51,244 nt of DNA from Alphaproteobacteria bacterium (GTDB lineage Bacteria; Pseudomonadota; Alphaproteobacteria; UBA7985): the NCBI GenBank assembly GCA_964228455.1, contig CAXQZM010000063.1, positions 1-51,244 of the forward strand, in the 5' to 3' direction. Position 1 is the stretch's first letter. Every line of letters begins with the position of its first letter. Shown in pieces: positions 1 through 51,244 of this stretch. The position numbers and the translations under genes are program-made. The notes beneath the pieces are model-generated. The model did not search any database. It was not told the origin of the DNA and saw only the letters and a list, made by a program, of their open reading frames with translations.

Positions 1-245
1 ATGGATTGCCAATACGCTAATTCATCCACTTCGAAACTTGCAAATGCTCCACCTTGAAGATCGAGTCCTAGATTGATCTGCCGGCATAGAAAAGGCGAAG
101 GCACAAAACACTCTTGACCAGTCACTTCGCCGTTAGAATTAACTTGATCTTGGGTACGCGGAAAAAGGTTTGGAGCAGCCATATAAGTGCCCACCAAGAT
201 CATAATGAACGCAAATACGCGAGCGGCAAGAGAGATTTGTACCAT
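1..245 (-). CDS. secD: Protein translocase subunit SecD, 5' part (runs off window start)
   Basis: Not in ORF track. Manual translation from ATG at 245 gives MVQISLAARVFAFIMILVGTYMAAPNLFP...CRQINLGLDLQGGAFASFEVD; LGLDLQGG is the SecD signature; directly downstream of yajC. Confidence 0.93.
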   Translation of the reverse strand, partial: MVQISLAARVFAFIMILVGTYMAAPNLFPRTQDQVNSNGEVTGQECFVPSPFLCRQINLGLDLQGGAFASFEVDELAYWQS

Positions 246-275
246 AGGGCTTAAAACCTGTTTCGGTTAGTTCGG

Positions 276-644
276 TTATTCCGCGGATTTAGACGCCTTG
301 GTGCGACGAGCAGGTTTGGCTGTAGTCTTCTTTACCGTGCCTTTTTTGGAGGTGCTTTTCTTTGAAGCAGATCTTTTTTCAGGAGCTTTCTGGGTGATAG
401 ACATGACCATTGCTCGCTGCTGAACGATAACAACACCCTCTGAAATTTCAATTTTTACAGTATCCTCATCAACGTGCTTCACTATTCCATGCATCCCGCT
501 TTGAATCACAACTTGGTCACCGTTTGCCAAGCTTGCGACCATTTCTTCATGCTTTTTTCGCTGCTGATTTTGCGGGCGTATCATGAGAAAATAAACAATA
601 CCGATCATAGCGGCGATGAAAATTAGGCTGAAACTTTGATCCAC
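276..644 (-). CDS. yajC: Preprotein translocase subunit YajC with a basic C-terminal extension
   Basis: N-terminal TM helix, YFLMIRPQ motif, GDQVV..SGMHG; GTG start with AAAGGA RBS; upstream of secD. Confidence 0.93.
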   Translation of the reverse strand: MDQSFSLIFIAAMIGIVYFLMIRPQNQQRKKHEEMVASLANGDQVVIQSGMHGIVKHVDEDTVKIEISEGVVIVQQRAMVMSITQKAPEKRSASKKSTSKKGTVKKTTAKPARRTKASKSAE

Positions 645-740
645 TTGGATGTCCTTTCAATGTGTTACTATCAGTTGGGCCGGCCCTTAACAGTCAATAA
701 GGGGGTTTGCCACTTAAATTCCAAGGTCTAGAGCACACTT

Positions 741-1625
741 ATGTCCAACGAAAAAAACGATTCTGACTCAGCACTACTGCGTCGTGCAACGGAAGCACTC
801 GAAAAAATTGCATTTGGGACCGTCAAAGGTAACGAGCGCGATGAGAGTCCATCACCAATTCATGCGTACAGTTGGCAGCCTGAAATCGCGAAGCTTAAGC
901 CCTTAGCTCAAGTAAATAGGCTCCCGTTGAAGCTCTTACTTGGCATAGATCGTCCAAAAAACTTGTTACTGGAAAACACTCGACGCTTTGCTACTGGGTT
1001 GCCAGCAAACAATGCGTTGCTGTGGGGTGCAAGAGGCATGGGAAAATCTTCTCTGGTAAAGTCTCTGCATGAACATCTAACAACTCTAAAAACTAGCAAA
1101 GTTCTGGAGCTTATTGAAATAAGCAGAACGGATATTTCTTCACTTGGTGAATTAAATGACCAGTTGGCAAAGAGAAATTCTCAATGCCTGATCTATTGCG
1201 ATGATCTTTCATTCGATTACGACGATGGAGCATATAAATCTCTTAAGACAGTTCTTGACGGTGGATTAGCGGGACGACCTTCGAATGTGCTATTTTACGC
1301 GACCTCGAACCGGAGGCATTTAATGCCACGGGAGATGATGGATAACGAAGCAGGAAGCGCAATTAACCCGGGTGAAGCGGTCGAAGAGAAATTATCTTTA
1401 TCGGACAGGTTTGGATTGTGGTTAGGGTTTCATAAGTGTGACCAGCAGACTTATCTCGATATGATCAACGCTTATTGCGAATACTTTGGCCTCGAATTAC
1501 CTTTTGAAAATTGGCGCAGCGATGCACTGGAATGGCAAGTAACTCGGGGGGCAAGGTCGGGTAGAGTTGCATTCCAGTTTTTCCAAGACCTAGCGGGAGA
1601 GCATAACTTACGTATCGGATTCTGA
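741..1625 (+). CDS. DUF815-family AAA+ ATP-binding protein
   Basis: NNALLWGARGMGKSSLVK Walker A, CDDLSF Walker B, YATSNRRHL, EEKLSLSDRFGLWLGF; divergent from yajC as is usual in Alphaproteobacteria. Confidence 0.9.
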   Translation: MSNEKNDSDSALLRRATEALEKIAFGTVKGNERDESPSPIHAYSWQPEIAKLKPLAQVNRLPLKLLLGIDRPKNLLLENTRRFATGLPANNALLWGARGMGKSSLVKSLHEHLTTLKTSKVLELIEISRTDISSLGELNDQLAKRNSQCLIYCDDLSFDYDDGAYKSLKTVLDGGLAGRPSNVLFYATSNRRHLMPREMMDNEAGSAINPGEAVEEKLSLSDRFGLWLGFHKCDQQTYLDMINAYCEYFGLELPFENWRSDALEWQVTRGARSGRVAFQFFQDLAGEHNLRIGF

Positions 1626-2819
1626 AGAAGCACGTCGCTTTGAGTAGCGAGTTCGCCACCAGGCGAATGCTGCTATTAAAGGAACAGCAGCTGCAACCGC
1701 CAACTCATCTAAACCTGTTTCAAATGCACTTAGCATATAGTAAACTAGACCAGCGCCATAATAAGTTAAAGCGATAACAGAAAAACCCTCAACCGCTTTT
1801 GACAGTCTAACCTGCTGTTGCGTGCGCTTGTTCATGCTTACCAGCAGAAGCTGGTTTTGCTTTTGAATATCATTATCAATCATTGCGTTATAAAGCCTTA
1901 GGCTTGTCGAAATCGAACGCTCGAGCTGCCGAGCTCTGCGATCAAATGCAGCAACTGTGCTGTGAGCCGGGTCAATACGTTGCTTTATAAATCCGGCTAC
2001 TGATTGCTCAGCCCCATGAGGGGTTTCACGTAACTCGTCTAAACGAGCCTTTATGATATTATAATAAGCCCTCGTTGCAGTTATTCTATATCGCGTATTG
2101 TCAGCCAACTGATTAATTTTTGCTGCTAACTCTTTAAAACTGCCAATTACCCCGTCTAAGCTAGTATCACCCTCCTGAGATAGCCGATTTGTGATAAGTG
2201 AGTAAGCTCGTTCCAAGTGCTCTAGCTCGATAAATTTTGGCCTTATGAATGATAATCCTCTCAATACCTGAAAACGATATATTTCTAGATCAATTAAGCG
2301 TTTTACAAAACGACCTTTGTCTGCTGAATCTATGAATGAGCCGCCCACCCATGCGTTAACACATCCATTTGTCTGCTGTCTAAAATCTGTAAAAACTGTA
2401 ACTTGGTTGTTCTTGAACCTACCGGCCAGAAGTGTTTCACCAATAAACAAACCTGGATCCGGTTTTCCGTCCTTAGAATCAGAAAAATGAATTCGAATAC
2501 CCGTCAATAGGCTTGCATCAAGCGAGCTTACATGATGCGTTACCTTGTCGTTCAGTGGCTCACTGCCAACATACGTTAGACCCCAAAACTCTGTATGACG
2601 TTCCCAACGCAATACCCCATTCTCTAATTCAAAAACACGATGTACGTTATCGGACGGATCTTTCTTCCAAATTGGTTCTGACTTTTCCGTCTGAAAAACC
2701 CAATGCCATACCTCCTTAACTTCTTTGCCAATAGCAATAGCTGGGCGACTATGAGCTTCTGCATGGCTGTCTAGTGCGCCCTCCCAAAGTGGCAAGATTG
2801 GTGAGTTCTCATAATCCAA
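1608..2819 (-). CDS. DUF3422-family membrane-anchored protein
   Basis: HAEAHSRP, LRWERHTEF, GRFVKRLIDLEIYR, QVRLSKAVEGFSVIALTYY followed by two C-terminal TM helices. Confidence 0.8.
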   Translation of the reverse strand: MDYENSPILPLWEGALDSHAEAHSRPAIAIGKEVKEVWHWVFQTEKSEPIWKKDPSDNVHRVFELENGVLRWERHTEFWGLTYVGSEPLNDKVTHHVSSLDASLLTGIRIHFSDSKDGKPDPGLFIGETLLAGRFKNNQVTVFTDFRQQTNGCVNAWVGGSFIDSADKGRFVKRLIDLEIYRFQVLRGLSFIRPKFIELEHLERAYSLITNRLSQEGDTSLDGVIGSFKELAAKINQLADNTRYRITATRAYYNIIKARLDELRETPHGAEQSVAGFIKQRIDPAHSTVAAFDRRARQLERSISTSLRLYNAMIDNDIQKQNQLLLVSMNKRTQQQVRLSKAVEGFSVIALTYYGAGLVYYMLSAFETGLDELAVAAAVPLIAAFAWWRTRYSKRRASSESDT

Positions 2820-2878
2820 TGAACATTCCCCCTAACCCCTCATATTACATGATAAAGTCTAAGTGTCAGCAAAAAGCC

Positions 2879-4480
2879 CTAATCAAAAAAATCGTTTCCC
2901 TTGTCATCTGTTATTATGAAGGCTGGAAAGTCCTCAACGGTAATTCGCCAAACGGCCTCCATGCCTAACTCTTCAAAATCGAGAACCTCGACAGATTTAA
3001 TGGACTCAAGAGCAAGTTTGGCAGCTGCTCCCCCTTGAGTGCCCAAATAAAATCCTCCATACTTTGCGCAGGCATCCCGGACTTGTTTGCTACGGTTGCC
3101 TTTAGCAAGCATGACCATTGAGCCACCTAGTGCTTGGAATTGATCAACGAAACCATCCATTCGGCCTGCCGTTGTTGGTCCGAATGAACCTGAAGCGTAG
3201 TCTTTTGGTCGTTTAGCAGGTCCAGCATAATATATTGGGTGATTTTTGAAATAGTCTGGCATTTGGCCGCCCGCTTCAATCAATGCTCGGATTTTGCTAT
3301 GAGCAAGATCCCGTGCAACAATAATTGTTCCTGAGAGCATCACCCGCGTTTTTATTGGATAGCTAGACAAGAGCGCCCTAATTTCATCCATTGAACGATC
3401 AAGGTCCACTCTCACACCTTCACCTACAAGCTCTTTCTCGGAAACATCAGGTAGAAATTTAGCTGGATCTCGCTCTAATTCTTCTAAGAAAAGACCGCCA
3501 CTTGTAATTTTGGCTTTTGCTTGACGATCTGCGCCACAAGATACTCCAATGCCTATTGGTAAGCTTGCCCCATGTCTTGGCATACGAATAACTCTGACAT
3601 CGTGGCAAAAATACTTACCACCGAATTGAGCTCCAATACCCATTTCCCGGGTAAGATCGAGTATAGTCTGCTCCATGTCTAAATCCCGAAATGCATGAGC
3701 ATCATTAGAACCATAAGCGGGCAAAGTATCATAGTACCGCGCAGAAGCCAGCTTAACGGTCTTCATATTCTGCTCAGCACTCAAGCCACCAATAACAATT
3801 GCTAAATGATATGGGGGACATGCCGCGGTTCCAAGGGTGCGAATTTTCTCGTCCAAGAAAGGGATTAGGCGCTCTGGAGAGAGCATTGAGGGAGTGGCTT
3901 GAAACAAAAATGATTTGTTTGCTGACCCGCCACCTTTTGACATAAAGTGCAACTGATATTCAGCACCAAAGCCATCCACCATTAAGTCCACTTGAGCTGG
4001 CAAATTATTTCTAGTGTTAACTTCCTTGAACATTGTTATGGGGGCCAGCTGAGAATATCGTAAATTGTTTTTCTCGTACGCATCAAGAACACCTTGACCG
4101 AGTGCACTAGCGTCGTCACCATTAACCCATACTGCCTGGCCGCGCTTTCCCATAATTATAGCTGTGCCAGTATCTTGACACATGGGGAGAACACCTCCCG
4201 CCGAAATACTTGCATTTTTTAAATATGACAGGGCGACATAACGATCGTTATCGCTCGCTTCAGGATCGTCCAGAATATTTCTAAGTTGTTGGAGGTGCCC
4301 CGGTCGCAAAAAATGATTTATATCCGAAAATGCTGCCTCTGATAATAATCGGAGGCCCTCGGCTTCCAAAATTAGAATTTCATGCCCTCTAAAAGTATCA
4401 GTCCCAATATAGTCCTTAGAGATTAAGCGATAAAGCGTGTCATCATCGCCTAGGGGAAACAGCTTTGGTATCGATGTCAT
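2879..4480 (-). CDS. fumA: Class I (Fe-S) fumarate hydratase
   Basis: [47 protein letters not shown] motifs. Confidence 0.93.
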
Positions 4481-4570
4481 ATTGAGGGGATATAGCTATT
4501 AAGTCGTTTTGCCTACAAGTATGACGCACAAAGACTTGCAGTACTTCTGCAAAGTTAACACCATATATCC

Positions 4571-5668
4571 ATGAATGAACCATTTGTTTTGAGAATTAAT
4601 CCTCCTCTTGGATACAAAGGACTAGGCCCCCTCTCTGGACTAAAGCTTGCTGTAAAAGACCTGTTTGACATCAAGGGTTACCCAACTTGCAACGGTTTGA
4701 AAGGTTGGCCCGACCAAACTCTTAAGCGGAATACGGCACCGCTGGTAGAACAACTTATGAACTTAGGGATGAGCATAGTTGGCAAAGCTATCACTGAGCA
4801 ACTCGCTCACTCCACTATTGGTATTAATCCGGATTACGGAATCCCACTTAATGTTAGACATCCGGATAGAGTGCCTGGTGGCTCATCGAGCGGGTCCGGT
4901 AGTGCAGTGGCTATGGGCCTGTGCGATGTTGGGCTAGGTTCAGATACTGGGGGATCAGTTAGAGTTCCAGCTGCATATCAAGGACTGTGGGGCATGCGCC
5001 CAACGCTGAACAGTCTGCCGATAGCTGGAGCCATGGAACTTGCTCCAAGTTTCGATACCCCTGGTTTTTTAACTAGAAATCTAAATACACTTCAAAAAGT
5101 GCACGCAGCACTAACGCCAGGACCGGCTACCGTGCTTAAACTTGCTGTGCCAACGAAGGTTTGGCAGTTCTACGGGCTGCAAAACCCTATTGATGCGCCG
5201 GATGTTGACTTGCCTTGGAATGAAAACATGGCGATGCGCTTGTCGAGCGCGTTCCGTTTCACTCAAGCTATAGAAGTGTCGGATAGGTTAGGATACTTGG
5301 CTGACGATGAAAGTATCAACCTACACCCAATGATCCGAGCTCGATTAAAATGGAATAAATCTGTCACAGAAACTCAAAAGCAACAAGCTTTGGAAGATGT
5401 TGAAGCAGATTTAGACATATTCAGAAAAATCTTAGGGAACGACACAGCGCTCGTCTGGCCAACAATTGCGGAGCCTGCGCCATTAATCGAAATCGGAAAT
5501 ACATGGGGTGAAGAACAGAGAGCTCGGCAATTTGCGTTAACGTCTCCCGCTGGATTGTTGGGCGCGCCACAGCTACATTGTCCCATAGGTGAGCTCGGGT
5601 TCTCCATCATCGGTAATGTGGGTTCTGATCTCGATTTGCTAGCTACTGCGCACCTGTTTCGTGACTAG
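4571..5668 (+). CDS. Amidase signature family enzyme
   Basis: AVKDLF (catalytic Lys), PGGSSSGS and GSDTGGSVRVPA give the Ser-cisSer-Lys triad. Confidence 0.9.
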   Translation: MNEPFVLRINPPLGYKGLGPLSGLKLAVKDLFDIKGYPTCNGLKGWPDQTLKRNTAPLVEQLMNLGMSIVGKAITEQLAHSTIGINPDYGIPLNVRHPDRVPGGSSSGSGSAVAMGLCDVGLGSDTGGSVRVPAAYQGLWGMRPTLNSLPIAGAMELAPSFDTPGFLTRNLNTLQKVHAALTPGPATVLKLAVPTKVWQFYGLQNPIDAPDVDLPWNENMAMRLSSAFRFTQAIEVSDRLGYLADDESINLHPMIRARLKWNKSVTETQKQQALEDVEADLDIFRKILGNDTALVWPTIAEPAPLIEIGNTWGEEQRARQFALTSPAGLLGAPQLHCPIGELGFSIIGNVGSDLDLLATAHLFRD

Positions 5669-5738
5669 TTCTAATTGTAATTTATAAGCATAAAGCACCA
5701 GAAATAACCAAACCTGGTTGGAAAGACCGTTATAGCCT

Positions 5739-6605
5739 CTAAAACTCAAACCTATATTCTATCTTGCGTTTCCAACTATCACCAGGCGTGAGAACCCAGC
5801 TTTGTTCATCTGGTATGTTCATAGCATCAACTGGCCCTTGAGGCTCCAAACAAATATAACCACATTTGCCATTGTAGACTTGAAGGTGGCTGGAGTCCGA
5901 CCAAACAGACATTGAAAATTTCTCATTTAAATAAGTGATGCGTGCCATTTCGCGAAAGCCTCCCCCCTCAACTCGAACACAATTGTCTAGGGCCTCATCC
6001 AATTTAGCAACAAAAGGCACATAACCCCCAACAGGCAATAGCTCTTTATCAAGGGCTTGTGATTGTTGCCCATGAACCTTTAGATCACCATCAAGTAGCT
6101 TCCAGTAAGGATGATGTGTTAAATTGATAGGAGTAGGTGCACTGCAAGCAGCACTCAGCTCCAAGCGCAGAGTGTGTTCGTGAGGTAAGGAGTAGCTAGC
6201 TTTAACCTCTAAATTACCCGGAAAACCTTGATCACCATCAAGAGAAGATAAGGAAAAGTTATCTCCACCCTCCCAACACCAGTTGCACTGGGCAAAGCCT
6301 TTAGGACCGCCATGGAGAGTATTTTCACCATCATTAACAAGCAGTTGAACATGTTTCGCTCCTAATTGAAATTGGCCCTTACGAATACGTCCAGCAACTC
6401 TTCCAACGACTGCACCCACTTGCTCAGGGTTATTTTTATAAGAGCTAAACGCCCCTAAACCCCGAATTATATCTAAGTCTGGCTTGCCTGGCCGCTTCAG
6501 AATCAGAGACTGAAGTGCCGCTCCCTGGCTAATAACTGTAGCCGTAAGGTGCGAAGAGCTTAGCTGACGAACTTTTATATTTTTAAGGGGCGCTTTCATC
6601 GCCAT
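5739..6605 (-). CDS. galM: Aldose 1-epimerase (mutarotase) family
   Basis: GRVAGRI, NTLHGG, DGDQGFPGNL, NLTHHPYW, CLEPQ (catalytic His/His/Glu); substrate not certain. Confidence 0.82.
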   Translation of the reverse strand: MAMKAPLKNIKVRQLSSSHLTATVISQGAALQSLILKRPGKPDLDIIRGLGAFSSYKNNPEQVGAVVGRVAGRIRKGQFQLGAKHVQLLVNDGENTLHGGPKGFAQCNWCWEGGDNFSLSSLDGDQGFPGNLEVKASYSLPHEHTLRLELSAACSAPTPINLTHHPYWKLLDGDLKVHGQQSQALDKELLPVGGYVPFVAKLDEALDNCVRVEGGGFREMARITYLNEKFSMSVWSDSSHLQVYNGKCGYICLEPQGPVDAMNIPDEQSWVLTPGDSWKRKIEYRFEF

Positions 6606-6656
6606 ATCTCAAGACTAACATGTGCATCTTAGCAAGCTTTCTATAAGGCAATTACA

Positions 6657-7553
6657 ATGCGTCTATCTCCTTTCGCCACTGGAACCTTAATGACTGGACT
6701 AGGTGTCATTATACTATCTCCAGATGCCGCCCTTATTCGTTTGATTGGAGCAGATCCGTTTCAGTTTAGCTTTTGGCGCGGCCTATCACTTACATTAGTG
6801 ATGTTATCAGCGGTACTGCTCGCCTATGGCCGAACATCTTTATCACAGCTTTCTGGTATCTTTACGTTGGCGGGCCTGGGTGTCGCCCTGTTATTTTCCA
6901 CAACAACTATTGGCTTTGTGTTAGGCTCCCAGCAGGGCGATCCAGCTTTCACCGTAGTTGCAGTAGCCGCGACCCCTCTATCAGCAGCGCTTTGGTCTTG
7001 GTTTCTGTATCAAGAGCCCGCAGATCGACCCACAATGGTAGCAATGGCTATTGGCTTCCTAGCAGTTTGCTTAGGAGCTTATGAAGTTCTAGATACCGCC
7101 AGTGGAACAATCCTTGGTTTTTTTGGTGCAATTTACATCCCAATCGCAATGGGCCTAGGATTCACTCTAACCCGTTACCTGCCTGACCAGCAAAGTCCGT
7201 GGGCAGTATACGTTTTTGCCGGTATTTTCACGTGTATACTTGGCATCTTAGTTGGCGGGAAGCCGACTTTACCGAATGCACCGCTCCATCTCGTGCTCAC
7301 CTCAGTTGTAATCGTGAGTGCTTTCTCTTTCGTTCTTATATCTGTTGGTCCGCGTTATATCAGTGCCGCTCAAACAAGCCTAATGCTGCTTTTAGAAACA
7401 GCATTGAGCCCAGTCTTTGTCTTCTGGCTACTTAAAGAAGCACCCGGCCCTTTAACAATGGCTAGCGGAATAATTCTAGTAGTTACGCTTATTGGGCAAA
7501 CGTTTGCTCAGCTTCATTTGGCAAGAACGCAAATAAAACCAGCTCACGACTGA
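6657..7553 (+). CDS. EamA/DMT-family transporter
   Basis: About 10 hydrophobic segments; ILSPDAALIRL start and GPRYISA..SLMLLLETALSPVFVFWLLKE. Confidence 0.85.
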   Translation: MRLSPFATGTLMTGLGVIILSPDAALIRLIGADPFQFSFWRGLSLTLVMLSAVLLAYGRTSLSQLSGIFTLAGLGVALLFSTTTIGFVLGSQQGDPAFTVVAVAATPLSAALWSWFLYQEPADRPTMVAMAIGFLAVCLGAYEVLDTASGTILGFFGAIYIPIAMGLGFTLTRYLPDQQSPWAVYVFAGIFTCILGILVGGKPTLPNAPLHLVLTSVVIVSAFSFVLISVGPRYISAAQTSLMLLLETALSPVFVFWLLKEAPGPLTMASGIILVVTLIGQTFAQLHLARTQIKPAHD

Positions 7554-7587
7554 ACAATTAATAGTTTATGTATCTAACCAAACTTTA

Positions 7588-8799
7588 CTAATTAATGGCC
7601 ACTGTCCTGGTCGCTCGCCAAAACAGCCCCCAGGCCATGCTGCAGAGAGCGCACGCAATACCAAATGGCAGACCAGGGAGATAGATAAGGCCATTCTCCC
7701 AAGTGCCGAGCAGCAAGCTAGCGTAACCATATATTCCTGCCACAATTAGGGAAAAAGATCCTATGGATGCAATAACTCCTTGCAGTTCACCCTGACGATT
7801 GGCATCGATTTGTTCACTTAGGTGTGTTTGAAGAGCTGGAAGCGTCAGCGCCGTGGCCCACATAAGAGGCATAAGCGCATAAATCATCCAAGTTGCCCAA
7901 GCAAATGTCATTAAAAACAATCCAACACAGGAAAGCGCCATAGACCCTATGGCCACTCTAAGTGCACCAAACCACCTAATCGAGGGACCAGCCAGCCCAC
8001 CCTGCACGGCTGTCATGCCGACGCCAAAAATCATAAGAGTTAACCCTATGTCCCATGCTGTCCAACCAAACGCTGCTGTCCCATAATAGGACCAAATACT
8101 TTCATAGATTGACTCACCACATGAGAAGATCAGAAGTGCTAATAAGATGCCTTTGATCGCGTGATTTTTCCGAATTCGAGAAAAGACGGCAAAGGCGTTA
8201 GCTTCGCGTAGAGAAAATGTACGTCGCTGTCTCGGTGGTAAGGTCTCGGTGAACATAGTTAGCGAGAAAACAACTGCTAATCCCGCTAGTCCTGCGGCAA
8301 ACCAGAATGGCAAAGCTATATGAATAGATCCTACCCAACCGCCAATTAAAGGCCCAAGAATAAAGCCTAGACCTAGTCCAGATGAGACAATCCCAAAATT
8401 TTGACCCCGATTTTTTTTGTCCGAGACGTCTCCAACAATTGCAAAAGCTGCGGTGTAAGAACCACCAGCGATGGCGGCGATAGCTCGTCCAATGAGTAAC
8501 ACCCAGAACAAAGGAAAGAGCGCCATTAGTATGTAGTCGATTACCATAAATGCCATGGCGATAGCCAATATATACCGGCGACCAAAACGGTCAGATAGAC
8601 TACCAATGATCGGTCCAAAAAAGAACATTAGGACAGCAAATAAAATAAAAAGTGCGGCACCAGCTTGAGTGACAATATTGGACTGAGCAGGAACCCCAAA
8701 AATACGGCTCAAAAGCTCAGGCAGGACAGGAAATATAAGGCCCGCGCCCATTGCATCCAAAGTAACAATGAAAAACGCAAATAAGATTGGCCGCTGCAT
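7588..8799 (-). CDS. MFS transporter, TetA/DHA1-like efflux family
   Basis: LDAMGAGLIFPVLP, motif A GSLSDRFGRR, motif C GFILGPLIGG, QGELQG; about 12 TM. Confidence 0.9.
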   Translation of the reverse strand: MQRPILFAFFIVTLDAMGAGLIFPVLPELLSRIFGVPAQSNIVTQAGAALFILFAVLMFFFGPIIGSLSDRFGRRYILAIAMAFMVIDYILMALFPLFWVLLIGRAIAAIAGGSYTAAFAIVGDVSDKKNRGQNFGIVSSGLGLGFILGPLIGGWVGSIHIALPFWFAAGLAGLAVVFSLTMFTETLPPRQRRTFSLREANAFAVFSRIRKNHAIKGILLALLIFSCGESIYESIWSYYGTAAFGWTAWDIGLTLMIFGVGMTAVQGGLAGPSIRWFGALRVAIGSMALSCVGLFLMTFAWATWMIYALMPLMWATALTLPALQTHLSEQIDANRQGELQGVIASIGSFSLIVAGIYGYASLLLGTWENGLIYLPGLPFGIACALCSMAWGLFWRATRTVAIN

Positions 8800-8822
8800 C
8801 TCGTGGCCCTGAACACTAATAC

Positions 8823-9659
8823 TTATACTGTCAACTCGGCGTAAAGTTCTTGGGCCGCTGAAATAATTCCTGGTAAACCTGGAAATACTAGACCAAGCTC
8901 CTGAAGTCTATCATTTGGTAACTCGGGGCCTTTAAGTTTCGTAGAAAACGGCATGGTATCTGTATCAAATCCTGCGAAAGATAGGATTTGCTGCAAGCTT
9001 ACCTTAGCATCGCTTAAGTTATAAATTTGACCTGCCATAGAATTGCCCGTTTGACTAAGAGATAGTGCTACTGCCTCCGCGACAGTGCGTCCTGAAACCT
9101 CGGTAGTAATTGGGTTTATGGATGGCAGAGAACCTAAAAGGGCTTTCTCAAAAATTGGTGTCCACTTATTGATCTTCGCCTCGCCTCCGTAGACCCCAGT
9201 TGGACGCAGAGTCACAATTGGAAATTTGGTATCACTAACGTTCAGTGCCAAGGTTTCGATTGATAGCTTAAGTTTTCCATACAGCGTATCTGGATTAGGC
9301 TTAGCTGGTAAAACTTGCGCATCTCCAAAAATAGCCCGCGAAGAGAAGAGTATAGCTCGGTTAAGGCGCTCAGACCTTGCGTCTTCAAGTAGCCTTTTTG
9401 TAGCGTTATAATTTAGATCCCAGAATGCTTCAGGATCGTCGCCTTCGCCACCACGGTATTTGCCAGGAAGATGAGCAAACGCGCAATGTACTAATCCATG
9501 ACAGCCCCTCAAAAACGGCCGAAAATTTTTAGTACAAAGACCGTATGTATAAACTTCCGAGAGACTTCTTATCGTGTATCCTGACGCCTCAAGCTTTGGA
9601 ACAATGAAACGACCTAAGCGACCACCAGCCCCTGTTACTGCAATAATCAACTCAGCCAA
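8823..9659 (-). CDS. sqdC: NAD-dependent epimerase/dehydratase, SqdC-like sulfolipid biosynthesis protein
   Basis: VTGAGGRLG, HCAFAHLPGKYRGGEGDDP, SSRAIFG, YGKLK; third gene of overlapping sqdB-sqdD cluster. Confidence 0.85.
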   Translation of the reverse strand: MAELIIAVTGAGGRLGRFIVPKLEASGYTIRSLSEVYTYGLCTKNFRPFLRGCHGLVHCAFAHLPGKYRGGEGDDPEAFWDLNYNATKRLLEDARSERLNRAILFSSRAIFGDAQVLPAKPNPDTLYGKLKLSIETLALNVSDTKFPIVTLRPTGVYGGEAKINKWTPIFEKALLGSLPSINPITTEVSGRTVAEAVALSLSQTGNSMAGQIYNLSDAKVSLQQILSFAGFDTDTMPFSTKLKGPELPNDRLQELGLVFPGLPGIISAAQELYAELTV

Positions 9660-10435
9660 CTGGGCAACTTGCCATACTCATAAACCTCCCACCAAAGATC
9701 GATCAGTGGCCGCAGTTGCTCGGCCTTTGGATGATCAGGCTGCCAGGGTTTTTCATATTGATAGTGCAAAACATGAATCGCTTTGGGGTTCCATAGTTGT
9801 GGCAACTGGAAGTAAATATACTGCAAAGTGTTGAAAGTATGCGGTAAGCCATGCCAATCTGGAAAATACCTCTGAAGGAAGGTTTGATCAGTCCTTGGCC
9901 AGTAGGCATCCGGAGCGTCTAATAAACGAAGCATATCATTATAGGTTGAAACGCTGGGACTCGCCACAAATACACCCGAATTCAACCGATAAAAATCTGA
10001 CAAACTCTCGTAAACATTGGGAGCAGCGGAAAACTCAGGATAAGAAAATAACTTATCGCAAGATTTTAGCATTATCGTATCCGCATCCAAAAATACGACG
10101 CGATCAAATTGAGTTAGTTGCCATAGTCGAAGTTTGGCAAAATTATTCAATGGAGAATGAAACTCCGGCTTATTCCCTTTCGTGAACGGATTTTTTACAT
10201 GTACTCTCTCACGTGCGTGTGCTTGCTGAAAAGTATCACTTAAACTTGGATGATTTATACTTAATATTTGGGCGCCCCATTCTTCCAGCTCATCAATTTC
10301 ATCGCTCTCAAAAGTAGTCATTACGATCAAAGGAAATTGGGTCCCGCATACTAGTATCGAGCGAGCTAGCGCGCGCGCACCCTTTACAAAATCAGGATTA
10401 GTTACAAGAGTAACGTAGGCGTTGTTAAGCGGCAT
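9647..10435 (-). CDS. sqdD: GT8 glycosyltransferase, SQDG synthase SqdD
   Basis: AYVTLVTN, FTKGNKPEFHSPLNNFAKLRLW, FLDAD (DxD), NSGVFV, HYQYEKPW; overlaps sqdB and sqdC. Confidence 0.9.
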   Translation of the reverse strand: MPLNNAYVTLVTNPDFVKGARALARSILVCGTQFPLIVMTTFESDEIDELEEWGAQILSINHPSLSDTFQQAHARERVHVKNPFTKGNKPEFHSPLNNFAKLRLWQLTQFDRVVFLDADTIMLKSCDKLFSYPEFSAAPNVYESLSDFYRLNSGVFVASPSVSTYNDMLRLLDAPDAYWPRTDQTFLQRYFPDWHGLPHTFNTLQYIYFQLPQLWNPKAIHVLHYQYEKPWQPDHPKAEQLRPLIDLWWEVYEYGKLPSWLS

Positions 10436-11648
10436 GCGCCAGACTTGGCTTTAACCCATCCAAAACATCTTTTTCGTGTTCCTTTGTCCAACCAGAAACA
10501 GCGGGGATACGCGTGCGGTCAACTCGGTGAACATACTTTTTAGAAATCTCAAGAACATCATCAAGCAAGCCCTCAGATAGAGTGATTAAGTCTAAACCTA
10601 GAGCTTTAAACTTATCATTTTTAACCCGTAATTCATTCTCTGCAGCTTCTTGCCGTGGATTAGCCACGAAAGATATTTCAGCACCTGTCACTTTAGCTAC
10701 AAGCTTTGCTAGGTCTCGAACTCTATGTGTTTCGGTCATTTGATTAAAAATCTCAACCCGGCCCCCTGATTTCGGTGGGTTCATTACTGCTTTCTCAACA
10801 CACTTTACAGTGTCTTGAATATGAATGAACGCTCGCGTCTGACCACCCGTCCCATGGACTGTTAGCGGATGGCCAATCGCAGCTTGTATTAGGAAACGAT
10901 TGAGAACAGTGCCATAGTCACCATCATAATCAAAACGGTTTACCAATTGAGGATGTAGAGCAGTCTCAGGTGTTTGGGCACCCCATACGATACCCTGATG
11001 CAAGTCGGTAATCCTAATTTTGTCATTTTGCGCATAAAACTGAAATAGAATTTGATCTAAGGACTTGGTCATATGATAGATGGAGCCAGGTCGAGTAGGA
11101 TAGAGTATCGATTGCTGCGCAACTGAACCATCGGTTAATCCAATCCCCACATCTAAGTAACCCTCAGGAATTTCGGCCCCTACAGTCGAGTATCCATAAA
11201 CCCCCATTGTACCCAAATGAACCAAATGAACGTCTAAGCTCGTTTCGACAATTGCATTCAAAATATTATGGGTGGCTGAAACATTGTTGTTAACTGTATA
11301 ATTTTTATGCAGGTCAGACTTCATAGAGTACGGTGCAGCTCTTTGCTCTGCAAAATGAACCATCGCATCAGGTTTCCAATTTACCAGCCACTGTTTGAGG
11401 CGTTGGTAGTCAGTAGCCAAGTCGAGAAGCTGAAATTCAATTTGCTTTCCAGTTTCTTGCTTCCATATCCGGGTTCTCTCTTGAATAGAATCCATCGGAG
11501 TCAATGATTGGACACCTAACTCTGTATCAATCCAGCGACGCGAAAGATTATCAATAATAGTCACATCATGACCCTGGGCAGAAAGGTGGAGACTAGTCGG
11601 CCACCCACAAAAACCATCTCCACCTAAAATCGCTATTCGCATTTGCAT
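10425..11648 (-). CDS. sqdB: UDP-sulfoquinovose synthase
   Basis: LGGDGFCGWPTSLHLS, HFAEQRAAPYSM, HLGTMGVYG, YHMTK, TDLHQGIVWG; start more likely ATG 11648 or 11642 (AGGA RBS) than the track's 11684. Confidence 0.95.
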   Translation of the reverse strand: MQMRIAILGGDGFCGWPTSLHLSAQGHDVTIIDNLSRRWIDTELGVQSLTPMDSIQERTRIWKQETGKQIEFQLLDLATDYQRLKQWLVNWKPDAMVHFAEQRAAPYSMKSDLHKNYTVNNNVSATHNILNAIVETSLDVHLVHLGTMGVYGYSTVGAEIPEGYLDVGIGLTDGSVAQQSILYPTRPGSIYHMTKSLDQILFQFYAQNDKIRITDLHQGIVWGAQTPETALHPQLVNRFDYDGDYGTVLNRFLIQAAIGHPLTVHGTGGQTRAFIHIQDTVKCVEKAVMNPPKSGGRVEIFNQMTETHRVRDLAKLVAKVTGAEISFVANPRQEAAENELRVKNDKFKALGLDLITLSEGLLDDVLEISKKYVHRVDRTRIPAVSGWTKEHEKDVLDGLKPSLAHAA

Positions 11649-11790
11649 TATTCCTATAACAATTATTTTTACAGTATATATCAATATATGAGTTTATTCC
11701 GCAAATATAGGACTTTTTAAAAAATTTAGTATATCAATTATTCATCAACATAAATTAACTATATATCAATAATGAGTAGTTTTCTGACAC

Positions 11791-11875
11791 GCAGAGAAGG
11801 CCTCAGCGCGGGTTAAAGGCAATTGAGTGGTAAATTTAAACAGCCGTAAATAATTGCTGAGGCTGAATTCTCTGC
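11791..11875. repeat. Imperfect inverted repeat / hairpin
   Basis: GCAGAGAA-g-GCCTCAGC (11791-11807) is complementary to GCTGAGGC-tgaa-TTCTCTGC (11856-11875). Confidence 0.6.
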
Positions 11876-11914
11876 CAAATGGATGCTTTTTATGACGTCA
11901 GAGTTTAGGCTCCG

Positions 11915-13288
11915 TTAGTCTAGAGATGCCATTCTCCAAGCTTCACTTGATCTCAGGACAGCTAGCTGCTCATCTCTAGACTTGAGCATGAACTCATCAA
12001 ACTGGGAATAGAAATCATCCATGGTCATTCCAAACAATTCCTCAAAGGCCACCTTCCACCCCTGCCCTGGGTTCTGTTGATCCCGCTCAGCATAGATTTT
12101 GTAATAATCTACAACTATTTTTTTGAAGTTGTCATCATCAAGTGACCATAGATACACAAGACCCATAAACCCACCAGTGTAGGCATAAGCGTAATTGCGC
12201 GGAATTCCGTTATTTGGATTGTCCTCGGACTCATACAAGCTGGCCTGATACTCATAATCTTTCAACGACACCCTGTCACCATTATTGGCAGCGGTGTTAA
12301 CCACGCCTCTCGCCTCATCAAGAAACTCGATCATCTGAGACCTAATGTTAATGCTTGGATCAAATTTTGCGGTTAAAGCAAATGCCGCAAACTCGGCGCC
12401 TCCCTCTTCAATCCAATTGGGGAAAACCGTAACCCGGTCATCAGCCCACAAGTATCGCTCGGGATCATCCTCAATCTGAATTCTAACTCCAAAAAGCTGT
12501 TTATCCTCAAAGTAAAACTTCATGGAATTTTGATACACATGATAAAACTCATGCATTAAAATTCTAATAGGACCATTTGTATCAAGCCAGGTATCTCTGA
12601 AGTATGACAAATCTCCACCGTTATAGAAATGATGAAAATCGACGCCAGCAGCTGCAAATCTGCGCCCCCAATCATCATCATAGAATATGCAACTCTGCAA
12701 CTGATCGCCCCCCTGTCCCCGAAGTATGCAGTTATCTTCTGAGATTTGCCGCAAAGTTTCTCGATCAGCATTTTGTTGATCTACAATCATAGCATTTAAG
12801 GGAACTATAAGCCCAAGGTTCTGAGATGCAAAATTGAGACCTCTCTCTACAGTATTTATAAGCTCTGGTTCCAAGAGCTCCCTCTGCCGGAAGTGTATGC
12901 ATAAGTCTGGATTTTGCTGCCAGTAAAAATCATAATATCTATATGTCTCATCAGAAGAAACTGGCTCCGGGCGATTATCATAATACGGCTTGCCACATCT
13001 GGGGTTCTCCTCCACGCTAGCTGCAAGGGGAATTGAGATATCAACGCCAGAGATAGACTTGCGAAGATCGTTTATTTCATTCTGATCCAGCAAGCCATCA
13101 TAAGCCAGGCCTAGCGAAGCATAGTACTCAATCAGTGCTTGTTCAGTTTTCCGGCCGTAAACACCGTCAACAGTGCCCGCATCAAAGCCCAGATCATTGA
13201 GCAGTGCTTGTGCCTGATTTACTGGTCCTGCGTGTGTATACGCGGTCAAGCTGACCATTGTTAACGCGCTTATCAATAAAGTTTTCAT
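11915..13288 (-). CDS. Secreted putative zinc metallopeptidase (gluzincin-like) with N-terminal peptidoglycan-binding domain
   Basis: Signal peptide MKTLLISALTMVSLTAYTHA from ATG 13288; QAQALLNDLGFDAGTVDGVYGRKTEQAL (PG_binding_1-like); HEFYH followed by WIEEGGAEF. Confidence 0.7.
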   Translation of the reverse strand: MKTLLISALTMVSLTAYTHAGPVNQAQALLNDLGFDAGTVDGVYGRKTEQALIEYYASLGLAYDGLLDQNEINDLRKSISGVDISIPLAASVEENPRCGKPYYDNRPEPVSSDETYRYYDFYWQQNPDLCIHFRQRELLEPELINTVERGLNFASQNLGLIVPLNAMIVDQQNADRETLRQISEDNCILRGQGGDQLQSCIFYDDDWGRRFAAAGVDFHHFYNGGDLSYFRDTWLDTNGPIRILMHEFYHVYQNSMKFYFEDKQLFGVRIQIEDDPERYLWADDRVTVFPNWIEEGGAEFAAFALTAKFDPSINIRSQMIEFLDEARGVVNTAANNGDRVSLKDYEYQASLYESEDNPNNGIPRNYAYAYTGGFMGLVYLWSLDDDNFKKIVVDYYKIYAERDQQNPGQGWKVAFEELFGMTMDDFYSQFDEFMLKSRDEQLAVLRSSEAWRMASLD

Positions 13289-13408
13289 ATAAGTTTCACC
13301 AGGCAAGTTAGTAGTTAAGCTAATTATCTTTAGATAGCTTATCACTTCCAGCCAAGTTAGCTTAATCTGTCATCAGCAGAATTATATAGCAGTCCAATGG
13401 AAAGAACC

Positions 13409-13443
13409 AAAAAAAAGGGGGAACCTAATGGCTCCCCCTTTTT
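13409..13443 (-). terminator. Rho-independent terminator of rpoBC (probably bidirectional)
   Basis: Minus strand AAAAAGGGGGAGCC-ATTA-GGTTCCCCC-TTTTTTTT, about 20 nt after the rpoC stop. Confidence 0.9.
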
Positions 13444-13461
13444 CTCATGCAGAATAATAAG

Positions 13462-16400
13462 CTACAGTTCCGGTTGCGGCTCATCGGATAAATCAGCAAT
13501 AAGCGCTGCGCTTTCAGCTTCTCGAGCTTCTTGCGCGTCCATCATTTCTTTATCCTTATCCTTCGCAATTTTCCGCAACCGTTGAATTACAGATCCTGTA
13601 CCGGCAGGTATTAACCGTCCAACAATTACGTTTTCCTTAAGACCAAGCAGAGTATCCACTTTGCCATTCACAGCAGCCTCCGTGAGAACCTTTGTCGTTT
13701 CCTGGAAGGAAGCTGCTGATATGAAAGATTTAGTCTGAAGTGAGGCTTTGGTAATTCCCAATAGAACAGGCTTGGCTGTTGCTAGTTTTAAACCTTCTTT
13801 TGCAGCGCGATCATTCTCGGCTGCAAAGTCATCACGAATGATTTCTTCACCCACAATTAATGTAGTTTCACCTGAATCCACAACTTCCACTTTCTGGAGC
13901 ATCTGACGGACAATAACCTCAATGTGCTTATCATCAATCTTAACACCCTGCAGCCGATAAACGTCTTGGATTTCTTCAGTTAAATACTCTGCAAGCGCTT
14001 CAACCCCCATAACCTCAAGAATATCATGAGGAGCTGGATTACCATCAAGTAAGTACTCACCTTTTGCGATGAAGTCACCTTCTTGGACAGCCAAATGCTT
14101 GCCCTTTGGCACCATAAACTCAGAGGTGACCTCAGGATCTTGTTCAGATCTTATGATAATACGCCGCTTTGTCTTATAATCTCTACCATACTCAACACGA
14201 CCATCCATATCAGCAATAACCGCATGATCCTTGGGACGACGAGCCTCGAAAAGCTCGGCAACACGTGGCAAGCCACCGGTAATATCCTTGGTACCACCAC
14301 CCTCAATTGGAAGGCGAGCAACTACATCACCGGCTCCCACCTGTTGACCAGGTTCAACCTGCAGAATAGCTCCAACAGACATAAAGTAACGTGCATCAAG
14401 GCCATTATCCAGAGTAACGATTTCACCAGCCTCATCCCTAAGGGTAATGCGTGGCTTTAGATCTGTCCCTCGAGGAGACGTTTTCCAATCCATAACAATG
14501 CGAGAAGCGAAGTTCGTTTCTTCATCAACTACCTCATTCATTGAAACATTATCGATCAAATCAACGAAGTTAACGAAGCCTGCCTTATCGGTAATGATAG
14601 GCTTAGTATATGGATCCCAATCTGCTAACTTTGCGCCTTTCTTAACTTTTCGCTTATCCTTTACGAGCAAACGCGCACCATAGGGAACGCGGTAATTTGC
14701 CCGAGCGCGACCCTTATCGTCTTCAAGTATAACCTCTAAGTTACGGGCAAAGACAATAGTTTCGCCCTTTGAGTTCGTAAGAACATTGTTATTTCTGATC
14801 TTTACCTTCGCATCCATTGAAGCTTCGACGCTAGACGATTCAGAGCCTTTCTGCGCAGCCCCACCAACGTGGAAAGTACGCATCGTAAGTTGAGTACCAG
14901 GCTCACCAACTGACTGGGCAGCAATTACACCTACGGCTTCGCCTATGTTGACGAACGTACCACGTGCAAGGTCTCTTCCGTAACATTTTGCGCAAACCCC
15001 AACTTTAGCCTCACAGACAAGTGGAGAACGCACCCGAACTGAGTCCAAATCGGCTGCTGTTAAAGCAGGAATATGCTCTTCAACAACTAACTCACCTTCC
15101 GGTACAATAACTTCGCCATCTGCATCTAGAATATCTTGAGCTGCCGTTCGACCAAGTAATTGCTCAACTAACGATACGATAATGTCACCACCATCCATCT
15201 TATCACGGATGGTAAGCGCCCGATCAGTGCCGCAGTCGTGCTCACGGATAGTAGCATCTTGTGCTACGTCTACTAGGCGTCTGGTTAGATATCCCGAGTT
15301 CGCAGTTTTAAGTGCAGTATCTGTTAAACCCTTCCGAGCACCAGTTGTCGAAGTAAAGTACTCCAACATTGTGAGGCCCTCTTTGTAATTTGAGATAACC
15401 GGTGTTTCAATGATCTCACCAGTTGGCTTTGCCAGCAACCCACGCATCGCGCCCAGCTGCCGCATTTGTGCTACAGAGCCACGAGCACCGGAGTCAGCCA
15501 TCATATATACTGAATTAATATCCCGCCCTTTACCTTTCGCAATGGCAGACATCATCTTATCAGTAAGCGTGTCATTGGTTTGTTGCCAAATATCTAGTAC
15601 TTTATTGTACTTCTCACCACGAGTGATTAACCCTTCTTGATACTGTGATTCAAAGCCCTTGACCTCACCCTGAGCCTTCTCGATTAGATTCCACTTATCC
15701 TTGGGTATGACAAAATCGTCCTTACCAACGGAAATACCAGCTTTTGCAGCCTCAGCAAAACCAAGCTGCATTAGTCTATCAGCAAAAATTACTGTCTTTT
15801 TCTGACCAGCATCACGATAAACGTCATCTAGTACATTCGATAGTACTTTTTTTGTCATCAAACGATCAACTACAGAAAAAGGCACTCCGTCAGGCAAAAG
15901 GTCTGCCAGCATTAATCTTCCAGCTGTTGTATCGACGATATCTTGCTTGATCTCCCCCGTCTCCGAATCACGCACATTTACGCGCGCTTTAACCGCGGAG
16001 TGCGGGTGAATCAAACCAGCCTCACGAGCATGCAGCACCTCTTCTATGGAGCCAAATAAAGAACCTTCGCCAGGCTCCCCACCCTTACCCTCTAGGGAGA
16101 GGTAATAGAGACCAAGTACAATATCCTGGGTTGGAGTAATAATTGGTTTACCTGACGCGGGCGACAATATGTTATTTGTGGACATCATAAGGACGCGCGC
16201 CTCAAGTTGCGCTTCTAACGAGAGCGGTACATGCACAGCCATTTGGTCGCCATCGAAGTCAGCGTTAAATGCTGTACAAACGAGCGGATGCAATTGGATC
16301 GCTTTACCTTCAACTAGAACAGGCTCGAAAGCTTGAATACCGAGGCGGTGCAAGGTTGGTGCTCTATTAAGAAGAACTGGATGTTCTCGTATAACCTCGG

Positions 16401-17643
16401 ATAGGATATCCCAAACTTCAGGCCGTTCCTTATCAACCATTCGCTTAGCTGCCTTTACTGTAGAGGCCATTCCATACATTTGTAATTTTGCAAAAATGAA
16501 TGGTTTAAACAGTTCAAGCGCCATCTTTTTAGGTATGCCACACTGGTGCAGTAGCAACGTCGGACCGACCACAATTACTGAACGACCAGAATAATCGACA
16601 CGTTTACCGAGCAGGTTCTGACGGAAGCGCCCTTGTTTACCCTTCAGCATATCAGACAGGGACTTCAGGGGTCTTTTGTTTGTGCCAGTGATCGTGCGAC
16701 CGCGACGACCATTATCGAACAACGCATCAACGGCCTCTTGAAGCATTCTTTTTTCGTTTCTAACGATGATATCCGGCGCACGGAGTTCAATTAACCGCTT
16801 AAGTCGGTTGTTACGGTTAATAACTCGTCTGTAAAGGTCGTTCAGATCAGAAGTCGCGAAACGTCCCCCATCAAGAGGAACAAGCGGACGGAGCTCAGGC
16901 GGAATAACTGGAAGAACATCAAGAACCATCCACTCAGGTTTCGTGCCAGATGCCTTGAATGCCTCAATTAGCTTTAGACGTTTAACAATTTTTTTCTTTT
17001 TGGTCTCTGAACCTGTTTCAAGCAAATCGGTCTTCAGGAGCTCGTATTCCATCTCCATATCTAGATCGATAAGTAACCGCTTAATAGCTTCAGCTCCGAT
17101 TAAAGCTTCAAACTGGTCCGCGCCGTACTCTTCTTGAGCAAGATAAAATTCTTCTTCACTAAGTGTCTGATGCAGTTTCAATGGAGTTAATCCAGGTTCA
17201 ACAACGACGAAACTCTCGAAATAAAGAATCTTTTCAAGCTCCTTCAAAGTCAGATCGAGAAGCAAACCAATCCGGGACGGAAGAGACTTCAAGAACCAAA
17301 TATGTGCGACTGGAGCAGCAAGCTCAATATGGCCCATTCTCTCGCGTCGAACTTTAGTGAGAGTAACCTCAACCCCACACTTTTCGCATACGACGCCCTT
17401 GTATTTCATTCGTTTATACTTGCCACAAAGGCACTCGTAGTCCTTTACTGGACCAAAAATACGAGCACAGAAGAGACCATCTCTTTCAGGCTTGAACGTG
17501 CGATAGTTAATTGTCTCTGGTTTTTTTATTTCGCCAAATGACCATGAGCGAATGCGCTCTGGGCTAGCAATGTTAATTCGCAGTGAGTCAAAGGACTGCA
17601 AGCTGCCGGGCTCTTCGCCAAAGATCTTGGTAAGTTCTGACAT
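13462..17643 (-). CDS. rpoC: DNA-directed RNA polymerase beta' subunit
   Basis: NADFDGD catalytic motif, zinc-binding [22 protein letters not shown] trigger loop. Confidence 0.99.
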
Positions 17644-17660
17644 GTCTTAAATCCTTATTC

Positions 17661-20600
17661 TTAGAGTTCAGCTACGTCAGTGGATCCGTCAAACGTTCCA
17701 CGATTAGCGGCTGCAATAATATCTTCCTGATCTTCTGAGTTGATCATGTCGACGTTCAAGCAGAGCGCACGCAATTCTTTAACGAGTACGTTAAAGGATT
17801 CAGGAATGCCTGCTTCGAAGTTCGTGTCACCACGCACTATCGACTCATATACTTTGGTACGACCCGCCACGTCATCAGACTTGACAGTCAGAATTTCCTG
17901 TAAAGTATATGCTGCGCCGTATGCCTCCAGAGCCCACACTTCCATCTCACCAAACCGCTGACCACCGAACTGCGCCTTACCTCCGAGAGGCTGTTGCGTT
18001 ACAAGTGAGTATGGTCCGGTAGAGCGAGCATGCATCTTGTCGTCCACTAAGTGATGAAGCTTAAGCAGATATTTGTATCCAACAGTAACCGGACGATCAA
18101 ATGCTTCACCCGTGCGACCATCATAAAGGGTTTCTTGACCAGAACCCGAGAGGCCAGCGCGCTTCAAAGCATCAACAATATCATCCTGACGCGCTCCATC
18201 AAAAACCGGTGTAGCGAATGGTACACCACGTGTCATACCTGTTGCCAACTCAACGACCTCGTCATCGTTCAAGTTACCTATCCGACCCTTTACCTCTTCA
18301 TCTTTATAGGCCTTATCAAGAGAAACCTTGATTGCTTTTGCAGAGCCAGTCTTTTTGTATTCCTCAACAGCGTTACCTATTATCTCGCCTAACCCACGAG
18401 CCGCCCAACCTAAGTGGGTCTCAAAGATCTGACCTACGTTCATCCGAGAAGGAACTCCAAGAGGATTAAGGACAATATCAACGGGTGTGCCATCCTCAAG
18501 GTAAGGCATGTCTTCAACTGGATTAATTTTAGAAATCACACCTTTATTACCGTGACGCCCTGCCATTTTGTCGCCTGGCTGCAATTTACGCTTAACCGCA
18601 ACAAAAACTTTAACCGTTTTCATAACACCAGGCAGGAGCTCGTCACCACGCTGAAGCTTGTCTACTTTGGTTTCGAAGCGTTTTTGGATTTCATCCACTG
18701 CTGCATCAAAATCAGCTTTCATTGCCTCTGTTTCTTTTGCGGCTTTTTCATTTTTGACGGCAAACTGACGCCACTGTCCGGGCGTGTATTGCCCTAACAA
18801 AGCCTCATCAATTTTGACGTCTTTCATTTTCCCGTCCGGGCCAGCAACTGCTATTTCTCCCACAAGGACGTCACGCAGCCTCTGATAGAAAGACCGCTCA
18901 ATGATAGATCTCTCATCATCTCGATCTTTCGCCAATACTTCGATTTCCTGACGCTCAATTTGAAGAGCACGCTCATCTTTATCAATACCGCGGCGGTTAA
19001 AGACACGAACATCAACAACTGTTCCAGAAGCACCGGGTGACAATTTAAGAGAGGAATCACGAACGTCAGCCGCTTTCTCGCCGAAGATTGCTCGAAGGAG
19101 CTTTTCCTCCGGCGTCATCGGACTTTCTCCTTTTGGAGTCACTTTTCCAACCAAGATATCTCCTGGATTGACCTCTGCACCTACGTAAACAATGCCTGCC
19201 TCATCTAAGTTTCGGAGCGCTTCCTCACCGACGTTTGGAATGTCTCGAGTGATTTCTTCTGGCCCTAGCTTTGTATCTCGAGCCATGATGTCAAATTCTT
19301 CAATATGGATAGAAGTATACACGTCATCACGAACGATACGCTCTGAAATCAATATTGAGTCCTCAAAATTATAGCCCTGCCACGGCATGAACGCGACTAG
19401 AACATTCCGCCCTAATGCAAGCTCGCCCATATCCGTAGAAGGACCATCGGCAATTATATCTCCCACAGCAACCTGATCACCCACCGTGACTAGAGGACGT
19501 TGGTTAATGCATGTAGATTGGTTTGACCGATGAAACTTGCGTAGGTTGTAGATGTCTACACCTTCCTCTAGCCCCGAGTCCTCGTTAATTACCCTAACGA
19601 CAATTCGACCGGCATCAACTTGATCAATTACTCCTGATCTTTTCGACACAATTGCGGCACCTGAGTCACGCGCAACAGTAGCCTCCATACCCGTTCCAAC
19701 GAAAGGCGCTTCCGCCTTCACCAAAGGAACCGCCTGCCGCATCATATTAGAGCCCATCAGTGCACGGTTAGCATCTTCATTTTCCAATAACGTAATTAAA
19801 GATGCAGCAACAGAAACGACCTGTTTAGGCGAAACATCAATAAGTTGAATGTCATCCGGCCTGCGCGGTTCATAATCACCATTACGCCGACAGTTCACTA
19901 ACTCCTCTTCGAAGCGACGATCAGCAGTGAGTGGAGCATTGGCCTGAGCAACAATATACCCAGCTTCCTCGATAGCTGATAAATAAATCACTTCGTCAGT
20001 AACCTTGCCACCTTCAACACGTCGATAGGGACTCTCGATAAAGCCATACTTATTTACGCGAGCATAGGTGGCCAACGAATTTATCAATCCAATATTTGGA
20101 CCCTCTGGGGTCTCAATTGGACAAATTCGCCCGTAATGAGTTGGGTGCACATCACGAACCTCGAACCCTGCACGCTCTCGGGTAAGGCCACCTGGACCGA
20201 GCGCTGACAGGCGGCGCTTATGTGTAATTTCGGAGAGTGGGTTAGTCTGGTCCATGAATTGTGAAAGCTGCGATGAACCAAAAAATTCGCGAACGGCTGC
20301 TGCTGCTGGCTTAGCGTTGATAACATCTTGGGGCATAACGGTGTCAATCTCGATTGATGACATCCGCTCGCGCATTGCACGCTCCATGCGAAGCAGTCCT
20401 AGGCGATACTGATTTTCCATCAATTCTCCAACTGAACGGACACGCCGATTGCCTAGGTGGTCAATATCGTCGATCTCACCCTTACCATCCTTTAAGTCTG
20501 CCAGGATCCGAAGAATTGCTAGGATATCTTGTTTACGCAGGGTGCGAAGAGAGTCCTCAGTCTCGAACCCCAAACGCATGTTCATTTTAACCCGCCCAAC

Positions 20601-21887
20601 AGCAGACAAATCATAACGCTCTGGGTCGAAAAACAAACTTTGGAAAAGCGCCTGAGCAGTCTCCAATGTAGGTGGCTCACCGGGGCGCATTATCCGATAA
20701 ATATCAATTAAAGCTTCTTCTCGGTTTCTCGCCTTATCTGTAACAAGCGTGTTACGGATATGCGCCCCTACCTCTACATGATCTATCGCGAGTGTAGGGA
20801 ACGTTTTCACGCCCTTGCCAATTAGATCATCGATCAGAACATCCGTCAGCTCATCACCAGCTTCCGCCCAAACAATACCAGTCTTTTCGTCAACCTGGTC
20901 CTCAGCTAGATAGCGACCTAAAAGCTCTTCGTCTGCTACCAACAAATGAGTCGTTCCTGCGGCTGTAATTTTTTTGAGAACTGGGGGAATCATTTTCTTC
21001 CCAGCTTCAGCGACGACATCTCCCGTCTTTGCGTCAATGAGATCTTGGCTCAATTTTTGACCTCGTAAAGCCTCCACATTGAAAGGTATCTTCCAGCCGC
21101 CTTTGGACTTTACGTAGGGAATCACGTCGTAGAAATTCTTAAGAATCTCCTCTGATGTCATACCCGTAATCTCTTGAGGCTCCAGAATCGCACCTGATTT
21201 CTCAGCAGCAGCGCGAACTTTCTCACCTGCATCTGAGTCCAAAGCACGTAATAAGGTTGTAACTGGCAACTTTCGGCGCCGGTCAATCTTCACATGCAGG
21301 ATGTCTTTGGTGTCATAATCGAAATCAAGCCAAGACCCACGGTAAGGGATAATACGTCCTGAAAACAATAACTTGCCAGATGTGTTAGCACCTTTATCAT
21401 GACCAAAGAATGCGCCAGGAGACCTGTGCATTTGTGATACGATGACACGTTCTGTGCCGTTAACAATAAATGTGCCATGATCAGTCATCAATGGCATATC
21501 ACCCATGTAGACATCTTGCTCTTTTATGTCTCTAACAGACTTTGCGCCTGTATCTTCGTCGATGTCCCAAACTACCAGCCGGAGGGTAACTTTTAACGGT
21601 GCTGCGTAGGTTAATGAACGCTGTTGGCACTCTTCTTCATCGAATTTTGGATCCTCCAAAACGTATCTTACATATTGAAGCTCACTGCGACCGGAAAAGT
21701 CACGAATTGGAAATACTGAATGATAAGTCTCATCGATGCCACTGGGCTTGCCAGCATAGTCATCAATACCAAGAAACTGGTCATAAGATGCTCTTTGCAC
21801 CGCAATCAAATTTGGCATCTCTATGGCTTCAGGAATTCGACCATAAGATTTGCGGATGCGTTTGCGATCAGTGAAAGTAGTTACCAT
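17661..21887 (-). CDS. rpoB: DNA-directed RNA polymerase beta subunit
   Basis: Rif cluster [51 protein letters not shown]; start ATG 21887 ([13 protein letters not shown]) rather than 21929. Confidence 0.99.
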
Positions 21888-22039
21888 GAGGATGAAGGCT
21901 CCAAACGTAAAAAAACGCGCAGGCCACATTGGCCTGCCCGCTGGGCAGTTTTGCAGAAAAGTGAAAAAGCCATCTAGGGTGTATGAGTAGCACCCAACGC
22001 TTCGCGACAGCCTTTAATTAATCAACCATCAATATGCAA

Positions 22040-22071
22040 GAGACTAAATAAACTGCAGGATAGCCTGTCAA
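22040..22071 (-). promoter_or_regulatory. Candidate sigma70 promoter for rpoBC
   Basis: Perfect TTGACA on minus strand (22066-22071) followed by an AT-rich TTTATTTAGT; -10 element not canonical. rpoB needs its own promoter because it is cut off from rplL. Confidence 0.4.
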
Positions 22072-22153
22072 TTTGGAAGCAAGTTATTGATTCAAGGTCA
22101 TACCAGCCAGACGCATCAATCTTATTGCGTATTGACATCTTCTGGATAACAAG

Positions 22154-23056
22154 ATGACAATGAATTCGGTATCTCATCAGAAAATCATTTGGCTAATGAT
22201 CTCGTCAGCAGTGGGTTGGGGGCTGTGGTGGATCCCCGTGCGCGCTTTAACCTCCCTGGGCATGAGTGAAGTTTGGGCAGGAGTCTTGCCAATATTCGCA
22301 GCGGCGCTTGGAATGATTGCTCTACTAAAATGGCAAAATCTTAACCCACTAAACTTAGATGCAGCTGCGAAATATGGAGGGCTTCTTTTTGGTATCGCTA
22401 TTTCCTTCTACGGCGTTGCGCTCGCCCTGACTGATGTAGTCAGAGCCGCACTGTTTTTCTATCTGGCTCCAATCTGGGCTCTATTAATTGAGACCATATG
22501 GCTCCGAGTAAGGTTAAGCTGGCATGGGCCAGTGGGCGCGGCCATTTGCTTGTTAGGAATACTCATCCTTTTCGAGTTTCAGGTTGCACTAGATCAGTTG
22601 AATCTCGGGGACATCATGGCGACATTATCAGGTCTGGCATTTTCGATTGGCTCAACCTGCATATTCTCAGGTCATCGAAGACTGCGAAACCAAAACCGGC
22701 ATATTCGAATAACTAGTATAATGCTTATTAGCGGAGCTTTCTGCGGTACAGCAATGCTTTTTTTATTTAATGAGCCAATTGGATCTGTTGACGATATTGG
22801 CTGGGGCATACTTATAGTGTTAACAACCGGAATCCTTTTGCTGGCCCCAATATCTTTTATAATGCAGATAGGGGCGGAACGACTACTACCAGCAACCTTG
22901 GCACTGCTCTATACCGGTGAGATAGCAACATCAGTAGTAACTGCAGCAATTTTCTTGCCATATGAGCGATTTGGTTGGCCAGAGGGGATTGGAGCTTTGC
23001 TCATCGCTGGCGCAGGTTTAGCCCAATTATTCCGACCGCAAAATGAGGAAGTTTAG
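22154..23056 (+). CDS. EamA/DMT-family transporter
   Basis: WGLWWIPVR, VVRAALFFYLAPIW, ALLYTGEI..; about 10 TM. Confidence 0.85.
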   Translation: MTMNSVSHQKIIWLMISSAVGWGLWWIPVRALTSLGMSEVWAGVLPIFAAALGMIALLKWQNLNPLNLDAAAKYGGLLFGIAISFYGVALALTDVVRAALFFYLAPIWALLIETIWLRVRLSWHGPVGAAICLLGILILFEFQVALDQLNLGDIMATLSGLAFSIGSTCIFSGHRRLRNQNRHIRITSIMLISGAFCGTAMLFLFNEPIGSVDDIGWGILIVLTTGILLLAPISFIMQIGAERLLPATLALLYTGEIATSVVTAAIFLPYERFGWPEGIGALLIAGAGLAQLFRPQNEEV

Positions 23057-23089
23057 ATTTGTCTGCTCTTCAAAAGATTATGGTGACAT

Positions 23090-24628
23090 TTAAAGCTTTG
23101 GATATCGAAAACGTGTTGCTTGTTCCGTCCAAGCAGTATGGTTCCTAACATATTTCTGACTAGCATCGTATGGCGGCTGATAGTCCCAATGCTCTCCGCC
23201 ACCTCTCTCCTTTGCGGCCTCCATCGCAGCGTGAAGCGCTCGACGAGAGCGCTGTGTCGAAATAACATCCTTCTTTAATTCGCCCAGGTCCCATTTCGCA
23301 GCGACTTCAGCCGCAAAAGAGCGAGAAATTTCAAGGTGAGCATGATCTCCCTGTAGATTGACCAGCTCGTCTGGATCAGCAGCGACATTGTAAAGCTGGG
23401 CAGGATCCCCGTCACAGTGGATATACTTAAAATCATCACGGCGGATCATGACTACAGGCGAACCGGCGCATTCAGCACAATATTCTCCGATTGCCTCTGA
23501 CTTACTATCAGTTCCACCTTGGGCAACAGGCCATAGCGAACGGCCATCAATACGCTGGCCAAATTCTGGCTTTTCGCTGCCATTTGCTGAGCCGATGTCT
23601 ACCAAAGTAGGTAGGATGTCCACGAGAGAGCAGGCACTTGAACTTGAGCCTTGAGCAACGCCTGGCCCACACATTATTAGTGGAACGCGCGCTGAGTACT
23701 CAAAAAAATTCATTTTGTACCACAGGCCACGCTCACCTAGCATATCACCATGATCTGCGGTGATCAGAAAAATAGTGTTGTCAGTCTCCCCTATTTCTTC
23801 AATTGTTTGCACCAATTGCCCAACCTTAGAATCAAAATAAGAGACATTCGCATAATATGCCCTTCGAGCTCGAATTACCTCCTCAGTTGTTAAAGGGGTA
23901 TATGCGGCCTCAATTCCGTTTAGCAAACGCTGGGAGTAGGGATCCTGGTCACCCCAACATATCTCAACTTTAGGTAAAACAATTTCGCTATCTTTATATA
24001 AGTTCCACCACTCAGGACGGGCGACATAAGGGTCATGAGGGTGAATAAAAGATGCGACCATACAGAAAGGTTTTTGCTCATCACGAGCATAATCAAAAAG
24101 TCTACGCTGAGCAGCAAACCCCACCTCATCATCATAATCAATCTGAAAAGTTGCCATTGCCATGCCAGACTCTTTGACTGTCTGCATATTATGATACCAT
24201 CTATCAATCCGCTCATCATTTGCCTCCCACTCAGGTGTCCAGGCATAGTCGGAGGGGTAGATATCTGTAGTTACTCGATCCTGAAATCCGTGCATTTGGT
24301 CAGGGCCAACGAAATGCATTTTCCCTGAGAGGCAGGTCGTGTATCCTTGGAGCTGAAGATAGTGAGCAAAGGTTGGAATCTGGCTACTAAATTCTGAAGC
24401 GTTATCATAAGCAGCAATCCTGGATATCAATTGGCCAGACATAAAAGAAAATCGTGACGGCGCACATAGAGGCGAATTACAATAAGCAGCATCAAAGCGC
24501 ATTCCACTTGCTGCAAGCGCATCAATGTTTGGCGTTTTTACAACGCTGTGCCCATAAGCTCCAATAAAGTGTGGCGCGAGTTGATCAGCCATAATGAGGA
24601 CAATATTTGGGGATTTGGTTGAGTTCAT
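23090..24628 (-). CDS. betC: Choline sulfatase
   Basis: PNIVLIMADQL, formylglycine motif CAPSR, LSGKMHFVGPDQMHG, WYHNM, GERGLWYKM, BetC-type C-terminal WDYQP..YVRNH; start ATG 24628. Confidence 0.9.
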   Translation of the reverse strand: MNSTKSPNIVLIMADQLAPHFIGAYGHSVVKTPNIDALAASGMRFDAAYCNSPLCAPSRFSFMSGQLISRIAAYDNASEFSSQIPTFAHYLQLQGYTTCLSGKMHFVGPDQMHGFQDRVTTDIYPSDYAWTPEWEANDERIDRWYHNMQTVKESGMAMATFQIDYDDEVGFAAQRRLFDYARDEQKPFCMVASFIHPHDPYVARPEWWNLYKDSEIVLPKVEICWGDQDPYSQRLLNGIEAAYTPLTTEEVIRARRAYYANVSYFDSKVGQLVQTIEEIGETDNTIFLITADHGDMLGERGLWYKMNFFEYSARVPLIMCGPGVAQGSSSSACSLVDILPTLVDIGSANGSEKPEFGQRIDGRSLWPVAQGGTDSKSEAIGEYCAECAGSPVVMIRRDDFKYIHCDGDPAQLYNVAADPDELVNLQGDHAHLEISRSFAAEVAAKWDLGELKKDVISTQRSRRALHAAMEAAKERGGGEHWDYQPPYDASQKYVRNHTAWTEQATRFRYPKL

Positions 24629-24801
24629 GTCACTGTCGAAACACAAACAACCTGCTATGCCTCGTCAGTTCGCGACTTTGTGAAGCGATATTTATCCGAG
24701 CTACAAAACTCGCTATTAATTGTTAGGGAATAAGCATTTGTGAACGCCAGCGCTGCGCAAAAACTTGCTTCTACTCAGCAGCCGCCCAAGCTCTGTTAGA
24801 T

Positions 24802-24834
24802 AAAAATAAAAAAGGGCCGCTAAAGCGACCCTTT
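24802..24834 (-). terminator. Rho-independent terminator after rplL
   Basis: Minus strand AAAGGGTCGC-TTTA-GCGGCCCTTT-TTTATTTTT. Confidence 0.85.
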
Positions 24835-24856
24835 CAAAATAGATGGATTAAAGGTC

Positions 24857-25237
24857 TTACTTTATTTCAATGGTAGCACCGGCAGCTTCCATCTTCTCCT
24901 TAATTTCGTTCGCTTCTGCCTCAGAAACACCCTCTTTTAGTGCTTTAGGAGCAGCTTCAACGAGTTCTTTAGCCTCTTTCAAGCCTAAACCATCAACGAC
25001 GCCGCGGACTTCTTTAATTACTGCAATTTTGTTACCGCCAGCAGATGCTAGAATAACGTCAAATTCAGTCTTTGCTTCTGCAGCGGCACCGCCGCCATCA
25101 GCGGGAGCAGCTACAGCTACAGCAGCAGGAGCGGCAGCGGACACGCCCCACTCTTCTTCAAGTTTTGAAGCTAAATCAGCCGCCTCAAGGACAGTCAACT
25201 TGCTTAGTTCTTCTACTAGTTTATCGAGATCAGCCAT
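24857..25237 (-). CDS. rplL: 50S ribosomal protein L7/L12
   Basis: [49 protein letters not shown]. Confidence 0.99.
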
Positions 25238-25282
25238 TTTCTTTGTTCCTATGTTTGATCGTGGTTATGTTGGGTTCGTAAA

Positions 25283-25798
25283 TTAGGCGGCTTCTTTTGC
25301 ACTAAATGCAGCAAAAACACGGGCAAGTTGCCCAGCAGGTGCTTGCACTACGCCAGCAACTTTCGTTGCAGGAGCTTGAATCACGCCAATGATCTTGCTG
25401 CGCAGCTGGTCAAGCGAGGGTAGTTTTGCCAACGCATTAACTTCAGCTGCGGATAGAACCTTGTCACCCATGACGGCGCCGAGTATTTCGATTTTGTCAT
25501 TTTCTTTTGCAAAGTCAGCAAGGACTTTAGCTGGAGCTACAGGATCTGTTCCATAAGAAATTGCCGTGGTGCCTGTCATAAACTCTGACAAACCTTCCAT
25601 AGACGTATCTTGAACAGCGATTTTTACGAGCCGGTTCTTTGCAACCTTTAAAGTGGCACCTTCAGCTCGCATTGCACGACGCAATGTTTGAGCTTCAGCA
25701 ACACTAAGGCCAGATTGTTTGGAAACAACGACAATTTCAGAACCCTCAAAGGCTTCTTTCAGCTCGGCGACCATTTCCTCTTTTTGAATGCGATCCAT
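25283..25798 (-). CDS. rplJ: 50S ribosomal protein L10
   Basis: LRRAMR..KVAKNRLVKIA, LAKLPSLDQLRSKIIG; upstream of rplL. Confidence 0.98.
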   Translation of the reverse strand: MDRIQKEEMVAELKEAFEGSEIVVVSKQSGLSVAEAQTLRRAMRAEGATLKVAKNRLVKIAVQDTSMEGLSEFMTGTTAISYGTDPVAPAKVLADFAKENDKIEILGAVMGDKVLSAAEVNALAKLPSLDQLRSKIIGVIQAPATKVAGVVQAPAGQLARVFAAFSAKEAA

Positions 25799-25998
25799 AA
25801 GGGTCCTTCAACAAAAAGCGTTAGCTTTAGAGATGCGCGGCTCCCACACACCTCCGGCGATCTGCCCACGATTTAAGTGATTCAGGTTCCTTTCACCTGG
25901 GTGAAAAGAGAACTGTAGCTCTTTCTTCGTCTATGCTAGGAAGTTTCCTAATTAAAGCTTCTGGGTGTTCCATTAGCTCCTGGCAGTCTTGGACAGTG
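25799..25998 (-). ncRNA. L10 leader (rplJL autoregulatory 5' UTR)
   Basis: Minus strand CTGTCCAAGACTGCCAGGAG...TTAAT...CTTCCTAGCATAGACG fits the AGAC..AGG / CCT..TAGAC pattern of L10 leaders; further hairpins at 25891-25924; boundaries approximate. Confidence 0.75.
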
Positions 25999-26098
25999 CT
26001 GGCGCCTTTAGGAGCAACTATTGGATTATGCAACCGCTTTTTCTCGATCTGTATCTTATCTATCTTGCGTTTACCTCCCAGACATTTAGTCAATTAGT

Positions 26099-27499
26099 AT
26101 GACCGATCCAAAAACCCTCATAGATCTGGAAACCCGTGTCGGTTCAGACGCGATTGTTACAGATAGTGACCTATGTCGAACCGCCGGAGAGGACTGGCGT
26201 GGTGTATTTTCCGGGCCAGTTCTTGCAGTAGCTCAACCTAAAAATATCACGCAAGTTCAAGAAATCATTCGGTGGGCTAGTGAAACGGGAACCAGCCTCG
26301 TTCCTCAAAGTGGTAATTCTTCCCTAGCCGGTGGAGCAACTCCGACGAGCAATGCTGGAGCGGCATTAATCTTGTCAGCGAGGCGGCTAAAGAAAATCAG
26401 AAATTTTGATGCTAAGCAACGGCTGATAACCGTTGAAAGCGGTGTAATATTGGAAAACCTTCAGCAAGCTGTTGCACCCCTCGAGGTGCCAATAGATCTT
26501 GGGGGACGCGGCAGTGCACAAGTTGGTGGCCTTTTAGCCTGTCATGCCGGTGGACTAAATGTTGTCCGGTACGGGAGCCTAAGGAACCATGTTAGAGGTA
26601 TGGAAGTGGTATGGCCGAACGGCAAAGTTTGGAATGGCCTAAAACAGGTTAAAAAAGACAACACTGGTTATGATCTAAAGTCACTCCTAATCGGTTCTGA
26701 AGGGACTTTAGGCTTTATAACAGCAGCAACGCTTCAGCTATTTCCTCCAGCTAATCGCCGATTAACAGCTTTGATAGGGATTACACAGCCTCAAGAGGCG
26801 CTCGAACTATTTTGGAATCTCGAAACTGATTTTCCTAACCAAATATATGCCGCCGAAATGATGACGAACGTTGGCATGTCCAGAGCTCTTGAGCAAAATC
26901 AGCAACTTCGTAATCCTTTTGAAGGCAGGCTACCGCCATTTGCAATGCTTGTTGAAGTGGGCCTGCGTGAGAAAATTTTTGAAGCAGAGACTGAATTATT
27001 TTTAGACCGATTAGCTTCGCACAACGCGGAAGTTCTAGTCTCTCAGAGCGATCTTCAATCAGAAAATTTATGGGGCCTTAGAGAAGGACTAGTCGAGGCC
27101 CAACGGAGTTATGGACCGTCAGTGAAGCACGACGTTTGCGTACCAATGCAAGCCTTACCAGCCCTGATATCCCAGGGTATGAAGATATGTCATGAGGCCA
27201 TGCCAGGTTGCACACCCGTGCCATTTGGTCATCTGGGCGATGGTAGTTTTCATTTTAACGTTAGCTGCCCTAAAGGCTGGACGATGGAAGACATGCTTAG
27301 AAAGTCAGGAACGCTTACACAACGCATCCACGATCTCGTTAATCAACTGGGTGGCAGCATCAGTGCAGAACATGGAGTTGGGCAAGCCCGACTAGCGGAA
27401 GTAAATAGGTTCCGAGACCCCTCCGCTACATCAATAATGCGCTCAATAAAAAAGGCTCTTGACCCGAAAGGTTTATTCAACCCTGGCAAACTCCTTTAA
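26099..27499 (+). CDS. FAD-binding oxidoreductase (GlcD / D-2-hydroxyacid dehydrogenase family)
   Basis: PQSGNSSLAGG, KKDNTGYDL, GSEGTLGFIT, FGHLGDG, GGSISAEHGVG, LDPKGLFNPGK. Confidence 0.92.
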   Translation: MTDPKTLIDLETRVGSDAIVTDSDLCRTAGEDWRGVFSGPVLAVAQPKNITQVQEIIRWASETGTSLVPQSGNSSLAGGATPTSNAGAALILSARRLKKIRNFDAKQRLITVESGVILENLQQAVAPLEVPIDLGGRGSAQVGGLLACHAGGLNVVRYGSLRNHVRGMEVVWPNGKVWNGLKQVKKDNTGYDLKSLLIGSEGTLGFITAATLQLFPPANRRLTALIGITQPQEALELFWNLETDFPNQIYAAEMMTNVGMSRALEQNQQLRNPFEGRLPPFAMLVEVGLREKIFEAETELFLDRLASHNAEVLVSQSDLQSENLWGLREGLVEAQRSYGPSVKHDVCVPMQALPALISQGMKICHEAMPGCTPVPFGHLGDGSFHFNVSCPKGWTMEDMLRKSGTLTQRIHDLVNQLGGSISAEHGVGQARLAEVNRFRDPSATSIMRSIKKALDPKGLFNPGKLL

Positions 27500-28149
27500 A
27501 GCAGGCCTCGCTCTGCGAGTGACATTGGATCTACGCAGTTATTTATCTTTCTTGCGTTTGGATCCGAGTTATTTCCCGTAAGATAAATGCCGTAATGAAG
27601 GTGTGTAGTGCTACCCCAGTCAGCAAGTCGGCCAATTGTTTGACCGGCGGATACCCATTGACCAGCGCGAAGACTTCTTGATGGCACAACGTGCCAATAT
27701 GTATACTGTCGCCCACTGGCATAAATGACAACTCCGCCGCGCGAACCAGCTGACCGGGTCAGTGTGACTCGGCCACCCACAACTGCCTTAACTTTTGTTC
27801 CGACAGCAGCAACGACATCCACACCACAATGAAAGTCTGCTCGGCCTCTCAAATTTCGCCAACCATACCCACTAGTGACATATGTACCCGCATTGCGAGG
27901 GTAAAATGGTATAGCATTCCGAAATGCATAGTCTTGATGTGGGGGAATTCGTGCAGGCCGGGCATCTGGATTAGTTATACTAGAATTTCTGACTCCACTC
28001 ACGTGAGCCTCACGATAAGCAGTCAAAGAACCTGACCCTAAATTGGTTATTGCCCCAGAACTCGAACTCACAGAGCCAAGAAGCAAGTTACAACCAGATA
28101 AAAGCATTACTGCGACGGCCATGAAGGAATAAGAAAGCGCGAGGCGCAT
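27496..28149 (-). CDS. M23-family metallopeptidase lipoprotein
   Basis: Lipobox LLSGC; TSGYGWR, HxxxD (HCGVD) and HxH (HLHY) zinc motifs. Confidence 0.85.
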   Translation of the reverse strand: MRLALSYSFMAVAVMLLSGCNLLLGSVSSSSGAITNLGSGSLTAYREAHVSGVRNSSITNPDARPARIPPHQDYAFRNAIPFYPRNAGTYVTSGYGWRNLRGRADFHCGVDVVAAVGTKVKAVVGGRVTLTRSAGSRGGVVIYASGRQYTYWHVVPSRSLRAGQWVSAGQTIGRLADWGSTTHLHYGIYLTGNNSDPNARKINNCVDPMSLAERGLL

Positions 28150-28270
28150 AAAAAAAATTCTCAGAAAATATACTTAAGTTACTGATAATTATTAAATTAG
28201 ATTTATTTAAAGGTAAAGCTTATCCAACTTCAGGTCATATGATTCACCACATCGCGACCAAAAAACCATA

Positions 28271-29434
28271 CTAGTTATCATTTTCCGAAACCAATGTGTC
28301 GCCTCCATATTCAGCGCCACTGAGATCTTGACCTAGAGCAGCAGAGGCTCGCGAGTCCAAATATCTGACTACACCGTTATGCAAGCGCGCAGTAAGACCC
28401 CCCGTAAAAAAAGATGATCTATCGGCAGAAGACAAAGCAGGGTGCCGGGATGAGAGGTTAAGGTCATCCTCAACCAAATGCCTAACCATTTCGGCAACCA
28501 TGTTATCATCTAAGCCCTCAGATGCTATTAGACTTACCACATAACCAACCGTGGTTACTGAGGAGCTCAAACTTGAATAATCTTCAGTTGATAATGTTAA
28601 GGCCGTTAAAGCGTCTCCATCTCCGGTTAACTGCGAAGAGAGATCTTCACCTAAACTTAGCAGTCGAGCATCGCACTTTGACAGTGTGAGTTCAACGGAT
28701 GGAAGCAGGGCTGGCCCGACAACAAAAAATGCATCAACCTCACCTATGCAGAAAGCTCTAGCCATTTGACTTTCCGAAGCCATCTCAATTTTTCTAAAAT
28801 CTCGACGTGATAAGCCTGCTTGCGCCAATACGACATCAGCTAACTGGCCTTGACTTGAGGAAGAGGGCGGTAAAGCTAATTTTTTCCCGTTTAAATCTGG
28901 AAAACGAGTCAGGTCATTTTTCACGACAATTTGAAGAGAAAGCGGATAAAGAGCCGCGACAGATCGTAGGCGATCAAAATTAAGGCTGTTACCAGCTAGT
29001 TCGTTTGCTGCCTTAACAGCAAAAGACTGCCAATCTGATTGCACCAGGCCAAACTCTGCCGCCCCACTCAATACAAGCGCGATATTTTCTCCTGAACCAG
29101 CGGTGGGGCGCACTAAACATTCTATTCGATGTTGTTCTATATCAGAGTTGATCAAACCACACAAAGCTCCACCAACTTCGAAATACCCGGCTCGCACTGG
29201 GCCTGTTGCAACTCTCATAAAACGGTCACTCTCAACTGTGCTTGGGAAAAGTGGACCTTCCTGAGAGCCATCAGAATGTTCACCAGCTTGAGGTCTCATT
29301 GTTGGCAATATTAGCCGTTGATCATCGGGAGCTGCGCCATGCTGTGTTTGCGCATGAACTGTATCCGATATGAGCAAAAAGTTTAGCAAACTAAATATTG
29401 GAACCAGAAATGAATAAATTACGGCTATTCGCAT
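28271..29434 (-). CDS. TAXI-family TRAP transporter solute-binding subunit
   Basis: Signal peptide; ATGPVRAGYF..GGALC, TAGSGENI, GLVQSDWQ, LRSV, LHNGVVRY. Confidence 0.85.
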   Translation of the reverse strand: MRIAVIYSFLVPIFSLLNFLLISDTVHAQTQHGAAPDDQRLILPTMRPQAGEHSDGSQEGPLFPSTVESDRFMRVATGPVRAGYFEVGGALCGLINSDIEQHRIECLVRPTAGSGENIALVLSGAAEFGLVQSDWQSFAVKAANELAGNSLNFDRLRSVAALYPLSLQIVVKNDLTRFPDLNGKKLALPPSSSSQGQLADVVLAQAGLSRRDFRKIEMASESQMARAFCIGEVDAFFVVGPALLPSVELTLSKCDARLLSLGEDLSSQLTGDGDALTALTLSTEDYSSLSSSVTTVGYVVSLIASEGLDDNMVAEMVRHLVEDDLNLSSRHPALSSADRSSFFTGGLTARLHNGVVRYLDSRASAALGQDLSGAEYGGDTLVSENDN

Positions 29435-29489
29435 GGAGGGGTCTTTAACGGCTTTTTCCCTTGCAACAATATCCAGATATCTGATTTTA

Positions 29490-30212
29490 TCATTTTAACG
29501 TCGGCAACCTTATCGTTGCGCCTTCATTCAAAACTTTGCGCGCTTGTTGCGTTAAGGCCCCCTCCTCATCTCGAATTACGAAAGGTGGGGTAAGTTGAAA
29601 AGGACTGCGTGAGCCCTGTCGGGCAAAAACTAAAACCCGAGGTACAGTCGCTTTTCCGGAGGATCCAACTAGGGGCATCACAGTTATGCAACCAAAGTCG
29701 GGGGATAACGCAATTAATGCCTCTGTTAATTGAGCAGTGCTTAGCACAAAGCCTATCCGCCCGCGAGGAGAAACCCAAGCCTTAGCTCTATCAATCCAAG
29801 CACTTAACTTTTGATTACTATGACGCCCTGCTCGTCGCTGATCATTTGCTGGTAATCGCCCAGTACCAATTTGAAAGAATGGAGGATTTGATAGGACAAC
29901 GGGGGCAGGCTTCGGTTCTACTTTAAATATGTCTGATTCGATAATATCAAACCCGGCGGACACGTTGATTCTAGCTAGAGCAGCTAGCTCCGGGTCACTC
30001 TCCACACCAACCCCCATTGCTTGTTGAAACCGAGCCTGGAGACAAAGACCTACAGTTCCTACCCCGCAACCCAAATCCACAAATCGCTCTCCTGGTCTTA
30101 AGACTACTGCTGCTGCAAGCAATACTGGATCTTGGCCAGCCCGGTAGCCTTTTTTGGGCTGATGGATAAGAACGCGCCCACCTAAAAAAGCATCACAGGT
30201 TATGCTTTCCAT
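29490..30212 (-). CDS. tRNA1(Val) A37 N6-methyltransferase-like (TrmN6/YfiC family)
   Basis: FLGGRV..QPKKGYRAGQDPVLLAA, DLGCGVG SAM motif, NPPF; start overlaps the sua5 stop (TAATG). Confidence 0.85.
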   Translation of the reverse strand: MESITCDAFLGGRVLIHQPKKGYRAGQDPVLLAAAVVLRPGERFVDLGCGVGTVGLCLQARFQQAMGVGVESDPELAALARINVSAGFDIIESDIFKVEPKPAPVVLSNPPFFQIGTGRLPANDQRRAGRHSNQKLSAWIDRAKAWVSPRGRIGFVLSTAQLTEALIALSPDFGCITVMPLVGSSGKATVPRVLVFARQGSRSPFQLTPPFVIRDEEGALTQQARKVLNEGATIRLPTLK

Positions 30213-31162
30213 TATAGCGGAACAGCGCCTCGGGCGAGCCGATCATTTATGGCCCTACCGATGCCCTCATTCGGCACTGGCATGGCACAGATAGCATCAG
30301 CTCCAGAGCCACTGAGCACATGAAGCCCTTCAAAAAGTCGAGAAGCGGCCTCAACTAAATCACCTTGGTAAGAAAGGTTGTATACAAGGCTAGCATCTGG
30401 AACATCCGAGCCAAAAGCAAGGAGAGCCTGACCAGGAAAAACATGCAATTGATTTAGAAAAAGTGGAATCGGTGGCGCATAATGACGGCGTAACTGTCCC
30501 GGAGAGCTCACCTGTTCATCACTAAAATCTTCGAGGTATTTTTGATTTTCAGTAACCTGACCAATTACACGCTCAAGTTGAGCTTTGGTTACTGCTCCAT
30601 GTCGCAAGATTTGTGCATTTGGCCCAGAAATATCAATGACTGTGCTCTCCAGTCCAATGTTAGGCTCCTCCCCGGACAGGTATCCGATCCAAGAAACATC
30701 ACTGAAACTATCCATGACATGAGCAGCTCGGCTCGGGCTAAGAAGCCCAGACTTATTGGCACTTGGAGCTGCTACACCGCTAGGGAGCTTATCTGCCAAT
30801 TTTCTTACCTGCTCTCGGGCAGGACACCTAAGAGCAATGTTTTCCGATCCTGCAGTGACAATTGTACTTACCTTTGATTCACTTTTTTGAGGTAAAACGA
30901 TAGTTAGAGGCCCGGGCCAAAAAGCATTTGCGAGTGCACCTGCGCGGTGCCCCCAAATCCCGAGGGTGGACGCCTGATCTTGCCCACTAACATGAACAAT
31001 AAGAGGGTTAAAACTTGGACGTCCCTTAGCCTCGTATATTCGAGCTACAGCTTCATCACTAGCGGCATTAGCTCCCAAACCATATACAGTTTCTGTTGGG
31101 AAGATTACGAGCTGATCGTTGTGCAGTGCTTCAACTGCCTGTTCAAAATTTAGCGTTTGCAT
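30212..31162 (-). CDS. sua5: L-threonylcarbamoyladenylate synthase (Sua5 type)
   Basis: FPTETVYGLGANA, KGRPSFNPLIVH, FWPGPLT, APSANKSG, C-terminal SPGQLRRHYAP and AINDRL. Confidence 0.95.
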   Translation of the reverse strand: MQTLNFEQAVEALHNDQLVIFPTETVYGLGANAASDEAVARIYEAKGRPSFNPLIVHVSGQDQASTLGIWGHRAGALANAFWPGPLTIVLPQKSESKVSTIVTAGSENIALRCPAREQVRKLADKLPSGVAAPSANKSGLLSPSRAAHVMDSFSDVSWIGYLSGEEPNIGLESTVIDISGPNAQILRHGAVTKAQLERVIGQVTENQKYLEDFSDEQVSSPGQLRRHYAPPIPLFLNQLHVFPGQALLAFGSDVPDASLVYNLSYQGDLVEAASRLFEGLHVLSGSGADAICAMPVPNEGIGRAINDRLARGAVPL

Positions 31163-31247
31163 AGCTTTTTTCTAATATTGCTTGCTTCAGAGGTGTGTCA
31201 GGTGGCTTCAAACAATTATATACGTTGATTTGAAGCCCTTGCCAAAT

Positions 31248-32006
31248 TTAATAATCCTTGAGCCATTCTGATGCTCGACAGTAATTTCGAATAGATTTTG
31301 AATGTCCAGCAATTGCCTCCTCTATGCTAGGATTTCCATGAAAACATAGAACTCTGCAATCTTTAGGTAGCTGGGGCTTTAAGGCAAAGTTTAGAGGAAA
31401 ACTTGGCATAGCGTTACGTTTAAAGCTACAAACTAGAGAACCTGGCAAATACTTCAATGCACCATGCTTCAAAGCAGTCATTGATGTATAGTATTGTTCG
31501 GAACCTTTGTGACTATTTATTGCTGCTAATGGGTCGTTGGCAAAGTCATTATACAAAAAACTATGCTCACTTGGTTGGAAGCGGAATACCGAGCCATGCC
31601 CGCCTTCTCTACCCTGCCACTCGTATCTCCACTCTCTTCTCATAACTACACTGCCGGGCGCATGAGTAATAATTGGATCTAGGGGCCCTGTGATCAAAAC
31701 ATCAAGGTCAAAGCCGAGAACAACACCATCTATGTCCGCTAGACCGGGCCGGAACAGTGAGATTTTTTTCCAAGCACCTTTTCTTCCAGCCTTGTTCATT
31801 CCAAAGTCAATTGCTTCATCGAATGGTTCAGATGGAAGCTCACGCACCTCAACTTCTGATAAAATTCCATTGGCGTCATCGGTAAAACATATGAAGCGGA
31901 AATCTTGATTTACCCAACGCCGAACACCCTTGAACAGTCTATTAACATAGTGCGGTCCATACTTCGTTCCCCATTTCATACATACAACTGAGAGTGTCAT
32001 TAACAC
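31248..32006 (-). CDS. Putative GT-A fold glycosyltransferase
   Basis: CMKWGTKY..YVNRL, FICFTDD, WKKISLF, FDLDV (DxD), FHGNP; start may be ATG 32000. Confidence 0.7.
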   Translation of the reverse strand: MLMTLSVVCMKWGTKYGPHYVNRLFKGVRRWVNQDFRFICFTDDANGILSEVEVRELPSEPFDEAIDFGMNKAGRKGAWKKISLFRPGLADIDGVVLGFDLDVLITGPLDPIITHAPGSVVMRREWRYEWQGREGGHGSVFRFQPSEHSFLYNDFANDPLAAINSHKGSEQYYTSMTALKHGALKYLPGSLVCSFKRNAMPSFPLNFALKPQLPKDCRVLCFHGNPSIEEAIAGHSKSIRNYCRASEWLKDY

Positions 32007-32156
32007 GCCTCCATGATTCAGTCAGACTTCGTCATGTCTATAACTAAAACACCCTGCGAACTGCAATTACCCTCCAGTAAAAGAATTTGCTCTAATGGAC
32101 GACTTAAGGAATTCTATGGGGCAGTAATTGGAAGTTACTCTACGGTGAACGATTTG

Positions 32157-32560
32157 TGGGGTTGTGTGGGTTTTTCTTAGTACGGAATTCCCTCATCAAC
32201 TCTCCTCATTTTTATTTGATTCTCATCAAGGTTTAACTTTTTCACTACAGGGTGTTTTTCATCAACAACCCTCCAGTAAGGAAAATTTTCATCATCTTTA
32301 TGCTGTTCAATTGCCATTCTTAGAAATATCCCAGTTGTTACTGGACAAGTATTATCTGCCCCCGCTTTTAATGCTAGTCCACGCCTAAGTTCTTTAATAC
32401 TTAAATAAGAACCCTTGGGTATCGTAAAAATAAACTCTGAAATTTTCTCTGGCGAAGAAATAAGCATTTTCTCGCCAGCAGAAATATCGGAAAACCCTTT
32501 ATCTAGAATTTTTACAATATTTCTACTCAATGATTATCTCCTAAAATCCACACAACCCCA
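32157..32560. mobile_element. Putative miniature inverted-repeat gene cassette at the glmS 3' end
   Basis: TGGGGTTGTGTGGGTTTT (32157-32174) and AAAATCCACACAACCCCA (32543-32560) are inverted copies (17/18). They enclose only an RBS and one low-GC gene; the right copy abuts the glmS stop. Confidence 0.6.
32177..32530 (-). CDS. Small MGMT/alkyltransferase-like DNA-binding domain protein
   Basis: AGGAG RBS 7 nt before TTG; IPKG..SIKELRRGLA..TCPVTTGIFL (HTH-like) and PYWRVV in place of the PCHRV active site. Confidence 0.65.
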   Translation of the reverse strand: MSRNIVKILDKGFSDISAGEKMLISSPEKISEFIFTIPKGSYLSIKELRRGLALKAGADNTCPVTTGIFLRMAIEQHKDDENFPYWRVVDEKHPVVKKLNLDENQIKMRRVDEGIPY

Positions 32561-34387
32561 TCATTCAACGGTAACTGATTTAGCCAAATTCCTTGGCTGA
32601 TCAACATCCGTGCCTTTGAATACAGCTGTATGATAAGCGAGCATTTGTACCGGCAATGCGTAGATAAGTGGGGCTACAAACTCCTGCACTGGGCCAGTAT
32701 CAAACTTCCCCGTCGCTAAACTACCTCCGCGTTCAAAACCCTCTGCATCTGATAATAAGTATACTTTCCCACCTCTTGCATGCACCTCTTGAATATTACC
32801 AAGCGTCTTCTCGAATAACGGCCCCTCTGGCGCGCACACTATTACGGGAACAGCTTCATCAATAAGCGCAATAGGACCATGCTTCATTTCTCCGGCAGCA
32901 TAGCCCTCCGCATGGATGTATGAAATCTCTTTTAACTTTAGGGCACCTTCCATTGCTACAGGATACAAATTTCCCCTGCCCAGAAACAGAATATCCTGTG
33001 CTGACGATATTTGGCGCGCAAAGTTTTCAATATCGCTTTCCTTGTGCAGTAGTTCCTGCATTTTCCCGGGAACCTCTTGTAAAGCCCTTACAAGTTCTTC
33101 CGCTTCTGATGCCTCGATTGCGTCACGAGCGAGCGCGGCGTGAATCGCGACGCAAGCCAGAACTGCAAGCTGAGTAGTGAAAGCCTTGGTGGAAGCCACG
33201 CCAATTTCAGGCCCAGCGTGAGTTTGCAACAAACCATCAGCCTCTCGAGCTATGGTGCTCTCTGCGACGTTAGCAATAGCAAGCACTTTAACTCCTTTAC
33301 CGCGCATGTACCGCATAGCCGCCAGAGTATCTGCCGTCTCACCTGATTGAGTAAGCACAATGCCTCCATCAGTATCACTCATTGGTGCGTCTCGATATCG
33401 AAGCTCACTCGCAACATCAATTTCTACAGGCAATCGTGCGATTTTCTCGAACCAATACTTTGCAACTAAACCAGCATAATAAGCTGTTCCGCACGCGGTG
33501 ATCACCAGACGATTTATTCCACGAAAATCGATAGACAGGTTGGGAAGGTGAACGCTGTGTAACTTTGGATTTAAGTGAGCATGTAATGTATCACCTACCA
33601 CCGATGGCTGCTCATGAATCTCTTTTTCCATAAAGTGGCGATAATTTCCCTTGCCAACAATTGCACCAGAGTACTTCGAGAGTTTGATCTCTCTAGTGGC
33701 GGGTTGTCCCGTCGAATCAAAAATTTTAGCGTTATCCTGTGTTAGGATCGCCCAATCACCTTCTTCTAGGTAGGATATTCTATTTGTGAGATGAGCTAGA
33801 GCGAGCGAGTCTGAGCCGATGTACATCCCACTTTCACCATAACCTATAGCAAGTGGAGACCCCTTTCGCGCACAAGCGATCAAATCACCTCGATCATGAA
33901 ATATTATAGCTAAAGCAAAAGCCCCCTGAAGTTCCTTGAGTGCAGTAAAAACTGCAAATTTGGGATCTCCACTTGTCTGATAGTAATTTGAAATCAAATG
34001 CACAATTACTTCGGTATCGGTGTCAGACTCAAATATAACGCCCTCGCCCTGAAGCTTTTTTCGCAGATAATCAAAATTCTCAATGATGCCATTATGGACA
34101 ACCGCAACACAACCATCCGAATGTGGGTGCGCATTAGGAACATTGGGCACTCCATGTGTTGCCCATCGCGTGTGGCCAATACCAGTGGTACCCTCCACCG
34201 GTTCATGGAGGATTACCTCCTCTAGTGCACTTAACTTGCCAGAAGCTCGCCGACGAGCGATCGTCCTATCCTCGAGAACGGTAGCGATTCCTGCACTATC
34301 ATAACCTCTATATTCTAACTGTTTAAGCCCTTGCAAAATAGGTGATGCAACTGACTGATTTCCTACTATCCCTATTATACCGCACAT
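32561..34387 (-). CDS. glmS: Glutamine-fructose-6-phosphate transaminase
   Basis: MCGIIG, LEYRGYDSAG, GHTRWATHG, C-terminal QPRNLAKSVTVE. Confidence 0.99.
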   Translation of the reverse strand: MCGIIGIVGNQSVASPILQGLKQLEYRGYDSAGIATVLEDRTIARRRASGKLSALEEVILHEPVEGTTGIGHTRWATHGVPNVPNAHPHSDGCVAVVHNGIIENFDYLRKKLQGEGVIFESDTDTEVIVHLISNYYQTSGDPKFAVFTALKELQGAFALAIIFHDRGDLIACARKGSPLAIGYGESGMYIGSDSLALAHLTNRISYLEEGDWAILTQDNAKIFDSTGQPATREIKLSKYSGAIVGKGNYRHFMEKEIHEQPSVVGDTLHAHLNPKLHSVHLPNLSIDFRGINRLVITACGTAYYAGLVAKYWFEKIARLPVEIDVASELRYRDAPMSDTDGGIVLTQSGETADTLAAMRYMRGKGVKVLAIANVAESTIAREADGLLQTHAGPEIGVASTKAFTTQLAVLACVAIHAALARDAIEASEAEELVRALQEVPGKMQELLHKESDIENFARQISSAQDILFLGRGNLYPVAMEGALKLKEISYIHAEGYAAGEMKHGPIALIDEAVPVIVCAPEGPLFEKTLGNIQEVHARGGKVYLLSDAEGFERGGSLATGKFDTGPVQEFVAPLIYALPVQMLAYHTAVFKGTDVDQPRNLAKSVTVE

Positions 34388-35724
34388 TATTTCTTTGTTT
34401 CTTTTTTATGTTTGACTAATCTTTGACGGAGCGCAACAGCCCCCCCTTGCACACTCTTTATCGGGCCTCGGGTAACTGTAAGTGAATTAGGTGGAACGTC
34501 CTTTGTTAGAGTTGATCCAGCGCCTACAATTGCACCCTCACCTATCGAAATAGGAGCAACTAGCGCAGTATTGGAGCCAATAAATGCCCGATCGCCTATT
34601 TCCGTTTGATGCTTGGAAAAACCATCATAATTGCATGTAATTGTACCAGCACCAATATTTGCAAATGAACCAATTTTGGCATCTCCAACATATGATAAAT
34701 GGTTAACTTTCGACCCCTCACCAAAATCTGCATTTTTTGTCTCAACGAAATTACCCACTCTTACCTTCGGTCCAACTTTGGTCCCAGGACGTAGACGCGC
34801 AAAAGGTCCAATACTTGCCCCATCGCTGATTTCAGTTTCTTCAAGATGACAGAAGCCTCTTATGATAGCCCTCGTTCCGATAGTAACCCCAGGGCCGATC
34901 ACTTGATTTGGTTCCAAAACGGTATCTACACCAATCTTTGTATCATAAGACAGTTTAACACTTCCTGGATCAATCATAGTTACACCAGCGTCCATGTGAG
35001 TGCTTCGCAAGCGCTTCTGCATCACGGCTTCTGCCTCAGAAAGCTCTTCACGCGTATTAACGCCTTTCAAATCAGTCTCATCAGCTTCCACTGCAATACA
35101 CAAACTTCCCTGCTGGCTCATTAAACCTACAATATCAGTTAAATACAGTTCAGCAGCTGCATTCTGAGTTGTTAATTGATCAAGAAGATGAAGACATTGT
35201 GGCGCGCGCAACGCCATTATCCCGCCATTACAAAAATTAATTGTGCGCTCTTTTTCAGTAGCGTCTTTAAACTCCACAATCCTTTCCAACTTGCCGCCTT
35301 GCACAACCAAACGACCGTAGGTGCTGGGGTCTCCAGACCTGAAACCTGAAACAACTAAATCGGCAGTTTCAGCCTCAGCTCTGGTCAGCATTTGTTTTAG
35401 AAAAGACGCGCGTACTAGGGGGGAATCTCCGTACAGAACTAGAATCCAACCATCGAAGCTGTCTAAATGAGAGCACGCGACTTGAACAGCATGCCCGGTT
35501 CCTCGGCGGTGCTTCTGTATAACTACTTCACCTGCAACTTCGAATGCTTCAGCCTCTGGGCCCAACACGGTGAGGCAGCGCTGAGGATTCAATTCATCTG
35601 CAGTGGCTTGGACATGACCAAGCATTGTTCTTCCAGCTATTTCATGCAAAACCTTTGGCATAGCAGATTGCATCCGCGTGCCTTTGCCGGCCCCCAGAAT
35701 AATTACGGCTAAGTTAGCAACCAT
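34387..35724 (-). CDS. glmU: Bifunctional UDP-GlcNAc pyrophosphorylase / GlcN-1-P acetyltransferase
   Basis: GAGKGTRMQSAMPKVLH, GTGHAV, YLTD, hexapeptide repeats, HLSYVGDA, NYDG; stop overlaps the glmS start. Confidence 0.98.
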   Translation of the reverse strand: MVANLAVIILGAGKGTRMQSAMPKVLHEIAGRTMLGHVQATADELNPQRCLTVLGPEAEAFEVAGEVVIQKHRRGTGHAVQVACSHLDSFDGWILVLYGDSPLVRASFLKQMLTRAEAETADLVVSGFRSGDPSTYGRLVVQGGKLERIVEFKDATEKERTINFCNGGIMALRAPQCLHLLDQLTTQNAAAELYLTDIVGLMSQQGSLCIAVEADETDLKGVNTREELSEAEAVMQKRLRSTHMDAGVTMIDPGSVKLSYDTKIGVDTVLEPNQVIGPGVTIGTRAIIRGFCHLEETEISDGASIGPFARLRPGTKVGPKVRVGNFVETKNADFGEGSKVNHLSYVGDAKIGSFANIGAGTITCNYDGFSKHQTEIGDRAFIGSNTALVAPISIGEGAIVGAGSTLTKDVPPNSLTVTRGPIKSVQGGAVALRQRLVKHKKETKK

Positions 35725-35803
35725 AGTTTAGTGCTCCTCACAGGGTGCTTCGAAAGTACCAGCTCAACAGCGCATCCACTAGCTAAGCACTTATTACCGA
35801 ACC

Positions 35804-35817
35804 GCTAAGCGCTTAGC
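35804..35817. promoter_or_regulatory. Perfect 14-bp palindrome, candidate operator upstream of glmU
   Basis: GCTAAGCGCTTAGC, with a degenerate second copy GCTAAGCACTTA at 35782. Confidence 0.4.
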
Positions 35818-36105
35818 TTGGCAAGATGAAAAGCTGCAGAGTGCGATTGATCGCCGCATAAGCGGGAATTAATCAAATTGCACCAAAATTTACATTAACG
35901 AATGCGAAGAAAACTAGCCACAGTGTCAAAAAATAAGTGAAAATAAATTTGTTAAATACCAGTATGCTTATAGAAAAATGGACAAGAAAGACCAATTTCA
36001 CCTGCAGAATAAGATTTTGCAGAAATAAATTCTTTCAATGCAGATGATAGCAGCTTTACATGCGAAGATCTTGAAGTTTGGTGATCAAACAGACAAGAGG
36101 TTAGC

Positions 36106-37473
36106 ATGACTTATGACTACGACCTTATTGTAATTGGCGGTGGCTCCGGCGGTGTGCGAGGCGCGCGAATGGCAGCTTCCAAAGGTGCTAAAGTCGCACT
36201 TGTCGAAGGCAGCAGAATGGGTGGCACATGTGTAATTCGCGGTTGTGTGCCAAAAAAGCTGCTTTCATTTGCATCACATGGCTTTGAGGAACTGCATCAT
36301 CTTGAAGGTTATGGTTATGAAATTGGCACCCCTTCATTCAGCTGGGAAAAGCTAATTCATGCCAAGGACACTGAAATTGATAGACTGGAGGGCGTTTATA
36401 ATCGAATTTTAAAAACTTCTGATGTTACCATCCTAAATGGTTGGGCAACATTCATTGATAATCATACTGTAAAAGTTGACGAGAGAGAATACACAGCTGA
36501 GAGGTTTTTGATTGCGACTGGCGGACATGTTTCAATTCCAGACATTCCCGGAAAAGAGCACTTCATTACCTCCAATGAGGCCTTTGATTTAAAGGATCTC
36601 CCATCGCAAATCGCGGTCTATGGTGGCGGTTATATAGCAGTAGAATTTGCAGGAATATTTAGTGGGCTCGGAGCTGATACTACCCTAGCTTATCGTGGAG
36701 ACCGCCCTCTTCGAGGTTTTGATGAGGAAACACGGGATCACTTTTTCAGTGAGCTTGAGAAAAAGCCACTAAACCTACAGATGAACAAGTCTATCGTCTC
36801 AATTGAGGCTACAACTAGCTCGAAGAAAAAACTGAATTTTGACGATGGCTCTGCAATCGAGGTTGACTTGATATTAGCAGCTACCGGGCGTGTCCCCAAT
36901 ACTGCAGGCCTAAACCTAGAAACTGCAGGTGTCAAAGTCGGTGTGAAAAAAGAAATTCAGGTGGATGCTTATAGTCAAACAAGTCAGTCCAACATATACG
37001 CGGTAGGGGATGTAACCGACAGAATGGCTCTGACGCCAGTTGCAATTAACGAAGCCATGGCATTCGTTGAAACCGTTTACGGAGACGAGTCAAAGGCACA
37101 ATCCTACGAATTTGTTGCCACAGCAGTTTTCTCAAACCCCGAGGTTTGCACTGTAGGGCTAACGGAGGAAGAAGCCCGCAAAATTTATCGTTGTGGTAGA
37201 GTTTATAACTCAACGTTTCGTGCCATGCGCCATGTTTTGCCAGGTGCCGATGACAAAACGTTTATGAAGCTGGTTGTAGATGATGAAACAGATAAGGTTG
37301 TAGGACTTCATATTGTGGGACTTAATGCAGCGGAAATGGCGCAAGGGTTTGCTGTCGCAATGAAAGCTGGTGCTACGAAGCGGCAATTTGACTCAACCGT
37401 CGGCATTCATCCAACGTCGGCTGAAGAAATTGTTACGATGCGAGCGCATAACAGGACTTGGCGCAGAGATTAA
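36106..37473 (+). CDS. gor: Glutathione-disulfide reductase
   Basis: GGGSGG, GGTCVIRGCVPKK redox disulfide, GGGYIAVEFAG, LTPVAI, IHPTSAEE. Confidence 0.95.
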   Translation: MTYDYDLIVIGGGSGGVRGARMAASKGAKVALVEGSRMGGTCVIRGCVPKKLLSFASHGFEELHHLEGYGYEIGTPSFSWEKLIHAKDTEIDRLEGVYNRILKTSDVTILNGWATFIDNHTVKVDEREYTAERFLIATGGHVSIPDIPGKEHFITSNEAFDLKDLPSQIAVYGGGYIAVEFAGIFSGLGADTTLAYRGDRPLRGFDEETRDHFFSELEKKPLNLQMNKSIVSIEATTSSKKKLNFDDGSAIEVDLILAATGRVPNTAGLNLETAGVKVGVKKEIQVDAYSQTSQSNIYAVGDVTDRMALTPVAINEAMAFVETVYGDESKAQSYEFVATAVFSNPEVCTVGLTEEEARKIYRCGRVYNSTFRAMRHVLPGADDKTFMKLVVDDETDKVVGLHIVGLNAAEMAQGFAVAMKAGATKRQFDSTVGIHPTSAEEIVTMRAHNRTWRRD

Positions 37474-37556
37474 ATCGCCCACAGATACATTGGCTATTTA
37501 CAAGATATCTTAAACTTAATCTAATTCGTTTCCGGTCTTACCTGTAAATGTTCTTG

Positions 37557-38468
37557 CTAGTGCCTTTTTCGTAAGAACTGCAGCGCAACTTGCCTTGCTA
37601 CTAAGACTGACAGTGCAGTTAGACCAAGTGGCACCAAAAGAAGAAGGATGAACTGGGCTGGGCCAGAATGAGCTGCGCCGACATAACCTTGAATCTCTAA
37701 TATTGAGTCGATTAAGACCAGAGAACCTGCACCTAAAAAGGAACCTATCGTCGTTCCTATTAGGGACCGCTGGAGAGTTATTGATTGAAATATCAATGAC
37801 GAAAAAGAATCTGTAGCACCCAGTTGATGAATCAAATTGAGCGTTTTGGATTGCATTCTCAAGCTTAGCCGCACTGTCAACGCGAGTATCACCAATGCGA
37901 GCAAACTAACTAAAAGTGCAAATAGATAACCCAGTAATGTCGCATGATAAGTTCTCTTTAAACCTGCCTTTTTCCATACACGAAAGTCATCGATCTGCGC
38001 GGAGTGAAATTCACTGATCGCGAACTGTAAGTCTTCCAGGTTAGCCTCTTTTCCAACTTTCTCGATTAAATCGATCCGAACAATCCCACCATATAAATGT
38101 TCAACTAAGGCAACTTCACCAAAAAGCACGGTCATACTATTGATCAAGTCATTACCAGCAGACACCTCCACTGTTTCAATGGACTCATTCTGCCCTAACG
38201 TCTTAATTAGAGCAAAAATTTTATTGGAAAACTCACCGTTTGCCATGTCACCTTGAGCAATATGGGCCACGAGATGCCCATCTGTGCTATCAACTGCATA
38301 TCCTTCGCCACGAGAAATCTTGATAGGCAGCGAACACGCAAGAATGCATAACAAACTTAATATTGCGTATACTACAGGCAGTAAATAGCGCTCTGGAGTC
38401 CGTTCTAACCTCACGATGGGTCTAAAAAGTGACCCTAAGTAAAAAAGGGTGTTACGCAATCTAATCAT
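37557..38468 (-). CDS. ftsX: Cell division permease FtsX (divergent)
   Basis: Four TM segments with a large periplasmic loop, LIHQLGATDSF motif, directly downstream of ftsE. Confidence 0.8.
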   Translation of the reverse strand: MIRLRNTLFYLGSLFRPIVRLERTPERYLLPVVYAILSLLCILACSLPIKISRGEGYAVDSTDGHLVAHIAQGDMANGEFSNKIFALIKTLGQNESIETVEVSAGNDLINSMTVLFGEVALVEHLYGGIVRIDLIEKVGKEANLEDLQFAISEFHSAQIDDFRVWKKAGLKRTYHATLLGYLFALLVSLLALVILALTVRLSLRMQSKTLNLIHQLGATDSFSSLIFQSITLQRSLIGTTIGSFLGAGSLVLIDSILEIQGYVGAAHSGPAQFILLLLVPLGLTALSVLVARQVALQFLRKRH

Positions 38469-38491
38469 CTGAAATCAATTACATGTTCAGC

Positions 38492-39145
38492 TCAATGGTC
38501 AACACGACCATCAGAGAGTTTTAGAATTGGCCTATCAAAAGAACGAGCCATGGTAAGGTTATGAGTTGCAACGACAACAGTAGTGCCGCCTCTATGGAGC
38601 TCCATAAATAAATGAAGTATGCGCTCGGCCATTGCATCATCTACACTACCTGTAGGTTCGTCTGCCAATAGCAAAACGGGCCTGCTCACAACAGCACGAG
38701 CAATCGCTGCACGCTGTTGTTCGCCGCCAGACAGCTCAGGGGGATACTTGCGAGTTACCTCTTTTAACCCCACCCACGCAAGCAGCTCACTAACTTGCTG
38801 ATACTGAGCCCGGCCATAGGCACCCGTAATTCTAAGAGGAAGCGCTACGTTTTCCAAAATAGTCATCTGCGGAAGCAATCTAAAATCTTGAAAGACAAAA
38901 CCAACTTTACGACGCATAAGCGCGCGAGCTTCTCTATCTAAGACTGCAAGATCATGCCCATTTACCATTACGTGTCCCTCTTTCACACTATTTTCCATCG
39001 AAATGATCTTAAGCAGAGTCGTCTTGCCAGATCCTGAAGGACCAGTAAGAAAATGGAAACTTCCAGCTGAGAAGTTTAAATCAAGACCTTTTAGAATAGG
39101 CTTCTCATCATGGTATGAGAAAGTTAAGTTTTCAATGCGTATCAT
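38492..39145 (-). CDS. ftsE: Cell division ATP-binding protein FtsE
   Basis: FLTGPSGSGKTT, VFQDFRLL, LSGGEQQRAAIARA, LLADEPTG, ATH. Confidence 0.93.
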   Translation of the reverse strand: MIRIENLTFSYHDEKPILKGLDLNFSAGSFHFLTGPSGSGKTTLLKIISMENSVKEGHVMVNGHDLAVLDREARALMRRKVGFVFQDFRLLPQMTILENVALPLRITGAYGRAQYQQVSELLAWVGLKEVTRKYPPELSGGEQQRAAIARAVVSRPVLLLADEPTGSVDDAMAERILHLFMELHRGGTTVVVATHNLTMARSFDRPILKLSDGRVDH

Positions 39146-39155
39146 GGATCACAAA

Positions 39156-41432
39156 TCACACTTCGCTAGCACGCTGGACAAAGCTAGCTAAAACTTTCTT
39201 ATCACCGGCACTAGTAAAAGAAATAAATAGTTTGTTTCCATCAAAATCAGCTATTTCGCCATAGCCAAATTTCTGATGGAATACTCTCTCACCAATTTGA
39301 AAATCATGTGCTGATTCGCTAGTCATCCAGTTGCCTTTCGCCTCAACATCTCGTTGTGGTGTTGCGCTCCCCGAACGACTAAAGGATCTCGCTCTTTTCC
39401 ATCCCGGGGTGTTATAGGAATCGTCGCGCTCAAATGAATTGCTTCCAAACGTGCTCTCTCCAATGCTTCGAAAGCCCAAATATGAGCCGATACCCTGCCC
39501 TTCTTGAACCTCCACGTGATCATTCGAAAGTTCACTTATAAAACGGCTCGGAATTGAGTCAGCTAGCCGGCCGTGAATTCGACGATTCCCAGCATTCGAT
39601 ATAAATAGATGCTCTCGTGCTCTAGTTATTCCTACGTATGCCAACCGGCGTTCCTCTTCTAATCCTTTCACCCCACTCTCGTCCAAAGTTCTTTGACTTG
39701 GAAACACACCCTCTTCCCACGCAGGCAACCAGACTGACTTGAATTCCAAACCTTTTGCACCATGAAGGGTCATAAGCGTGACTTTGTCCTCAGTATCAGA
39801 TTCCAATGCATCCAAAACCAAGGATACGTGCTCTAAAAACTGCTGGAGACTCTCAAACTCAGCCATAGCAGTCAGAAGCTCTTTTAAGTTTTCAAGCCGC
39901 GCGGGAGCATCTGCTGTCTTGGCTTGTTGCCACATCTGTGTGTAACCAGATTCTTCAAAAACCATTTCGGCTAGTGATACGTGGTCCGTTGAGCTCGCCG
40001 CTGTTTTCCAGGTTTCTACTTGGGCCACAAAGCCTGCTAGTTTCTTCGACACTCCCGTACTCAAGTCGTCCGTGGTCAAAAGTTCTTGCGATGCGCGATA
40101 AAGGCTCACATTCTGAGCCCGACCATATGTTGATATTGTCTTTAATGTCGATGGCCCCAAGCCTCGCCGCGGTGTATTATAAATTCGCTCGAATGCTAGA
40201 TCATCATCGCTCTGATAAATCACACGTAGATAAGCCAAAGCATCGCGAATCTCCTGCCTTTCATAGAACCTAGGTCCACCAATTACGCGATAGGGCACAC
40301 CCGTCTCTAGAAACCTTTCCTCAAACCCCCTCATTAAAAACGACGCTCTAACAAGTATCGCCATTTCTTTGAGAGGTAGGCCTTTACGTTGTAAATCCTC
40401 AACTTGCTCGACAACTGCACGTGCCTCATCTTCGCCAGACCAATGCGTGGCAACTTGGACTTTATCTCCTTGCTCCTTCGTCGCTGCGTAAAGGGTTTTT
40501 CCAAGCCGGTTGGCATTTTGATTAATTATAGAATCAGCAGCTCCTAATATGTGAACTGTGGAGCGATAGTTTGCTTCTAGCCGAATTACCTCGGCGCCAG
40601 GGTAGTCTTTTTCGAAGCGAAGAATATTATCCACTTCAGCCCCGCGCCACCCATAAATTGACTGGTCATCGTCACCTACACACGCAATATTCCCGCTCGA
40701 ACCTGCTAAAGCACGCAACCACAAATATTGAGCAACATTTGTATCCTGATATTCATCTACGAGAATATATCTGAACTTTTCCTGATAACTTAATAGTATT
40801 TCTGGATTTTTTTTAAACAAAGTCAAACAGTGTAAAATTAAATCCCCAAAATCTGCAGCATTCAAGATCCTCAATCTGTCTTGATACGATGCGTAAATAT
40901 TTTTTGCCATGCCATTTGCAAACTCGCTGTCTTGAGCTTTGGTAATCTTATCATGCTCAAGTCCTCTATCTTTCCAGCGCGATATTATCGCAAGCAATGC
41001 TCTCGGTGCCCAACGTTTCTGATCCAAGCCCTCCAAATCCATTAGCTGCTTTATCAGCCTAAGCTGGTCATCACTATCCAGGATAGTAAAGCCAGTGCGA
41101 AGACCGACAGCCTCTGCATGCTTCCTTAGTATCCGAAGTGCTAAAGAGTGAAACGTACCTAACCACCAACCCTCGGTAGGAGAACTGAGAATTGCCTCAG
41201 CTCTCTCCCGCATTTCTCGTGCTGCTTTATTTGTGAACGTGACAGTGAGCACCTGGCTGGGCCAAGCCTTGCCTGTAATCAGGATGTGCGCCAGTCGCGT
41301 GGTTAATGCGCGGGTCTTACCAGTTCCAGCACCCGCTAACATAAGCACTGCGCCGTCTGTTTTTAGCACAGCGTCTTTTTGTGCCGCGTTTAGACCTTCT
41401 AGCCACGGCATGGGCATGTTACCACTTGTCAT
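39156..41432 (-). CDS. uvrD: UvrD/PcrA DNA helicase II
   Basis: LAGAGTGKT, TFTNKAA, VDEYQD, VGDDDQSIYGWRGA, TLHGAKGLEF, EEERRLAYVGITRA, C-terminal RVFHQKFGYG; start probably ATG 41432. Confidence 0.97.
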   Translation of the reverse strand: MTSGNMPMPWLEGLNAAQKDAVLKTDGAVLMLAGAGTGKTRALTTRLAHILITGKAWPSQVLTVTFTNKAAREMRERAEAILSSPTEGWWLGTFHSLALRILRKHAEAVGLRTGFTILDSDDQLRLIKQLMDLEGLDQKRWAPRALLAIISRWKDRGLEHDKITKAQDSEFANGMAKNIYASYQDRLRILNAADFGDLILHCLTLFKKNPEILLSYQEKFRYILVDEYQDTNVAQYLWLRALAGSSGNIACVGDDDQSIYGWRGAEVDNILRFEKDYPGAEVIRLEANYRSTVHILGAADSIINQNANRLGKTLYAATKEQGDKVQVATHWSGEDEARAVVEQVEDLQRKGLPLKEMAILVRASFLMRGFEERFLETGVPYRVIGGPRFYERQEIRDALAYLRVIYQSDDDLAFERIYNTPRRGLGPSTLKTISTYGRAQNVSLYRASQELLTTDDLSTGVSKKLAGFVAQVETWKTAASSTDHVSLAEMVFEESGYTQMWQQAKTADAPARLENLKELLTAMAEFESLQQFLEHVSLVLDALESDTEDKVTLMTLHGAKGLEFKSVWLPAWEEGVFPSQRTLDESGVKGLEEERRLAYVGITRAREHLFISNAGNRRIHGRLADSIPSRFISELSNDHVEVQEGQGIGSYLGFRSIGESTFGSNSFERDDSYNTPGWKRARSFSRSGSATPQRDVEAKGNWMTSESAHDFQIGERVFHQKFGYGEIADFDGNKLFISFTSAGDKKVLASFVQRASEV

Positions 41433-41487
41433 GCGTAACAGCCTAGACCAGTTCAAGTTGAACGTCATGCTAAAAATGAGAACAAAA

Positions 41488-42621
41488 ATGGCACAAAAGA
41501 TTGAAACTCTGCAATTCACTGGTGATACTCCCGGGACTTCACATGAACTAAAAATCTATCGTTTTGGTTCACCAGGAGCCTCTCCAAAAGCATATATTCA
41601 AGCAGCGCTGCATGCAGATGAGCACCCCGGGGTGATGGCAGCAATTCATCTTATTGATCAGCTATCTGCTTTGGATGATAGTGGCAAAATTCAAGGCGAA
41701 ATAATTGTCATCCCAACCGTTAATCCTTTCGGTCTTTCACAAATATTTCACCACACACACTTAGGTCGATATCACCAACCAACTGGGCAGAATTATAATA
41801 GGGGCTGGCCTAACCTCACGGTTGGTCTAGAAGAAGCAGTTCAAAGTGGGCTTTGTAATGACCCCAAAACAAACATCAAAATTATCCGCAAAGCAATCGG
41901 GCAGCGGATTGCACATCTACCTGAAACATCGGCGATGGATAAATGGAAGAAAACTCTGCTTAATTTGTCTTACGATGCAGACATCGTGCTTGATCTACAC
42001 TGCGACGACCCATCGTTAGTTCACCTCTTCATCATGCCGCAGTTGATACCGCATTGGGAGGATTTGGCAGCCTGGATCGGCGCACATGCAACCCTCATGG
42101 CGGAGGATAGCGGAGGTGGGTCTTTTGATGAGGTCTTCCCCACCCCTTGGGTCTATCTCCAACGTAAATTCCCCAACCATCCAATTCCGATTGCAACAGG
42201 TTCTGCCACTGTTGAGCTTCGGGGTAGATCAGATGTTTCAGACGCTCAAGGTGAGAAAGATGCAGGACACATTGTTGGCTTTTTGCATGGTCGAGGATTT
42301 GTTAGCGGCGTCCCAAACAAGGCTCCTAGACTGATAAAAAAGCCATCACAACTCACCGCGATGGCTTATGTCCGCATGGAACGAACGGGGCTAGTCTCTT
42401 ACAGAGTTAAAGTTGGGGACGAAGTGTCTTCAGGCCAGCACATTGCGGACCTAATTTCACTTGATTCGGCTCCATATGAGAGAGTACCAATTGCATCACC
42501 CATCGATGGACAAATTCTCTCAACAAACTCTCAAAAATATGTTCGACCAGGCGACTCAATTGCAAAAGTTGTTGGTCAGAAGACACTCAGCAATAAGGGC
42601 CCCTATTTACTGGAGGATTGA
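41488..42621 (+). CDS. Succinylglutamate desuccinylase/aspartoacylase (M14-like) family hydrolase
   Basis: QAALHADEHPG, NYNRGWP, VLDLHCD, TVELRG, C-terminal barrel-sandwich domain; real start ATG 41488 (the track's 41233 start overlaps uvrD). Confidence 0.88.
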   Translation: MAQKIETLQFTGDTPGTSHELKIYRFGSPGASPKAYIQAALHADEHPGVMAAIHLIDQLSALDDSGKIQGEIIVIPTVNPFGLSQIFHHTHLGRYHQPTGQNYNRGWPNLTVGLEEAVQSGLCNDPKTNIKIIRKAIGQRIAHLPETSAMDKWKKTLLNLSYDADIVLDLHCDDPSLVHLFIMPQLIPHWEDLAAWIGAHATLMAEDSGGGSFDEVFPTPWVYLQRKFPNHPIPIATGSATVELRGRSDVSDAQGEKDAGHIVGFLHGRGFVSGVPNKAPRLIKKPSQLTAMAYVRMERTGLVSYRVKVGDEVSSGQHIADLISLDSAPYERVPIASPIDGQILSTNSQKYVRPGDSIAKVVGQKTLSNKGPYLLED

Positions 42622-42646
42622 TAAGGATTGCAGGAAAAAACTTAGC

Positions 42647-42674
42647 AATCAGCACTGGTATACCAGACCTGATT
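42647..42674. promoter_or_regulatory. 28-bp imperfect palindrome (GntR/FadR-type operator or hairpin)
   Basis: AATCAG-ca-CTGGTATACCAG-ac-CTGATT. Confidence 0.45.
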
Positions 42675-42831
42675 TAGTCTACTTTGAGTTATTACGTGCT
42701 TGCTTAAATAAGATGTTTAGACATCATCGCGCCTTGATGCTACTGTTAACCAGACGCAATAAATGATTGTTGCGCGAGGTAAAAATCTAGCGAGTTTTCG
42801 TCTCGCATGACCACTGAGTAGGAGTTAAAAT

Positions 42832-43119
42832 ATGTTTGTTATGTTGACGCAAGACCTAACCAAAGGCTTCCAATCATGGAAAGATATGTTCTTGGAGAAC
42901 CAAGCCGAGTTTAATGCCCTTGGGGGTAAACTGGTCTTTGCAGGTCCTGAAAAAGAAAATGATAACAAGATGATGGTCATTATAGAGTTTGAAACGCCCG
43001 ATGCGATGAAGGCATTTGCAACAAATGAGGACCTGCGCGCAAAGCGAGCGGCATCGGGAGCTGTCTTGGAATCTAATGTGATTACTCATTTAGGTGATGC
43101 TTCATTCGTTGGATCATAA
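42832..43119 (+). CDS. Small hypothetical protein, DUF3764-like dimeric alpha/beta barrel
   Basis: Strong AGGAG RBS; pattern F.SWKDMF...VIIEFETPDAMKAF..AASGA; two hairpins follow the stop; family call tentative. Confidence 0.65.
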   Translation: MFVMLTQDLTKGFQSWKDMFLENQAEFNALGGKLVFAGPEKENDNKMMVIIEFETPDAMKAFATNEDLRAKRAASGAVLESNVITHLGDASFVGS

Positions 43120-43239
43120 TTGACCCATAAAACTTTAGACGCCTTTTTAAGATAGGCGTGAACGTTTTTAGGGGTTGAGAACGTTCGCGCAGTTAAGGTA
43201 CAAATCATCCAGAAGTTGATCGGGTTGAATTTCTTTGGC

Positions 43240-44571
43240 TCAACCGCCAAGCACCATCCGAACACCGCGCTGCTCGAGTTGAAGGCCAAAGAACGTGTTA
43301 CCCATGATCGCATGGGTAATTTGCGCGGCTACTACGACTGAGAGCATTACCGCGACTGTAACTGCATAGTCTCGAGTTAATTCGAATACCATGAGAATGG
43401 TAGAGAGAGGTGCGCCCAAAACAGCCCCGACCATAGCGCCCATTCCGGCATAGCCGTAAGCAAAACTGTCAGCTGGAAATTGTGGCGCAACCTGAGTTGC
43501 AATTTGTCCAAAGAGAACCCCAATTAATGCGCCGATCATTAGCGACGGTGAGAAAATACCGGATCCAAAACCTAAACTGAGGCATAGAAGTACTGCGCAA
43601 AATTTTGTTATCAGAAGCGTAACTAGGTATACCTGGTCGTAAGCACCACTCAAAGATTGAAATGTAGCAACATATCCAACACCAAGAACCTCTGGAACCA
43701 TAAGAGCTAAAAGACCTAATCCAACACCTGCAATTGCAGGGTGCACCCATGCTGGCAGTATTCGGCCTAAAGCTCTTCTAAAAATCCAAGCTCGCTTTAT
43801 CGCCGTCAAAAAGATCGTAGAAAATATCGCGCAGACAAGACCAAGCAAAATGAAAGCTGGAAACTCCCACGCCGATATTTCCAAGGTTTTGGTGATTAAA
43901 AACGCCTCCTCCGCTGGCAATATAGCCCGGCTTACCATGGTGCCTGCAATAGCTGAGAGTACGACTGGGCCAAGCGATGCCAGTGATAAACTGGTAAGAC
44001 CCCCTAGAGCTATCTCGATTGCAAAAAACAACCCAGCCAATGGTGCATTGAAAGATGCTGCAACACCAGCTGCAACACCGCAGGCTACATAAATACGCCG
44101 ATTAGTATCATCTACCCTTAACCAGCCACCACCAATTGAGCCAAGTGTTGCCCCTAAATGAACCAATGGACCTTCTCGTCCTACTGATGCCCCTGTGGAA
44201 AGTGCAAGAACGTTAACTAACCCTGCCTTCAAGCCGTCTACCCAGTTTAAAACACCTCGGTCTCTAGTTTGGGCTAAGACTACGTCAGCCACCCCTGGAA
44301 TGGCCCCGCGCCCGAAAAACTGCCAAGTTAACAAGCCCACAAGCAGGCCACCCGTAGTCGGCACTAAAAATAACATAACAGAGCGAGCTTGCGCGACACC
44401 CTCTCCATCTGTGTGCAGCAAAAGGTCACTTATCTCAGTGAATAGTAAACGAAACCCTACAGCAGCGAAACCTGTTGCCAATCCAATTAAGGCTCCTACG
44501 CTTAGCCGACGGCCGAAGCCCCATTCTGGTTTAGCAAAAAACTGCTTTAACCAATCCATCGTCAACCACAA
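43240..44571 (-). CDS. ClC-family chloride channel/transporter, no CBS domains
   Basis: GREGP, AGVAASFNAPLAG, GSGIFSP, APLSTILMVFELT; start either GTG 44571 or ATG 44559. Confidence 0.92.
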   Translation of the reverse strand: MWLTMDWLKQFFAKPEWGFGRRLSVGALIGLATGFAAVGFRLLFTEISDLLLHTDGEGVAQARSVMLFLVPTTGGLLVGLLTWQFFGRGAIPGVADVVLAQTRDRGVLNWVDGLKAGLVNVLALSTGASVGREGPLVHLGATLGSIGGGWLRVDDTNRRIYVACGVAAGVAASFNAPLAGLFFAIEIALGGLTSLSLASLGPVVLSAIAGTMVSRAILPAEEAFLITKTLEISAWEFPAFILLGLVCAIFSTIFLTAIKRAWIFRRALGRILPAWVHPAIAGVGLGLLALMVPEVLGVGYVATFQSLSGAYDQVYLVTLLITKFCAVLLCLSLGFGSGIFSPSLMIGALIGVLFGQIATQVAPQFPADSFAYGYAGMGAMVGAVLGAPLSTILMVFELTRDYAVTVAVMLSVVVAAQITHAIMGNTFFGLQLEQRGVRMVLGG

Positions 44572-45536
44572 TTCGCGCGATAGGTTGCAACATTGCGATT
44601 ATGCTCTGCGAGCGAACTGCCAAAACTGTGGCCACCTTTACAGTCAGATACAAAAAAGAAGTAATTCGATGACGCGGGGTTCAATGCAGCAAATAATGCT
44701 GCCCGGCCTGGGTTAGAAATGGGACCGGGTGGAAGCCCGTCATGAATGTATGTATTATAAGGATTAGTGGAATCATCGAGCTCGGACCTGCGGATGCCAC
44801 GTCCTAGATCTGCACGGCCATCTGTAATTCCATAGATGATAGTAGGATCTGCTTGCAACCTCCAGCCAGGTGTTGAGAGTCGATTTGAATACACAGAAGC
44901 AACCAGCTCTCGCTCTGAATTTAGGCCTGTTTCCTTTTCAATTATCGAAGCCAATATTACAGCCTCATGTGGACTGGATACTACAGTATTCTGGCTTCGA
45001 TCATTCCAAAGGTCAGATATTAGCCGGTCCATGGCATCACCTGCATAGTCAAGAATATCCTCTCGCGTATCACTGGCTGTGAATGCATAAGTCTCTGGCA
45101 GCAGTGAGCCCTCTGACGGAATCTCATAAACCATATCGCCATTTATCTCATCATTTGCATTTAGCAGCTGGACAATCTGGTAAGAAGTCAGGCCTTCCGG
45201 TATCGTTACTGTCCGCTGAATAACGGAACCGTCAGTAATAATCTTAATTATTTCGTCCAAGCCAGCTCCTATTGGGACTGCGTATTCGCCTGCTTTTATA
45301 TCTCCAGCTTTTCCAGATAAACGTATACTAATTCGAAAAAAAAATGCACTCTCAATTATGCCAGCCTTTTCCAAGTTCTCACCGATGGTACGCGCTGACT
45401 GCCCGCGATTAACCACAAAAGTAATGGTTTCAGCTCCGAATTCGTCTTTTATCTGAGCGTCTGCAATAAATGTAATCCCAATAAGTCCCGCAGCTGTAAA
45501 GATGAGAACAGCAAGAATATTAAATGAAACCCGCAT
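44562..45536 (-). CDS. mltG: Endolytic transglycosylase MltG
   Basis: N-terminal TM, KAGEY, TIPEG, EGSLLPETY, ASIIEKET, LQADPT, PYNTY..GLPPGPISNPG; follows fabF. Confidence 0.95.
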   Translation of the reverse strand: MRVSFNILAVLIFTAAGLIGITFIADAQIKDEFGAETITFVVNRGQSARTIGENLEKAGIIESAFFFRISIRLSGKAGDIKAGEYAVPIGAGLDEIIKIITDGSVIQRTVTIPEGLTSYQIVQLLNANDEINGDMVYEIPSEGSLLPETYAFTASDTREDILDYAGDAMDRLISDLWNDRSQNTVVSSPHEAVILASIIEKETGLNSERELVASVYSNRLSTPGWRLQADPTIIYGITDGRADLGRGIRRSELDDSTNPYNTYIHDGLPPGPISNPGRAALFAALNPASSNYFFFVSDCKGGHSFGSSLAEHNRNVATYRANCG

Positions 45537-45581
45537 CTTAGAACACAAACTTAACCATTAATGTTAACTATTTATACCAAG

Positions 45582-46847
45582 CTATTTGAGATTCCGAAAG
45601 ACCAGAGATGCATTGGTTCCGCCGAACCCAAATGAATTGGATAAAGCAACATCGATCTTCCTCTCTTGAGCCTGCAATGGAACAAGGTTTATTTTTATGT
45701 CATCTTCAGGATCATTTAAGTTAAGCGTGGGCGGGCATACTTGATCACGCAACGCCAGAATAGAAAATACTGCTTCTACTGCACCAGCCGCGCCAAGCAG
45801 ATGCCCGATGGCAGATTTTGTCGAGGACATAGCCACTTTATCCGCAGCCGCACCCAAAACCCGGCTAACCGCACCGTACTCGACCATATCTCCAGCGGGT
45901 GTTGATGTCCCATGAGCATTAATGTAACCAAGCTCATCCGGGTTAATAGCCGCTCGACTCAATGCCGCGGACATTGCACGGTAGCCACCATCACCATCAG
46001 GGTGCGGGGAAGTAATGTGATACGCATCTCCCGAGAGGCCATAACCGACTAACTCCCCATAAATCTTCGCCCCACGTGCTTTCGCGTGCTCATATTCTTC
46101 GAGCACGAGTGCACCAGCTCCATCACCCATAACAAAGCCATCTCGTCCTTTATCCCAAGGTCGAGATGCAGAAGTCGGGTCGTCATTATATGAAGTGGAA
46201 AGTGCGCGCGCAGAGCCGAAACCACCCATCCCAAGAGAATTAACGGTGCTTTCTGAACCTCCAGCAACCATTAGGTCTGCATCACCAAAAGCAATTAACC
46301 GGCCTGCATCCCCGACAGCATGCGTGCCAGTCGCGCAGGCTGTAACGACTGAGTGATTTGGACCTCGAAGTTTATTATGTATAGAGATCATCCCCGAGGT
46401 TAAATTAATTATAGAACCCGGAACCATGAATGGGCTCATCTTGCGGGGGCCCCCTGCTTCAGATTTTAAAGTAGCCTCTTTAACCGTTGCAAGACCTCCC
46501 ATCCCAGATCCGAAAACAACACCTGATCGCATCTGTTTCTCTTCGGTATCAGCTTCCCAGCCTGCCTTAGCCAAAGCTTCATTAGCAGCAGCTACCGCGA
46601 AATTTATGAAAGTATCTAGCTTTCGGCGTTCTTTTGCCGGCAGACCTCGGTCGGGATCAAAATAGTTTCGGTGCTCTGGGTCATGCTTGACCATTGATGC
46701 AATCTGGCATGGATATGATGACACATCGAAATGTTTAATCTGCGAAACACCAGATTGGCCCGCCAATATGTTCGCCCATGTAGCCTCAGCATCACCGCCG
46801 AGTGAGGTGACTGCTCCAAATCCTGTTACAACGACACGTCTTAGCAT
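45582..46847 (-). CDS. fabF: 3-oxoacyl-ACP synthase II
   Basis: VTACATG, INAHGTST, KSAIGHLLGAAG, SNSFGFGGTN; start ATG 46847. Confidence 0.97.
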   Translation of the reverse strand: MLRRVVVTGFGAVTSLGGDAEATWANILAGQSGVSQIKHFDVSSYPCQIASMVKHDPEHRNYFDPDRGLPAKERRKLDTFINFAVAAANEALAKAGWEADTEEKQMRSGVVFGSGMGGLATVKEATLKSEAGGPRKMSPFMVPGSIINLTSGMISIHNKLRGPNHSVVTACATGTHAVGDAGRLIAFGDADLMVAGGSESTVNSLGMGGFGSARALSTSYNDDPTSASRPWDKGRDGFVMGDGAGALVLEEYEHAKARGAKIYGELVGYGLSGDAYHITSPHPDGDGGYRAMSAALSRAAINPDELGYINAHGTSTPAGDMVEYGAVSRVLGAAADKVAMSSTKSAIGHLLGAAGAVEAVFSILALRDQVCPPTLNLNDPEDDIKINLVPLQAQERKIDVALSNSFGFGGTNASLVFRNLK

Positions 46848-46878
46848 AAAATATTCCCTAGTCTGATGCACCTAATAT

Positions 46879-46903
46879 AAAAAAAGGGGCCATAAAGCCC
46901 CTT
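46879..46903 (-). terminator. Rho-independent terminator between acpP and fabF
   Basis: Minus strand AAGGGGC-TTTATG-GCCCCTT-TTTTT. Confidence 0.8.
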
Positions 46904-46929
46904 CTCCATAATTGCTGTCTCTGGGGAGG

Positions 46930-47166
46930 TTAACCCAGCTGTGCTTCAATTAAGGTGACAGCATCACCAATTGTACCAATTTTTTCTGCGGCTTCATCTG
47001 GAATCTCCAGATCGAAAGCTTCTTCAAAAGCCATAACCAGCTCAACATTATCTAGGCTGTCCGCACCTAAATCGTCAATGAAGCTTGCTTCCATAGTGAT
47101 TTTCGCCTTGTCGACACCCAGGTGCTCAACAACGATGTCAGCTACTTTATCGAGAACGTCGCTCAT
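46930..47166 (-). CDS. acpP: Acyl carrier protein
   Basis: DLGADSLD phosphopantetheine site, [17 protein letters not shown]. Confidence 0.98.
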
Positions 47167-47397
47167 AGTCTCTAAATCCTTGATTTTATTTCAAAAAGGC
47201 CAGGGCAACATGTGTCTAGCGGCCAAGGCTGCCCCCCTCTAGCGATGAGAATCGGATTTGTCAGGTATAAAGTGAGACAAATTGGCCTGCATATGCCCAT
47301 ACCTGAGATGATCTGAGCGCAAAGCTCGTTCTATCTGAGTGTCTTTTTAAAGAGCAGATCTCATTCAGAAACGATCTTTTGAGGTCCTAAATTTTGC

Positions 47398-48129
47398 TCA
47401 CATCATCAACATACCGCCGTTCACGTTAATGCATGTGCCCGTGAGATAAGAGGCTTCATCAGAAGCTAAAAAGGCGACAGCCGCTGCGATCTCAGCTGGA
47501 CGGCCCATGCGGCCCGTTGGGATGTTCGTTAGCATCGTTTCTTTCACTTTTTCTGGCAGATCAGCGGTCATAGCTGTTTCAACAAATCCCGGCGCAACAC
47601 AATTTACGGTGACGCCACGAGGAGCGAGCTCCCCTGCAAGCGCCTTAGACATCGCAATCATCCCACCTTTTGAGGCAGCATAATTAGCCTGCCCAGCATT
47701 ACCCATAACGCCCACAACAGAGGCCATGTTTATGATTCGTCCTGAGCGCCGTTTCATCATACCTTTAATTGCAGAGCGGATAAGGCGAAATGTCCCAGTC
47801 AAATTAACATCAATTACAGCTGACCAATCATCATCCTTCATACGCATGGCCAATCCATCTCGAGTCAACCCGGCATTATTCACAAGGATATCAATTTGAC
47901 CAAGTGCCTCATTGGCATCAGATATTAATTTTTCACAACCCTCGGAAGTGCTTAAATCACCAACCAAGGCATGCCCGCCTATGTCTGCTCTCAGAGTCTC
48001 AAGAGCATCAAGCCGTCGCCCCGCGAGGCCAACGACCGCACCCTGTGTCACTAATGCTCTTGCAATTTCTCCACCAATACCCCCAGAAGCTCCGGTAATA
48101 AGGGCGGTTTTACCGTCTAATGAAAACAT
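47398..48129 (-). CDS. fabG: 3-oxoacyl-ACP reductase
   Basis: TGASGGIG, NNAGLTRD, YAASK, located in the fabD-fabG-acpP-fabF cluster. Confidence 0.96.
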   Translation of the reverse strand: MFSLDGKTALITGASGGIGGEIARALVTQGAVVGLAGRRLDALETLRADIGGHALVGDLSTSEGCEKLISDANEALGQIDILVNNAGLTRDGLAMRMKDDDWSAVIDVNLTGTFRLIRSAIKGMMKRRSGRIINMASVVGVMGNAGQANYAASKGGMIAMSKALAGELAPRGVTVNCVAPGFVETAMTADLPEKVKETMLTNIPTGRMGRPAEIAAAVAFLASDEASYLTGTCINVNGGMLMM

Positions 48130-48145
48130 GAGTTAATCCTCCCGG

Positions 48146-49105
48146 TTAGTTAATTAGCGCCTCAATACCTTGCAGCGTGCCCGCATGAAGAGCAGAAAGT
48201 CTGCTATCAATCCGCTTTGATAGACCAGACAAAACTTTCCCAGCGCCCAATTCTACAACCTGCGTAATCCCATTCTCAGCAGCATACTGCATTGATTCAG
48301 TCCAGCGCACTTGACCTGTAATTTGCTCAACAAGCATGGGAACAACTTTACCAGTATCGGTAGTCTTTTCTGCGGTTACATTGGCTATTAAAGGCAAGTT
48401 AAACTTAGACAAAACAGTCTCACTTAGCGCTTTACCCATAACTTTTGCTGCGGGCGCCATGAGCTCGCAATGAAAAGGTGCGGAGACTGGTAGTTTTAAG
48501 GCGCGCTTAGCACCTGCCTGGTTCGCTTTCGCCATACCTATCTCTACAGCTTTTAAAGCTCCGCTTATAACCGCCTGTCCCGGAGCATTGTCATTTGCTA
48601 AAGCGCACACCAAATTCGTTTCTGTTATTACTTCATGAACCAAGATTTCGACCTGGTCCTTTGATAAGCCAATAATCGCTGCCATCGCACCTTGTCCAAC
48701 TGACACCGCCGCCTGCATAGAACTACCCCTAAGTTTGAGTAATTTAGCCGTGTCTCGAATAGTGAGTACCCCAGCAGCAGCAAGAGCAGAATATTCTCCT
48801 AAAGAATGGCCCGCAACAAACGACCCGTGGTTAGATAATTCGTAGCCCTCGCTCTCTAATGCCCTTACTACTGCAAGAGAAACTGCCATTAAAGCAGGTT
48901 GGGCATTTTCCGTTAGAGTTAGAGCATTGAGATCTTCACCCCACATTATCGAAGTCAGGTCTTCCCCTAGCGCGTCGTTTACTTCTTCAAATACAGCCGC
49001 AGCAGCGGGAAATGCCTCTGCTAGATCTTTGCCCATTCCTAAAGATTGCGATCCTTGACCAGGGAATACAAAGCCTCGTTTAATCGGAAAGTTGGTATCT
49101 GACAT
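48146..49105 (-). CDS. fabD: Malonyl-CoA:ACP transacylase
   Basis: FPGQGSQ, GHSLGEYSAL, VSAPFHC. Confidence 0.97.
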   Translation of the reverse strand: MSDTNFPIKRGFVFPGQGSQSLGMGKDLAEAFPAAAAVFEEVNDALGEDLTSIMWGEDLNALTLTENAQPALMAVSLAVVRALESEGYELSNHGSFVAGHSLGEYSALAAAGVLTIRDTAKLLKLRGSSMQAAVSVGQGAMAAIIGLSKDQVEILVHEVITETNLVCALANDNAPGQAVISGALKAVEIGMAKANQAGAKRALKLPVSAPFHCELMAPAAKVMGKALSETVLSKFNLPLIANVTAEKTTDTGKVVPMLVEQITGQVRWTESMQYAAENGITQVVELGAGKVLSGLSKRIDSRLSALHAGTLQGIEALIN

Positions 49106-49204
49106 GCCACGGCCTTTGGCGCTGCTTTAGCATTTGGTCAAGTTTTAAGCTTGCAAGCGCGATCGCACTTACCTAAAGGCCTCAACTCCACAAACCTTCC
49201 TGCC

Positions 49205-49290
49205 AGTTCCTTTTGTGGTTTATCGAGGGATTGGCTGATGGCGACTTGTCTGGGGCACCAAACATCGCCTGAGCCAAAGGGAGTCAAATT
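49205..49290 (+). promoter_or_regulatory. Structured 5' leader of rpsF (candidate S6:S18 autoregulatory RNA)
   Basis: Hairpin TTGGCT/AGCCAA, GGCGA/TCGCC, TGTcTGG/CCAaACA (49231-49277) next to the SD; upstream TTCCTTTT can pair with AAAGGGAG. Confidence 0.45.
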
Positions 49291-49683
49291 ATGGCTTTTT
49301 ACGAATGCATTTTTCTTGCGCGACCAGAGATTTCTACGGCGCAAGTAGAGGCGCACACTGAGGCGTTCTCAAATCTCATCATCGATGCGGGTGGTGAAGT
49401 ACAGAAGACTGAGTTTTGGGGCCTTAAGACCCTAGCTTATCGAGTAAAGAAAAACCGCAAAGCACACTACGTGATGCTCAATCTTATTTCTTCTAAAGAA
49501 GCGATTGATGAAATGCGTAGGTTAATGTCACTTAACGAAGACATTATGAGAGATCTCACGACGCGCGTTGACGCATTTGAAGACGGTCCTTCGATAATGA
49601 TGCGCAAAGTGAAAGAACGTGAAGAGCGAAACGCGCAAGAAGGAGGCCGTTACGCCTCTGGCCGTGCTCCAATTAATGGGTAA
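49291..49683 (+). CDS. rpsF: 30S ribosomal protein S6
   Basis: YECIFLARPEI, WGLKTLAYRVKKNRKAHY. Confidence 0.97.
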   Translation: MAFYECIFLARPEISTAQVEAHTEAFSNLIIDAGGEVQKTEFWGLKTLAYRVKKNRKAHYVMLNLISSKEAIDEMRRLMSLNEDIMRDLTTRVDAFEDGPSIMMRKVKEREERNAQEGGRYASGRAPING

Positions 49684-49695
49684 AGGAGATAAGAT

Positions 49696-49926
49696 ATGAA
49701 AAAACCATTTTTCCGACGTAAAAAATCTTGCCCCTTCTCTGGGCCTAACGCGCCAATTATTGACCACAAAGATGTGCGCCTTCTATCTCGATTTGTATCG
49801 GAACGTGGGAAAATTGTACCAGCTCGTATTTCTAGTGTTTCAGCAAAAAAACAACGAGAATTAGCTCGGACAATCAAACGTGCTCGCTACCTGGCGCTTA
49901 TGCCATATAGCGATGGCCAGAAATAA
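49696..49926 (+). CDS. rpsR: 30S ribosomal protein S18
   Basis: [40 protein letters not shown]. Confidence 0.98.
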
Positions 49927-49941
49927 GAAGGGAGATCAACT

Positions 49942-50541
49942 ATGGACGTAATCCTTCTCGAGCGAGTCGAAAAGCTCGGCATTATCGGTGATGTAGTCAC
50001 CGTAAAGCCCGGTTTCGCCAGAAACTATCTTCTACCACAACGAAAAGCCCTACGAGCTACCAAAGCCAATATGGCAGAATTTGAAGCTCGACGTGTTCAG
50101 CTTGAAGCAGATAACCTCAAAGCCAAAGAAGAAGCCTCGTCAGTAGCAAAACGCCTCGATGGTCAGGGATTTATCCTCGTTCGTCAAGCATCAGACACTG
50201 GAATCCTATATGGCTCGGTTGCGACACGCGACATTGCTGATGTCGTGACAGAAGGAGGCTTTACCATCACCCGTAGCCAAGTAGTTCTTGATCGTTCTAT
50301 CAAAACCCTCGGCCTGCAAGAGTTACAAATCAAACTTCACCCTGAGGTTTCGGTTACTGTAAAAGTAGCGGCTGCAAAATCCAAAGAAGAAGGCGAAGCC
50401 TACTTGCGCGGTGAGCTAGTAATGACCTCAGCTGAGGCTGCTCAAGCGGAAGCAGATGAAGCAAAAGTTGAGGCGGAAGCACTTGCAGCTGAAATTGCGG
50501 CAGAGGTAGCGGCGGAAGAAGCAGCAGCAGCCGAGGCGTAA
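49942..50541 (+). CDS. rplI: 50S ribosomal protein L9 with Ala/Glu-rich C-terminal tail
   Basis: MDVILLERV..GDVVTVKPGFARNYLLP, LYGSV, IKTLG, LHPEV. Confidence 0.98.
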   Translation: MDVILLERVEKLGIIGDVVTVKPGFARNYLLPQRKALRATKANMAEFEARRVQLEADNLKAKEEASSVAKRLDGQGFILVRQASDTGILYGSVATRDIADVVTEGGFTITRSQVVLDRSIKTLGLQELQIKLHPEVSVTVKVAAAKSKEEGEAYLRGELVMTSAEAAQAEADEAKVEAEALAAEIAAEVAAEEAAAAEA

Positions 50542-50604
50542 ATTAGTCGCTCAGTGCCACTTTCACTGAATAGATTGCAATTTCTCTGCTTTAACAAAAA
50601 TGTA

Positions 50605-50636
50605 GTTATCCCCAGTCTTAACAGACTGTGGATAAC
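50605..50636. promoter_or_regulatory. Pair of inverted DnaA boxes upstream of dnaB
   Basis: TTATCCCCA (50606-50614, one mismatch) and TGTGGATAA (50627-50635, perfect reverse complement of TTATCCACA). Confidence 0.75.
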
Positions 50637-50647
50637 ATATAAAAATT

Positions 50648-50680
50648 AAGGTGGCTTTTCGAAGCCACCTTTTTTGTTTT
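50648..50680 (+). terminator. Rho-independent terminator after rpsF-rpsR-rplI
   Basis: AAGGTGGCTT-TTCG-AAGCCACCTT-TTTTGTTTT. Confidence 0.85.
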
Positions 50681-50691
50681 GAGGCTTAGTG

Positions 50692-51244
50692 ATGGAAGCC
50701 ATTAAGCAACTCACCGAATACCTCCTGTCTCCAGGAAGCGAGGATCCTCGAACACCCCCAAAATCAATCGAACTTGAGCAAGCGCTTCTGGGCGGTTTAA
50801 TGCTCAACAATGAAAAATTAGATGATATGGCTGATTTCTTACAGCCAGAGCATTTTAGCGAAGAAGCACATGCAAAAATCTTCGATACTCTGACCAAGTT
50901 GTCAGAAACGGGTCAGGTTGATGCGCTCAAGATGCGCCCCTATTTCGAGAACGAGCAGCTATTGGCTTCAGCGGGATATGGCCAATATCTAGAAGACCTT
51001 CAAACAGCTGCCGTACCCTCGGCACCTCTGCGAGACTATGGTCAAGCAATTCATGACCTTTACCTTCGACGCCAACTCATAGACACCGGTGCTGATTTAA
51101 TTAATGAGGCTTTTGACCAAGATGTTGACGATCCTGCATCAATCCAAATTGAACGTGCCGAGGCCAAACTTTTTAGTCTTGCAGAGAACGGGCTAGCAAA
51201 TTCAGGGCCAGTATCCCTATCGGATGCAACAGCTAATGCCGTAA
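50692..51244 (+). CDS. dnaB: Replicative DNA helicase DnaB, 5' part (runs off window end)
   Basis: Not in ORF track. Manual translation MEAIKQL...RTPPKSIELEQALLGGLMLNNE...LQPEHFSEEAHAKIF...IHDLYLRRQLI; follows rplI; GAGG RBS. Confidence 0.93.
   Translation, partial: MEAIKQLTEYLLSPGSEDPRTPPKSIELEQALLGGLMLNNEKLDDMADFLQPEHFSEEAHAKIFDTLTKLSETGQVDALKMRPYFENEQLLASAGYGQYLEDLQTAAVPSAPLRDYGQAIHDLYLRRQLIDTGADLINEAFDQDVDDPASIQIERAEAKLFSLAENGLANSGPVSLSDATANAV

Follow-up and report, generated by a model that had tools for sequence, protein, structure and literature searches.

What is a single gene with its own ribosome-binding site but no room for a promoter, held between two inverted repeats at the very stop codon of glmS? 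The gene lies on the minus strand of a 51,244-nt stretch of alphaproteobacterial DNA (the window), as do all features located below. The glmS gene (32561..34387) is an intact open reading frame (ORF) of 608 aa with SIS and GATase domains and the C-terminal end KSVTVE-TGA. An 18-nt repeat arm, the proximal arm (32543..32560), begins directly at the glmS stop and is followed by an AGGAG ribosome-binding site (32538..32542), 7 nt upstream of the TTG start of a gene for 117 aa that ends in TAA (32177..32530, the cargo gene). The distal arm (32157..32174) lies 2 nt past this TAA. A repeat search of the window found the two arms to be complementary at 17/18 positions (94%) and 368 nt apart, and the 13-nt core of the arm occurs in the window twice, both times at this inverted repeat. 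A sequence-only reading of the window had described the repeat around ribosome-binding site and gene, the lack of promoter space between the arms and a fall in GC content in the cargo gene. All three were borne out: only the ribosome-binding site and the ORF lie inside the arms, and GC is 0.36 at 32200-32599 versus 0.47-0.54 within glmS. We conclude, with a probability of about 0.8, that the segment is a 426-bp single-gene integrative cassette that lacks a recombinase and was inserted site-specifically in the last codons of glmS.

The two flanks of the segment carry the first evidence. Directly 3′ of the distal arm is CAAATCGTTCACCGTAGAGTAA, the final 21 nt of which are a copy of the glmS end. 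The sequence-only reading had called the flanks unduplicated. An imperfect direct repeat that flanks the segment, 32581-32561 versus 32155-32135, contradicts this; it is identical at 15/21 positions by hand count on the sequence and reads KSVTVE-stop in glmS and KSFTVE-stop in the distal copy. The left, attL-like junction is the final 21 nt of glmS (32561..32581), with a putative crossover at the AC at 32572-32571. The right, attR-like junction of 22 nt (32135..32156) holds the 21-nt mimic, which ends in TAA and has its AC at 32146-32145. The mobile unit would then extend from just past the left AC to the right AC (32145..32570, 426 bp), and homology to 30+ loci begins and ends at these points. 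The 10 nt at 32570-32561 (the last Val and Glu codons and TGA) would have been brought in by the cassette, and the 10 nt at 32144-32135 would be the displaced original glmS end, with the old GAGTAA at 32140-32135. The insertion at the 3′ end leaves the conserved gene intact: the cassette begins within the last codons of glmS, which is full length. Farther downstream are an ORF of 252 aa (31248..32006), for the product of which Pfam and NCBIfam gave no family, and a Sua5/TsaC-like gene (30212..31162), the conserved right neighbour of glmS in relatives. A hairpin at 31237-31204 was considered as a further junction and dropped for its misfit to the junction motif described below.

The terminal inverted repeats and the position, a classic Tn7 hot spot, would also suit an element moved by a transposase, such as a MITE, a mobile insertion cassette or a Tn7-like relic. 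Tn7-like elements insert about 25 bp downstream of glmS, make a 5-bp duplication, have TGT...ACA ends and carry tnsABC(D). Here, the insertion falls within the last codons of glmS, and the ends differ from those of Tn7. In place of a short target duplication, the target end is copied over 21 nt. The sequence-only reading had soundly rejected Tn7 and Tn3 ends. A MITE or mobile insertion cassette does not agree with the lack of a short duplication, with the arms differing among cassettes (see below), or with the single copy in the window's own genome. In that genome (1.78 Mb, 105 contigs), the arm core is paired only at this locus, apart from which there are two unpaired one-mismatch matches on other contigs. 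We therefore regard movement by a transposase as extremely improbable.

The sequence-only reading had proposed comparing the 3′ end of glmS in relatives for empty sites or other cargo. In one genome of the same genus (G001), the glmS stop is followed after 9 nt by the Sua5/TsaC-like gene, which is an empty site; in the window, the Sua5/TsaC-like gene is 1.4 kb farther from glmS. A second genome of the genus (G002) has a racemase-like gene between the two. The DNA behind glmS therefore varies among the three genomes, and one of its forms is empty. The 252-aa ORF was at this position in neither same-genus genome, and the gene for the 117-aa protein was not found in 14 genomes of the same family.

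A domain search of the window's contig for Phage_integrase (PF00589), Resolvase (PF00239) and Recombinase (PF07508) found no match, so that the window is free of recombinases, as had been stated, for the three families searched. In the own genome (92% complete), PF00239 and PF07508 had no match, and PF00589 had two, both on other contigs.

The cassette is common elsewhere. The 117-aa protein has >500 relatives in metagenomes. Species-representative genomes contained it at 35 loci, and 2-3 copies in one genome were frequent; most loci were in single-cell genomes, with records naming SAR116 or uncultured Alphaproteobacteria. A metagenome scan gave another 43 loci. Of the two places in which the sequence-only reading had proposed a search for the paired repeats, marine metagenomes hold the cassette in abundance and the own genome holds it at this locus only. 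Homology to the window runs from about 18 nt before the proximal arm to 12-23 nt past the distal arm, and the flanks are unrelated. The 426-bp unit is 93.4-99.3% identical to that of the window, while the last 600 nt of the adjoining glmS are only 69.8-75.8% identical. A near-identical unit in hosts whose glmS differs by a quarter of its bases would offer a path by which genes pass from one distant lineage to another. The order of the window's genome (22 genomes) is not that of the single-cell genomes (192 genomes), and the hosts of the cassette therefore span different orders. In 11 loci fetched for the cassette gene (12 comparison rows, L059 being a refetch of L032), the cassette is directly behind glmS; elsewhere it lies deeper, behind other cassettes or other DNA. 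In the array L059, it is present twice, 5 kb apart. Diverged copies of the cargo gene without arms were seen at other loci of the same genomes. Viral contigs contained neither a relative of the cargo nor a copy of the distal arm and tail. At the level of assembled contigs, four sequencing runs matched to the window gave no joints. In one DNA run, contigs break at 32016-32018 and around 32531-32583, perhaps because the cassette is repeated in that metagenome.

Of the explanations offered by the sequence-only reading, a non-autonomous system that places promoterless cargo behind core genes was essentially right, given the same unit in many backgrounds and array positions. Its scope was too wide: the system is tied to one gene, glmS. 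A second proposal was an invertible on/off segment, for which terminal inverted repeats would again be natural. The gene and the junction motifs had one orientation in the 43 copies compared and in all arrays, and no inverted copy was seen in either set. An invertible switch is as improbable as a transposase-moved element.

Next to the window's cassette, the same architecture is found in other cassettes with different cargo and arms. Arrays of such units stand behind glmS in SAR116-type genomes and in marine metagenomes, and each unit closes with a copy of the glmS end. In six long stretches behind glmS, the 12-nt motif ACnGTnGArTrr occurred 2, 3, 5, 7, 4 and 5 times, with all copies on the glmS strand and none on the opposite one. 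Metagenome contigs had up to 6 motifs in 3 kb, with the shortest units at about 240 nt. Arrays had up to 7 junctions in 6.6 kb. The sequence upstream of the non-glmS cassette copies again reads ...TVE-stop. Only the glmS copies of the motif close a long ORF; other copies close frames of 7-37 codons. Across all loci, there were 81 distinct junction segments, 19 at glmS and 62 elsewhere. In the latter 62, agreement with the glmS pattern AAATC..T. extends to the 9 nt upstream, which were not part of the motif used in the search. Like the window's cassette, these units have the attachment core directly repeated at their ends. As a control, both strands of the whole own genome were searched, giving 17 motif matches with one cluster, which is this locus. 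The cargo of the arrays is varied and mostly co-oriented with glmS. It includes an MvaI/BcnI-type restriction enzyme with its methylase, DsrE-like, MarC, NnrU, GNAT and glyoxalase proteins, PD-(D/E)XK proteins and a Schlafen-type AlbA_2 protein, along with numerous small proteins that are secreted or of no known kind.

The point of exchange could be located by comparing one cassette in several contexts. The 10 nt past the AC (nGTnGAATGA) travel with the left end of the cassette. For example, in one subtype of 94% identity, GGTT-GAATGA follows the AC in 4/4 different upstream contexts. At the right end, CAAATCGTTCAC travels with the cassette, and the sequence beyond it varies with the neighbour. 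Since these end sequences stay with the cassette, the exchange would be at or beside the AC of the Thr codon.

The arms are placed symmetrically about the same AC. Among 54 distinct cassettes, 28 had terminal inverted repeats scoring at least 9, of many unrelated sequences, although about 11-13 of the 28 are variants of the window's cassette. The arms were exactly equidistant from the AC in 27/28 when 22 × 22 offsets were tried; the chance of equidistance, about 1 in 22, is our own estimate. The inverted-repeat score was 10.6 for a cassette's own ends and 6.4 ± 2.6 for mismatched ends (20 versus 380 pairs). In the window, both arms are 10 nt from the AC, and the unit ends there, as in the 27, have the form of halves of a dyad-symmetric site about a short crossover. 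Because the equidistance and the junction comparison place the crossover at this point, the arms appear to be the two halves of a dyad-symmetric attachment site that was divided on integration, the proximal arm being the P′-type and the distal arm the P-type half site. A contiguous arm-core-arm junction, from a circle or a tandem, was not found in metagenome contigs with an exact-match pattern, which makes this a weak negative. The symmetry taken by itself is also compatible with a tyrosine recombinase that has a 6-8-bp overlap centred on AC.

On this basis, the following course of events can be proposed. A circular form of the cassette would carry a dyad-symmetric site of about 58 bp in the order arm-10 nt-AC-10 nt-arm, the central 21 nt of which mimic the end of glmS. 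Crossover at the AC of the Thr codon, possibly at exactly these 2 bp, would divide the site between the two ends of the cassette. One arm would come to lie at the start of the cassette, from which glmS would then take its last Val and Glu codons and its stop. The other arm would lie at the far end of the cassette, and behind it the former end of glmS, displaced by the insertion. The division of the site on integration would explain both the bracketing by inverted repeats and the missing room for a promoter, and the cargo would be read from the glmUS transcript. Repeated insertion would build the integron-like arrays behind glmS in SAR116-type bacteria.

The third proposal of the sequence-only reading was an RNA stem. 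In a read-through transcript of glmUS, the arms would pair at long range over 18 bp and set the cistron off as a loop, for processing or stabilisation of the RNase III type. The arms would indeed pair in such a transcript, and in the L046 lineage two arm positions had changed in concert on both arms. At a non-glmS secondary site (L024-L030), however, pairing was lost at two arm positions and the gene was retained. Metatranscriptome contigs of two runs span the cassette; they cover the cassette only, except that one continues into another glmS allele. Such contigs are a hint only, as they cannot show transcripts, ends or processing and the libraries may contain DNA. An Rfam scan of 31000-34600 gave no family match. 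A stem in the RNA gives no reason for the exact equidistance from AC in 27 of the 28 cassettes, and a split attachment site already explains the arms. We consider the RNA explanation very unlikely.

Integrons are the textbook stackers of promoterless single-gene cassettes, and they use a special tyrosine recombinase. The arrays behind glmS resemble them in outcome, with promoterless single genes, mostly co-oriented, and structured sites of variable sequence. An integron-like or other tyrosine recombinase might thus have stacked the cassettes, with the junctions as attC-like hairpins or as overlap cores of 6-8 bp centred on AC. The variation of the arm sequences among cassettes with their symmetry kept, as in attC sites, would agree with this. 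So would a database protein, P0374, in which the C-terminal end of a tyrosine recombinase continues through a degenerate junction into a tail-like ORF of the kind described below. From P0374, a second enzyme class may use the same site.

Several observations argue against a tyrosine recombinase as the enzyme of the arrays. No PF00589 match was found on five array contigs of single-cell genomes, and matches in the window's own genome were on other contigs only. In twelve further integrase regions from array genomes, neither a resemblance to P0374 nor a cluster of junctions was seen. When the integrase part of P0374 was searched for in 22 + 8 + 5 genomes, only one gene, 49% identical, was found, in a phage-like integrase-excisionase module on a 1.9-kb contig (G016); the junction motif was absent from this contig by regular expression and from its last 260 nt by eye. 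The arrays differ from integrons also in having no IntI and no integrase-adjacent attI. The sites are not attC-like in their boxes: by eye, matches to the R″/R′ boxes have one mismatch each and lie inside the arm instead of at its edge. The cassette borders coincide with the middle of the palindrome rather than with its 3′ edge. The identity of partner sites around the crossover is limited to AC, which fits the 2-bp crossover of a serine recombinase better. An origin of the arrays by a tyrosine recombinase is therefore improbable, and we return to the serine-recombinase type of site proposed above.

In the first five array-bearing single-cell genomes, no catalytic serine-recombinase domain was found in the array, with the exception of one small resolvase. 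Small resolvases elsewhere in two of the single-cell genomes were unrelated to the arrays. Small ORFs that adjoin junctions and read away from them match the first half of the PF07508 Recombinase domain of large serine recombinases. These tail-like ORFs form a family of proteins of about 120-135 aa with 872 relatives, some of which are named ‘recombinase family protein’ by one source. They were present in 56 of the 192 genomes of the order, with no open frame >180 aa. A search for longer proteins starting from the tail protein yielded proteins of 215 and 222 aa but no full-length fusion; full-length recombinases were obtained only through the domain search described next.

A Resolvase-domain search of the same 192 genomes gave 15 matches in open frames of 463-602 aa. 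Five loci were fetched among those with frames of 558-602 aa, four of them on contigs that also held a tail-like match, and the fifth (L157) for an adjoining small serine recombinase, which lies just upstream of the large one. In all five, a recombinase gene of 550-601 aa is directed at a junction, and no more than 54 nt separate its end from the AC. The end precedes the AC by 16-54 nt in L153, L154 and L157; it follows the AC by 4-6 nt in L155 and by 52 nt in L156. All five recombinases have PF00239 and PF07508, and two also have PF13408 (zinc ribbon).

L155 is a glmS array. Its first element, of 9.6 kb, has a tail-like ORF at the left end and the recombinase gene at the right end, and its arms are 10 nt from AC on both sides. 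When the two ends were joined at AC by coordinates, the recombinase frame was in phase with the tail, which added >110 stop-free codons. This extension in phase concerns this one L155 element only, and the recombinase stops before AC in 3/5 loci. The proximal arm and ribosome-binding site of the window resemble the first codons of the tail frame in the second L155 element, at junction 14050, and for this reason the window's arm looks like a relic of an L155-type element.

The enzyme that moved the cassette would most likely be a large serine recombinase of autonomous family members, acting in trans. The window's copy would be non-autonomous, stranded cargo, as no serine recombinase was found in its own genome. 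In the wider family, recombinase genes are at the junctions in the five related loci, and their arms do not match those of the window. The sequence-only reading had proposed looking for a transposase or recombinase gene flanked by the same repeat; no large serine recombinase with attachment arms matching those of the window's cassette was found.

Attachment-site halves of a serine recombinase are a kind of mechanism that is already known. Staphylococcal SCCmec and enterococcal ECC elements proper use rlmH (orfX) as the target and CcrAB or CcrC as recombinases, and staphylococcal composite islands include units without ccr. ECC and SCC elements are described as docking in the 3′ region of rlmH by CcrAB, with dyad-symmetric att sites formed by inverted repeats in the circular form (PMC6222049). 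Like the present cassettes, they enter a conserved single-copy housekeeping gene near its 3′ end and leave it intact. In both, the site is directly repeated on either side of the unit, inverted repeats make up a dyad-symmetric site in the circle (a putative form here), and the cargo varies; a gene pair of a small and a large serine recombinase is also found in some relatives here (L157). The system differs from SCC/ECC in its target, glmS instead of rlmH, in units as small as about 240-430 bp with one gene, stacked in integron-like arrays, and in an att core that imitates the gene end over 21 nt and shows variation of a synonymous type.

The ssrA islands of Dehalococcoides are tandem, each bounded by a 20-bp repeat of the gene's 3′ end, and have a CcrB-like integrase, DsiB (McMurdie et al. 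2011, PMC3146451). About half of them lack the integration module and were proposed to be mobilisable in cis, and the 3′ end of the integrase gene runs into the att site (PMC3146451). Tandem units behind an essential single-copy gene, bounded by repeats of its 3′ end, are common to both systems, as is the overlap of an integrase gene with the att site, seen here in L155 and L156. In contrast, the target is a protein gene here and an RNA gene there, and single-gene cassettes stand against kilobase islands with a six-gene integration module. The integrase gene of the ssrA islands is at attL on the reverse strand, whereas the recombinase gene here shares the strand of glmS and occupies the right end.

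Additive flexible genomic islands and tycheposons use tRNA genes, tyrosine recombinases and kilobase units with integration and replication modules (bioRxiv 10.1101/2020.12.28.424599; PMC10872708). They resemble the present arrays by serial integration at one site in streamlined marine bacteria, scattered partial copies of the target end, and niche or defence cargo. They are unlike them in their tyrosine recombinases, tRNA targets and kilobase units with such modules.

We found no description of a glmS-docked cassette system in the literature searched, and the main text of a SAR116 phylogenomics paper mentions neither glmS nor cassettes. The present system is set apart from the SCC/ECC elements and from the ssrA and tRNA islands by its glmS target, by very small units of a single gene, by arrays like those of integrons and by a tail that can be detached. 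More tentatively, at somewhat less than even odds, these belong to an integron-like capture platform of SAR116-type bacteria that is built on large serine recombinases. The last codons of glmS would be its universal dock, and one-gene cassettes with a split attP would be mobilised in trans and exchanged across orders. Some autonomous members would lose the C-terminal DNA-binding tail of their integrase on integration, which could act as a switch between integration and excision.

An integron-like outcome would thus be reached, seemingly by serine-recombinase sites, at the end of an essential, near-universal gene in very abundant bacteria of the surface ocean. This would account for a hot spot of strain-level gene content in genomes without plasmids and most classical mobile elements. 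The short defined sites (about 58 bp, centred on AC) and small cassettes are directly testable and could serve as a docking tool at a universally conserved site.

Finally, Pfam and NCBIfam gave no family for the 117-aa cargo protein, and a profile search of solved-structure sequences gave only SurA matches at chance level. Its predicted structure, made with 68 homologues, had a pLDDT of 96. The top 12 Foldseek matches were O6-alkylguanine-DNA alkyltransferases and Atl1 of S. pombe, with a probability of up to 0.98 and weak values otherwise (E 0.06-0.4, TM 0.43-0.52). One of the 68 homologues matched PF01035 (E 0.0012). The nearly invariant P84, W86 and R87 fall within a PYWRV motif, which we take to be the counterpart of the PCHRV active site with the cysteine replaced, a feature of alkyltransferase-like proteins. 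The structural model thus suggests an alkyltransferase-like (MGMT/ATL) DNA-binding fold for the cargo protein.

In a large family of proteins of about 120-135 aa, the 'Recombinase' domain of serine recombinases is represented by its first half alone. Their genes always adjoin a cassette junction and are read in the direction away from it. The family was found in 56 of the 192 genomes of the order, often with several copies per array; examples, among many others, are in loci L062 (9519-9887, minus strand), L058 (8509-8907, plus strand) and L155 (14054-14398, plus strand), fetched, like all L-numbered loci, from other genomes or metagenomes.

In L157 (5262-7555, minus strand), a small serine recombinase (199 aa) was present immediately upstream of a large serine recombinase, a layout resembling that of CcrA/CcrB or DsiA/DsiB. 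Two arrays (L155, 10744-11295, and L061, 8237-8788, both on the plus strand) contain separate resolvases, 183 aa long, that carry an HTH_7 domain.

The 206-aa database protein P0374 passes, in one reading frame, from a tyrosine recombinase C-terminus through a degenerate junction into an ORF resembling the recombinase tail that integration may cut off. This reading through the junction suggests that some elements at the glmS docking site may use a tyrosine recombinase, carried at the left end of the element. A 1.9-kb contig (L116) of G016, a genome of the window's own order, carries a module made up of small integrase, excisionase-like HTH and DnaA-C-like parts, alone on the contig and with no evident link to glmS.

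At 32135-32179 of the window (minus strand), the glmS-end mimic is in frame with the 117-aa cargo ORF, the TAA stop alone standing between them, and the end of the ORF and the mimic read EKPTQPHKSFTVE-stop. The shared frame is kept in all close copies of the cassette. It may be due to chance (1 in 3) or be a trace of the recombinase frame.

The 426-bp cassette also occurs at a site other than glmS, at about 3971-4396 of each of the loci L024-L030 and L068, with a transporter-type gene cluster upstream. The insertion site resembles the core (...ACAGTCAC, followed by the cassette border). Two changes in the proximal arm lack compensation, and no TVE-stop comes next. This looks like a secondary-site insertion passed down in one lineage. 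Diverged copies of the 117-aa gene at other chromosomal places (L037, L039-L044 and L047, a group with 83-87% identity; L051-L054) lack intact arms and have merely a degenerate tail. They bring the number of paralogues in a single-cell genome to 2-3.

Between the cassette and tsaC, the window has a 252-aa ORF (31248-32006, minus strand) with no family in Pfam or NCBIfam, which is missing at the corresponding place in both same-genus genomes. The hairpin that follows it immediately ahead of tsaC (31204-31237; 9-bp stem, 16-nt loop) was rejected as a cassette junction because its sequence departs from the motif of the junctions; it may act as a terminator.

Among the cargo genes of the arrays are a complete restriction-modification pair of the MvaI/BcnI type and genes for a Schlafen/AlbA_2 protein and for a nuclease of the PD-(D/E)XK (Cas4-like) kind (loci L103, 757-2295; L031, 1862-3235; and L060), so the arrays bear defence-type genes.
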